Shown here piece after piece: positions 1 to 64,000 of a stretch of DNA of 64,000 nucleotides (its first letter is position 1; the number at the start of each line of letters is the position of its first letter). The DNA lies in contig OZ024742.1 in the NCBI GenBank assembly GCA_964016885.1, forward strand, positions 134,230,001 through 134,294,000, in the 5' to 3' direction. A model generated the notes under the pieces. It saw only the letters and a list, made by a program, of their open reading frames with translations. It was not told where the DNA came from and searched no databases. The position numbers were made by a program, and so were the translations under genes. This stretch comes from Eledone cirrhosa (Eukaryota).

Positions 1-1541
1 GGGTATATGTATGTATTGAATGATAGAAGAACGTACAGCATTGCTTATAAACATGTATCAGTATAGGTTTCGATTATTATAGTGAGAAAATATTGCTAAT
101 GAAAAAGTTTGTGTTTTGCATGAAAAGTTTCTCTGCATTGTATTTCTGATCTTCAGAAGACTAAAGTTCAAATGAGTTGAGAGAAACTACAAGACATAAA
201 AAAAGATGAAATATTTGTAGGTATTGAACGTAAAATATTATACAAAAACAAAAGAAAAATGTATAGAGGAAAACAAAGAGATCTATTAATAAATATTGCT
301 GTTCGTATTCCTGAGCTTTAACAAGAAATTATTATATTTATGCATAAACCACATGTGTTAATTTAAGATTGCCACCAGAATGAATCTATAAGTTATTTTG
401 ACGCATTAAACTTTTCCACGCCTTGAGCAAAGAATTGCAACTTTATATATTTAGAGTTATATTCGTTGTAGTCGTACATATGTTTCTTTATCTTCTTACA
501 TGTGTCTATCTTTCAATTTTGATGACGGACTAATATCCAAAGATTTGTGTCAATTTTCCATCTATATAAAGTGTAATTGTGTGTATGGGCCTATACGAAA
601 CGAGACGAGAGATATTTCCAGAATTTGCATTTGGGAATCTAAGTAGTGGCATTTCACAATGTGAGTTGAAAAAAGTGTTAATGAGTGGTGGACATCATTA
701 GTACAAACACAGTCACAAAACCACACACCTGCTCACACACGCACACAGATGACACGCCGAACCACGCGAGAAGCTATCCATACACGCACTAGGAAATATA
801 GCCAAATTCATTTGACATGCATAGAAAGCAAATAGGGTGTAACATTATATGGATTCTAATACAAGAGTTTCTTATGATATTTGTATATATCTCATTATTG
901 ATTTGTATTTTCTACTAAAAAAAAAAACATACATGTTTCTAGAAATCTTCCAAGTAAACAATGAAGTCCACGTATATGTTTTCATGATCAATTTAGGTTA
1001 TATGGGTATATCTCAAATAGAACACAGCCCTAAACTTTCAAAACCAAATAGCGTCCCTCTATATCAAAATGCGAAAGTCCTAGGGTTATGATGAAACATG
1101 AATTGCACTGAGCCGTCTCACATTTGAGACAGAACGGGGCCTGTTCCTCATCCACTTAGTTATATCCCCAACGAGTCTTTCATACATCGAATACTATCAA
1201 GAGAATCAGAATTTCCTTCACTTGATAAAGAGGTTCTAAACTCAAAATAGGAAATATAGGGTAAAGCATTATTCTTTCATGTCATCGTTTTTACTAAATG
1301 CTAGTCATGTTACTCTATTATATTTCCGATGCACATTGTAAAGCCTTTCGCAATAGATTCATAATTATATATCTCACAATACGTTATATAAATTATATAA
1401 ATACACATTCAGCTGATTATTGTCTACTTTAGAAAATGATTTACTGCAAATAAATCTTCGATCAAATGGATCACTGAAACAATCGCCAGCTGAATGTTAC
1501 ATATCACATATTGCAACGCTTTATATTGCAAATTGGGTTGG

Positions 1542-1577
<36 letters not shown>

Positions 1578-2199
1578 TATAGTATAAGCAACATTTCATA
1601 CATTTTACATATATAATACTACCATTGCTCTTGGGGTCAAGTTATATCCATCACTGTACATTGGAGTAAGCAATTTTAAAATGGCCCTTTATTTCTGCAC
1701 GTACACAAGCATGGGAAATATGACGAATTATTCCTCTAAGTCATGGAAATTCAAGTCGGGGAGATATTTGAAACAGAGTAAGTAAATCTGCCTCGAAATC
1801 TGTCTGTAGTTTAAAATCTCAACATTCTATGTTGTTTTCTTTTTGTGTTTTGTCTACTAGAGAGGCTATGAGAGTCGACTCTTGAAATTATCAGTTACTT
1901 TGTAAATAGCAAAAATGATTAAAGTAGTTATAATTAATTGTGTCTACATACAAATACAGAAACACGCCCACATATGTATACATTTGCGCCCATCCATACG
2001 GATATATATATATGTGTGTGTGTATATATATATGTGTGTGGGTGTGTGTGTGTGTGTGAGTGTGCGTGATGTGCGTGTGTGTATGTGTGTACATATGTCT
2101 GTAAATATGTATATTCCATTAAAACTTGTGTCAAAATTGACATTTCTCCAAACCTACGTTCTGAGATGTAAAAGAGTGTATGTATGCATGCTTTTTAGT

Positions 2200-2990
2200 T
2201 GCAGTGTGGTGTTGTAACTTTAAGGTCTTTTGATGTAATAAAGGCCTGAATATTTCTCTCCTTGACGTACACAGAGCAAGCATTTCTTGCTTCCGTTTTA
2301 ATATGGCGTTGACCTTTCAAGTACTTTCCAAGTGATGCTACGGAGTATTCGCTTTTCTTTTAGCTGTGAAAGCCAGTTTGCAAGTTCTGAGGTGGTTTTC
2401 ATTGTGTGATGCCTAAACGAGAGGAAAGGTGCAAGTAGAATCCTTTTATAAATCAGTCCTGGACCGTTTCTTCATATTTTCCGCCGGACTTTGGCTTGTT
2501 GGCGTTTCTGTATATGATCTCTAATTTATATATTATGCATATAACATTATAGTTTTGTTGTAATTGACAAGAGCACCCTGGATGTTCATATGGTTAGTTC
2601 TTTGTAGTTATTTTCGATTTCGTGGATTGGGCACAAAAATAGGAAACTCTTTGAATGTCAATTGAAGATCTTACTGTTTGTATATTGAGGGTTAAGGAGC
2701 TGATCGATAAGGTCTAAACAGTTATTATATATGCTAGTTTTATATTTAGTGAGAGGCATGAAGCAGATTAATTTTTCTGTTTCTATTGTTATTTCTAGGT
2801 AGGTGTCTATTAGTTATGTAATATATATATTCTTTAAATCCACTATATTGGAGGGTCCTCTTATAGTAAAGTTCCGTCGATTCAAATATCCCTCTGCTGG
2901 TAATCATAAGTACATGATGAATGTGTTCTTCCAACTGAGTCTCATGTTTTGGTTTTGGACTATAAACTCCTTCATTCACAAGTAAACTAT
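2200..2990 (-). mobile_element. Degenerate Penelope-like element fragment (RT C-terminus/GIY-YIG region)
   Basis: Minus-strand peptides ...ITSRGIFESTELYYKRTLQYSGFKE (ORF 2746-2979), FRHHTMKTTSELANWLSQLKEK (~2350-2420) and KKCLLCV (~2270-2290) resemble PLE motifs (LSS..EIF....YY..AL..SGY; ..TELSK.IW.LK; C.LC). Interrupted by stops and frameshifts. Confidence 0.55.
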
Positions 2991-3648
2991 ATTATTTTTG
3001 AATATTTTTCTGATTATTAAAATTGAAATAAATTATGAGTGAATTACGGAGTTATCTTTAATTTGCATAACAATAACATTATCGTTTTTCTAATATTCTT
3101 TTTTGGACCTGATTCCATTTATTACTAAACCAGATGCAATTTCATTTTCTTAGCACTCAATATAAGTTAGTAAAAATATTCCGGATTATATGATAAGGAA
3201 AGGCATGTGTAATCTTAGCAGATTTGATATCATGTAAGTGATAACTATCTACTTAATAGTTAGTTAGATTCTAATTTATAAGCATTAATATTTGTAATCT
3301 TACCCAAAGAAACGTGTATCACGGTCTGTGGAAGATAACCTGAAGCAATGGGCTATGTAATACAGATTTCTGAGTTTCTATTTTTTTCTTTATTTTAAAG
3401 GAAATATCAATTGTCTGCTGAGAACATCATTAATTCACTTACACAATTCGGTGCTGTTATTAAATTTACTGATGCATAGATTGATATCATGACAATATTC
3501 ATAGTATTTACAAACATGAGATGCCAATTATATGAGACTTTTGCCAGATAAATAATATTATTTTTAACGATATACACTCCCATCTATACAATGGAATAAT
3601 AAGGCACACACAAAATGTACGCATAAACACAATCGAAAAGATGTAAAT

Positions 3649-3723
3649 AATTGTTTTTACTTTAGGCACAAGGCCAGCAATTACCCAGTGCATTACTGGT
3701 ACTTTATTTTATCGACCCCGTAA
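3649..3723 (-). mobile_element. Partial tRNA-derived SINE (3' part)
   Basis: Reverse complement of the family tail ggggtcgataaaataaagtaccagtaatgcactgggtaattgctggccttgtgcc. Confidence 0.75.
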
Positions 3724-3817
3724 TGCTTAACGTGTCGATTATATTAAGCACACCGGGTTGATCCTTCATTCAGTTTGTAGACAAGCATATATTTGACAGT
3801 AATACAAAGAGTGAGAG

Positions 3818-3882
3818 ACACACACACGCACACACACACACACACATACACACACACACACACATACACACACACGCACACA

Positions 3883-3959
<77 letters not shown>

Positions 3960-3970
3960 ACATATATATA
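3818..3970. repeat. (CA)n microsatellite
   Basis: Long, nearly pure CA run. Confidence 0.95.
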
Positions 3971-4984
3971 ATTACGGTAAATATTGATGCAATTCAATTC
4001 AAGCTCTCTCCGTACTTTTTCCACATAGGAACGACGGGGTATATTTAGAATAAATAAGAAAATGCGAAGTATTGTCAGATGTTAAAATCCTTTATTGATA
4101 AGGCTATGGTACATATTTCAATGATGATATTGGCCACGCGATTCCAACTAACCAGTGGCATGATCACATCAAACAGCTTCTTATATAATAAGGTTACGTT
4201 CTCGAGGCAATCCAAATTAAAGCGACAAGGAAACGGACAAATACCATGTTCTTGAAGCCTTCACCCGATCTCTTGTGAGCCCTAATTTCCCTCCGCAGTT
4301 TTCGTATATGTGAGGTAAGTTTACCATCTAACGACTACCCAAAATAATTGAAGTTGCCTAGGCATGTCCCTCCCCAAACAATCATCCCCATCCTGGCGGG
4401 TAAGATGACATGGTCATAGGGTTCACGCCAGCCACTATGTTATAGTTTAGTGCTGAGCCTATTCCAGCAGCAGCCGAACAAATATGTGGTAGTGGTTGAG
4501 TATAAGTTTCAATGCGACCCCTATTTATGCTTGGACAATGCAATTGACCATCACACACGAAGAGAATATAAAATTCCAAGTTCTAGATATGACGGTTTCA
4601 CAATGGAAATTAAAATTAAAATTAGTTATAAGATTGAAAATTATAAATTAAAAGTTGATTGAAGTTAATAAAAAATAAATAAATAGGAATATATAAAAAT
4701 GATAGTTATAAATTATGAAAAGTGTATCAATATTGGATATTAAAGATATATTATCCATTATTGAATGATATTACCGTAATGAAGAATAGAAGATTAATTT
4801 GAATTATAAAACGTAATAATTAAACAAACAGTTAGTTATCTTCGGCTATCACATGAATCAAAACTAAAAAATATATGTCGTTTTACGCTGGATTGCCTCG
4901 AGAACTTCTCACGAGTTTCAGCTAAGTGAAGAAAATATGATAGTTTAAGAAAATCCACTTCCAATGTTGATTAGTTCACAATGG

Positions 4985-5620
4985 TGAATAGAAATGCATT
5001 GTAGACCTTCGAGAGAACATTGAAACAACCAGAACAGCACAACAATCATCGGCTGAATCACAGTCGTTATAGCAGGGGCTTTCCAAAACACTTTAACCTG
5101 TGGCATGATGGGGAGCTGCACTGATCAAGTTTGAGCCTGAAAACCTGAACAGTTTACAAACCAACAATTTTGCAGAGTTAGCTCGAAAGTTTCAGAAACG
5201 GTGAAAGCAAAATATTCCATGTTACTGAAGCTTGTGTTGATCATTAATCATTTTGTATTGTTGCGGAAAGGCTTGATAATGTAATAAATGATGCTTTCCC
5301 AAATTTGGAAATCCACTATTCCAACGAGGAATGGCTCAGTGGAAGCGCAACACCTTCCCCATAAATCATCACAATGAATGCCATAAAAAAATATCTCACG
5401 AATGATCACTGGATACAGCCAAACATAGATACATCAACAACGTTGTCGAATAAGTCGCAGCTGTTCATTATACTGTTGAAAATTTCAACAATTGGGAACC
5501 GTTCGGTATGTCTCTACACAACCTTGAATATAAGTAATGTGCAATCATCATGCTTCTCAGTAACCTGAATCAGCCAATATTGTGCAATGGAACGTTCTAC
5601 AGAAATTATGGAAATCTACT
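4985..5620 (+). pseudogene. Highly decayed Helitron PIF1-like helicase relic
   Basis: 5541-5600 translates AIIMLLSNLNQPILCNGTFY (cf. PIMLLRNL.P..LCNGTRL). ~5295-5350 gives FPNLEIHYSNEEWLSGSA, and ~5065-5100 is GDF.Q.LP-like. The motif order matches the 16.6-18.2 kb copy. Confidence 0.65.
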
Positions 5621-6307
5621 TTGAGTTTTATTATGGGTTTTGACGCGGGATTCCTGGGCGCCAAATGTATTGGAACTGAGCTCTAATATGTTAAGATCAA
5701 ATTGATGTTAGGCGTCTCTTTGAATTAATGTGATCATATTTCTCGAAAGGATTAATAAATATTATGCATAACTTATTATCCATTACAACAAATAATTGGG
5801 AACGCACTGAATTATAAAACAAACCAAAAATTTAATTTGAGACGAACTAAAATAGCAGAAATCTTTCACAGCAAAATTGGTCGAAGAAAGCTTATGGGGA
5901 AAATAAAACTAATTAAATATTGTGAGTACGATGAATTAGATAAATACCATATAAAAGAAATCGTGCAAGGAATATCAGTAGTTTCCGACGTTTTCCAGGA
6001 ATCATCCCCAAACACTTTGTAGAAGATATGGACATAGTGAAGGAGGTGCAGCATGACTGTTAATGCCAGATTTCAACAGTAACGAAATATCGAACAAATT
6101 ATCAGCCACTATCAGTAAGCATTTAGAAGTAGTGTATAGAATGTTCTATTTGAGGTACGCATGTTTGTAGGTAATAAATATTGTTGTTTGATTTATTTCA
6201 AAACTGACTGCAGAGCTAAGAAAAGCATTCATACTTTAACGCAAAATGATGAACAATCAAGACAACATAGAATGCTAAAATATATGTTATATGTAATAAT
6301 ATACTTA

Positions 6308-6380
<73 letters not shown>

Positions 6381-7524
6381 CTGTGTGTGTGTGGGGGGGG
6401 GGGTGTATGTGTGTGTATGTGTGTGTATGTGTGTGTATGTGTGTGTGTACAGAGAGAGTGAGGGTGAAATAAAAGGAGAAAAATAGAGAGAAAGAGAAGT
6501 GACATGCAAAAGGTTTTTGCTAATATTAGAATGATATGCTATGTTTGTAACCGAAAGTAATCGCTGGGGTTATGTTACCAAGTTTACTGTCTCTTCTATT
6601 ATGAGAACAGATACGTAAAACAAAACAAATTGCTAAGGTCGTCAGATCACCAACTCCAGCGAAATGAAAATGTAATCAAACAGAAACTGGAGTATCTCTC
6701 AATGAGCATATGACAAATTAGATTTATCTATCAGTAAAATATTATAAAATTCTAAGAACACAACAAATTTAGCACTACAATTGCAGACATCATAACTGAA
6801 ATAACCTAATTTCCTCCATATTCTAAATATACTAATGTATCAATAGAAAATAAGCAAACGAACATTCTTTTCTATTAGCCAAAATAATATTTTATATATT
6901 TATGTATGAAAATATTGAAAATATCTCAGCTTCTAATAACTGTTTACATGGCAGAAATATGCAATTCAATCTAGAATGTTTTTCTTACATTGATTAGATA
7001 TACATTTCAAAACCGCCAATTCTTTTGTAAGCAATTCATAAACATAGAATGCACAGAGAATGTGCTATCAATGTAATTTATGTAAACTGAAAAAACAGTT
7101 AAATGTAATATCAAACAGTTACTCGTAGTCATTCTGGGATAGCTCTCTAAGAAACAAGCCGGATACATCAGCAATATTATTAATTTACAAGATTACAACG
7201 CACCTTATATATTCTAACCTAGCCCAATAGAAATTTATGATAAAACTCACTACTGACACTAGAGATGTTGTAAACACTGTATAAAATTATAATATGTAGG
7301 ATATTTCCTCTCAACTGATTCAATATTACATAAAAACAATGAAACAATATAATTGAAACAAACTGTTACATAATTGTAAAAACTCACATGGAGATCAACT
7401 CCAACAAAACAAGGAATTATCTAAACAAAGAATTATAATTTCTGTAATTTGTAATTGATTATTATAACGGCGATGTTACATGGAAAAAATGGAGATTTTC
7501 TATTGAATAAAGGAAATGTTCAAA

Positions 7525-7905
7525 ACGCCTTCATGGTTAGAGCGTCAGACACGATGCTTTTCATCATATACTTATGGCCCTTTACCTTCTGGGTTCAAAT
7601 CCCACCGAGGTTAAATTTACCTTTGACCCTTACGGGGTCGATAAAATAAAGCACCGGTAATGTACTGGGGTCGATTTAATTTCCCCTCCACCCCAGATTA
7701 CTGGCCTTGTGCCTATACAAGTGTGTTGGCAGTATCGGTAGAGGGTTGGACGCCATGCTTTGACGCATAGAGTTACGGCGCTTGCCATTGTGAGTTCAAA
7801 TCCCGCCGAGGTTAACTTTGCCTTTCATCCTTACGGGGTCGATAACATAAAGTACCAGTAATGCTGGACTTGTGTAGAAACAAGTACTAAAGTAGAAACA
7901 ATTAT
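7525..7905 (+). mobile_element. Two tandem tRNA-derived SINE copies (~7525-7720 and ~7725-7905)
   Basis: A-box-like tggcagtatcgg, B-box gttcaaatcc, body ccgccgaggttaactttgcctttcatccttacggggtcgataa and an (att)n tail. About ten copies in the window; resembles octopus tRNA-derived SINE families. Confidence 0.8.
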
Positions 7906-8199
7906 TATTGGTTGTCGGACTGAGAAGACATGTAGTACATTTGCAAAACTTTCCGTTCTAATGGACGGTTATAACCTTTTGTAAAGTGTATGTGCCCTGT
8001 GAAGGGGAGACGTTTATAATATATGGGCCACTTTGTTTATTTTTTGTCTATTTAAAAAAGAATGGATGAGACGCACGCCCCAACACTAAGTCTGCCGTCT
8101 TGTGATAGCGACTTGTAAGTTGGGAGTAGGGACAACATGATAACCGCAATTATGGACCAACAAAAAAGTAATTACAAACACAACATGAAACAACACATT

Positions 8200-11100
8200 C
8201 ACCAACACTACCACAAAGAACGTGAACAACGAGAGCAACAACAGCAACAGAGAAACAAGTAACGAGAACAATGACAACAACTTCAGGAGCAACAACGTAG
8301 TTGAAAACACAGCACTAATTGCACCAAGAACAACACCAACTGCAACAGCGGCAACAACAAACACAACATCACCGACAACGACAAAAGCAACAACAACAAT
8401 ATGAACATCAAAAAACCGGGCAACAGCAACACGGACAACAATGAGAACACTTTGGATGCTGCAGCAGACAAAAAGAAGCCATGCTTCACCATGGACCACA
8501 GTAAAAGAACAAAACAATGTTGGCCTAGGAATAGAAGGTCATCAAACAAGAGCAAACCTGGGCCAACTTATCTGTACCGGATGAAGCGGCAATCATTTCA
8601 GAAGTCGAAATTGAAGCTGGGCTGAGGTGCCACAGGGATGACCCCGAATAGATAACGAGGTACGTACAATAACGTACCATCTCGGTGCTGTTTACGTTGA
8701 TGCCTCTGCTATTAAACAGGCAACGATCACATGAAAAACCAGCAAGAACATTGTGTGCCCTAACACAAGGGATAAAGAACAGTAGGAGTCCAAATTCCCA
8801 GACTTCCCCCAGCACGTATGCGTGATTGCGGGGGTGACAGATACCGCTCCGATCGCCAGGGAGGGCTTGTCCGTGGGTAATCTGGAGATACTTCAGAAGA
8901 TCAAGCATAAAGAACCGAGAAAATCCCGGACCACATCCGTCTCCAATACGGAACAGTCCTTCATGTAATACCCGGGTGCAAAACGTCACAGTTTCATCTT
9001 CGGGGAATCAACACATTTGCTAGATATATGCCATTAACTGAAGAATTCACGGGGTCGTAAATCAGCACTGCTGCCAACACCTTGTCGGACACCTCCACCA
9101 ACGCCAGCACCGACAACACCACCAGCAGCAACAACAGCGCAAACGCCACTTCCAGCTTTGACCATTCATTGGGAAAACGAGGGAAGCTCCTCCCACAAAC
9201 ACACGCACATAGATACACAAACACACAGACCCAGACACCTCGTCTTCCGGTAGCAAAAACGAGGCAAATCCTAAAGCCGAAAAAAAGACAAGAAAATACA
9301 AAAACAAAACATGACAAAAACACCAACAACATAAAATGCAGACAACGCCCACACAACAAACTGAAACACTTCCCAAACACTACCAATACAATCCCCCAAA
9401 CGCAAATATCCAAAACAAACATATGAACAAAGGAAATCATAAATAACAGAAATCAAAGACACCACATTACAACACAGACAGATACACGTAAAACAACACC
9501 AACAAAACTATATAACCACAATGGCCCTAAAACAATCAACCACACCAAACACGAGAACAACACAAAACACACAGCTTCGAACTATTAAGAACGGCCAACA
9601 AGGATTTGATGGCCCTGATAGCACGAAGGCAAGACATATAAAAGGAGGTAGAAATCTTCTGCCACATCACATTTCGCGTAGCTGAGGATGTAACGGTGGT
9701 ATGTATGTCGATCGCTTTCATGTAAAGAGATTAGGAAATCCTTCCTCGAGACGTGGGATCTCTGAATATGAAACCCTCATCAAGACTTTTAAGGGGGCAC
9801 GAAAAGGAAACCCCTACTAACTATAGAGGCGGAACCTGCGGACCTACACAAACTACTCGAGTGGCATGTAAACATTTCCTCTCTTTGTTTGCCTGCTAAC
9901 ATGACCATCCTAAGAGTAATTTGTTTAAATGTTTGTGGTTTGGGAACTCGTGGAAGCATGTGTTATCTGCTAAACGACCTCAGGTCTTGGATGTGATTAC
10001 CGTTAGCGAGACCAGGTTTACCGACACACGCGGACAAGTCCACATTTTCGACGTCTATCAAATCTTGACATCTTTTAGTCAACCAGTAATGGGAATTTGG
10101 ATGGCATTACTGTTAATGAAAGGCATGGATTTCGAGGTAATGTCGATCTCCCGGGACTTCGACAGAAAGTTTGTGATCTTCGCCGTGAATAATAGCAAAG
10201 ATGTTGCCTTTAGATTGGCGGCCGTCTACACCTCGACCGAGACGGGACGACCGGACGTCTTAAAGGTGCCTGGAAGTGATTTTGGTAACTCAGACGCCTT
10301 CTGGGATTGTATAGTTGTAGCTGATAGGAGCGGGAGTTGCAAAAGTCTCAAGTACCTGATCAGCCAGTTCCAACTGTCTGACAGGTACCTCTATATTTCC
10401 CTAATTCTCTAGTGTAGACCTGATCTAAACATATAGGATCATCTAGTATGTATATAAATATGTTTCTTATTAGATCAATAGATCCAATGTGCAACCAAAC
10501 GCCTATTTAGATCGAACAGTTAGTGATCTGTATGAAGATCTGGTTACTGAGAGATGAACATGATGTTTTCCGCACATATGGCTTACAGGGACCGGATCAA
10601 CAATTTAGTTAAGAAAAAGTTGACAGGGGATGACGTCAAAAAAACTTGTTGTGATATCTCACAAAATAGAGATTTGAGTAATCTCGATAGGTTTTTTCAA
10701 AGAAGTAGTGTGAGAGAAAAATAGAAAGGAGGTGGGAGCTTAATTTGACGAGGCTATTTGTAGTGATATACAACAGACATGCTAGAGCCGAAAATGGCAT
10801 AAGACCATCGTAGCAATGTGAAACACGAAGCTTGCATTTGAGGGCTAAGCTTGTGCTCTAAAAAGTGAGGGAACAAAACTGTTTGATGGGCTGGCGGGGC
10901 AGGGGCGCAAAAAGGTAGCAAAAACACAATTCGGTCTTTGACGGGCCTAAGCAAACGCGAGCTGAACGATTCGAGGCAGGTGTTTGAGGACTTTCCCCAA
11001 CACTTTGCTCAAGTGTTCGAGCGGAGTAGGGCCGCAGACGTTAGCGGATTTATGTCCCTATTTCTACGGCCTACCATATCTCTCGATGCCGATGTCGAAC

Positions 11101-12300
11101 GCTGCAAAATACCGATGAATTAAGCCTAGATTCGGGATGACTTAGTCGGATGCTCCGGGCTCAAATCACCCGGTTAAGATAGTCAGCCCTACCAGCTTTA
11201 CGTAGGTAAGCCACACCTGCTCTTTCTCTCGAAGAACTCTATTTAAACCTTCAGCTTAACGGGAATATTCCGTTCTGCGAGCTGGGGCGTAGTGATGCCG
11301 ATAAGGAAAGACAACAACAAGAGAGATTCGTTAGATATCTTCAGGCCCATAGCTCGACTAAACACAGAGTTTAAGATTTTTACCAAAGTATTAGCGGGGG
11401 TTGGCGTTTATGGTCGAGGATTTGGTAGGGGGAGGAGCAAACTTACGCAATCACGGCCAGGACCATACACGACAACCACTACCACATGTGTTACATTAAA
11501 ACAGGGAGGATGCAACCATGGCTTCGGTGGGTGTATGATGAATTTAAAACAATCAAAAGCTTTCCAAATGTTCGACCATTGATATTTAAATTCCGCCCTG
11601 AAGACAGCTGGATCACTGCAATGCACAGCAGCATCTGTTCGGTTGTTTAAGTTAATGTCCATATTTCTGAACTGTTTTGGATCTCCCGAACGGTCCGTCA
11701 GGGGTGCCCTCTCTCCTTTCTTCTCTATGTATTTACTCTCGAGACTTTACTGTGGACGCTGGAGCAATAGCTCGAAACGGGGTGTGGAACGGCTGTGTTG
11801 ACATATGCGGTGGACATCACCATGATGTTATCGACCGCCTTGAAAATCAAATCACCTTTTTGGAAGAATATGATAGGTTGACGGAAGTAAAACTAAACCA
11901 GGAAACGTCGGTGGGCCTGCAACGTCGGTGGGCCTGCACCTGGAGAGCCAAATCCATGCTGTCGAACAGCGTTGTCGGGCACGCACTGGACGGACGGACC
12001 CACAAAATTGCTCGGGATTAGGATCGGATCTGACCTCCAGGTGAATAAGTACTGCGACGAGGTTACGTGGTTAGCAATCTGACTCTGAAATAAGCCGAAA
12101 GAAAGCTCTCCCTGAAAAATCTGTCGGGTGTGGTAATCGCATATATTGCGTCCATCATCTACTGCCGCCTGCCCGTCGTACATTGCACCCCCCACCCCCC
12201 ACCCCCACCCCCACCCCCACCCCCACCCCCGTTTGCACCTCACCAAATCGGAACGGGTCCCCTTCAACTTCTTTTGGAGGGGACAAGTTCCGTTGGTGAT
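8200..12300 (+). mobile_element. Decayed L1/Tx1-like non-LTR retrotransposon (ORF1-like region, APE endonuclease, RT)
   Basis: Endonuclease-like LDVITVSETRF and FRLAAVY (9921-10412). RT motifs KDNNKRDSLDIFRPIARLNTEFKIFTKVLA and NLKQSKAFQMFDH (11292-11582), plus gtcaggggtgccctctctc (RQGCPLS-like, ~11698). Multiple stops and frameshifts. Confidence 0.8.
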
Positions 12301-12348
12301 CTGTTCAATTTAGAGGATCTCATGTGTCTGCATTATTACCACTATCGT

Positions 12349-12431
12349 GGTTAACTTTGCCTCGAGAAAATAAAGTACCAGTAATGCACTGGATTATTGC
12401 TGGCCTTGTGCCAACAGTAGAAACAATTATA
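12349..12431 (+). mobile_element. Truncated SINE tail
   Basis: ggttaactttgcc...aaaataaagtaccagtaatgcactgg...gctggccttgtgcc...gaaacaattat. Confidence 0.7.
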
Positions 12432-12810
12432 ACCACTACGCATTATTTTTTCCGATCCATAATATTTCGTTAACCAACCCTAATATTCGACAAGACAAAA
12501 TAAATTTTGCGGAACATTCTGATATATTTATATATTATGCTTTTGTTGTCACATTTGCCACATATCTGTATACTCCATTTTTCTTTTCATCAGCTCAAAT
12601 TTACTCGTTACGAATTAATAAATTTGCATCGTTTCTTCATCTCAGGTCACTTATTTGATGTATAAATCGTTCATTTAGGCAACAAGAGATCATAATCCTG
12701 AACCACTGTAATCTTGCATGTTTTGTGACACTCTCTACATTTTCAAATGCGACCTCAACTTCGTATTCTACTGACGGACGTTGAGACCTTACAATGCATC
12801 TGCAGTGGTA

Positions 12811-12855
<45 letters not shown>

Positions 12856-13066
12856 CCCCCCACACACACACTCACACACACATATATATATATATATTTG
12901 CTAGTTTCAGAAGATCCGCTTAAGGGTGAAATCAGCGATTGTTTGCTTAAATTTTAATCTGTTATTTTAATAAATATTTTTACTACGGTACGGTTCTTAT
13001 ATATTTGATATATATTTATCCTTATCGAGACCTCTTTGGGTTTTAGTCATCAAATGTATTATTATT

Positions 13067-14091
<1,025 letters not shown>

Positions 14092-14094
<3 letters not shown>

Positions 14095-14698
14095 TGGCTG
14101 CCAACTCGTTTTCGAGTACGGCTACTACTTTATATCCATGTAGGAGCACTCCTACCAATGCGCTGAACGAATGTGACTTTAGTCCAGCCAGCGACTTGAA
14201 AACTCTGGTACAAACACTACACCTGTGACAATTATTGACACATAGTGCTAGGCCTATGGTACCATGTGACGACAAGTGCAGAGAGATCTCCAGATATAAA
14301 GCAATGCCTGTGCCGTGAAGCTTTTATAGTGAGCAAAGGCACTGCACAAAGCCCGTCCCATTCTTTTAACCAAGATGATATTTACCAAAAAGAAGAACAA
14401 ATCAACATCATTGGATACCATCAGGGTTGCAGGTGTTATATCAGAGTTTTCCTTCTCCTAGAATTCTGCCTTGACAAAGGCTAAGGGGTCATATCTCCCA
14501 ATGATTTTGGATGGCCATTGACTCTTAAGAGCTCCTTTGCCCTTTGACAGGTTTTGTTTTTAGTCGTGCAGGATGTCCAAAGTCACCCTCCTCACCAAGA
14601 AACCTTGGTGGGGTTGCCAGTTTAGTCGCCAACGACCCGACCATGAGACAGGTTGTACTGGGATACATGTTACCAGTAGCACCAACTGGTGACCTGAC
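14092..14698 (-). mobile_element. Short non-autonomous RTE-like derivative (same 3' end as 13181-13360 fused to a probable 5'-UTR segment), embedded in (TA)n
   Basis: 14092-14270 is a diverged copy of 13181-13360. 14500-14698 is a GC-richer segment resembling RTE 5' UTRs. Both ends are bounded by TA arrays. Confidence 0.55.
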
Positions 14699-14783
<85 letters not shown>

Positions 14784-15414
14784 TGTGTATATATATATAT
14801 AAATATATATATACATATATACATGTGTGTGTGTGTGTATTTATGCATGTGTGTGCTTGTGTGCGCTCTGTATTTGACTGCATTTCACCGTATGCACGAT
14901 TGATTGTAAACTCCCTACAGAATATTGTTTACGTGTATCTACTGTCATATAATGCAGAGAGGCATATTTATCATTATTATGAGTGCAGTTTTATGGGTTT
15001 CATTTTAGCAAAGAAACGGGACTTTTCCTTATACTATTCCATGTTTAACCCCATGGTAGGTTTTTACATGCGTTGCTACATTCTTTGAATTATTTTCTTA
15101 CAGCAATTACATAAAATGTGCATAAAAGGCAATAGCTTCATAAAATATATATCCCCAACGATAGGCTTTTTATTTTCGAATCTTACTTAATTGTGTGAAC
15201 TTTTGCTATATTGCTATACATACCAAGATACATACCTACATACATGCATACATATATACATACACACATACATACATACAGACATACATACATATGTATA
15301 TATATACATGCAAACATATACATACACACATACATACATACATACATACATACAGCCGTATACACATACATACATACTCATACACACTTATGTATGCATG
15401 TATATATATACATA

Positions 15415-15513
<99 letters not shown>

Positions 15514-16384
15514 TATGTATATATACATGTGTGTGTGTGAGTATGTATATATGTACGTACGTATGTATGTAGATATATATGTATGTATGTATGTATGTAT
15601 GTTTATATGTATGTGTGTGTGTATAACTGTGTGTAAATGTGTTACTTGGTCTATGGATTTATCAAGCTTATACATAATCATAGCGCACCAAAATGTTTAC
15701 AATATAATATATATATATATATATATACATATATATAATATGAATTGTGTATTTTTTTCCCTATCCCTGTTTAACGATGTCTGTTTGTATTGTTCTCTGT
15801 TAATAGGAAGTGTGTTACACTTGTTCTGACATCCTATTTTATTCATTCTTTCAAGGCTTTAAATATTTATTTTATTATTCGTCTTAAGGATGATATTTAT
15901 CTTGTTTAAACTGTTCTATTTAGTAAATTATATGAGAAAAACGATAGTATGTTCTAAAAGGCATAAAGAAAACAACACAAATATCAGCTACGAAACTATA
16001 TTTTTACTTTTCAATAATGTATATATACTTATACTTTATATATCGACTTACCTGTTATATACATCTATATATGCTTGTGTGCAGATGTTTGAGAGTGTGT
16101 GGGCGTCATTCTGCTATAAAACACCAACATATAAATGTGTTACTTGGTCTATAGATTTATCAAGCTTGTACAGCAAATGTTTTACAATATAAAATATTTA
16201 AATACGGGTATAAGTTAGGATATAAAAACAACTAATTTATTATCATGAAAGCATTTGATAAATGCTTTCTTGTAATTTCCTAATAAGACATTGAAGGAGT
16301 CTGTGTGGGTGTTTGAAGCGGAGAAAGAGTGATATACACAAAATAAAATAAAAACAATAATACTTTCTTGATTTGGAAATGATT

Positions 16385-16492
<108 letters not shown>

Positions 16493-16559
16493 ATATAAAT
16501 ATATAGTTATGTAATAAACAACATAAGACAATTATTACATTTACCAAAGGTTTCACGAA

Positions 16560-18698
16560 GGCAGACGGGCTCGTGACAGACGTCTGAAATTGTAGCGATT
16601 TCAAATATAGGGATGAACTAACAGACGACTACATATACCAAGCCCAATTGCTGCTTCCAGAAATTGAGGTCGGCTTTAGTAATGAATTATACAACAGAGC
16701 TCTCATTGATATTAAGGACAAGTTAGCTCTGATTTGAGGCAAGGTTTTACGTGACTACGGTTTACCAGAAACTCATCGCACGGACTCAAACAAACATCCC
16801 ACATATATCATACAGGAGACTTCTCATGACATCCATGATCTAGGTCTCTACTTCACAGATAATGAGTCAAAACTTCTAGCTGATCAGCGACCACCATTAC
16901 TGAATCGGTATTTCAAAGAAGAGGTGGCATATGTTTCCTCGATGTTCCAGTGGGGACAGGAAAATCTTTCGTTACTAAACTTCTTCTTGTAAAGGTTATA
17001 CATAATAAGGACATAGCAATAGCAGATGCGTCGTCTGGAATCGCACCAACTTTGCTCCCTGGAGGAAGGACGGCACATTCAGTTTTTAAATTGCCCTTTC
17101 ATTTGCAGAATTGGAAATTTATACTTGTCATATCATCATAAACTCCGAAAGGGGCTCATCTGCTGCGAAGGTGTCACCTTATTGTTTGGGGTGAGTGCAC
17201 AATGGCGCACAAATTTGCTCTTGAGGCACTAGACAGGTATTTGCAAGGCATACGGGATTGCAGTGATGTTATGGCGGGTGTCACCCTTCTGCTATCAGGA
17301 GACTTCAAACAGACTCTTACTATAATACTGAAAGGAACAAGAGCAGATGTCTCAAGACTTCACCATTGTGGCGACACGTGACTTCATTAAGACTAACTAC
17401 CAACTTGCGTGCAATATTGCATGGTGACCCTCTGTCATCAACATTTTCTGGAGACATTCTTACAATAGGAGATGGTAACCTACCTACGGATACAGATGGA
17501 TACATAGCAATTGATCACATCTGCAATGTAGTTGAAACTGTCGATGATCTCAAGGCGAGTGTATTCCCGAACTTGCGTGATAACTATACGAAACTTTAGT
17601 GGCTATGCGAAAGAGCCATTCTTGCACCCACAAATATCAGGGTTAGCTGTATTAACGATCAGCTTCTTCAGCTTCTTCCTGGCTGTCCACGGATATATAG
17701 ATCTATTTATACTGTATGTGAGCCACAGGATGCGGTCAATAATCCAGTTGAATTTCTAAATTATTTACATCCTCCCGGTTGAATTCCTATTACATTGGTT
17801 CTAAAACAGGAAACGCCAGTTATTTTGCTGAGAAATATCACTCCTCCAAAACTATGCAATGGTACACGCCTTGTGGTTAAAAAACTTTCTCCACTTAGTA
17901 TTGACGCAACCATTCTATCCGGATGCGGAAAAGGCGAGGATGTGATAATAACAAAAATTAGCCTGACTACATCAGGCGTGGATACACCCTCTCCTTTCAC
18001 CGAACCCGATTTCCCCTTCGTGTTGCCTTTGCGATGTCCATAAATATGTCGCAAGGTCAAATTCTGTCCATCGCTGGAATTCACTTGGATGAACCTTGCT
18101 TTTCGCACGGACAATTCTACGTTGCCTGCAGAGATGGCAGTAGAGATTATCACTTTGCGTTGGTTCCGAAAAAGAAAAACAAAGAATATCGCCTAACCTG
18201 AAGTTCTTTAGTGTTAACAAAAATACTTATTACAGCTCTGCCTTGACTTCACCTTACACATTACAAAACATACCAATGAATATGTCATGTAGGATATTTT
18301 GGATTATAAGTTCAAAATTTAACCATACACAGCGAAGGATGCTCTCAAAGAATACATTTTCTCTTATTCTACTATCATTGTTTTTTTTTGTTTGTATACA
18401 ACTCTGCTTTCATTACAAATTTTTGTAGTTTAGCAAAGTTGCGTGTTTTTTTTTTTACAGATTTGCAACGTGTATTGTCGTTAATCATTTGTACAACTAC
18501 ATCCTGTTCAGTGTATTCCTTCATTATCAGCATAGTTTTATGTGTGGAAAGATTACACTAAATATTCGTTTGCATTAATTATTGAAGACTTCTTCTTATT
18601 TTGACAGGTTGGGGACAAATAATTAACTTCTTTTACTTCCTAGCTCTATATTCTTAGCATAATTTCAATACCCGGGCAACGCCTGGTAAATCTGCTAG
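16560..18698 (+). mobile_element. 5'-truncated Helitron: PIF1-like helicase pseudogene plus canonical 3' terminus
   Basis: GTGKSFVTKLLL (Walker A), ASSGIAPTLLPGGRTAHSVFKLP, LLSGDFKQTL, LRLTTNLR, ILTIGDG and PVILLRNITPPKLCNGTRLVVKKL. 3' hairpin ccgggc-aac-gcctgg (18672-18686) followed by CTAG (18695-18698) and a T. Confidence 0.9.
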
Positions 18699-18830
18699 TT
18701 TATATATATATATATATATATATAAGCAAGTATTTCACCAAGAGAAATACGACGGCGGCGTGAAGAGATTATTAATTTATTTGTATGACATATGTTTCTG
18801 TATCTATTATAAATTGTCTACATAAGCTGG

Positions 18831-18865
<35 letters not shown>

Positions 18866-19010
18866 ATATAATAAATGTAATATGAGTTTTTTCGAATATT
18901 AATACTAACATTCGATTCGTTTGCAATTATGCAAATATGCCTCAATTTTATAGCCATCTCAGTAGAATGAACCCTTCATTCTTGATCTTGTTTTTGGCAT
19001 GTGAACACAA

Positions 19011-19054
19011 CTGCATACACTAGTGTTTCGGGGCATCACCCTTCATCAGTACAG
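19011..19054 (-). ncRNA. Minimal type I hammerhead ribozyme (canonical core)
   Basis: Minus strand: ctgta CTGATGA aggg-tgatg-cccc GAAA cactagtg TA tgcag. Helix I ctgta/tgcag, palindromic helix III acactagtgt, GUA cleavage triplet. Confidence 0.8.
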
Positions 19055-20051
19055 CTCAGTGTTCACCTGCCAAACTGTCAGAAATAGTGTGTCCGCGTAA
19101 GAGTGCCTGCATGCGTACGTGAAGGTACGAGGCCGGTTGAATTTCTTTATATGAATGTCTATATGTAGATTACTGCTTGTATTTGTTGTTTGTATTTATA
19201 ATTGTTGTGATTGAAACATATAATTGTATTTATAATTGTTGTGATTGAAACCATTCAAAACAGGATTTGCTATTACTACGACATGGGAACCAGTTGATCA
19301 GTGAATTGCACCATATTTCCATCTTATTACCTTTCTCCAATTTCCACTACCGACCAACATTCATATATCATTTATAATATAAAAGGAGTTTAATGTTAAT
19401 TATATTTCATACTCAAAGGTTATTAGATGTTTCGCTATATTTTAACAAGGTAAGGGTTTTATATTATTGCATTTAAAAAAAAGCATCAAACCATCTTCTC
19501 ATATCTGTAGATATCTATTATTTGGGATGCATTTCGATAAATATTTACTGAATAATCATAGATTAAATCGATAGCGAATGCTACATATAAGTAGATGGAG
19601 CAGAGTGAGAAGCAACGTTTCATGTAACTGCGAACTACAATGTAATTAAAGCATGTTATTTCCGTTTAGAATTATTGGTTGTGATCTACATATCATTTCA
19701 TTTGCAGATGAGGGATTAGTATACGTTTCATAATTATGTATGTCTCATCCATTTCATATTTTAAAGCTATGTATTGAAGCAGGGAAATTACAAACGGTAT
19801 ATTGATTAGCAACAATACACTTAATATTAGGTCTGTTAACCATGGTCATTATCGAATAAACTCTATTTAATAATGTTTTCTGATTTAGGCATACTTCTCA
19901 TGCTACGTAATATAAATTCAATTCAACAGTACGACCCAGACTGTGGATATTATACACGTCTTATATAACACATATTTTAAACAGTCATCATACGAAACTA
20001 ATTCATATACCGTAACAGAGTGAGAGAGAGGGAGATAGAGAGAGAGAGGGG

Positions 20052-20200
<149 letters not shown>

Positions 20201-20410
20201 TACTAAATTCAAACAACATCAAACACATTAAGAAATCACATACCACATACTTTCCACTAATCAAATTAAGGAACGCTACATACATAGGAAGAAAACCTGT
20301 AACACAAAAGTAGTTATACTCTCTCAAACTGTTTACACCGTCCTGAAACAAAGAGTTGCTCATCCAGCTTGGACGTTGATTCAATTCATATTATTGCAAA
20401 TATGTTTATG

Positions 20411-20605
20411 ATGGTGGATTGGAAACATCGGTAGAGGATCAGACGCCATGCTTTGACACATATAGTTACCGCCCTTTACAATCTTAGTTCATATCCCACC
20501 GAGTTTAACTTTGCCTTTCATCCTTACGGGGTCGATAAAATAAAGTACCAATAATGCACTGGATAATTGCTGGCTTTGAGCCGAATTGAGAAACAATTAT
20601 TATTA
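20411..20605 (+). mobile_element. tRNA-derived SINE copy
   Basis: Full family consensus. tattattgcaaa occurs at both 20389-20400 and ~20601-20612, a probable TSD. Confidence 0.8.
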
Positions 20606-23023
20606 TTGCAAAAAATTAAAAACGATATATTATCTACATAATTAATGTAAACAACATATTAAAATTAGTGTAAATTTGACGTTAGGTTCTTCAAATATAT
20701 ATCATAACATAAAATTGATTGCATGTAGTATAACCAGTACGTGATCATGTGAATTTAAAAAAAAAAATACATATTGCTCATATCACACATTGCCATGTTA
20801 AAAAAGGAATAATATTTTGAATCATTTACTCTAGAAAGGAAAGGTATGCACACCATTGGAACATATTTGAAGATGGGTATGTTTATTTGGGAATGCCCTT
20901 AGTTTGATAGGAAGAAGATACAAACAGATTTGTAACTTGAAATATAAAAAAATTGAATTCAGAAACTGAAAAGGTATATACACACAATGAGCATATGTAC
21001 ATGGACACATAGCACGGCATATATACCGACAGATATGTGTTTATATTAATAAAGTAGTTTACTTGGCATCGTGTACAAATCTCTACAGTTCTTTCAACAA
21101 TGGAATTAATCGTTTAACCATTGATTACTTTAAAGCAACGTGAAAGATATTGCTGAAATTGCAGCTAAACTGCGCAATATGTAAAGATTATATTAGTTTC
21201 AAACCAGGATCGAATTCAATGAATATTTTAAACACGTTTCTTCCGCAAACACGTTTGATGTTACTGTCATAGCATTCCATTACACCAACCCCATGAATTA
21301 TTTCCTACTCCACCATTTTAGTTTACGTATGGCTAAACTCTAAACTCTACCCTCGTATTTTTACATAACTCATTAACCTATGTAATCCACGCTTAAATCG
21401 TTTGATTCGGAAATTCTGCGTCAAAATTAATTTACGTTGAGTGAGACGCCAGTCAGAAATCATCAGAAAATGTTCAGTTAGCGGATAATTTAGACAGACA
21501 TTATTGCAAAATAAATGAACAGTCGTGTGGCTATAAAGATCTTGAAAGGAATTTATATGTATGATGACTTCCCTTCCTTTTACTTCTTAATAATTTTATT
21601 TGTTCAATATTATCATGGTCTTCATCATATCCGTTTCTTCCTCTACGCCATCATAATCACCATTATGACCATCATACCATTTAACTCCACCCTCATCAAT
21701 ATCATCTCCAGCGCACTCAACAACACCTTCATCACCCCCACCAATACCGACCAATCTACCTAAACACAAATACAACAACAACAACAACAACAACAGCAAC
21801 AAACACAACAACAACAACAACTGCAAGATGAAAAAGAGCAACATCACTAATACTCACCCCACCTAACACTAACACCATAATCAACATCATTTCCACTATT
21901 ACCGAGGAGTTTATAATACTCATGAACAACATCATTCTAATGATCACCAATTTTATCAATGCTATGATCACCATAATTATAAACGTATAATGAACACGTT
22001 CGTTTTAATAATTATCAGAGCATCACCATCATCACCATCATCATTAACAACACTCACAACATTGATAAAAAGGCAAATCCAATAACATCACCAAGAGTAG
22101 CGTAACAGATTCAGGACAGTGTTTTGATTCTGGCACAAACGCTACCGTCATCAGTTTGACTGTAACATACGGTAGTAGCAAATTTAGAACCAACGCCTGC
22201 AACTCAAATATGTTTCCAAACATAATCATTTCATTGCCACCACTGCATGCTACAAACTGGAAGCTGAAATACGAAGGCTGCCGCCTATTAAAACGAAATG
22301 CTAAGGTTAGATAATTTGTTACATCATTATTTACTTCGGCCATTTACGTTCTGTTGTTAAATGATGTCAAGGGTCAGGAAGTTTTAGCTCCTAATGTGAA
22401 CGATAACATAAGGTAAACATGAAGAAAATAGTACAATAATACTAGCCTATCCCTCCTTTCTTCTTCTTCTTGTGTCTGAAGTAGAAATCATGACTACTAC
22501 CCAGATGTCCGAAGAACTGAAACAATTTGACTTAATTATTACTGTCCTCCTAAGTTATGAATTCAATTACAACCTACATTGACATACTGCGTTTGTTACA
22601 AATAGATATAATTTGCATATATTAGATATCATTTTTACAAATAGATATAATTTGCAAAATTACAGCTTCTGCTCAGTAGAAGAATGCAAATGCATCATAA
22701 TTAAAATATGATTCTAAATAATTTACAGTCCTCATTTTAATTTCGAGTTGAAATATCATTTAGTGGAGCTCACTACATTACAAACGTTTAAACAAAGACA
22801 GGGGACTCAAAATATTTCCCCCTCGTTTTTCAGCAGAAAAATGTATAGTGTAATTCCTTTCCATTAGCAAGGGATTCTAATTTCAATATGGTTTGGATAA
22901 CGAATCTACGTTTTGTAGTTATATCGATAAGTCTCTACTTTTATATCTCTACGTTTTTTTCTCATAACAATTCAAATAATATTAATTGTATTTTACGTTA
23001 CAATGTAAAGTTGGATTAATTAA

Positions 23024-23157
<134 letters not shown>

Positions 23158-23297
23158 AAATGAAGATAAATTAAATGAATTTAATCTAAATCAAATTTAT
23201 GGGTGTCATGCCAGAACGGCATGCGCCATATCACCCGGAAAATAAGATCAAAGATTCTATCGAGTAGATCCGAGCATTTTATAACTAGAAATTGATT

Positions 23298-23341
23298 AAC
23301 TTCAAAAATAGATACCTTATAAGGTATCTATTTTTGAAGTT
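23298..23341. repeat. 44-bp perfect palindrome
   Basis: aacttcaaaaatagatacctta|taaggtatctatttttgaagtt, with no loop. Confidence 0.9.
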
Positions 23342-23452
23342 GTAGTCAACTTTATTTAGTTACCTACCAAGCTATGTGTGGTTACACACACACTCGTACA
23401 AATTATCTCCTGTGATTATTCATGTTTATATATATGTTAATCAATTTCTAGT

Positions 23453-23573
<121 letters not shown>

Positions 23574-24461
23574 CGCGCGTGTGTGTGCGTGCGCGCGCGC
23601 GCATGTGTGTGTGTGTGTTTGTGAATGTGTATGTATAATTACATTTTAAACAGAAAAAAAAGATTACAAATGCATAGATAATCTATAAAGAAAGAAAATA
23701 GGAAGTATAATCGTTAGCAGTAGATAGCAATAGCCATACATATGATAGGAAATATGAAAAATGAAGGTGAGTAAATATCTTTTAGTGTCGAAATGAAGTG
23801 TGGGTATGTTTTAAATTTCAGTGAAAATGTGAGTTAATTTGAAGAAGAAGAAGAAGAAGAAGAAGAAGAAGAAGAAGAAATATATATATATGTATGTATT
23901 TCTGCATATAGGTGAAGAGGGAGAGATCTGTGGGTATGCTTGTGTTCGGGAGTGTAAGAACATTAGTTTTTGAGTATGTTCAAAATCTGGATTTATTTAC
24001 GATACTCACCATTCACAACATCCATAAATTTAATTTATTGTTTTTATTTAGAAATGTGTGGAGTGTTGATTTAATGAAACCACATCGATTGACCTTTAGG
24101 TGCCTGTCGGGTTAATGGAAATACAAAACAGAAAAACAATTGTACGGGGAATAGTGAGGTAAGACAAATATAAATGTATATTTATACTAAAATATATAAG
24201 CTGCTTGCAGGAATGAAAATTGTAGAAAACGTATAAGAATTTATTTTTATATTCTTATTTAATTAATTTCATGACTGGTTTGAAGATCGGTGAAAGTTAA
24301 TTAAAATGGATACAACTTTAGAAATATAAGATATTTATGAATTCTCATATAAGCAAATATACATATAAAAGCGCATAAATGTAGGCATCACATTTAACCC
24401 ATCACTGTGCACGCAAGCACACACAAGCTATCTATCTATCTACCTAAATAACTACCTATCA

Positions 24462-24526
<65 letters not shown>

Positions 24527-24659
24527 CCTCTCTCTCTCTCTCCCTCTCTCCCCCCCTCTCTCTCTCTCAATCTCTTTCTCTCTTCATATCTATGACGATT
24601 TGTTACGATATATGTTACGATTTACATAATCGTTTTTGTTTCTATATGTGTATATATAA

Positions 24660-24855
24660 TTGGAGGTTTAGTAAAATCGAATCTTTGGCGGTGTGCAAGC
24701 AAATTCGACCTACTATATTAATGAGTTAGCAAAGCACTCGAGAATGTAGGTCCTTAGAGTAATAACATACCTTTAAATAGCTTGACAAATTGAACATTGT
24801 GGTAGGCAAAATCTAACACACAATACCAAAGTAACGAAAGAACTAACAGGTTGAG
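24660..24855 (-). mobile_element. Possible Penelope-like 3'-terminal fragment
   Basis: Minus-strand [12 protein letters not shown] and LLAHRQRF resemble PLE C-terminal C..C and C.HR.KF motifs. Flanked by TA repeats. Confidence 0.3.
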
Positions 24856-24860
24856 AAAAA

Positions 24861-24894
<34 letters not shown>

Positions 24895-24904
24895 TTATAC
24901 ACAA

Positions 24905-24975
<71 letters not shown>

Positions 24976-25662
24976 CATTTACATATATATATACACAAAA
25001 ATGGTTTTGCAAATCGTAACAATTTAATTTAAAATTATTCCTCATATTTCCGCTTCTCCAAATATAGAGGTACAAACACATATACATACACATATAAACC
25101 ACCAGACAGTCATCGAACACATGCATATATACTACCCGCAAACACAAACGCATACATACACGGACACTCACATACACATCTATAAATGTGTATGGTTGAA
25201 TTTCTGTGTGTTTGTGTAAGATTAAATAATTGTACTCAGGCACGTGTATCTCACTCAGGAAGTACTATTTTAGAGTACTGATTAGTTTTTTTCTTTCAAA
25301 ATAAAAAGTTAAAGAAATGTATATACTGGGTGGTGAGGTAAAATCTTCATGATGGCACTCTTAATGAGTTGAATAATTACATTTACATCACTATGAACTA
25401 TTATCTATAAAGAAAAATAAATATGCATTTGAAAGAAATGTTGAAAGACAATGTTTATTAACATCACGAAATATAACTTTGCAATCGAAAAGTTATTACA
25501 CAAATTTTGTAGAGAATGTATAGTGCGCTATTCAGAAATAACAAAACAATGTCTTTAAATGTAAATGTTAATACGAACATCATATATATATGCATAAAAT
25601 TTAAATACATGCGAAATGAATATTTGGAAACCATTATGTATATAATATATCTATATGTATAT

Positions 25663-25803
<141 letters not shown>

Positions 25804-26350
25804 TGTGTGTGTGTGTGCGTGCGCGTGTGTGTGTATGTGTGTGTGTGTGTGTGCATGTATGTGTATGTATGTGTGTGTGTGTGTATGTATTATTTATTTT
25901 CTACGAGTGTGATGAGGTCATATCGGTGCAATACACAAGCACAAAATAACGAATTCATAACAATTAAAATGTGTATCTATATGGTTTATATATTAATAAC
26001 TAGTTATACTTTAATAAATTCATAAACACATACATACATTGACAAACACATCCAGCTATGTACTCCTAACCATAGACAATTACACATGCACACATTCACA
26101 TAGTCATACATGCCTTCATACATAACTATCTTATTTTAAATAAGAAGAAAATTTACACCATACAATGAACAGCACGCTATAAATAATGAAACTTTCAACC
26201 TGAATCGCGATTTATCATATTTTATCTCGTGATAAACAAATGCCATATAAATATATGTTTTATTTCTTGATAAGAACTTTTTTCGCTTCTTGAAATGAAA
26301 TAATGTATATATATATATATATATGTATCCCTTTTTTTCTCCTCCATGTA

Positions 26351-26440
<90 letters not shown>

Positions 26441-26449
26441 GATTGACCT

Positions 26450-26760
26450 TCTGAGTTTAGAGTGGATTCAGATCTGGTGATGAAGGTGGAAAATCTGTAG
26501 CTTTCATGAGAAAGTGAAAATCTGAGATCTGCGTGCAAACCCATAGCAAAGATATAGTGTATGTACACTGCCCGTTCAAAGCAACGATGCTTAGTAAAAT
26601 AGTAGAAAGCGAGAATCTTGGAAGGGACCGAAATTATTGAAATATGTGTCTGATAATCGTGTAAATGAAGAATGAACTGTCCGTAAATTGTATTTCCATA
26701 GAGAGAAACGTCGTTTGTCACATAATAATTCTTACTTTACACGCTAAAAGGTACAGAAAG
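26450..26760 (-). pseudogene. Tc1/mariner-superfamily transposase relic
   Basis: Minus strand ~26496-26458 translates [12 protein letters not shown] (the SPDLNP motif). Upstream [14 protein letters not shown] resembles F.FQQD.A..H.S. Confidence 0.65.
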
Positions 26761-29700
26761 TCTGTGGTTTGGTTGAAAGGTTCTATACATAAATTCATAT
26801 TATACAATAACGCAAAAAAGAGTAAGTGATAGAAAGTGACAGGATGAGCACGATTTAGAATGATTGAATGAAATAAGAATGTGTAATTTGGGCCTTATTA
26901 TCAAATCGCGTATTCTAATTCCAAGTAGGCCACTTTAGTTTGAAAACAAAAATAAAATTTAAAAACAAAATATAGAAGAAAAGGAATACTCTGCAACCGA
27001 TTACATCTGAAACATAAGAACACATATAACATTAGCAACAGGCACAAATTCGAGTGCTACAATTATAATACAACCTTTTTTTTTCAGGAACAGCCAGAAA
27101 AATGTCACCACTAACATCACCAGCTAAACAAATATGAGTGGGAGTAACAAGAATGTAAGTGAAGACAATGCCAATGATAACGGGAACAAAAACAACGGCC
27201 ACATTTATCGCAGTAACTTGAACAACAAAAAAGACGAAATCAAACACTCTGATACATGCAACCAAGATTATTTTTCAATCGCAGCCATGTTAAGAAATAC
27301 ATTAAGTCAAATATCGACGACAATACAACAGAAATAACAACAACGTTGTTAAAATATCAACACGAACGATGATTAGAAACATTGAAAGAGCATTAGCAGC
27401 AGATGGTAACACAATAAGGAATTACCCTATAACTCCTATATCAGAGAACACATTTACACCAACTAGAACTCTGACAATAGAAAAACATTGCCATTTTACA
27501 TCTACTGGATGTAACTCTTTAAAAATTCCTTGCTCAGCAAAGAATCAGGTCACATACATAGGTATGGATTTTCGTCACAACGGAGTGTGACGAAAATCCA
27601 TACCTATGTATGTGACCTGATTCTATTAGCTATATCATCCGCAGTGTTGAGATCAATTACTGGAAAAATGGTAATATGTCGCGCATTTCAGGGGAATTGT
27701 GAAACAGCAAAACAGGCTTGAGGTTGAATGAGTCGCAAGGCTAAGATGATTTGTGTGTGTTTGACTGGACATTTCAAAAAGGAGGCACTTACAATAAACA
27801 TTTTTTGAACCCTGAAGAATCAATGATTACGTTCAATTTAGGACGACGTACAGTTAGGTTTAGGATATTTTATATACCAAAATGCTAATCTGTGAATCCT
27901 GGTTTCTTTTGACGTTGAGAGTAGTGATACCGTTCTTGGCGTTAGGAGAACACGTTAGCATAAAGTCCTTGAGATTAATTTGGAGGACATTATTCAGATA
28001 AAGCCAGACAACCTGGATAAGCTCCAAAACTTCTTTCGATTTTCAAAATGAATAGGACAGGGTGAGATATCTAACGTGATATACCATTTGAAAATATCTA
28101 AACTTTTAAGTACACACCCGACAAACACACATACGGTCCTGCCTTCTCGCTTTTCTTCTCACACTATATTCTCACTCTCTCTCTCCTTATGTACTTCTTA
28201 CACACACACATACACACACACATACACACATACACACACACACACACAGACGCACACACACACCAATTACTCTCCTTTCGTGGTCCGGATTTTCCAATAC
28301 AGAAACCTTCTTATCTAGGAATGAGTACGAGAGCACTCCTCTAAAAAAAAATGAATTAATGAATTAATCAGAATAGTAAATAAAAAGATAAATACCGTAA
28401 GGCACGAACATGTTAAACCCAAGAAGCACACACACAAATGAAACAGAAATATCACCAATTGCACAACCGCAAGTCACTCCTCCATCACCATCACTGCAAT
28501 GATAATCGCCTTTATCTACACCACCGTCACTCTCATGAATATAACCTACATTACTTGTAACAAAAAGGAAAAACAGACAAGAACAACAACAATACAAACA
28601 TCAATACAGAAATTTCCAAATTTGTTCTGTTGAGAGACATTGCTGTGACCTGGTGTTTCTCATTCATTCTCAGTTAAATAATTTGGGATCTGAAGTGATG
28701 ACTTACATTTAACTCATAGATAGTGATCGGTCACTGGAGGCGTAATGCTTCATTCCTGGTGAATAATATCTACAGTGACCTGAATAACAACGTATTATTT
28801 AAGCATCAGTTAAGAGGAGAAATCCCTAATAGTAGGTTCACAAACGCCACCCAGGGAGAGATTTTATTAGAATCAATTGTGTTAACCAAAGATGTAGCAA
28901 TAGGGAAAGTTTAGATGGTGGTTTAGTAGTTGATCTAATTCTACGAGACTACTGTCAGACTGTGAAGTCAGCAGTATAGCGAACCGGTCCAACCTACGCT
29001 TGTTCTGCCTACGTGCATTCTGGACATGCAGAGTTTTGTGAAACAGCTGTTTTCTCTTCTCTTATTAAAGGCATCTCTAGTTGGTGTAAGTGCGAACTAC
29101 ATGGACTCCAAGAAGCAAGTGGCGCTAATACGAAAGAATTAGAAATATGTGTGTCGGAGAGGGATCATAAACTTCGAAATCAGAGGTGACGAGTACCAAC
29201 ACGAAAGGACAAAAGCGTTGTCACACATAATTCCGTAATCTTCAACATTCTATGATATGTGAACATACATGCAATTAATTGGCGGGACTAAAATACCATG
29301 CAGGATATAAACAGCCAAGCTGAATAACTTGAATAGGTTGGATCGTATTTAAATAGCGAAGGTCAAGACCATCGTATATCTATATAAATATCCTTGCAGA
29401 TATTTAGGGAAATAATATAGCGAGAATAAATTCATGAATTTATAAGAATATTTATATGGTAATATTATTTATTGTTTCGTTTTGTCAAACGTTAAAATTA
29501 ATAAACATTGAAATTTGATTTAATATTTTCTTTATCTTTCATATTAGTTTACTTTTCAGCCTCCGTAATATATCATCAATTAAATTATTCTTGAAGGTGT
29601 ATCCTAGCTACGTTAGAGCGTTGTAGTGTATTACTTTCATATTATTCTTTCACGTGTTTCTACACATGTTTGGGGCTGATTTATTGTTTCATTTGAAACG

Positions 29701-29796
29701 AACTTCCGCAAGCTTGTCTTTGAAATTTCGAGATGTTGATGGTATAAAACACAGTGATTTCGATATATACCCACAGCTGCAACTGGAAACATTTAA

Positions 29797-29938
29797 CCAT
29801 AACATATTCGAACATAAGGAAGCGAAATATATAATCTACTATCCACACAGGCTTAAACATGGAATGAGAATAATATGAAGCAAGAACAGAGGGGGGAGGG
29901 GGTTCCACATCAATTGTCTCCTGATGGTCTCGGATATT
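29797..29938 (+). repeat. Left copy of ~140-bp direct repeat flanking the RTE LINE (partner 33231-33367)
   Basis: ccataacatattcgaacataaggaagcgaaatatataatctactatccacacaggcttaaa is identical in both copies; the remainder has several substitutions. Confidence 0.9.
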
Positions 29939-32900
29939 CTATTCTAAGGCGGGTACAATTCCCGAGATCCATGGATGACTTCTCTCCAGCGGTCTCTGTC
30001 CCCCATTATCGCTGCCATGTCCTGCGTCTCCAACAGACCAGTGTCTGTCCTTAGGGCATAAACATACGTTAACCTTGCTCTTCCTCTTCTAGTGTGTCCA
30101 TGTAGGGGATCCCAATGGAGCACTGAGTGCAATGTCAACTCTGGATGTCGGTGAGCATGTCCAGCTAACCTCAGTCTCCTCTGTGTCACTTTTGAGCTGA
30201 ATTTTGGGATGCTCCCATACAGCTCTGAGTTTTTCATCCTCAGTGTATACTGATTAATGTTCAGAGCCATCCTCAGCATTCACATGTAGCACCCATCCAC
30301 CATCTGAGTGAGTTTCTTGGTCAGTGTCCAAGTCTCAGACCCATACAGCAGCACAGACTCCACTACAGCAATGAAGAGGCGGATTTTCAGTTCACTACGA
30401 AGGTCCGACTTCCACACCAATCTCAAGCTGTGGCACGCCGCCCAGGCCTTGCTCTTCCTCTCAACCACATCATCTTCCGTATTTCCAATCTTTGCTCCCA
30501 AATACAGGAAGCCCTCAACCAATTCTAGCGGCTTCCCGCCTACATTAGTGATCCCCTCTGTCTTCTCAACATTCTCTACCAGATATTTTGTTTTAGTCTC
30601 ATTTTTTCTCAGCCCCACACTATCGACACAGTCTCAACCTCCCGCATCAAATCATCTGCCTCCTTCACTGTATCTGTCACCAAAACTATGTCGTCGGCAA
30701 ATTCAGCATCCGATACCTTTTTCGCCCTAACTCTCCTGCTCTGAGCCGGTGCTACAATAAAGCCAGAGTCCTGGTGTTTCTCCAGTGCAAGGCGCATAAA
30801 ATAGACCACTACGATGATAAAAAGGTAGGGAGCCAATGTATCTCCCTGGAGCACTCCAGCCAGTATATCAATGAACTCTGTCATTCTATCAGGTGTAATG
30901 ACTTAGGCTTTGGTGTTGGTGTAGAGCAGTGAAATCAGGTCCACTATCTTCTTGGGGATTCCATAAGCCTGTAAGATCTTCATCAGGCAGTAACGGTCCA
31001 CAGAATCAAAGGCCTTCCTAAAGTCAATGAACCATGACCGCAGGAAGGCACTTTGCTCTAGCTCCCTCCTCAGCATCAGGATGTGACTGGTGGTTGATCT
31101 ACCCCCTCTGAAGCCGTTCTGGTTGTCCCTGAGCTTCTTCTCCATCTCAGGCTGAGATCTGTTAAGAAAAATCCTGTTGAGGGTCTTTGCCACAAGTGAC
31201 GTCAGTGAGATCCCCCCGTAGTTGTTGGTGTTAGAGAGATCTCCCTTCTTTGGCACTGGGACGATGTTACTGATCCTCCACTGATTCGGGGCAACTCCGT
31301 ACTCCAGTGCCCCGTTACAGAACCCCAGGTTGATATCATCAAAATCAAACCTCTTCATCACCTCTGATGTCACTCCATCTTCTCCATGAGCCTTGCCCTC
31401 CTTGATGCTCTTCTTGGCTTTCTGAAGCTCCTCTCTGGGGAAGGGCTCTGTCTCAACATCCAGTTCCTCAAACAGCCGCCTGATCTCCCCAGTGCTCTGG
31501 GCTGCGGAGGGTGGCTCTCCTAGTAGGGTCCTAAAATGGTCTAGCCATTTTCTCTTCCAATCCTCGGGCCCCGTTCCCTGGATCTGACTCGAACACCTTC
31601 TCTTCCTCCCTGTAATCTCGTCGATGATCATCCAGCTCTCCTTACATCAAGATCTGTCAACCGCTCTCTCCACACTTCTAATCCTCTCTCTCAGTGCCTC
31701 GTCTCCGACTTCAGTGTAAGCGGTACAGAGCTCTTCCCTCATCACCTCCACTGTCTCCATCCTCTCCTCCATAGGATCAGCATATAATTGGTTCTTGGCA
31801 GCTTTCAGGAGTTTTCTGGCTGCACACACTTTTGGGTTTGCAGAGCTGACGTGCTTCCCTTTGTTCTTTTTCCTCGGCACCAGGGTTTCACTTGATTCCG
31901 CCACTGCATTGGTGAAGTGCCCGTATATCCTTTTCACACTCTCCTCAGTCCATCCAATCTCTCTCTCCTCTAACTCTCCACACAGAGCACTAAACCTGTT
32001 TCTCACTTCCACTGCGAACCTCTCCTGTAGCTTATCATCTTCCTTGAAAGCTCCCCAGTCATAGATTGCTCCCCGGGGCCAAGCCTTGCTCTTTCTTAAG
32101 CTCACCCGGACTTCAGTCATAACAAGCCGGTGGTCACTACCCAGTGTACTGAAATAGTTGTATGGTTCTGTGTCCAGAACACTATTCCGCCACTTTTTCC
32201 TCACCAAAATGAAATCAATCTGGGACTTGGACAGGTGCATATCTGAGATGTAGGTGAACATCTTCCCCAGATTCTTCCTAAACCTTATGTTGGTCGCCAT
32301 AAAGTTCGCCTCCAGCAGGGTGTCTCTCAGTAGTCTTCCATTTCAGTTGGTGTTGTTATGGAAGTACCAGCAAGGATCTTCACTGCCCTCCTTACTCAGA
32401 TGTGCATTGAAGTCCACCAAAACAAGCAGGATATTGTTTGCCTGAGTGGAGTTGACAGCTCTACACACCTCCTCATGGAACACTTCCGCATTCACATCAC
32501 TGACCCCCTCGTTTGGACTATAGCCTGAGATGACTGTCAGTCTTGGGTTTCCATTGAAGCTCAGCCTCAACACTCGCGGGGAGATAGGCATTATTTCCCT
32601 CACCAACAGATTGGTTTTTGCACTGAACACAAAACCCACTCCTCCTACTGCAGCATTTGTTGTGTTCTTCACTGCCGATGTATTGATGAGCTGGCTCCAC
32701 TTCCCGATCATCACACTCCTCACGGGCTCATCCTGTAGGATCCTGTGTTCTTGGATCGCAAGTATCTGTATACCACTCTCCTCAAACAGATGTCCCAACT
32801 CCTCTCTCTCCTCCAGCGTCCGGATAGTCCTCACATTCAAAGTGCCCATTTTGATGGCTCTTCTGCAGGACAAAACTGCATTCTTTATATTTGTCTCATA

Positions 32901-33230
32901 GACAGCTGATCCATCATCCACTGGCCCTCTCTGTGGCTCTAAGCCAGAAGAGTCATAACCACCAGGCTGCTCCTTGATAGTGTAATTAGGGGCTCTAACC
33001 CTAGTGTTGTTAGATCGACTCTCCATATTTCTTTTCAATGGCTGACAATACCTTACCGGTGCCACTCGAATAAGGTAGTTATTTAACCCATAAACGGAGC
33101 CCTAACAGGTACTACCACCCCGGGCCAGGACAGACCTGGGAGTCATGACAACTAAGGGGTAACTCCACATTCCCCAACTCCTGAACTCCCGAACTGGAGC
33201 CTTGCCACTGGATGTAGTTTAATGTCATAC
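29939..33230 (-). mobile_element. Full-length RTE/RTE-X clade LINE, single APE-RT ORF (33065-29944) disrupted by frameshifts and stops
   Basis: EN motifs GTLNVRT, ILAIQEHR, VDFNAHL, QIDFILV, SDHRLV. RT motifs VPVPKKGDLS, NQNGFRGGRST, FIDFRKAFDSV, GVLQGDTLAPYLF, FADDIVL, LLYGSETWT, RRLRLAGH. ~165-bp 5' UTR (33066-33230) and a short tagaa tail directly after the stop. Confidence 0.92.
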
Positions 33231-33367
33231 CCATAACATATTCGAACATAAGGAAGCGAAATATATAATCTACTATCCACACAGGCTTAAAAATGGAATG
33301 TGAATAATATGAAGCGAGGACAGAGGGTGGGTTCCACATCAGTTGTCTCCTAGTGGTATCGCATATT
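33231..33367 (+). repeat. Right copy of ~140-bp direct repeat flanking the RTE LINE
   Basis: Matches 29797-29938. Confidence 0.9.
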
Positions 33368-33439
33368 TCAACGGTTTAAAGACAATATATCTATCCCAGA
33401 GCATTCAATAACTGGGTAAGTTATTGGAAAAAACAGAGG

Positions 33440-34130
33440 AGGGAAAGAAGGAAAATAGAAGGGATAAGTGAAAAATGGAAAAAGGGGAAAAAAGAGAAAA
33501 CAGTCGAAAGAACAACAAACCGAGTAATGTGCAAGCAACTGAAGGCAAGAAAATCCAAGACCACAGCGGTAACATACTTAAGTTCGAGAGCGTGTGATCG
33601 AACGAAAACACACGACTGACCCAAGCGAGTGTAAGTGAGAAAAGGACTAGAAGGTCAGGTGAGGGAAACAATGAGGTGGCATGCAGAGAGAGGGTGAGTG
33701 AAAGTGAGAGGGAGAAAGGGAGAGGAAGAAAGAGGGGGAATAGTATATAGTAAGGAAATAGGTAGGTAGAGGGAGAGAGAAGACTGGTCACAACGAAACA
33801 TGATAAAATATATGGAGGATAGTATGGCTGTGTAGTGTGTAGTTAAGTTAGGCTTAAAAATGGAATGAGAATAAGAAAAAAGCAAGAACGAGGGGGGGGG
33901 GGCGCTCTCGAACTTAATTTCTGTTACCGCTGTGGTCTCAGATTTGTTTTCAGTTTGTTCGGTTTGTTGTTTTTTTAGCTGTTTTAGCTGTTTCCTCTTT
34001 TCTTCCCTTTTCCTCTTTTCCCTTCTACTTTCCTTCTCTCCCTCCTCATCCCCATTGTTGTTATCTTCTTATTCTCATTCCACTTTTAAGCCTAACTTAA
34101 CTAGCAACTTAACAGCCATCCTATTATCTC
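33440..34130. repeat. Imperfect foldback/inverted-repeat element
   Basis: ccacagcggtaacatacttaagttcgagagcg (~33561-33592) is the inverse of cgctctcgaacttaatttctgttaccgctgtgg (~33903-33935). ~33815-33880 is the inverse of ~34061-34128. Confidence 0.65.
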
Positions 34131-34183
34131 TCTCTCTCACTCTCCCTCTCCCTCTCTTTCTCTCTCTCTATCTCTTTCTCTCG

Positions 34184-34215
<32 letters not shown>

Positions 34216-34604
34216 GCGTATGTGTATTTGTGAGTGTGTGTTAGGCGAGTGAGAAACTACAGATACGGGAGTTAAAGCAGTTTCAAGTAGTTGATCCTGT
34301 TAAAATGATCCGTCCCGTGTGGGTTTTAAACCAGGGTTATGGCGATTGTAGTGTGCAACGTGTAAATAAAAGAAGCATTATGGATATCAATGTTGTACCA
34401 CATATATTAACGTGTCTTTGCGCATATAAACTCGCATATCTGTGGTGTCGAAGCACAGCCAAGCCCTGGCCATTAAGATTGTACCCTCAGCTCGGTGATG
34501 TTGAAACAATTGTAATAAGCCAATTCATTATTTTTATAGATGGTGCAACATTGACTTCTATCCTCGTACACACACACACACACATACACATATATATATA
34601 TATA

Positions 34605-34860
34605 TATAATAAGGAGTTGACGGACCCTGCATATCTATCAATGCCAGGACCGATTGTATCTCAGCGTACTCAATAGGCAATGTAAGATACATTCCCAGAG
34701 TTTACACGATTATTCGCTTCAATACAACACACGTAAAACGGGTGCCTATAATAGTTCCCAGACTCGAGGTTCGGCCTCACCACAATTAATGCAGCAGTAA
34801 GGTGCACTGCACCCTCCGTCTGCATATATTATGCAACAATGCATAATAGGCGTATGTGGC

Positions 34861-34865
<5 letters not shown>
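34605..34865 (-). mobile_element. Short HHR-bearing repeat (pLTR/retrozyme-like); second copy at 52180-52425
   Basis: ~80% similar by eye to 52186-52410. The minus strand keeps ggccgaAcctcgagtc-tggg, but the CTGATGA half runs into the (TA)n array. Confidence 0.6.
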
Positions 34866-34929
<64 letters not shown>

Positions 34930-35094
34930 GTGTGTGTGTGTGTATGTGTGTGTGTATATATATATATATACAGACACATATTCTTACATTTCCGTATATA
35001 GACCCACATAATTACACACACGCACATATATTTATAAATGTTATTTTTAAAGTTTTAAAAGTTGTATTTATGCACAACTATGTATCTGCGTATC

Positions 35095-35177
<83 letters not shown>

Positions 35178-35207
35178 TCTTTTACCTGTTCCAGCCATCC
35201 GGCTGAG

Positions 35208-35261
<54 letters not shown>

Positions 35262-35974
35262 CTGTACGTATGCATATGTGTACGTGTGATGGAAATAAAA
35301 ATTCATTGAAAATCTAAAACAATGTATAATTTACATTTATATACGTGAAAACTATAAATCTGAACAGTCAATCAAATTAACGTGACGAAATCAACGCAGG
35401 ATATGAAACCGTCAACTAATACATAAATTTGATTAACAAAAAAGAAAGGAATTGGGCTGAGACGAGTCTGAGAAAGAATGATAAAAAGAAATTATTAAAA
35501 GAAAGTGTATAAGAGAAATTGTTGCAATCCATCAACATGTCACATTGAATGTTATTTCAAAATATCTAACCGATGATTTAGACTCAAACTAAATATATTT
35601 TCTCCAAGCAATATTCCATTCTTTTTTTTTTTTTATCTCAACCTCTTTGTCGCACTCTTAATTTCCTCGGATTCTACCCAACATTATCGCAGTACGTAGG
35701 TTTTGTATATTTGTGTACACATACACACATACACACACACATACACACACAAACACACATACACATACACACATACACATACACACATTATCACAGATAT
35801 TCTTTAAAATATCCGAGTGAGTATATGTATGTGCCTGTGTGTTTGTACGTGTAACTGCATTTGTTATGTGTGTTTTGTAATATATATTTATATCTCTCTA
35901 CGTTCTGTATTGTAACCTTGTTTAAATGTTCGTTTGGAATAGTTTTGAAAACGTATTATATACTCAATTGTGAA

Positions 35975-36156
35975 TTGGAAGTATCGGTAGAGATTCTGAC
36001 ACAATGCTTTGACGCATTGAGTTACGGCCCTTGCCATTCTGAGTTCTAATCCCGCCGAGGTTAACTTTGCCTTTCATCCTTTCGGGGTCGATAAAATAAA
36101 GTACCAGTAATGTACAGGGTAATTGCTGGCCTTGTGCCAAATGTAGAAACAATTAT
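35975..36156 (+). mobile_element. tRNA-derived SINE copy
   Basis: Full family consensus including a gttctaatcc B-box. Confidence 0.8.
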
Positions 36157-37552
36157 GTGTATATTTGTGTGTGTGAGTTTATACATACACGACTATTTGT
36201 GCGTGTGAGTGTATGACAGTTTTTGTGTGATGTTATATATCTAAATACTGAAATTTCTCAAGGGATTACGCCTCAAATTGTTGTGATCAATAAAAATAGC
36301 TTCCAACGCCCCATTTAGTATTTTCATTAAATCTAGCAACATCTCGTAGAAGAAACGGAAACGATATATCGCTTTCCTATAAACCGCAGCGTTATTGAAA
36401 TAATAAACAAGCAAAAATCTGTCGTTTGGTACAACGGTATACGCATACAATTTTGAATATAGAGTATTTTATTTATTTCAGGGTATAGCAAGAATATTTA
36501 TTTGACGCTTTCACCAGATTTAAAACCATATTTATTTCATGCATTTTAATTTGTTCAATCGAGCGTTTCGAAGTACGTAATTTATTTCTCTATAATTTCC
36601 ACTACGTGTTATATAGATATCTAGTTGTCTGATAAAATGGTGTAACGATGTGGCTACGACAACAGGGCTCGTCAAACGAGTATCTCTGTACATTGAACCA
36701 ACTCCATCGATTTATTTCACCACATCCTCCAACTTTATTCTATGTATAATGTTGCATATCATTTTTTCCAGTTTTCAATTTGTTACCCAACAATAATATT
36801 CATCATGTAAAATTGTCTCAAATGATGTAACTGCTACACTCATACATAAATAATTATCCGCCCACTAATTAAAAAATGAATATATTGACCATATGCAAGT
36901 TTCTAAATATTAGATGGTTTTACTTTCTTAAATATGTTGATTATATGGCTATTACTTAATTTACAAGAATAATCGTTTCTCAATTAAGGGGTTGTGACAA
37001 CATCTTTTGCTCATTTGTTAAGTAAATCATCCACACAGAACCGAGTTGCATTCCCAATCCCCGCAAAAAAATGAAATTAAAACCCTAAAAAATGATTCCG
37101 ATTTAATCTCCAATATGTTAGATACTTACTTATTATTTTTTTTAACATAGACACAATATCTCTTCTAAGACGTATTTAAATAACTATTACATCATCCATT
37201 GTTTTCATTGTTAGCGTATCAGGCCTATTTAAGCCCTGCTATTATTTTATTTCTCTATATCCGCGAAAAAATATTTAAACGTTTCATCAAGAAGCATATT
37301 TTAACAATAATGTTTGTAACAGTTCCAGAACTTGAAAATGTGTATATTTGTCATTATTCAAAATGATATAAAAATTAAGCAATGCGTTCATTGTCATATA
37401 TATTAAGACTAAATGTCTTAAATGTTATAGGTATATCGCGATGACAATACCGAGCATATCAGTTTGGAATAAACAAATATAAAGGTTAAACAAACTTCAT
37501 ATTAAAATCAAAACAACAATGCACACTAGGCATATTAATTCCAGTATAAATT

Positions 37553-37720
37553 AATTGTTTCTACTTTTGGCACAAGGCCAGCAATTATCCCAGTGTATTA
37601 CTGGTACTTTATTTTATCGACCCCGTAAGAATGAAATGCAAAGTTAACATCGGTGGGATTTGAACTTAGACTGTAAAGGGCCATAACTCTTTGCTGCAAA
37701 GCATGGCGTACAACTCTCTA
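37553..37720 (-). mobile_element. tRNA-derived SINE copy with 15-bp TSD
   Basis: Reverse complement of the family. ccagtataaattaat at 37541-37555 and 37721-37735. Confidence 0.85.
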
Positions 37721-38369
37721 CCAGTATAAATTAATGCTGAGTAATTTCATTAAGTATAACATTTTGAAAATAGATTGAATTGTAGATATCACGCGAACTG
37801 TTTACAGGGTAATTTAAATATGTATATAGCTGACTAAAATGTATCGGATCAAAATGTTGTAGTATATTGACAATTTGAACGTAGAACATCAGAAGCCTTA
37901 GAGGTAAGGTACATGAAATAGTGGCGGAGCCTAGAGGCTACCTGCTACATATTATCATCGTATACTCAATAAAGTTCCGTGCCTCTGATACTATAGATTG
38001 TGATGGAGATTGGAAAGTCCACTATTCAAGTGTGGCGCAAGAATTGACTGCACTGGTGGGAGTGGGGGTACTCACAAGCCTCCGGCGTTCAGAATGTTTG
38101 GACCGATTCTGGTTCCCATTGGTACCCCAGAGACCAGCTAGTAAAATTCACACGAAAAAGAAAATCCATTGATGGTGAGAACAAGCTCAGCCAGACGGAG
38201 AAGAGTGGCAGTGCTTGGATAAGGGATAGGGCGTAAATCTAAAAACTGGTGGAGAGCGCGGAGGCCGTCATCATGAGGCATGACGAAGGCCCTGCTATAT
38301 CAAGCGTTATCCTAATATATTCCTCTTACATATACTGTACCGATTGTGTTGTTATTTCTGTTTAACTTT

Positions 38370-38435
<66 letters not shown>

Positions 38436-38777
38436 ACAAAAAAAAATGGCGTAGATATACAACACAACAGGAGGAAAAAATATAACACCACTGACGATGT
38501 TGCAGATGTGCAACGAAAGATTTATGTAAATTATGTAAACTATATATATGTGTTTGTGTCTATATTGTATCTGTATTATTTTTGACCGTCGGTCAGTCAA
38601 TGGCAACATTGAGGACCGAGCAAGTTAGATCGCAGATATAAAAGACAGCGTGAAGCGAAAACCAACCAAACAGTGAGTGTGTTCTGTTATTAATTCTGGC
38701 AATATTACGCAAATATGACCCTCCCCAAGTATAATGTATATAAATATATTTGGCAATATACCGTTTGTTTAATTATC

Positions 38778-38811
<34 letters not shown>

Positions 38812-39366
38812 AATATTTGGCAATATACCGTATGTTTAATTAAAAACATTTAGAAGACCATACGCTATCACTTTTAAAGTAGTGACTATGTCACTTACTC
38901 TGTTTCAATATATATATATATATATAAGGCAAATGGACCTAATCTCTTCGTGAAATAGTAGCATCGCCGTCTATTAACACGATGTTCGTTGGGCATATTA
39001 TACTATTGTTTCTCAGCGAATGATATCGGTAACGAAGGAGAAAGGAAAACCCACATCATTTCAGTTTTCTAATAGCTTATTTATGGACCAGGATTTAAAG
39101 AAAAACAATGGGCAATACGGTATTATTTTAAAGCAGAGATTGTGAGCCGCCCAAATAGTGAGATATTTTTAATCCGGCACGCTGAATTCTCTGATAATTA
39201 TTCAGTCAACTAAGATTACTATTACAATTCCAACACTGACCGAAATAAATGAATATACATACATATATATATACATGTGTGCATGTATGATATATATGGT
39301 TTTATATTCATGTGCATACACATATATATTTTCCATATATACATATATATAAATATAAATATATAA

Positions 39367-39407
<41 letters not shown>

Positions 39408-39998
39408 GATATATCTTCGTGCGTGTGTATGAGTGCGTGTATGGGGTTTATAAATTAAGGATATTATAATTACGCGAGAGTGCCTGTGTGTATATTAATA
39501 TATATATATACATATCCATTCTTCCGTGTTTTTCTGGTTGTCAATATACAAGGTTCTATACGGACAAAAAAGGTTACGCGTGCATAACCTAAATAAAACT
39601 AAGTGCATTTTGCGTGAGATATGGATCTATACGGAATAAACTAACGAAAAGAAAATTCATTAGAAAATTAGATTTAAAAAAATATGTAAAAATATCCTAT
39701 ATACATATGCATTATCATTTTCGAGTAAGTTCAACTGAATGGATTTTATTTCAATTACTACCGCTGTCCTTTATCCTAACATTAGGTAAAACGGGATTAT
39801 AACAAAACATGTGGTGTCAACCTGTCATTCGAAACTGCAGATATTGTAGATAACAAATAAATAAAATGTCTCAAGAGAGATATGAGGAATGGATAACGTT
39901 TTATATTCATTCATGGAATCATGTTTCTGAATGAATAATATATCATAAAAAATAATGTACATACTCTCTCTCTCTCTCTGTCTCTCTCTATATCTCTA

Positions 39999-40075
<77 letters not shown>

Positions 40076-40161
40076 ATGTGTGTGTGTGTGTGTATGCGCA
40101 CGCACACACACGTATATATACATATATGTGTGTATAGTGTGTGTATATATATATATACATA

Positions 40162-40240
<79 letters not shown>

Positions 40241-40414
40241 GGAGCGAGTGAAACATGAATAATCTGATGATTCTAGAATAAATGCGATTTCATTTACAAA
40301 TTAGAGAATTTGAAAGTACATGACAGTGACCCCCAGAAAGTATCACCGTCTTCACATACACTCTCCTAGTACTCTGCCTGTCCTCTCCCTTCATTCCTAA
40401 CAACCCCCAGATTC

Positions 40415-40463
<49 letters not shown>

Positions 40464-41032
40464 ATAGAGAAGCAAAGGGAAAGTATGGGAGAGGGCAAAG
40501 CAGAAAAGAATGTAAATGGTTGGAAGTGGCAGAATAATTGAAGACTGGAAGTGGTAGGGGAATATACAAATATGTAAAATAAAGATGGTGACCAAAACTA
40601 AATCGGCGTAAGAGAGTTTGATGTGGGCTACGTAGTTTTAAATGACATGGCTATTTGGCTGTTGTATTCGGAAAGTATAGAGATTAGGTTCCGATACGCA
40701 AATATTTGGTGTGTTTAGCAAAAAATATTATATTGGTTGGAAAGTTAAAACTAGAAAAAATGAAATATAATCCTTATCTAATTGCTTATCTATCAGAAAT
40801 GCCAAATGTGTAAGCGCATTTAGTTATATTTCGCTTGGAAGGAATTCTAGTTCTGGCAGTTGTGATCACATTCCAAGATAAGTGTGCGTTGTACTTAAAT
40901 TGTTCCCTTCAATCCAAAAAGCCTACAAACTCATACGCCTCCATAAACAAGCACACACCATTATTTAACGACCTATCTATTCATCTATCTATCTATCTCT
41001 TCCAAACAACGGCACTCATTATATATAAATAA

Positions 41033-41081
<49 letters not shown>

Positions 41082-41199
41082 AACAACTGTGGACGCTAGA
41101 AAACGTTTAAAATAGATCACGCTAAAAAAGGAAAAATTGTAATAAAAATGGGTACGGAAAGTGTACATGGTTTATATGTAAAAAGTATCTCATAACATG

Positions 41200-41900
41200 T
41201 ATAAAAATCTGATATTAACAAAACCTGCTTTCCCCGTTTGGGATCTTCAAATCATTTGTTATATAGCTTCAAATGTTTTTACGTGAAAATTCATATCTGC
41301 TGATTTTCGACCACAATGGTCCTTGCTAAATAAATCGATACTGATTTTATTGTTGTCACTTGCGGGTAAAGAAGTTTGCTAGCGTGTTGCCTCCACTTTC
41401 TTCTGTATGTTTGATTTGAAGGGTGTTTCTGGTATACGGTGTTCTGAATTTCTGGCTTTGGACTGCCATTCTTTGTTGGGGTGTCAGCCCGGCCTGTCCT
41501 ACATGATGTTCGCTGCAACCTTGACAGGTTATGACATGTATTAAGTTTTCGACGTTGCCCAAGTTGATCTGTGGCAACTATAATAACTATGTTGCAGGCC
41601 ATCTCCATATCAACATTTGTTTTCAGTATATTTTCTATGTTTATGTTTGCCGTCATTTCTTTATTGCTTATTTCTTTATTCTTATAGAATTCCTGGAATT
41701 CTATAAGAATCCAACATCAGTAATTTTTCAACAGATTTTGTCACAAACTTCAAATTTCATTAACGTTCATTTATGATATTTAGTCAACAACGCTCCATCA
41801 TGCATATAGAAAACTCATCAGAGATTGGGCTGTACCAGATTCGTTTCCAACAATGATAGAAGGATCCATATAAAAAAGCAAATTATATTGATTAATTTGA
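41200..41900 (-). mobile_element. Penelope-like element 3' fragment (GIY-YIG endonuclease) with decayed HHR-like end
   Basis: ENLIHVITCQGCSEHHVGQAGLTPQQRMAVQ (41356-41577) is a GIY-YIG-like segment (NLIY.I.C..C...YIG.T...L..R). Downstream minus strand: ttgaaga tccc-aaac-ggg gaaa (~41226-41250). Confidence 0.75.
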
Positions 41901-42516
41901 TTTTTATCTCCTCATAATTAAGGTGTCTATCATTAGTGTCGTCTCAAGTTAAACATAATGGTATGAGGGGGTCTTTAAAATCAGAGCACTTTCGTCCTGC
42001 GTTTGAGATTCTATAGAACCACTACTTTCAAGGATGTTAACAAAACGTGTTGATATTCCCAAACAAACACAATTACAAATAGCTAAATTTAAAGGACACG
42101 CATTTATGGGGAGTGTAAACTATTTTAGTGAATTTGTTACTTCAATTGAGTAATCAAAAATAATATTTGGTTAGTGGACATCACGATTTACGTTTCTTAA
42201 CTGGACTGTCGGTATTATATAATTGGAATAAAATGCATTTATGTGGAAAGAGCAGATATACTGTCTAAATGTGTTCATATCCATTGTTAACCTGTACAAT
42301 TATTGCTTTCAAGAAACGAATTTCTGAGGTACTTGAAACACTGAGGTGAGATTGTCAATGTTTAAACTACGATGGTGCAATAACAGGAGCAATTCCGTTC
42401 ATGAAACACACAATCATCTTAATATCTACTTATTATTTAATGTTCTGTTGTCATTATTTTCTCGAATCAAGGAATGTGAAATTAATTATTGCTCTATCTG
42501 ATACAAAATATTGCAA

Positions 42517-42700
42517 TAATTGTTTCTACATTTGGCACAAGGCCAGCAATTAACCCAGTGCATTAATGTTGCTTTATTTTATCGATCCCGTAAAAGTGAA
42601 AAGTAAGGTTAACCTCGGCGGGATTTGAACTCAAACCGTAAAGAGCCGTACCTCTAATCTGAAAATCATGGCGTCTGACCCTCTACTGCCAATCCACCAA
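42517..42700 (-). mobile_element. tRNA-derived SINE copy with 12-bp TSD
   Basis: Reverse-complement family consensus. tattgcaataat at 42509-42520 and 42702-42713. Confidence 0.85.
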
Positions 42701-43359
42701 TTATTGCAATAATAAAAACCGAATACATGTCTGAAGAAAATCATTGAAACAATTGCGTTTGTCATTGTTGGAAGGTCTTTGGATTTATTATTGCTGTTGA
42801 AGTTGAACTGGGTTTAAAATCAATGAAATGTATTCCATCTTGACAAAGAATTTGGGCGATATATCCACAAGTGATTGGAAACCATATTGTCAGATTGACT
42901 CAGAGAACATTTAAAATAAATTCAGTATTACTCTCAGAATCATTAACGAAATATATAAAATAATTAATTCCACAATTATGCTTCTATTTTTGTTGAAATA
43001 TATTTTATTTTTGAATTTGTTGCTTTTGTGGATGTTAATTATTTTTTGTATTACCTTGTTTGCCGCAAGTTGTTGTTGATTTTAAGATATATATAATATT
43101 TGGTTTTGTTGTTGTTTCGGCTGTCATTACCATTGCAGATATGAATGATATCGTGTGGAATAGATGTGTGTCGTTGTTGATTTATAACAGTTCTTTTTGT
43201 TGATATTGTTGATGTTACCGTGTTAAAGGAAACTGTAATTGTAGAAGTTGTGGTTGTTTGTGATAAACATGCGTACGATATTGAAGACAATCAAAATACG
43301 GATGAGAGTATGGGCATTGATCATTTTGAGGCCAATAATCATAATAGTGGAGAATGTAG

Positions 43360-43670
43360 TAGATGATGCTATTGATGATGGTGATGTCGATGTTGACGAC
43401 TACGATGACGGTGATGTCGATGATGATGATTGCGGTAGTGTTGGCGGTGCTGGCCGTAATTTTGATGAATATGATGATGATAATGACGATGATAATGATA
43501 ATGATTATGATGAAGATAACGACTACGACGACGACGATGACGATGATGATGATGATGATGATGTTAATGATGGTGATAATAATAATTATTATTATATTAA
43601 TAATATATGATGATGATGATAATGATGATGACAGTCGTGTTGCTGAAATGTGATGATGATGGTGATGCCC
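43360..43670. repeat. Degenerate (GAT)n trinucleotide repeat
   Basis: GAT/GAC/AAT runs; these explain the poly-D/M ORFs. Confidence 0.9.
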
Positions 43671-45049
43671 TTACTGGAGTGTAGTATATGTGATATGCGT
43701 ATCATCCTTAAATAGCATCGTTGCTAACGTTATTCCAGTTAATACTGTGAATGCCATATCCCGTTGATGATAGTGTCGTTCTGATGATGGCTCTGTTGAG
43801 GCTAATACTGCTATCATCATTGCTTTTGTTGTTGTGTTATTAATCATTGGTGAATATTAACGATGTTGGCATGATGAATCTCTCATATGTGTAATGTCAT
43901 TGTTCATATTTGCTTTGTATATGTTGTTGTTTTCGCCATTATTGCTGTGATAACGTTCGTTGTTTTCGCAGATATTATTGATAGGGATATTAAATGGTTT
44001 TCGATTGTTACAATTGTTCTTTTTACTATTGCGGCTGTGTTTGTTATTATATGTGCTATTGTAGTTGCCTTCCTTGTCCTCATTGTTCTTGTTTTATATA
44101 TTGATAATAAATTATATCTGTGATAAATAGATACTTTTCCTAGCATTGTTCTTTAATATTATTTTCAGTGTTATTGAATTGATTCTGATGATGCGTGTTT
44201 TACTGCCTTAGTTATTGTTGTTGTGCTTCTGCATTGATATCAATATTGTCGTAGTAGCTTTAACAGCCATAGTTTACACTCTAGATACTACTGCATTCAG
44301 TTCAGATATTAATGAGATTGCTATCAGTTATTTGTTATTCTTGCTGCTAATGCCGGTGTTATTTTATGCTAATGGTTGATGTCAGCGTTTGTTGCTGCTC
44401 TTAGGAAATTTTCATTCATTTAATTATCATTAATATCATCATCATCATCATCATCATCATCATTATCATCTCCATATAGTTTTCCGTCTTTCTAAGATTC
44501 ACTATTATCTTTAATGTTGTGAAATGTTGGTTTTGCTTCTGTTTTGGTTGCTGTTGTTGCTCATATTTAAGCTGTTATTGTGTTTCGAGTAAATGTTTGA
44601 GTGCATTACGTATTATCATCTTAAATGATATTTGCAATTTCCGAAAAGAAAAAAATTAAAATGCCAATAACATTATGTTGAAATTAGACGGTGTTATGAT
44701 AATAACTCCAACAACGGTACCGTCAGCAAAAAAATCAAAACATGTAGAAATCAACATTCCAATAATAACAGTCATGAACCAATAAATAATAGTTTGAAAA
44801 TATATCAAAATAGTCAAATTAAAATCAAATATTTCGAATGTAGTAACGGAAAGTAACATAAATACAATGTCGGTTAAGGTATCACAATTCATTTAAAGAA
44901 CCGATTTGTAAGGTTATTTAACGCACACATTAAAACGTGACTTTGCAATGGTTTCCCTTGTGGTAGGTATTTTTTTGCCCAAAGCAAAATTACACCCCAC
45001 TCCCAGGATTCGTTAGAATCATAATAAAAAAAGTAGTAAGCCAGATAAT

Positions 45050-45136
<87 letters not shown>

Positions 45137-45145
45137 TTTATATAT

Positions 45146-45229
<84 letters not shown>

Positions 45230-45298
45230 TATGAAGAGAGAAGGAACATTTAGATATAATTAGTAATAAAATGTATCATACCTCAACTGCTCCTAGAT

Positions 45299-45388
45299 TC
45301 CTCGACTACGTAGTTTCGTGGCATAAACAAAAACAGTACATCATAAAGATATAGAGCCTTTGCGAGGTCTGCCGACTTATCAAGAGGA
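45299..45388 (-). ncRNA. Type I hammerhead ribozyme, U3-A8 core variant (copy 1)
   Basis: Reverse complement of the motif at 46362-46451. Confidence 0.7.
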
Positions 45389-45890
45389 TACCTCATTTTA
45401 TAGCTTCAAGAACGCATCTACACGACGTGAGAAAGAATCCCAAAAGGTGGAGGGGGAGATAGTCACGCGATATAACGGTCGAGAAACAGAGCTAAGCCTC
45501 TTATAACCCCGAAGAAAATACCACGGAGGCGGAGGGGGTATTTATATCGAAGCCGCAGAAGAGGTGGTAAAGGAGGAGAGAAGTATGAGTAATGGCAGCT
45601 TTCCAGCAGTCACTACACTTCAAAGATTACTCAACCAGAGGGAGTTATGAACAATATATTTAGAAACACACAGATACATGCGGACACACACATATACATG
45701 AATGCATCCACATCCAACCGCGAGTTAATGGTGCCAACCTCACCGATGTTGCTCAATGAATGACTGGGACAGACCAATCCGGTTGAACCAGACTGAACCA
45801 GTATCAGAGTTAAAAATACATTATGAAGAGAGAAGGAACATTTAGATATAATTAGTAATAAAATGTATCATACCTAAACTGCTCCTAGAT

Positions 45891-45980
45891 TCCTCGACTA
45901 CGTAGTTTCGTGGCATAAACAAAAACAGTACATCATAAAGATATAGAGCCTTTGCGAGGTCTGCCGACTTATCAAGAGGA
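45891..45980 (-). ncRNA. Type I hammerhead ribozyme, U3-A8 core variant (copy 2)
   Basis: Reverse complement of the motif at 46362-46451. Confidence 0.7.
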
Positions 45981-46361
45981 TACCTCATTTTATAGCTTCA
46001 AGAACGCGTCTACACGACGTGAGAAAGAATCCCAAAAGGCGGAGGGGGAGATAGTCACGCGATATAACGGTCGAGAAACAGAGCTAAGCCTCTTATAACC
46101 CCGAAGAAAATACCACGGAGGCGGAGGGGGTATTTATATCGAAGCCGCAGAAGAGGTGGTAAAGGACTTCTCGCCTCCTTTACCACCTTTTCTGTGGCTT
46201 CGATATAAATACCCCCTCCGCCTCCGTGGTATTTTCTTCGGGGTTATAAGAGGCTTAGCTCTGTTTCTCGACCGTTATATCGCGTGACTATCTCCCCCTC
46301 CGCCTTTTGGGATTCTTTCTCACGTCGTGTAAACGCGTTCTTGAAGCTATAAAATGAGGTA

Positions 46362-46451
46362 TCCTCTTGATAAGTCGGCAGACCTCGCAAAGGCTCTATA
46401 TCTTTATGATGTACTGTTTTTGTTTACGCCACGAAACTACGTAGTCGAGGA
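46362..46451 (+). ncRNA. Type I hammerhead ribozyme, U3-A8 core variant (copy 3)
   Basis: tcctc TTGATAA gt(c)ggc...gccac GAAA ctacgtag TC gagga. Perfect helix I tcctc/gagga, palindromic helix III actacgtagt, GUC triplet, extended helix II loop. Confidence 0.72.
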
Positions 46452-46682
46452 ATCTAGGAGCAGTTGAGGTATGATACATTTTATTACTAATTATATCTAA
46501 ATGTTCCTTCTCTCTTCATAATGTATTTTTAACTCTGATACTAGTTCCGTCTGGTAAAACCGGATTGGTCTGTCCCAGTCATTCATTGAGCAACATCGGT
46601 GAGGTTGGCACCATTAACTCGCGGTTGGATGTGGATGCATTCATGTATATGTGTGTGTCCGCATGTATCTGTGTGTTTCTAA

Positions 46683-46762
<80 letters not shown>

Positions 46763-47651
46763 TATACATATATAAACATATACGCGGAGACATGAAACTA
46801 ATTGGGTTCGTGCGGGTGCGCTCGGTTGGCCAACCGGGAATGAGAGAATTCTAGTACTTGTTAATACAGCCTTCAAAGAGGGGACACATTCCGATGTAAA
46901 ACATGCGAATTGAAACACCTAGTGATGTTCTCCTGTCTTTTTTTTTTTTTTGTAATTACCGTCACCGTTGCTCAGATATTGTGATTGGACCATTGCAACG
47001 TCTTCATTTAAATTATCAATACAGACAATACTTGAGCTAAACAACTTCCATATATGTTGCGTAAGCAGGGCCTTTTCTTATTTCTTTCTCTGCAATATAT
47101 ATATATATATATATACAAAATAATCTAAGACACTGGCAGGAATAAAAGTCATGTTCTCTCCAATCATATGTGAAAAAACGGACAAAGAATGGCAAATTTT
47201 GTAACCTCAATATAGCTATTATATACATAGACGACGGATATGCTGAACAACTTCGGGACATCCGGGTCGGCAACCGTATTACGATCACTCGGCATTTTTG
47301 ATCCACCGGTCACACCACACACCACCTAAGTGTTTTCTGTCTCGCACATCGTGCCAGACCCTTTACGTCGGGCTGGAGAAGAGAAGAGCAATTTATTCTT
47401 TCCTTACAACCCTTTCGTTTCTATAACCTAAATGTCCCACACATTTTCCTTAGACTGCTCTCTCTTATATTCTCTGAGAAAAAACTAAACATATTTCCTT
47501 TATCTTATGTTACAAGCTTAATACATACAGGCTTACATACAAATCACCGTTAGAATCTGTAGACATACACACTGTAAACTTCACCATACATACACACGTT
47601 CAAATTTAATCAATCACTCAACCACAAATGCAAACATCCACACATCAAACA

Positions 47652-47703
<52 letters not shown>

Positions 47704-48002
47704 TACACACACACATATACACACATATATATATATATATATATATACATGTAAGAATGTGTGTGTGTGTTTGTGTGTACGTGTGTATGTGTATGTCTGT
47801 GTGATGTGTGTTTGAGTGGTATATTCCTGTAATTCCTGATAGAGATGTAGGGGTGCCGTATTGACATGGGCATTTTGGTGTCATTTTTGTTTAAGCCTGA
47901 CGAAGCCCACCCCTCTCCTGGTCAGAGTTCAGCAGATTTCTTCCAGAGAAAGATAGAAAAGGAGTGAGCGGTAATTAGGAAGATATATATATATATAGGA
48001 AG

Positions 48003-48088
48003 AATCGACCCCAGTACTAGACTGATACCTTTTTATCGACCTTGAAATAATGAAAGGCAAAATCGACCTCGGCTGTATTTTAACTCAG
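48003..48088 (-). mobile_element. Older partial SINE copy
   Basis: tcgaccccagtact...tttatcgacc...tgaaaggcaaaatcgacctcggc is the reverse complement of the SINE body. Confidence 0.6.
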
Positions 48089-49945
48089 ATGTTCGCCTAT
48101 TCGGCTCAAAATCACAAGGACTTCATTTTTACCCCCTCTGGTGCTCTTATTTCAGGTTGCTTTTGTACGTTGAGCTGATATAAATAAGTGATGCTTGTAA
48201 TACATTTTTTTTTTCTCAGAATCACTACATCTGGAATACTCCTCAATGTTATGGCTTAATTCACGGAGAGCATCTTCCTTTATTCCCACAACTGGAATAA
48301 TCTTACTCGGAACACAAGTTTGTCTCGAAATCATATATATATATATATGTACATATAGTTTTATTTACATATTCCTTAACATGCGTGTTTCTTCAGGTAA
48401 ATGTGTACTTGCTTTTAGTGTCAGCGTAACAAATATTTTTCTATAGAAATATTGATTAACATCTATACATATGTTATGTCAGTGGTTTTGGGCATAAAAT
48501 GGGACACAGCTTGGCAAGTATACATATTCCAAAGTAAAATAAGCTTACTTCATTGTCTCATGATTTATGAGCCCATGACATCCAAATAAACATTCATATT
48601 TGAGCGATTAATAAAGCGAAGCATCACATTTTCCGAGTGACAGTTTAGTTTTTAAGAATAATTTAAGGAGGAAATGGTTTAGGAATGTGTTGTATGTCAA
48701 GTATAACCCTTTTCTATACGACACAAGCCCACACGTTTCATAAAAGTGTTAAGATTTTTTAATGGAATTAGATGAATTTAAAAAAAAATAGCCTGCAAGT
48801 TAAACCTATAATACTTTCGGCACATTTTAAAATTATTACTTGTTTCAGATGACAATATTCTGAAAATATTAAATATTTAAAATTTTCCAACGTTCGCATC
48901 ATTCTTACCAGCAGCTACAAATCTTCATGATTCAACATTCGGATTAATTTCCCATGTATTCGTATACTGCTCAGTATTTACATATAATGAACATGTTTAT
49001 TTAATGCATTAAACTAAAGCGTAAAGCCTGTATTCCATTATGTAAAATGATATGGATATAAATTCAAAAGCAATTTGCAGAAGCCATAAAAATTGGCAAT
49101 GTGACGTAATCCTGCAACATAAATGACAATAAGGATGAGAGAAGTATTGTTGAGAGTTATACATGATATACCACATCAATCATTGTTAATTGCTTTCTTC
49201 GTTGAAGGTTAAAATCAACGCAGATTTGAACTCAGATCGTATAAAGTAGTAAATAAATACAGTAAAGCATTGTTCCGGTCAACTTATACATTCTGCCACC
49301 TAACACAATATTCTGCAAACAAAATGGTGAGTATAAAATATCACTAGACTGATAATTTATTTTATTGTCTCCGGAAGAATGAAAGACAAAATTTAGTACC
49401 AAAATAATTTCGATATATATCAGACTATATTTCATTACATAATACCACGCAGCTACATAGATCAAGCATCTACATATCTTATACATGTACGTACGTAGGT
49501 ATAGGCTGGCAGGAAAGGCGAAACGAAACGCAAAAATCAGAAATGATACTGGCAAAGTGCTCAATAGATAAACACCACATATAAACAATGTGTTAAAAAG
49601 CCATACAAATCTGAAAAGGTGGTCAAGAAGGCATTAACCACCAAAGCCAAAAAAAACAAATCAAGCTAAACAGGTCAAAACAAAATAAATGATAAAAAAT
49701 AAAAGATAACCAGACCTATATATATATATGTATATATATATATATCGTTTCTGAATTTATTTAGCAAGATTCTTTATCTGAAAACGTGTGTTGAAACCGA
49801 TACTGTTATACTTTGGAAGGGTCCTGTTGCCAAGAAACACATGCGCCAGTTGTTTCACTTCAATTTATTATAATAAATTTATAAATTTAGGAATTTATAA
49901 ATTTCCGGTTGGTTGGTTCCACAACCAGATGATTGTTTATATATT

Positions 49946-49988
49946 GTCAAAGTTCTTTCGTCACATATTCTGTGACCTCTTCAGTGAC
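49946..49988 (-). ncRNA. Minimal hammerhead-like motif (probably degenerate)
   Basis: Minus strand: gtca CTGAAGA g-gtcaca-gaata-tgtgac GAAA gaac TT tgac. Helices I and II are perfect; helix III has only 2 bp. Confidence 0.55.
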
Positions 49989-51216
49989 TGGGGATTCTTT
50001 TCTTTGATCTGTGCCTTTCCTTTGTTCTGTCCTACGCCATATATACATATATATATATATATATGCGTATGTGTGTGGGTTGGTGCGTGTGTGTATTGTA
50101 TATATCAAGCACAATCTGAAAATATGTATTACGACCACAGAGTAAACTTTTAAGGAAACAATTTTCTGTTTTCGCCCAATAATAAAGTGGCAATCCGTTG
50201 GATTCGATGACGAATGTTGCAGATGATTCCGTTAACTGCTCCTGAAACTGATGTGCAAGTCACTGAGGAGTCAACAGTGTAGTAGAGCACAGGAATATCC
50301 TGTATGACACAGGCTGTGAGGAGGCCATCCCTTCGATGTACAGGTACAACTCATTTCTGATATCTGAGTTGGAAAATGCAACTAGGTATGACGTTTCTTG
50401 CTTGAAATGGACGGCTGACCTTACGATAGTAACCACTAAGTCATGTGCTTTCACGGGTACATACGTACGCACGCGCTCACAGAAACACAGACACACACAG
50501 ACATACACATACACACACACACGCATATGGACATATTGTTATTCCAAAGGCCTGTCTCTATACCACTCCACTGCGTATAGTTTACATATGTGCTGAATAA
50601 TATTTCACCTGAAATCTGCGTGGATTATGTCATTTTAGCATAACTTAATAATTTCAATACATATTGCTAAGAAGAAGAAGAATTCATTATTACACATACA
50701 TTTTCAGAAGTATTTTACAATTACCTATCATTTAGGAAGCATAAAACGTGAGCTGTACTTTAGGATAACCACATATTTTATATTTTTATATATGCTCTGT
50801 CTTATAGGTCCTTAATATTTTCTAGATTTAGTTACCATTTCTTTTGAATTTTCCTTTGCATATTTATGATTTTAAGAGGCAAATTGGAGAAGGCGTTATA
50901 GTGATAATTCAGGCGGTAAAGTATTTATGTTTGTATTATTTACGTTTTCGTTTCTAATCCCACCATGCCTACAATGTTTTCATCTATTCCAGAGCTTAGT
51001 ATTAACTGCAGAGGTAACAATACATATGCTCAATAAGGGTTTAAATCGCCACATAGCAACAGCAAATACAACAAATATGAGAATAACGATGATAAACATT
51101 TCACCAACAACATTGTATATAATGTGATCTTGTCATTTTCTATTCCCATATACTCTATATATTACACTCGTGTTCATTTATTCAAGTGTATTCACTTATT
51201 CATGTGTACAGTAAGT

Positions 51217-51301
<85 letters not shown>

Positions 51302-51366
51302 AGTCATACTTACAACTGAACAAATACACAGATTCAGAAATATGCACATATACACAACACACACAC

Positions 51367-51478
<112 letters not shown>

Positions 51479-51824
51479 GTGTGTGTATTTGCTAGCATTA
51501 GCGTACATCTGTACGCATATGTTAGTAGATATACTAAATTCTCTATATTTATTTCCAAATTACTTATTTGTCGAGCAAACCTGCCAAAACCACTACTGAT
51601 TTATTGGTGTGATAGTAGGCTTCTGTCATCTTACCATCCCACTCCTACCGACTAGCCTCAGTGTCACGTGATTGATTCTTTAGAACCTGCCATTTGACTA
51701 GCGACAGCGAGCTTTTCAGTACATGGAATCCAGTCCCCGCTAGCTGTTCCATCTACCGAATTATTATTATTTTTATATGAGTCCCTAGTGTCCGCGCATT
51801 GCCTGGAGACTTAGCTGAGAATAG

Positions 51825-51902
51825 ACTCCCTGATGAGGCAGTGAATTCTCGACAGATTACGTAACTGTCTTTATCCCATTGCAGAAACTAATTAGTTGGA
51901 GT
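51825..51902 (+). ncRNA. Type I hammerhead ribozyme motif with branched helix II
   Basis: actcc CTGATGA g-gcagtg...(gacag..ctgtc)...cattgc-a GAAA ctaattag TT ggagt. Helix I actcc/ggagt and palindromic helix III actaattagt. Confidence 0.7.
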
Positions 51903-51958
51903 GAAAATTCTAGTAAGTTAATTTTTTAAACATTTTTTTTAAATTTTCTTATTTTACG

Positions 51959-52029
<71 letters not shown>

Positions 52030-52317
52030 TATATGTCTGTGTATATGTGCATATTTCTGAATCTGTATTTCTTCAGTTGTAAGTATGACTTACATATATA
52101 TATATATAAAGCTATCTTATATTATATAACAGGCTGAGTTGTGTATAACCCAACGAAACATATATATATATATATATATAATAAGAAGTTGACGGACCCA
52201 GCGTATTTAACAATGCCAGGAACGGTTGTATTTCAGCGCAGTCAATAGATAATGTAGAATACATTCCAGAGTTATTCGCTTCAACACAACACACGGAAAC
52301 GGGTGTCTATATTAGTT

Positions 52318-52421
52318 TCTGGACTCGAGTTTCGGCCACACTTGATGCAGCAATAGGGTGCATTGCACCCTCTGTCTGCATATATTATGCAGCAATGCAT
52401 TCATGTGGGTTCATCAGTGGG
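52318..52421 (-). ncRNA. Hammerhead motif with multi-branched helix II (helix I damaged in this copy)
   Basis: Minus strand: ccca CTGATGA acccaca...tgtggcc GAAA ctcgag TC caga. The sister copy at 34757 has tggg, which restores helix I. Confidence 0.6.
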
Positions 52422-53099
52422 TATCGCCTAATCAAAAACCAATCGATCGACAGATTTCTTCCCCAGTCCATGCCGGCTATGACTATATTTGACGGCCGAA
52501 ACAGTAGAGTGATTATCAACTGGAATCTAATACAACTCCGTCCCCCTACCAGCCACCGATTTACAAATTTACGTGGTGACAGGAGATTAGAAAATGCATA
52601 TTTTCGCTCCCGCCAAAAGCTCTCAGCCAAGTCACTCAAACACTCATTGATAAGATAGTGGAAAGTTGGTTATTAGAAAAAGCAATTCTACATCTTTGCA
52701 CAGTAGAATAGTAGCTTTCAGCTCTAATCTCCATGTCCCATGGCGATAGGATAGCGATGGTAACAGTGGTAGGGCATGGAACCTTAACGGACATTAAATG
52801 CTTCCATCCACTATACATCGATATAGAGTGGCGTGATGGTAGCGGCAGTCAGGTGCGTAAACCATTCTATCTCACACCTTAAACGATTCAATATGCGAGT
52901 GAGAAAGAAAAAGAAAATTGGTAGCAGGAATTAGAGCGCATATCAAAACAAAAACACAAAAAAGGTGAAATATTGTTTAACTTACTCTCATTAATCTGAT
53001 AGTTGGGAGATAATAATAATAATAAGAGAGAGAAAGATAGAGAGGGGGATAGAGAGGCACAGAGATTGAGATAGACAACGATCTATCTATCTATCTATC

Positions 53100-53800
53100 T
53101 ATATATATTTATATATATTAATAAAAGGAATTCCAACTTTGTCTGATTTACTCGTTTTATTTACAATCCTTTAAAACGTATAATGGTATTAGAATGAAAT
53201 CATATGGTAGAATATTTAATGTTAACTGTTAATTGAGCAAGTACTTTCATGCTTTCGCAATCTTCAGGTTCATATTCTGTGGTGACGGTCAAGTTTGCAA
53301 CTGTAATGAGATGGGTAAATGTTGTGCTTTATATACAGTGAAAAGCGGCTACAGGATGCTAGTTTTTGCAAACTGTATTTCGACCAATCGGTGTGTAGTT
53401 TCACTGAATTACTAAATTTTTCCAGTTTTTGTGTTCATATATTGACTGGTGTGTGTGGATTGACATGTGCCACATTGACTATCATTGCATTTAGATACAG
53501 TGAATGATTGGTCTTAGTTGTTAAGGTCAAACTTTGCTTTTGTTAGTATTTGCTTCAAATTTGTCGGCTGTCTTTTACTAAGAGTCAAAGATCGGTCTGT
53601 GATTAAGGTTTTTCATTCATTAATTTGAGCAATGATCGGTAGGTTTGCTTTGGCAGTGTTGAAGATATTCTGGTGACATGGGTTGTGTGTCATTATAAAT
53701 GGTATGACCAGTTGTTGGTTTCTTCTTCCTTGGGCTGTCCTAAGTTTGTCAGTTCTGTAAGGCGTTTGTTCCTGGTATTCGTATCTTCTACAATGGTACA
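53100..53800 (-). mobile_element. Penelope-like element fragment (RT-EN linker and GIY-YIG remnant)
   Basis: LVIPFIMTHNPCHQNIFNTAK (ORF 53613-53957). ILTKAKF and VSKCNDSQCGTCQ (CCCC linker) read on the minus strand at ~53455-53550. Confidence 0.65.
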
Positions 53801-55269
53801 AATTCTTCTGGCTAGGAGAGAGAAAAGGAAAGAGAAGGAAAGGAGGAAGAACAGGGTAGAAAGATGAGGAGAGAGGAAGAAAGGGAAAGAATAGGAAAGG
53901 AATTGAAGAAAAAAGTGTACAGGTCTTATCGTGGGAAGACACATGTGAAAGAAGCATACAAAAAAAGTAACCGTGGAAAAATATGGAAAGTAAGTTGTGG
54001 CCAGCCTGGGAGACTTTAGCCTGGTGGTCAGCTACGACTCACAGCTGGTATAATCGTGCTGCCTCTCAAAATACACAGGAGAAAGTTAGAGAGAGACACG
54101 GGCAACCAAAAGTGAGGAGGAGATATACGATAATAGTGTCTACTGGGATTGGGTCTATGTGTGTGTGTGTGTATGTGTGTGTATGTGTGTGTGTGTGTGT
54201 GAGTGTGTTAGTTTGTGTGATTTTCTGCATGGTTTTATGAATATTTGATTTTTCTGCATATGTGTGTTTTTGACTCTAACTATGTTTCTGTGAACGCACA
54301 TATATATATGTGTGTGCGTGTGCGCTCGCAATATATGTTATATTCTATTTGTTTTGGCACGGCGCGTTCTACAGTCTCATATATTTGAAGACAGCGGTTG
54401 CATTTTGAAAATATTTTTCTTCGTGGGTGTGGGGCGAGAGGGAATATGGATAACAGTAGGAAAAGGGGAAACAGAGGGTGTGTTGTCTTTTTCAAACCAC
54501 CATAACTCTCCACACACTGCAGCACAACGTTCCAGTATTTGTTCCACAGTTTTGATAGGATCATGACAGTATGGTTGTAAATCAGCTAGATTTGGCTTCG
54601 GATTTAATGAGAAACTACAGTGATAACAATAGTTGTGGTCAAAGTTGAGAAACATCATACGCAATAATAATAAATAAACGCGAGGGTAAACAAATATATA
54701 CATGCATGAACGAATACATAAAGACACAACTCAGAACAAAAATATGTATCCACATAATGGCAGATATGCATATTTGTGCGCTTAAATGACATTTGCTTTG
54801 GCTATTCTGTGGAATAATAAATGCATATACACACACGCAAATAAGTCCCCGATCTATCATACGAATTCACACTGAAATATTCAAAGAACGACATAGCTCC
54901 ATGACAGAATATGACACAGAATCCAACTGGCACACTATACCTGAACGAAATATAAGCCAAGTTGTCCTCAAATAATTTTGTCACATATTCATAATAGGGG
55001 TGGTGATTTAAAAAAAATAAAATACCATGTAATGATTGCTTTCATCAGAAACAGCGATGTTTAAGCGTTTCTTGAATTAAATTTTTCTTGCATAGACAGA
55101 AATAAAGCTAGATGAATATAGCGATAACCTGCCACATTTTCTTTTTTCTAGTAACACAGAGGCTATAAAAAATAATAAATATGCGTTCCTTGGAAAGTAA
55201 AGATTTTATTTTGTTTTAGTAGTTTTTTTTTTTTGCGTCTTGTAGAACTCTAGACGCATTCTTGGTGGC

Positions 55270-56110
55270 GGGTGTAGGGGGGGATTATTAATATGAAGTC
55301 GGTGGATGATCTACCAGAAAACATTATTCGCTTCTCTGAAGTCGGATTCCAGCTTAAAACCAAAGTTTTCCCATATCTTAATTTCGGTTCCTTTCAGTCT
55401 CAGCTGCGATTCATCGTGCTTGCATAACTGAAAATTCAAGAAGGGAGATTAATTTCCAAGACAAGCTTCGTAGGCCTCTTTCTTCGCCCAGATGGTATCT
55501 TTGACATATTGATTGAACCAACAGGTCCTCCAGCCATAATGCACCACGCCAAGTCTCTAGACCCTGCTGACTTCCCTAATATCATGTGTATTTATGAATG
55601 CCAGTGTGTTGGAAGAAGGTGTACATAATAGAGAGTCCATTTCTAGAACATATTTCTAATTAGGCCTCTCTATTCTTATTTAGATAGGGATCAGCGTTCC
55701 ATCTAATCACTCATTTCCATGTAATGTGTTTCGTGCCAACATGTACATTAAAGTTTTCCATTAAGATATATGACTTTGTGTTAACTACATTCAAAGCTGC
55801 AAAGGCTTCATCACGGAAACATCTGTATTCGGACGCCATGATAGCTGTATTAACATGCACTACTTACGTAAAGCTATATCTATGCCTCAGATTCAAGAGG
55901 CAAATTATGCCTGATAATGGTATCTAGTCTATAACACATTCTGAGTTCAGGGGTCTTGAGTGTATCACCACTCTCACCTCTTTAGACATTTCTGGCGCCA
56001 CACTAAGATATCGGAATCTCTATGCTCCATCCAAGTCGACAGAACCAAGGAAATGTGTAGGGAAGTCCTGACTGTATTTAGTCGGTAGCATGTAGTTTAC
56101 TCTACTTGTT
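55270..56110 (-). mobile_element. Internally deleted RTE (Expander-like) LINE endonuclease/linker fragment
   Basis: Minus-strand ENFNVHVGTKHITWK*VIRWNADPYLNKN...ICSRNGLSIMYTFFQHTGIHKYT (~55580-55760) and IWENFGFKLESDFREANNVFW (~55310-55380). Confidence 0.7.
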
Positions 56111-56441
56111 ACTGTTCCCTATATGTAAGGGTAGGCCATATGATCAATATATAATCGTTTTCTACTTCTTCCACTCTATGATACAGGCTATGAAACACAG
56201 TATGCTCCACATTTTATATATATATATCAATTGTTTTCAATCATTTTTATTTGTTTGACCCGAATAACTTGGTCGTTTCTATGGTTGTGCGGATGACGGT
56301 TTAACCATCGTCTCAGGGTTTTTGGCCTTTAACGTGTGTTGTAGCTCTGGTTCGTCAGAATTATTGAGCGCTTGTCACACATCTCGGAAGTTGTTTTTCG
56401 CTATTTCCAAAGCCGAAATACGATTCTCGCTAATTTATGTT

Positions 56442-56467
<26 letters not shown>

Positions 56468-56472
<5 letters not shown>

Positions 56473-57050
56473 AGAATTGGTGCTCTGAAATAGCGATATT
56501 AATATGAATGTATATATAGTGTATTTTGCAATTTTGCAATACACTGTATGCTTAATTAAAACCATTTTGAATGCCGTACGCTATTGTTTAAAAGTAACGA
56601 CATTGTCGCTAACTTAAATTTTCGGCAGACTGGGGTAGATAAGTTGACAGCGCTGTTTGGTACTTTTTGGTACTTATCAAAACACACTACTCTCCCCGTC
56701 TGCCGAATGTTGGGTTCTTATAGAATTCCAGTAACAATCAGGAACTGAGTTTACACAGCGGTCGCCGGCCCAGCAGAAATCGAAAATTAGAATTGGTGCT
56801 CTGAAATAGCGATATAAGTTTATGAATGTATATATAGTCTATTTTGCAATACACTGTAAGCTTAATTAAAAGCATTTTGAAGACAATACGCTATTGTTTT
56901 AAAGTAGCGAGATTGTCGCTTACTTAAATTTTCGGCAGTCAGTGGGAGATACTATTTGGTACTTATCAAAACTCATCAGCTCTGTTTCGTACTATTTGGT
57001 AGTTATCAAAACTCACTACTCACTACCAGCAACAGGTCTGACCTGTTTAA
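56468..57050 (-). repeat. Diverged ~318-bp tandem repeat carrying U3-A8 hammerhead motifs
   Basis: 56468-56640 recurs at 56785-56950. Minus-strand motif gtt TTGATAA gtac-caaaaa-gtac cAAA cagcgctg TC aac (56643-56683) and TTGATAA ctac-caaata-gtac GAAA cagagctg (~56976-57013). Confidence 0.65.
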
Positions 57051-57151
57051 TAGCGGGTATCACCGAAAAATATATTGCAGCGAATATGAATAAACGAAGT
57101 TAATTGTAACCTGTTGAATTACACTTCTTGTTTATATATATATATATATAT

Positions 57152-57255
57152 GAAAAAGGATGACCCCGACGGCAGAGCTCAAACCGTTTCGACGGCTATT
57201 TCCAGAAATATCCGTCGAAACGGCTTGGGCTCTGCCGTCGGAGTCATACTTTTTC
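57152..57255. repeat. ~104-bp GC-rich hairpin/palindrome inside a (TA)n-flanked insert
   Basis: gaaaaaggatgaccccgacggcagagctcaaaccgtttcgacgg...ccgtcgaaacggcttgggctctgccgtcggagtcatactttttc. Confidence 0.85.
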
Positions 57256-57465
57256 CTATTTCCCACTCTACTACTCTAAGTATTGAGTACTCTGGTGCGT
57301 TATGGTCCATCTGGTTCCTTACCACAATTCCTTTGTTATATATATATATATATATAGACAATTGAAGGCAGACGTTTGTGCCAGGCTCGTCTGTCTTCCT
57401 GAAACCTTTGGTAAATGAAATAATGTTGTTTATTTCATAACTATATATATATATATATAGGTATA

Positions 57466-57554
<89 letters not shown>

Positions 57555-57584
57555 TCACCAAAGGCATTTATTCCTAAATGATAA

Positions 57585-58852
57585 ATGGCTAACAATATAT
57601 CATTGTACCTCGACTTTGCCAAGGCATTTGACAAGGTAGATCATGGCATCCTGGGATACAAACTTCGAAAGCTAGGAGTAGGAGGGAAAGTTGGTACATG
57701 GATACATGAGTTCCTTAAAAATAGAACTCAAACAGTCACTGTGAATGGAACCCATTCAACACCATCACCTGTGACCAGCAGTGTTCCTCAGGGTGCAGTA
57801 CTCGGCCCGATCCTGTTTCTCATCCTCATCGATGAAGATACAACCAGCAACATCTCATCCTTTGCTGATGACACCAGGGTCATGAGACAAATCAAAGACG
57901 AGGTGGATACAGAGGCCTTACAAAAGGACCTAACCACCATATACAAATGGCAGGAAACAAACAACATATTGTTCAATGATAAGAAGTTTGAACTAATTCG
58001 CTACGGAACAGATCAAGATCTGAAAAATACAACAAACTACAGAAACCCATCAGGACAACAAATAATGGAAAAACAGTGTGTGAAAGATTTAGGCATCCAC
58101 ATGGGAACCAGCCTAAAATTTAGAGAACACCTTGACTCAGTCTGTCTTACTGCAAGAAAGTACGGCGGGTGGATCTTGCGCACCTTCAAATCAAGAGATA
58201 CCTCAACAATGAAAACCCTCTGGAACAGTGTTACTTCCGAGGATTGACTACTGTTCTCAGTTGTGGTCACCATCAACAAAGGGCCAACTATCTAAGATGA
58301 AATCGCTCCAAAGAAATTTTACCTCATACTTCTCAGAAACGAGGGACCTGGATTATTGGCAAAGACTCAAAACCTTGAAGAAGTACTCAATAGAAAGAAA
58401 ATTTGAGCGATACCGAAGTATATACATTTGGAAAATGATAGAGCAAAAGGTGCCAAACTTTGGTATCAAAACCTACCACTCACTGCGCCACGGAAGATGC
58501 TGCCAGCTACCACCAATCAGCAAAAGGGCTGGCCAGGCAGCAAAAACCCTGCGAGAGTCAAGTCTGTTGGTTCGAGGGGCACAACTATTCAACTCCATTC
58601 CGGTACATGTAAGAAATCTATCAGGATGCAGTGTGGAATCATTCAAATTGCAGCTGGATAGATACTTAAGCACCATTAGAGATGAACCCCATCTCCCAGG
58701 ATATACACAACGAGCACAAACGGACTCAAACTCGCTCCTACACATGTCAAAATTAAACAGAGAATCCAACCTGGCAACCACACCAGACTCTGAGGGTGGA
58801 GACTTCGACTTGGCCTGAGCATGGACTCAAACCCAAATGAAATGAAATGAAA
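57585..58852 (+). mobile_element. 5'-truncated CR1/L2-group LINE (RT and C-terminus), one frameshift near 58230
   Basis: [67 protein letters not shown] and FKLQLDRYL. (atgaa)n tail at 58838-58852; flanked by TA arrays. Confidence 0.9.
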
Positions 58853-60497
58853 TATATATACATACACTTGCATTTGTACATTTGTACATACTTGTATAAA
58901 TACGTACATGCGTATGTTCTTGGGAATATGTGAATAGCTCCTCTATCGTTTCGTGCCTTTTTCTTTCCAGTAGTGTATTAATGTGCAAGTGTCAAGCCAC
59001 AGAAGCATAATCCCTTAATATGGCTTTAGGTGAGATTAAATGTGATACTTATGCAACGGTCCTGATGTAATGAACTAGGGGTCATTTTCTCATTTGTTTC
59101 TATGAGTCGAATAATGGAAAATATAATATATTTGTCAAGGGCACAAAGCACGACAAAGAATACAACTCATGACCTAAGCACGCATCTTAATTCATACATA
59201 TATATAAACATACTCACATAATTACATTAAATCACGTATACATACTTACATACAATGGCTATCCTTACCTGTTTACCTTTTTTTTATAACATTGGCCATG
59301 CACTCAATAAAGTTGTATATATATGCATACGAATTTGTATTTTTTACATATACAACCATGTAAATGCATGTCCTGCTTCCCATGTTTTCATTTTATTGTT
59401 TCCGCATGTCATTTCAACAAAAGGTTGTCGAGATTTTGCGTCTTATAAAAATGTTTAATTTCCCGACAAAATATTTAGAAACAAAGAAACGAAAAGCATA
59501 TTTATATTAGTAACAAACAAAAGAAACAAGGAAACATGAATTAATTATTTCAACGTAAAATGAAAGCGTGATACCCTGTATAGTTTTAGGGATTGGAATG
59601 TTATTGACATTTGTGTGTTTATATTCAGCTATACAATATTTAATACAATAAAGTTATTTCAGTAAAATGAAATAAAATATTTCATACAAGTCTTAAATAA
59701 AAAGACTCTACTGGAACATACTAAACTTCGCGTTGGAAAAATACTAAATTTAGCGTTGCAAAAAAACAACATATTTTCTAAAAGAAATTAATTTAAAACA
59801 AAAAATTAAATTATATTTTATTGGGAATTTCATTTTATATGCATGTAACCTTTCGACCTTAAAATCACAGCATCTGTATTGTGTGGTGATTTTATTTCTA
59901 TGCATGACGACATATAATGATATTTTATTCTGTGGTATCGGAACAAATGTTTAGTGTTTTGTTTTTATGCTTCTCTACACTGCTATTTGAATAGCTCCAG
60001 ATGTTTCAATAAATTGTAAATGAAATCTAACTGCTCTCATTGCATGGTTAAATGGATATCCTCAAAAGACGTTTTCAATGAATATGGGACTACGTAATCC
60101 GTTGTCGGGTGGAAATAAAATAAAATTAAAGCAGATATTTTGTGGGTAACATGCGCATGTTTAGCTATTATTTTAGGAATTATTAATGTGTAATTTTAAC
60201 GTATAAACAATTATTTTATGAAGAATTCAAAGTTTTAAAGCCACTACGATGCGTAAGAAACAGGGGTTGTTGTTTTTTTAAATTAATTTATTCATATGTC
60301 TTGATATTTCGAGATTAACATCGCTTTTCTTCCGAGGAAAAAAAGGAACTATTCCAGTGTCCGATGTGGCTCTATTTATTTTTATATTATTTCCTCATGG
60401 AATTCTTATATTCTGGAATAACCAAATATTATTTGAAGGTTCGCACTTACTGTAATCTATTCAATATGAGATTAAACGTAATCGAAACGATAGGGTA

Positions 60498-61314
60498 AAA
60501 CGATTAGTTATTGATTAGTTATGAATCCTTTTCATTGATCATAAACAAAAGAGTAAGATTTTAAAAGTGGGTGTCAACTTAACTTATAAATCAATAGCTA
60601 AAATTGAATAGTTCATCGCAATAACCAACTGTGGAAATAAATAAAGAGATCTTTGTATGAATTTCCTTCGGGTGTAGAAACCAACTACGGGAAATATATC
60701 TTGCATGTAAGGGACTTTGATATGTCCTTCAAACAAATACTAAAATGTAGACATAAATACTAAATGTAAGTTACAAAATATTTGGATGTTGGATTAGACT
60801 GGGTTGTTCTAACAAAGACAATTATGACATGGATGAGAATATTGTCATATGAAATGGATGCTATAATGATTATGCGGGATATGCCATTCGGAATAGAAAT
60901 TATTAACTCTATTACATCATCCTTTGTTTTCATAAATATTTTCTTCTTTTAAATTTAATGCATCTCATGAGTGAATATTTGAGAGACATGGTGCTTGTCT
61001 TCCGTTATGTATTAGCCAGTTGAATTAGAAAAGATAACATCTATATAGCATAATGTAGTTGTTGCCGTAACAAAATCCTGAAGTATCCCCAATTTTCCCT
61101 TGGTGACAAATTCGATATGGTTCAGAAAATAATCACTGTAGTTTACATCCTTAGACTACTTCCCAGAGAACTTGAAACCAGCGAATATATGCGAAATTTC
61201 TATAGTTTGGAGGGGGGAAATACTTTGGTGACCAATGTAAAAGTTTGTCTGTATGATTCCTTGATTATTTCTAGGTTCCCGGAGATTTCTGTCGGCTATA
61301 TTTTACTTTGGTAT
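60498..61314 (+). repeat. Left arm of ~820-bp inverted duplication (partner 62939-63758), containing a decayed Gypsy-like RT
   Basis: Near-identical inverse match to 62939-63758. Plus strand shows MPFGI (atgccattcgga, 60881) and an IYI(D)NVVV-like motif (~61039). Confidence 0.75.
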
Positions 61315-61326
61315 ATAGGATGTCGG

Positions 61327-61601
61327 TAACTTATAGTTATATAAGCACTAATATGTTCTTAAGGTACATCCAGCAAGAGCGCAGCAATCAAAATCCCCGC
61401 CATCGTATACATATACAAAGTATACTGGTAGGTACTTGAATTACGTAGCCCATGTGTATGCTTGTGGTACACCCATGGGCTACGTATTTCAAGTACCTAC
61501 CAGTATACCTTGTATATGTATACCATGGCGAGGATTTTGATTGCTGTGGTGTTTCTGTATGTACCTTAAGAACATATTAGTGCTTATATAACTATAAGTT
61601 A
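61327..61601. mobile_element. 275-bp palindromic MITE-like element
   Basis: taacttatagttatataagcactaatatgttcttaaggtacat...atgtaccttaagaacatattagtgcttatataactataagtta. The arms pair almost to the centre (~61465); TA at both ends. Confidence 0.8.
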
Positions 61602-61624
61602 GCTAGATCCTATTCACTCGTTTT

Positions 61625-62220
61625 ATTAGGGACCAGCGCTTAAATTCCTCTGGCTTTTTATGTGCTTAACACTCTTTCTTTTTTATTCTTTTATTTGTTC
61701 TTCTTTCTTTTTTCAGTTCTATCTTTTTAAAAGAAAAAAAATGTTTTACCTTTTTATTTACTTTTTATCTCTTTATATGATCTTCCTTTTACTTTTTTAT
61801 GTTTTAAACGTTCTTTGTATTTTGTGCTTTTGTGTGCCACCAATTGTATCTGCATCTTGTGAGATCTGCTGGTGCCCTAGCATTTAGCTGCTGTGCTTAA
61901 CAAACCCAACATGTACCCTCTCCTTATTCGCCATCTCCGGCCTCCCTATCTTTACCCTCTATTGTATTCCAATTATTCGTGCGACTAAGCTTGGTAGAGC
62001 TTATACTCAGAACTGTGTTTATTACGCTCTGATGATCCCTACACAATGGTATGGATGAAGCATTGTAAGCAAATAAAAACTGTTTGAGTATGTAAGCGTT
62101 CTTCGGTTTCTTTTACATATAACGGCTTTGTTCTCGTACATTGAGCTAATACAATACCGTCAATATACACCACAGTGAGTTATGTTTGTGCACATGCACT
62201 CCGTGCTATACGTACGTAAA
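61625..62220 (+). mobile_element. Penelope pLTR-like repeat (partially duplicated at 63760-64000) with degenerate HHR
   Basis: attagggacca.cgcttaaattcctctggc... recurs at 63760. gct CTGATGA tcc...gga t GAAg catt gTA agc then AATAAA at 62026-62077. Ends in (TA)n. Confidence 0.55.
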
Positions 62221-62224
62221 TAAG

Positions 62225-62280
<56 letters not shown>

Positions 62281-62399
62281 TTTTGTTTGATCTGTACTGT
62301 TCGTCTAAAAACGGGCGACGTAATGTTGTCGATTATAAAGTATTACATTTTTGTTTTTTAAATTGCTATTTTGAAAATGAATAGACGTTGTCGATGATA

Positions 62400-63758
62400 C
62401 TATCTATGCCTCTAACCGGACTTTCAGAAACACACTTCTTTCAGCCCAATTCAGCGTGAAACAAATGATTCTATTCATGTCATTTTGCCAGTTTTGTTCA
62501 CTTCAATATATGGTCCAGACTAGAGAGCGACATTTAATCAGATCTCCAGTCTAGTAAAAGAAACCGCCTTCCAGTTTCGAATAATCATTCAAGATGAAGA
62601 GTAGCAAGCCCAAAATATGGTTGCCGGATATTTGTGATTGTAGGCGACCAACTCTTTTGTTCCTGCTTCCGATACGATGATGTTACGGCATCACCCTGAG
62701 CAGGTATGACTTTCTCTGTTCGAATACGAACGGGTTTAATTCAGGAGAAACATATCCCAAAATAATGGTTCCCATAAATAAAATAAATAAATATAAGAGG
62801 TGAGGTGGAAGACTTTCTACATAGCAAGCTGTCAATGAAACATGTCTCCCATATAGAACGTACTGCAATGTTGAATGAAATGGAGATTCTTGAGGAACAA
62901 TTACGGTATTAGAAAATAAGTAAACAACTTATTCATTAGTATACGAAAGTAAAATATAGCCGACAGAAATCTCCGGGAACCTAGAAATAATCAAGGAATC
63001 ATACAGACAAACTTTTACATTGGTTACCAAAGTATTTCCCCCCTCCAAACTATAGAAATTTCGCATATATTCGCTGGTTTCAAGTTCTCTAATCTGGGAA
63101 GTAGTCTAAGGATGTAAACTACAGCGATTATTTTCTGAACCATATCGAATTTGTCACCAAGGGAAAATTGGGGATACTTCAGGATTTTGTTACGGCAACA
63201 ACTACATTATGCTATATAGATGTTATCTTTTCTAATTCAACTGGCTAATACATAACGGAAGACAAGCACCATATCTCTCAAATATTCACTCATGAGATGC
63301 ATTAAATTTAAAAGAAGAAAATATTTATGAAAACAAAGGATGATGTAATAGAGTTAATAATTTCTATTCCGAAAGGCATATCCCGCATAATCATTATAGC
63401 ATCCATTTCATATGACAATATTCTCATCCATGTCATAATTGTCTTTGTTAGAACAACCCAGTCTAATCCAACATCCAAATATTTTGTAACTTACATTTAG
63501 TATTTATGTCTACATTTTAGTATTTGTTTGAAGGGCATATCAAAGTCCCTTACATGCAAGATACATTTCCCGCAGTTGGTTTCTACACCCGAAGGAAATT
63601 CATACAAAGATCTCTTTATTTCCACCGTTGGTTATTGCGATGAACTATTCAAATTTAGCTATTGATTTATAAGTTAAGTTGACACCCACTTTTAAAATCT
63701 TACTCTTTTGTTTATGATCAATAAAAAGGATTCATAACTAATCAATAACTAATCGTTT
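62400..63758 (-). pseudogene. Decayed Ty3/Gypsy pol relic (RT-RNase H region); 62939-63758 is the right arm of the inverted duplication
   Basis: MPFG and YxDD-like remnants in the arm, continuing on the minus strand into QYVLYGRHVSLT (RNase H YLYGR.F.L.TDH-like; ORF 62683-62868). Confidence 0.5.
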
Positions 63759-64000
63759 GATTAGGGACCAACGCTTAAATTCCTCTGGCTTTTTTATGTG
63801 CTTAAAACTCTTTCTTTTTCTGTTTTCACATATTTCCTTTTAACATTTAAAAAAAACTTGTTTACCTTGTATTTACTTTTTATCTCTTTATATTATCTTC
63901 CTTTTACTTTTTTATTATGTTTTAAACATTGTTTGTATGTTTTGCTTTTGTGTGCCATCAATTGTATTTGCATCGTGTGAGATCTGCTTGTGCCCTAGCA

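What the first reader, a model, noticed from the sequence alone, without database searches (positions are those of the whole stretch)
45225..46689. Young, protein-free foldback element with three hammerhead ribozymes using a non-canonical U3-A8 core, inserted in (TA)n
Seen in sequence: a ~350-bp unit occurs twice in direct orientation and once inverted, forming a 514-bp-arm hairpin, all between two (TA)n arrays. Each unit reads tcctc-TTGATAA-[helix II]-GAAA-ctacgtag-TC-gagga. All HHR elements are present except that CUGAUGA is UUGAUAA. Established: C3-G8 is a Watson-Crick tertiary pair in the HHR core, so U3/A8 is a compensatory covariation rather than decay. Minimal type I HHRs with palindromic helix III are hallmarks of Penelope pLTRs and animal non-LTR retrozymes and can act as dimers; direct plus inverted pLTR arrangements are typical of PLE insertions. 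Inference: this is a recently mobile non-autonomous ribozyme retroelement family that canonical CUGANGA searches would miss. The direct-repeat HHRs are 592 nt apart and would release a unit-length (possibly circular) RNA, while the foldback would give long dsRNA.
Basis: partly seen in the sequence, partly recalled or inferred. Interest (0 to 1): 0.9.

Follow-up and report, generated by a model that had tools for sequence, protein, structure and literature searches.

The report
Penelope-parasite retrozyme with U3-A8 hammerhead
This is one of thousands of young insertions of a 592-base protein-free repeat carrying a predicted self-cutting RNA; it likely hitch-hikes on Penelope-like retrotransposons, and its two-armed copies pair one fixed end with the other, which would fit copying from both ends of a cut TA repeat.

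Summary
The structure is real, but the unit is a 592-nt tandem monomer and the hairpin is one insertion outcome, not an element type. The U3-A8 core is the family state: 6,020 exact genome matches, none with canonical C3-G8. It is already published for Penelope-like element (PLE) hammerheads, and three autonomous Neptune-type PLE families here carry it too.

In 55 consecutive loci, 82 of 85 arms end at one of two fixed sites (A = 351, B = 514), mostly in (TA)n; 5' ends vary and arms reach 4.9 monomers. Head-to-head insertions were A+B in 26 of 28, never A+A or B+B. The rule repeats in an older subfamily and in 8 of 8 prospectively chosen autonomous PLE pairs. Ten of 28 cannot be snap-back copies. 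Target-like letters replace site A only in terminal copies (13 of 58 versus 0 of 120).

Best reading: an animal non-LTR retrozyme mobilised by a Neptune-type PLE through twin target-primed reverse transcription from the two ends of a 163-nt 'tail'. Cleavage, circular RNA, expression and the partner family are untested. A known class; the end-pairing rule is the new, testable part.

The parts
45054..45226 (.). left (TA)n target array
45224..46166 (-). arm 1: 943 nt, 1.6 monomers, 3' end at fixed site A (monomer position 351) joined to (TA)n
45295..45393 (-). type I hammerhead-like motif 1, U3-A8 core 45383-45377, predicted cleavage after 45304
45575..46166 (-). one full 592-nt monomer (reference used for all monomer coordinates, position 1 = 46166)
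45653..45815 (-). internal copy of the 163-nt 'tail' between site A (45816) and site B (45653)
45887..45985 (-). type I hammerhead-like motif 2, U3-A8 core 45975-45969, predicted cleavage after 45896
46167..46175 (+). head-to-head junction; the 9 unpaired bases are monomer positions 584-592 at the 5' end of arm 2
   Evidence: and the sequence
46167..46689 (+). arm 2: 523 nt, 3' end at fixed site B (monomer position 514) joined to (TA)n
46357..46455 (+). type I hammerhead-like motif 3, U3-A8 core 46367-46373, predicted cleavage after 46446; private T252C at 46427
46527..46689 (+). terminal 163-nt 'tail' (site A to site B), present on this arm only
46683..46782 (.). right (TA)n target array

Best explanation
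The locus is one insertion of a dispersed, non-coding 592-nt tandem repeat with a predicted U3-A8 type I hammerhead, likely an animal non-LTR retrozyme copied by the RT and GIY-YIG endonuclease of a TA-targeting Neptune-type Penelope-like element. Shown: thousands of copies, two fixed 3' ends (A, B) in (TA)n, variable 5' ends, arms longer than one monomer, head-to-head insertions with one A and one B end. Inferred: the PLE protein cuts both strands of a (TA)n array; each target 3' end anneals to one of two AU-rich sites of the RNA, 163 nt apart, and primes its own cDNA (twin target-primed reverse transcription); the two cDNAs run for variable lengths along a circular monomer or an uncleaved multimer and are then joined 5'-to-5'. 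This window is the case where both stopped at nearly the same monomer position, giving a 521-bp hairpin. Predicted, untested: the hammerhead (probably dimer- or protein-assisted) cuts multimer transcripts into monomers that are circularised.
For: Copy number and fixed core: 6,020 exact 21-mer matches; 14 with a non-U at position 3 (none with G8) and 12 with a non-A at position 8. Ends: 82 of 85 arms end at A or B, 79 of 85 with (TA)3 within 14 nt; 38 of 85 arms exceed 592 nt, maximum 2,907. Pairing: 26 of 28 two-armed insertions A+B, 0 A+A, 0 B+B (binomial P=1.5e-8; one is a local duplicate, so 25 of 27 independent); 10 of 28 have neither arm nested in the other. Older subfamily (84% identical): 11 A+B, 0 A+A or B+B, 4 with one unclassified end. 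Autonomous Neptune-type PLEs (RT + C-terminal GIY-YIG) show the same: 8 of 8 pairs chosen by RT position only, 11 of 11 read by eye in held loci. Priming by annealing: G348 reads A in 13 of 58 terminal and 0 of 120 internal copies (P=1.7e-7). One template per insertion: 0.7% within-locus against 3.6% between-locus divergence. RNA structure kept: active fold within 1.1 kcal/mol of the MFE; 9 of 32 pairs vary on one side and stay paired; 0 of 47 ribozyme-core positions among 38 family-polymorphic sites (P=0.036). Literature: two RT start sites delimit the PLE tail, both strands are cut and extended, dimer predicted (PMC11167929).
Against: No significant DNA similarity (beyond TG-rich low complexity) between the monomer and any of the sampled autonomous families, and a short-helix-II relative of the ribozyme was not found, so the partner is not identified. 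The most obviously young family (many 775-aa open frames) has a canonical C3-G8 core. No pair shows a change on both sides and the shuffle control is uninformative (500/500). In the circular-monomer fold helix I does not form. Near-palindromic junctions are in excess (7 of 28, P=5e-4), which snap-back priming predicts. About half of the insertions are single-armed. In PAc, RT started at a site not homologous to the cut DNA and hammerhead cleavage was dispensable for insertion in vitro (PMC11167929); 8 of 9 Xenopus retrozyme dimers did not cleave (bioRxiv 10.64898/2026.07.22.740005).
Confidence: 0.78

Rival explanations
1. Same element class, but the inverted arm arises by snap-back or self-priming (one cDNA, or an antisense template, folds back and is copied), as proposed for PLE palindromic junctions, rather than by two priming events.
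For: 7 of 28 two-armed junctions are within 15 nt of a perfect palindrome (P=5e-4), including this window; 18 of 28 have one arm nested in the other; PMC3846280 (passages) interprets such palindromes as self-priming.
Against: 10 of 28 are not nested, so one arm cannot be a copy of the other; snap-back gives no reason for the second arm always to end at the other fixed site, even when it passes the first.
Confidence: 0.15
2. The ribozyme is dormant or only protein-assisted, and the template is an uncleaved linear multimer transcript, not a circle. (Compatible with the insertion mechanism of the best explanation; it replaces only its last, predicted step.)
For: Arms cross the cleavage site up to five times; a few arrays are mosaic for linked family variants (L014, L021, L083); helix III is weak as a monomer and helix I is absent from the circular MFE; PAc hammerhead is inactive without protein (PMC11167929); PLE minimal hammerheads are weak in vitro (PMC4209133).
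Against: The core, helix II and the helix III palindrome are kept across subfamilies 16% apart; within-array differences are not clearly enriched at family-polymorphic sites (18 observed, 12.3 expected); U3-A8 ribozymes were reported active in vitro (PMC3088659, passage citing earlier work).
Confidence: 0.4
3. These are 5'-truncated ends (solo pseudo-LTRs) of an autonomous PLE, not a separate non-autonomous family.
For: Ends, tail, inversion and target are those of autonomous PLEs in the same genome.
Against: Arms up to 2,907 nt contain only the monomer, longest stop-free stretch 86 codons; PLE-protein matches occurred in 4 of 115 loci and lay in flanks away from the arms; no shared non-TA 5' flank seen in the loci read.
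Confidence: 0.05
4. A DNA-level repeat: foldback transposon, MITE or satellite amplified by unequal crossover.
For: Long inverted arms and tandem copies; the retrozyme preprint discusses local tandem amplification.
Against: Fixed 3' and ragged 5' ends, two different ends on the two sides, half of the insertions without an inverted arm, short dispersed arrays each internally uniform.
Confidence: 0.02
5. The hairpin is an assembly artefact.
For: Long inverted repeats between microsatellites are hard to assemble; no read was laid across this junction.
Against: The arms differ at 9 of 514 positions, end at different family-wide sites, and both ends into (TA)n appear in contigs of public run X1; 28 other two-armed insertions obey the same rule.
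Confidence: 0.02

Closest known systems
Animal non-LTR retrozymes (Cervera & de la Pena 2020, PMC7229834; Li, Clavereau & Pollet 2026, bioRxiv 10.64898/2026.07.22.740005)
   Same: Non-coding tandem monomers, one type I hammerhead per unit, thousands of copies, mostly short arrays; 592 nt lies within the 51-972 bp range of the preprint; proposed dependence on PLEs.
   Different: U3-A8 core with a long helix II extension; longer than the 150-450 bp of the 2020 paper; insertions carry explicit PLE marks (two fixed 3' ends, tail, head-to-head inversion, (TA)n target), which the parts I read of these papers do not describe; no similarity to the pLTRs sampled; circles and cleavage not shown here.
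EN+ Penelope-like elements, Neptune clade (PMC8557442, PMC3846280, PMC11167929)
   Same: 5' truncation, partial tandems, adjacent inverted 5'-truncated copy, tail on one end only, hammerhead upstream of the 3' end, (TA)n targeting.
   Different: No ORF; tail is 163 nt instead of 30-40 bp; the tail is here shown to be obligatory on exactly one arm of two-armed insertions rather than 'optional'.
U3-A8 hammerheads (Schistosoma Cercyon PLE min-HHR, PMC4209133; natural core variants, PMC3088659)
   Same: Same core covariation; palindromic helix III; G10.1-C11.1; bulge in helix II like the D. virilis Penelope variant.
   Different: Longer helices I and II, no extra base between A9 and G10.1, located in a protein-free tandem unit.
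L1 twin priming (seen only in search listings; mechanism recalled)
   Same: Head-to-head inversion from priming on both target strands, short overlaps or insertions at the junction.
   Different: In L1 the second priming site is variable and internal (recalled); here both sites are fixed and used as an obligatory pair.

Membership tests
Animal non-LTR retrozyme | Tandem non-coding monomers each with a type I hammerhead | tested here: met
   592-nt monomer, arrays up to 4.9 units, longest stop-free stretch 86 codons; motif in every unit examined
Animal non-LTR retrozyme | High copy number, dispersed, no LTR-type layout | tested here: met
   6,020 exact matches, about 3,300 loci by extrapolation from 100 matches in 55 loci; ragged 5' ends. 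PBS/PPT were not searched for specifically
Animal non-LTR retrozyme | Self-cleavage of the RNA | not testable with these tools
   Only folding and conservation
Animal non-LTR retrozyme | Linear and circular monomer RNAs in tissue | not testable with these tools
   No RNA holder listed; not evidence either way
Animal non-LTR retrozyme | Sequence kinship with a PLE pLTR (preprint criterion, met by 24 of 57 Xenopus families) | tested here: inconclusive
   No significant match to the sampled PLE loci; sampling covered 54 loci of more than 10,000 GIY-YIG candidates
PLE-type insertion (non-autonomous) | Fixed 3' end, 5' truncation, partial tandem | tested here: met
PLE-type insertion (non-autonomous) | Adjacent inverted 5'-truncated copy | tested here: met
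   28 two-armed insertions in 55 loci
PLE-type insertion (non-autonomous) | Tail at one end only, bounded by two 3' ends | tested here: met
   A/B sites 163 nt apart, 26 of 28 A+B; longer than the 30-40 bp in print
PLE-type insertion (non-autonomous) | Target-site duplication | tested here: inconclusive
   Hidden by (TA)n flanks, as noted for Naiad/Chlamys in PMC8557442
Autonomous PLE | RT + GIY-YIG open reading frame | tested here: not met
   No ORF in the element; present in separate families
Type I hammerhead ribozyme | Core N3-UGAN-N8-A / GAAA / UH with paired 3:8 and three helices | tested here: met
   U3-A8, GUC triplet, helices I-III can form
Type I hammerhead ribozyme | Rfam hammerhead model match | tested here: not met
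   No hammerhead family at E<=5; likely due to the long helix II insertion and variant core (inference)
Type I hammerhead ribozyme | Loop I - loop II tertiary contact | not tested
   Helix I has a single-A bulge; no 3D modelling was done
Foldback DNA transposon / MITE | Same terminal inverted repeat at both ends of every copy | tested here: not met
   Two different ends, 29 single-armed insertions, ragged internal junctions

The most novel reading that the evidence does not exclude
Penelope-like elements integrate by obligatory twin priming: one ribonucleoprotein holds two fixed AU-rich sites of a single RNA (here predicted to pair with each other in an 11-bp stem that encloses the tail), and each primes one end of a doubly cut (TA)n target. 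The 'optional tail' and the inverted pLTR are then one phenomenon, and this 592-nt circle is a minimal, sequence-unrelated parasite that needs only that two-site structure, with a U3-A8 hammerhead that current retrozyme screens overlook.
Probability: 0.45. Interest if true: 0.72.

Novelty: new variant of a known kind. Interest (0 to 1): 0.5.

Why it matters
How PLEs build their tandem/inverted insertions and tails is called an open question in PMC8557442, and the dependence of animal retrozymes on PLEs has rested on co-occurrence and pLTR similarity. Here a protein-free ribozyme repeat carries the full PLE insertion signature, and thousands of young copies give a countable rule (one arm per fixed site) that also holds for the autonomous elements of the same genome. 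The rule discriminates between twin priming and snap-back models and defines a small RNA substrate for an in vitro test. It also suggests that screens built on CUGANGA undercount retrozymes.

Tried and rejected
Rfam scan: only low-complexity microRNA-type matches, no hammerhead. Folding z-score of the 116-nt plus copy was unremarkable (-0.42). CpG/TpA decay of a canonical core: rejected. Search for a short-helix-II relative of the ribozyme: 0 matches. Search for the autonomous parent by DNA similarity in 50 GIY-YIG loci and 4 further RT loci: nothing beyond TG-rich low complexity and one nested insertion in L056. Expression: no RNA holder listed; the laid runs were contigs of unrecorded kind and cannot show RNA ends; the weak holders X5 and X6 (organisms B, C) carry 90-97% identical pieces at low depth and were not used as evidence of host range. 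Pile-up of 5' ends at the cleavage site (272): none; six ends at 281-291 (P=0.006, post hoc) are a weak hint only. Covariation shuffle test uninformative. Literature searches found no paper stating the one-arm-per-site rule or describing a U3-A8 retrozyme; the library lacks most subscription papers. The supplement of PMC7229834 could not be read and may list this family; supplements of PMC4209133 and of the 2026 preprint were not seen; the 2017 paper on dimeric PLE hammerheads (recalled) is not held. Earlier scan notes: none for this genome or sequence.

Full report
Observation. The sequence holds inverted arms at 45646-46166 and 46176-46696 (521 nt, 98%, 9-nt spacer) and direct copies 592 nt apart, between two (TA)n arrays. 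Three hammerhead-like motifs with UUGAUAA in place of CUGAUGA are present; my descriptor found them and one unrelated canonical motif in the window, and none in 30 shuffles. Rfam gave no hammerhead match. The three copies differ at 3 of 351, 9 of 514 and 6 of 351 positions.

The family. The window lies in a 3.0-Gb animal genome; I did not determine the taxon, and note only that the closest named relatives of its PLE proteins are from bivalve molluscs at 60-65% identity. A 21-mer spanning the core has 6,020 exact matches. Allowing another base at position 3 gives 14 matches, none with G8; another base at position 8 gives 12. U3-A8 is therefore the family state. An older subfamily 84% identical keeps the core and the helix III palindrome. 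To avoid bias from best hits I fetched all 55 loci that hold the first 100 matches along contig C1; this ratio extrapolates to about 3,300 loci. The unit is a 592-nt monomer (coordinates: position 1 = window 46166, read on the minus strand) with no long reading frame. Across 81 loci, copies within a locus differ by 0.7% and between loci by 3.6%, so each insertion, both arms included, likely came from one template and is young.

Ends. In the 55 loci there are 85 arms: 28 head-to-head two-armed insertions and 29 single arms. 82 of 85 arms have their 3' end at site A (about 351) or site B (about 514), 79 of 85 run into (TA)n, 5' ends are spread over the whole monomer, 38 of 85 arms are longer than one monomer and the longest is 2,907 nt. 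Of the 28 two-armed insertions 26 are A+B, none A+A or B+B, and two have one atypical end (P=1.5e-8; one locus is a local duplicate, leaving 25 of 27). Single arms end at A (15), B (13) or elsewhere (1). In 29 loci of the older subfamily, 11 of 15 two-armed insertions were A+B, none A+A or B+B, and 4 had one end unclassified, partly because my script split arms at the query end. Ten of the 28 have neither arm contained in the other, so one arm cannot be a snap-back copy of the other; 7 of 28 are near-palindromic like this window, more than chance (P=5e-4). At site A an internal G (348) reads A, as in the TA target, in 13 of 58 terminal copies and 0 of 120 internal ones; 11 of those 13 loci have an internal copy with G. 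This fits priming by annealing of the target end, though slippage from the adjacent microsatellite is not excluded. Contigs of public run X1 show the same two junctions into (TA)n at window positions 45654 and 45816.

Autonomous elements. A GIY-YIG search gave 10,597 candidates. Fifty loci fell into five Neptune-type groups (RT, CX4CX2C linker, C-terminal GIY-YIG; clade name from the linker described in PMC8557442, no tree built) and two loci without that linker. Family 2 (L061, hammerheads 4,979 nt apart around a 938-aa frame) has a clear U3-A8 hammerhead; family 1 and L078 show U3-A8 cores by eye; family 4, with many 775-aa open frames, has C3-G8. All end in (TA)n at two sites about 40-70 nt apart. 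Head-to-head insertions were A+B in 11 of 11 cases read by eye (two A ends are a few bases off) and in 8 of 8 family-4 pairs chosen from RT positions before seeing their ends. None of the sampled families shares significant DNA similarity with the monomer, so the partner is open: family 2 matches in core and in the letters of site B, family 4 in apparent youth.

Ribozyme. The active fold (helix I 9 bp with one bulge, helix II 6 bp with a C bulge plus a 14-bp extension, helix III 3 bp, GUC triplet) scores -25.6 against an MFE of -26.7 kcal/mol for the family-majority copy; the 10-nt helix III palindrome forms a -12.9 kcal/mol homoduplex, allowing a dimeric form. In 25 distinct copies 99.6% of cells pair, 9 of 32 pairs vary on one side only and none on both sides; the shuffle control is uninformative. 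None of 38 family-polymorphic positions falls in the 47 positions of the catalytic part (P=0.036). In the circular-monomer fold helix I does not form, which would suit a circle that avoids re-cutting but equally a weak ribozyme. Sites A and B are predicted to pair with each other (343-353 with 506-516; probability 0.3-0.99 depending on the stretch folded); AU-alternating sites pair easily, so this is a hypothesis.

Mechanism. Shown: dispersed young insertions, two fixed 3' ends, one per arm, multimer arms, target-like letters at terminal site A. Inferred: a Neptune-type protein cuts both strands of (TA)n, each end primes cDNA at A or B, the cDNAs continue over a circle or multimer and join 5'-to-5' (10 of 27 junctions overlap by 2 or more bases, 10 have inserted bases, values taken from BLAST ends). 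Predicted: hammerhead processing and circularisation. Overall confidence 0.78 in the class and twin priming; about 0.6 that the ribozyme cuts in vivo and a circle is the template.

Comparison with print. PMC4209133 (parts 1-2 of 4 read: results and discussion) reports U3-A8 in Schistosoma PLE hammerheads and proposes circles as templates for more-than-unit copies. PMC3088659 (passages) reports natural U3-A8 and cites in vitro activity. PMC7229834 (part 1 and passages; supplement unreadable) defines animal non-LTR retrozymes. The 2026 preprint (parts 1-3 of 5) argues that they are non-autonomous PLE derivatives, 51-972 bp, with 1 of 9 dimers cleaving. PMC8557442 and PMC3846280 (passages) describe inverted copies, a 30-40 bp tail 'often only at one end' or 'optionally present', (TA)n targeting and a self-priming model. 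PMC11167929 (parts 1-2 of 4) shows two RT start sites bounding the tail, cutting and extension of both strands, a predicted dimer, no strand difference in start site, and a protein-assisted hammerhead dispensable for insertion. It works like a PLE insertion and meets the sequence-testable retrozyme criteria; activity and circles are untested. My searches did not find the strict pairing rule or a U3-A8 retrozyme, within a library that lacks most subscription papers.

Verdict. Real, young and mechanistically informative, but a variant of a known class. Interest 0.5.

Noticed in passing
window 19049 (- strand): A separate canonical hammerhead-like motif (CTGATGA core, 7-bp helix I, palindromic helix III), unrelated to the family studied.
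   Followed up: no
window 53415-53812 (-) and 41371-41577 (-): Fragments of Penelope-like ORFs: 86-95% identical to family 4 at 53.4-53.8 kb and a more distant endonuclease fragment at 41.4 kb.
   Followed up: no
window 30903-33101 (-) and 57585-58247 (+): Broken reverse transcriptase frames (Pfam RVT_1), probably LINE remnants.
   Followed up: partly
L071 (three motifs about 500 nt apart), L166 (repeat of about 250 nt downstream of a PLE fragment), L067:103: Other tandem repeats or single motifs with canonical C3-G8 hammerheads and palindromic helix III, suggesting further retrozyme families in this genome.
   Followed up: no
G000, list: Dozens of copies of one Neptune-type family with identical scores and 775-aa open frames: an apparently very recent or ongoing PLE burst.
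   Followed up: partly
L063:1988-5062: Intact 1,025-aa Neptune-type ORF with a long TG/CA-rich repeat forming its pLTR and only a degenerate hammerhead; 60-65% identical to bivalve proteins.
   Followed up: partly
L014, L021, L083: A few arrays are mosaic for linked subfamily variants, suggesting template switching, gene conversion or a heterogeneous multimer template.
   Followed up: no
L081-L135, monomer positions 281-291: Six 5' ends cluster 10-20 nt downstream of the predicted cleavage site; post hoc and weak.
   Followed up: partly

What the first reader, a model, noticed from the sequence alone, without database searches (positions are those of the whole stretch)
56468..57050. Second, unrelated tandem repeat family with the same U3-A8 hammerhead core
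Seen: a ~318-bp tandem unit unrelated to the 45-46 kb element carries three partial minus-strand copies of TTGATAA-gtac-caaawa-gtac. The merged consensus is gtt TTGATAA gtac-loop-gtac GAAA cagcgctg TC aac, with helix I gtt/aac and palindromic helix III acagcgctgt. No single copy is intact: copy 1 has CAAA, and copy 2 lacks the cleavage triplet. Inference: the variant recurring in two families argues that U3-A8 HHRs are a real lineage in this genome. The tandem ~300-nt unit size fits animal non-LTR retrozymes.
Basis: partly seen in the sequence, partly recalled or inferred. Interest (0 to 1): 0.78.

Follow-up and report, generated by a model that had tools for sequence, protein, structure and literature searches.

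The report
Decayed hammerhead-ribozyme tandem repeat
This is a worn-out pair of copies of a short, multi-copy animal repeat whose intact relatives carry a complete self-cutting hammerhead RNA with a core base-pair swap (U3-A8) that is already known in nature, so it is a real but fairly ordinary retrozyme-like element.

Summary
At 56467-57036 (minus strand) lie about 1.8 head-to-tail units (period 306-318 bp, 78% identical), unrelated in sequence to the 45-46 kb element. Both local copies are broken. It most likely works like a non-LTR retrozyme: a dimeric hammerhead cuts out a ~310-nt monomer that Penelope-type machinery copies. Cleavage and circular RNA are untested. U3-A8 is not new: it was reported in natural hammerheads in 2011 and in ~1,300 Schistosoma Penelope-type motifs in 2014, and I found it in viral contigs and two unrelated metagenome loci. 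A shared U3-A8 lineage is not shown, and a C3-G8 hammerhead family abuts this locus. Only the pairing of U3-A8 with a canonical tandem-type fold was absent from the papers I searched.

The parts
56467..56782 (-). Unit B: near-complete 316-bp repeat unit, 38% G+C, no ORF with a Pfam match, with one hammerhead broken at G12
56783..57036 (-). Unit A: 5'-truncated upstream unit, 78% identical to unit B; hammerhead lacks its cleavage strand
56622..56706 (-). Full canonical-type type-I hammerhead of unit B including the distal stem-I extension (arms 56706-56691 and 56639-56622)
   Evidence: fold z -6.0; constrained hammerhead fold -24.9 kcal/mol against an alternative minimum of -34.7
56681..56690 (-). 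4-nt 5' bulge (56690-56687) and helix I 5' strand (56686-56681); U at 56684 mismatches here but is A in family copies
   Evidence: row 56684: 100% of contig depth, 99 of 103 and 79 of 80 reads
56674..56680 (-). Core box U3-U4-G5-A6-U7-A8-A9 (U3 = 56680, A8 = 56675)
56660..56673 (-). Helix II, 4 bp with G10.1-C11.1 and a 6-nt CAAAAA loop, the same loop as in the Rfam HH9 consensus
   Evidence: HH9 consensus printed
56656..56659 (-). Core box 12-15.1, here CAAA; C12 is a minority change, family copies read G12
   Evidence: row 56659: 99% of contig depth in X1 and X3 (36 and 38 contigs), 128 of 140 and 103 of 112 reads
56646..56655 (-). 8-nt palindromic helix III (56655-56648), U16.1 (56647) and C17 (56646); predicted cut between 56646 and 56645
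   Evidence: hairpin +1.3 kcal/mol as monomer, duplex -16.9 as dimer
56639..56645 (-). Helix I 3' strand (56645-56640) followed by U at 56639, the position of the first 3' bulge base in HH9
56977..57019 (-). 5' half of the unit A hammerhead: bulge, helix I 5' strand, U3-A8 box, helix II (C at 10.1; G in family copies), intact GAAA, part of helix III
   Evidence: row 57002: over 99% of contig depth, 272 of 285 and 241 of 250 reads
56950..56975 (-).
   Evidence: bin 56953-56975 has contig depth 0 and almost no reads, though the tool warns that a hole proves nothing
56444..56466 (.). (TA)n tract at the 3' end of the element on the minus strand; possible insertion target
   Evidence: sequence; target role inferred from PMC8557442

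Best explanation
A decayed, 5'-truncated dimer of a multi-copy, non-coding ~310-bp repeat family that works like an animal non-LTR retrozyme. In intact family members, a transcript through tandem units holds two canonical type-I hammerheads. Their palindromic helix III strands pair with each other to form a double hammerhead, loop 2 docks on the stem-I bulge, and U3-A8 stands in for C3-G8. Each copy cuts after GUC and releases a ~310-nt monomer, which is probably circularised by a host ligase and copied back as more-than-unit DNA by a Penelope-like element's reverse transcriptase and endonuclease, near (TA)n tracts. Shown: tandem unit, hammerhead anatomy, intact family letters, compensated helix I, all unit junctions present in other copies. 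Inferred from known families: dimeric cleavage, circularisation, mobilisation by a Penelope-like element. This locus itself is most likely dead: unit B has C12 and unit A lacks the cleavage strand.
For: Family copies restore every local defect: G12 in 99% of contig depth and 128 of 140 and 103 of 112 reads; helix I pair at 56684 in 100% of depth, 99 of 103 and 79 of 80 reads; G10.1 at 57002 in over 99% of depth. Molecules laid on the unit A core run on at 56978 into a longer (10-nt) palindromic helix III, UC and a helix I 3' strand (10 and 9 contigs, 259 and 229 reads; consensus agreement 0.71-0.99), and 57011 reads C in 114 of 122 and 90 of 93 reads (49% and 61% of contig depth) opposite a G in that loose end: a U-A to C-G compensatory change. 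Divergent contig pieces bridge 56783, 56705 and the hammerhead's 3' side (records 2-7, 9-14 of the 16 shown of 5,696), so the unit closes head to tail in other copies. The layout matches the Rfam HH9 consensus (4-nt 5' bulge, 6-bp helix I, 4-bp helix II, CAAAAA loop) and the description of canonical metazoan hammerheads (PMC4209133). Helix III is unstable as a hairpin and stable as a dimer. Unit B folded as a circle scores z = -3.5, 0 of 100 shuffles as stable. Size, G+C below 50% and no coding match fit non-LTR retrozymes (PMC7229834). U3-A8 hammerheads are reported active in vitro (PMC3088659).
Against: No cleavage or circle data. Only two units lie here, neither complete, which fails the two-intact-unit definition of an active retrozyme (bioRxiv 10.64898/2026.07.22.740005). 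The body of the unit is 10- to 100-fold deeper than the hammerhead part in the contig sets, so most relatives either have a more divergent ribozyme or none; this is unexplained. Only 40 of 191 variant rows were shown; none is at positions 3 or 8, but a C3-G8 minority is not excluded. RAD-seq reads pile up from few loci and are not independent copies, and X1 and X3 are one sample that may be the source of the window. No contig spans a whole unit. The unit B minimum-energy fold is not the hammerhead fold, by about 10 kcal/mol. In the cited preprint 8 of 9 predicted dimers did not cleave. The circle fold score is partly driven by the stem-I hairpin.
Confidence: 0.65

Rival explanations
1. The unit is the pseudo-LTR (terminal repeat) of an autonomous Penelope-like element, left here as a 5'-truncated partial tandem; the hammerhead trims the long element RNA rather than making small circles.
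For: Partial tandem with a truncated first unit, end at a (TA)n tract, an opposite-strand hammerhead remnant abutting at 57036-57132, and a 42-bp duplicated tail on the related fragment at 38734-38842 are features described for Penelope-like insertions (PMC8557442). Retrozyme units are homologous to such terminal repeats in Xenopus, so the two readings overlap.
Against: Animal Penelope terminal repeats mostly carry minimal hammerheads without the loop-loop architecture (PMC4209133, PMC7761336), whereas this one is canonical. No GIY-YIG or Penelope-type match among 57 of the 79 frames of 50 aa or more at 52-62.5 kb; the only clear hit is a LINE-type RT fragment. The unit closes head to tail in other copies.
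Confidence: 0.22
2. The repeat is a very abundant satellite- or SINE-like family that mostly lacks a ribozyme; only a minor subfamily picked up or kept a hammerhead, and spread is by DNA-level or LINE-driven means with no role for cleavage.
For: Contig depth is up to 300,000-400,000 on the body against 16,000-20,000 on the core and under 2,100 just 3' of the ribozyme. Window fragments at 38733-38899 and 39113-39143 hold body sequence only.
Against: Depth also drops 15-fold inside the body at 56746-56768, where this copy differs from the family at four listed places, so low depth can reflect divergence rather than absence. Compensatory change in helix I and different but still palindromic helix III strands imply selection on the RNA fold.
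Confidence: 0.1
3. The hammerhead resemblance is a chance product of palindromic tracts and of merging broken copies.
For: No single local copy is intact; Rfam finds no hammerhead here; the descriptor was written after seeing the motif.
Against: Family reads independently restore G12, G10.1 and helix I and show covariation; 0 hits in 200 shuffles; layout and loop 2 match HH9.
Confidence: 0.03

Closest known systems
Animal non-LTR retrozymes (coral, mussel, axolotl; Cervera and de la Pena 2020, PMC7229834)
   Same: Short non-coding tandem unit within the reported 150-450 bp range, G+C below 50%, one canonical type-I hammerhead per unit, weak palindromic helix III suited to dimeric cleavage.
   Different: Core is U3-A8, which the parts I read (2 and 3 of 6) do not mention; the supplement could not be read. 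Circular RNA and cleavage are not shown here. Local copies are broken.
Canonical type-I hammerheads: Rfam HH9 (RF02275), Schistosoma SMalpha, newt satellite 2
   Same: 4-nt 5' bulge, 6-bp helix I, 4-bp helix II, CAAAAA loop 2, U after helix I, distal stem (HH9 consensus).
   Different: U3-A8 in place of C3-G8; longer (8-10 nt) palindromic helix III; no cmscan hit on this locus.
U3-A8 minimal hammerheads of Penelope-like elements (Schistosoma mansoni Cercyon, about 1,300 hits; Cervera and de la Pena 2014, PMC4209133)
   Same: Same core covariation in an animal retroelement-linked type-I hammerhead; the same UUGAUAA heptamer is in that paper's supplementary alignment; palindromic helix III position.
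   Different: Those are minimal motifs with short helix I and no defined loop 1, mostly single copies; this one has the canonical loop-bulge fold in a short tandem unit. The 45-46 kb element of this window is closer to them.
Natural U3-A8 hammerheads of phages and bacteria (Perreault et al. 2011, PMC3088659)
   Same: Same compensatory core pair; 10 of 91 viral-contig loci from my scan form complete U3-A8 type-I hammerheads.
   Different: Stable hairpin helix III, monomeric, no tandem repeat, no sequence relation outside the core.

Membership tests
Type-I hammerhead ribozyme | Core boxes with a 3-8 base pair, G12-A13-A14, A15.1-U16.1 pair and H17 | tested here: met
   U3-A8, A15.1-U16.1 and C17 in unit B; G12 in the family. 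Not met in either local copy alone.
Type-I hammerhead ribozyme | Three helices, open at helix I, with support from covariation | tested here: met
   compensatory pair at 57011 and alternative palindromic helix III.
Type-I hammerhead ribozyme | Site-specific self-cleavage | not testable with these tools
   Needs an in vitro assay.
Canonical (HH9/SMalpha-like) type-I hammerhead | 6-bp helix I, 4-bp helix II, 6-nt loop 2 and bulged stem-I extension for tertiary contact | tested here: met
   Sizes and loop 2 match the HH9 consensus printed; the bulge's last base differs (G here, C in HH9). The tertiary contact itself is inferred.
Non-LTR retrozyme | Head-to-tail tandem unit of about 150-450 bp with one type-I hammerhead per unit | tested here: met
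   1.8 units of 306-318 bp; junctions bridged in other copies. Array lengths elsewhere unknown.
Non-LTR retrozyme | Non-coding, G+C below 50% | tested here: met
   38% G+C; no Pfam match in frames over the element. PBS and PPT were not searched for.
Non-LTR retrozyme | [quoted passage not shown] | tested here: not met
   Both local hammerheads are broken. This lowers the claim for the locus, not for the family, which could not be tested without the assembly.
Non-LTR retrozyme | Expression as monomeric linear and circular RNA | not testable with these tools
   No RNA run was offered.
Non-LTR retrozyme | Target-site duplication longer than 4 bp when present | tested here: inconclusive
   By eye none is visible: one end is a (TA)n tract, the other abuts another repeat remnant.
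Penelope-like element terminal repeat | Adjacent RT plus GIY-YIG ORF | tested here: not met
   57 of 79 frames at 52-62.5 kb scanned; only an RVT_1 hit at 57585-58244. Truncated copies often lack the ORF, so this does not exclude the origin.
Penelope-like element terminal repeat | Minimal hammerhead lacking loop-loop architecture | tested here: not met
   The fold is canonical; some Penelope-like elements outside animals do carry canonical motifs (PMC4209133).

The most novel reading that the evidence does not exclude
An abundant, still-transcribed animal retrozyme class with a fixed U3-A8 core that CUGANGA-based surveys have missed, whose subfamilies differ in their palindromic helix III so that only like copies can dimerise and cut, and which descends from or is mobilised by U3-A8 Penelope-like elements such as the young 45-46 kb family in the same genome; L001 and L002 would be the same design in another organism.
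Probability: 0.15. Interest if true: 0.55.

Novelty: new variant of a known kind. Interest (0 to 1): 0.3.

Why it matters
If intact copies cut, this extends the U3-A8 core from phage hammerheads and minimal Penelope-type motifs to canonical, tandem retrozyme-type hammerheads of animals. Surveys built on the CUGANGA box, and Rfam, would then undercount animal retrozymes. It also offers a natural test of how helix III palindromes set dimer specificity. It does not change hammerhead chemistry, and this locus is a relic.

Tried and rejected
No whole genome is held, so no genome-wide descriptor scan or copy count was possible. No RNA holder listed. Rfam: no hammerhead among the 150 of 163 window-wide rows shown, nearly all microsatellite-driven miRNA matches, none on 56550-57100; on seven outside loci only sub-threshold HH9 matches to L001 and L002, E 0.4-0.5. 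Tandem Repeats Finder misses the unit. The canonical-looking CTGATGA at 56979-56973 arises at the duplication junction and has no helix II or GAAA in register: rejected as a second core. A hammerhead-like look at 56240-56340 folds no better than shuffles (z -0.7): rejected. The first constrained fold used a wrong register and is superseded. Five of the 15 viral loci passing the loose filter (L006, L029, L041, L081, L084) have only one helix III pair and were dropped, leaving 10 of 91. Earlier scan findings: none by sequence, none for the first word set. Literature searches for U3-A8 or C3-G8 wording gave only PMC4209133, PMC3088659, PMC3884650 and PMC7151607 as hammerhead papers; two searches gave nothing useful. 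Supplements: no UUGAUAA in 11 files of PMC3088659 (figures may not be text); the PMC7229834 supplement was unreadable; one file of PMC4209133 was not searched. Lunse et al. 2017 on Penelope-linked hammerhead variants is not held and may already report this combination. The organism was not identified.

Full report
Setting. The window is about 30-49% G+C by 2-kb bins, mostly near 33%, and rich in microsatellites and LINE-type fragments. I infer an animal genome; the organism was not identified and no assembly is held.

Observation. Two related units lie head to tail on the minus strand: unit A (57036-56783, 5'-truncated) and unit B (56782-56467). They align at 78% over 247 columns, E 7e-56. The period is 306-318 bp. 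No BLAST match joins them to the 45.2-46.7 kb element. TTGATAA starts at 57009, 56969 and 56680. The 56969 box belongs to a 26-bp internal duplication that replaced the cleavage strand of unit A. Unit A also has C at 10.1.

Anatomy. Unit B reads: distal stem arm (56706-56691), 4-nt bulge, 6-nt helix I strand, U3-A8 box, 4-bp helix II with a CAAAAA loop, box 12-15.1, 8-nt palindrome, U16.1-C17, helix I strand, U, distal arm. The Rfam HH9 consensus printed has the same element sizes on the 5' side and the same loop 2. PMC4209133 (parts 1-2 of 4 read) describes canonical metazoan hammerheads as 6-bp helix I, 4-bp helix II and a short palindromic helix III that needs a second copy. Here the 10-nt A15.1-U16.1 stretch costs +1.3 kcal/mol as a hairpin and gains -16.9 as a duplex. 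The 95-nt stretch folds at z = -6.0. Against this, the monomer hammerhead fold (-24.9) is 10 kcal/mol above an alternative rod (-34.7) in this mutated copy, and cmscan finds no hammerhead on the locus. A relaxed descriptor hits once in the window and in 0 of 200 shuffles, but was written with the motif in view.

The family test. I laid two contig sets (X1, X3; one sample) and two RAD-seq read sets (X4, X5) on 56470-57130 at 80% likeness (4 of the 6 runs listed). Position 12 reads G in 99% of contig depth (36 and 38 contigs) and in 128 of 140 and 103 of 112 reads. The helix I mismatch at 56684 is repaired in 100% of depth and 99 of 103 and 79 of 80 reads. Position 10.1 of unit A reads G in over 99% of depth and 272 of 285 and 241 of 250 reads. 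Molecules laid on the unit A core continue at 56978 into a 10-nt palindromic helix III, UC and a helix I strand (10 and 9 contigs, 259 and 229 reads), so GAAA, the triplet and helix I occur together. In these, 57011 is C (114 of 122, 90 of 93 reads; 49% and 61% of contig depth) opposite G: a compensatory change. Loop 2 is CAAAAA in 61% of contig depth at 56994, the rest presumably the window's CAAAUA. No row at positions 3 or 8 is among the 40 shown of 191; a C3-G8 majority is unlikely, a minority is not excluded. Divergent contig pieces cross 56783, 56705 and the 3' side of the ribozyme, so the unit closes head to tail in other copies, but none spans a whole unit. Limits: RAD reads stack from few loci, the contig sample may be the window's source, and summed depth is not copy number.

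Unexplained. The unit body reaches summed depth 300,000-400,000, the core 16,000-20,000, and the stretch just 3' of the ribozyme under 2,100. A 15-fold dip inside the body at 56746-56768, where this copy differs from the family, shows that divergence alone can do this. Still, a larger family without the ribozyme is possible. Body-only fragments lie at 38733-38899, 39113-39143 and 41679-41717.

Mechanism. Most likely (0.65): read-through transcription of tandem units, double-hammerhead cleavage after GUC, release of a ~310-nt monomer, ligation to a circle, and reverse transcription and insertion by a Penelope-like element. The steps after cleavage rest on PMC7229834 (parts 2-3 of 6), PMC7761336 (passages) and bioRxiv 10.64898/2026.07.22.740005 (parts 1 and 3 of 5), not on data from this organism. 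(TA)n targeting and duplicated tails are described for Penelope-like elements in PMC8557442 (passages). That C12 abolishes activity rests on my recall that G12 is the general base; PMC8490949 (passages) says changes in the GAAA box can inactivate or slow cleavage. The main rival (0.22) is a terminal repeat of a full Penelope-like element; no such ORF was found in 57 of 79 nearby frames.

Is U3-A8 a lineage, and is it new? PMC3088659 (passages and part 3 of 8) reports C3-G8 covarying to U3-A8 in several natural hammerheads and notes that such ribozymes had been shown active in vitro. PMC4209133 reports about 1,300 U3-A8 minimal motifs linked to a Schistosoma Penelope-like element, with the same heptamer in its supplement. 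My scan of viral contigs gave 91 loci, of which 10 (five distinct sequences by inspection) form complete U3-A8 type-I hammerheads; L017 and L021 fold into that shape at minimum energy. A metagenome scan gave 2 loci, L001 and L002, with U3-A8, the CAAAAA loop and a different, fully paired helix II, in degenerate repeats spaced about 370 and 400 bp; both lack a standard U16.1 and share nothing with this element outside the ribozyme. In the window, the 45-46 kb family has three intact U3-A8 motifs with a 59-nt helix II region in a tandem-plus-inverted layout, a different architecture. Directly upstream, 41 and 45 contigs matching 57058 onward begin with the usual CUGAUGA box on the opposite strand. 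So U3-A8 recurs across unrelated hammerheads and coexists with C3-G8 here; common descent of the two families is not shown. I did not find U3-A8 described in a canonical tandem-repeat hammerhead, but Lunse et al. 2017 (title only, in a reference list) and the PMC7229834 supplement were out of reach and may hold it. PMC6155905 and PMC7151607 were seen as passages only.

Verdict. Real feature; dead local copies of a multi-copy repeat family with a complete canonical type-I hammerhead; works like a non-LTR retrozyme, membership unproven without cleavage and circle data. A modest new combination of known parts. Interest 0.3.

Noticed in passing
window 45224-46689: Young repeat with three intact U3-A8 type-I hammerheads (45383 -, 45975 -, 46367 +), 59-nt helix II region, 8-nt palindromic helix III, copies 97-99% identical, tandem spacing 592 bp plus a 1,037-bp palindrome: a Penelope-like tandem-plus-inverted layout.
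   Followed up: partly
window 57036-57132 (+): Remnant of another hammerhead-bearing repeat back to back with unit A; family contigs carry the usual CUGAUGA box, a longer helix II, GAAA and a TA palindrome, while the local copy has lost the first box; an AATAAA follows.
   Followed up: partly
window 57148-57259: Near-perfect 112-bp hairpin next to a TA run, -79.4 kcal/mol, z -15; possibly an inverted-junction or MITE-like relic.
   Followed up: no
window 38733-38899, 39113-39143, 41679-41717: Further fragments of the same repeat body without ribozyme; the first has a 42-bp duplicated tail across a TA run, the last a short inverted duplication.
   Followed up: partly
window 56973-56979 (-): The internal duplication in unit A creates a canonical CTGATGA box by coincidence, with no helix II or GAAA in register.
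   Followed up: yes
L001 965-1075 (+) and L002 950-1060 (-): Two related metagenome loci with U3-A8, CAAAAA loop and a GGCC helix II in degenerate ~370-400 bp repeats; both have C where U16.1 is expected.
   Followed up: partly
L009, L017, L021, L060, L076 (around 401): Complete U3-A8 type-I hammerheads in viral contigs that Rfam did not report at E <= 1.
   Followed up: partly
window 57585-58818 (+): LINE-type reverse transcriptase fragment in two overlapping frames (RVT_1, E 8e-16); 57369-57552 matches 16394-16586 at 88%, partly through TA runs.
   Followed up: no
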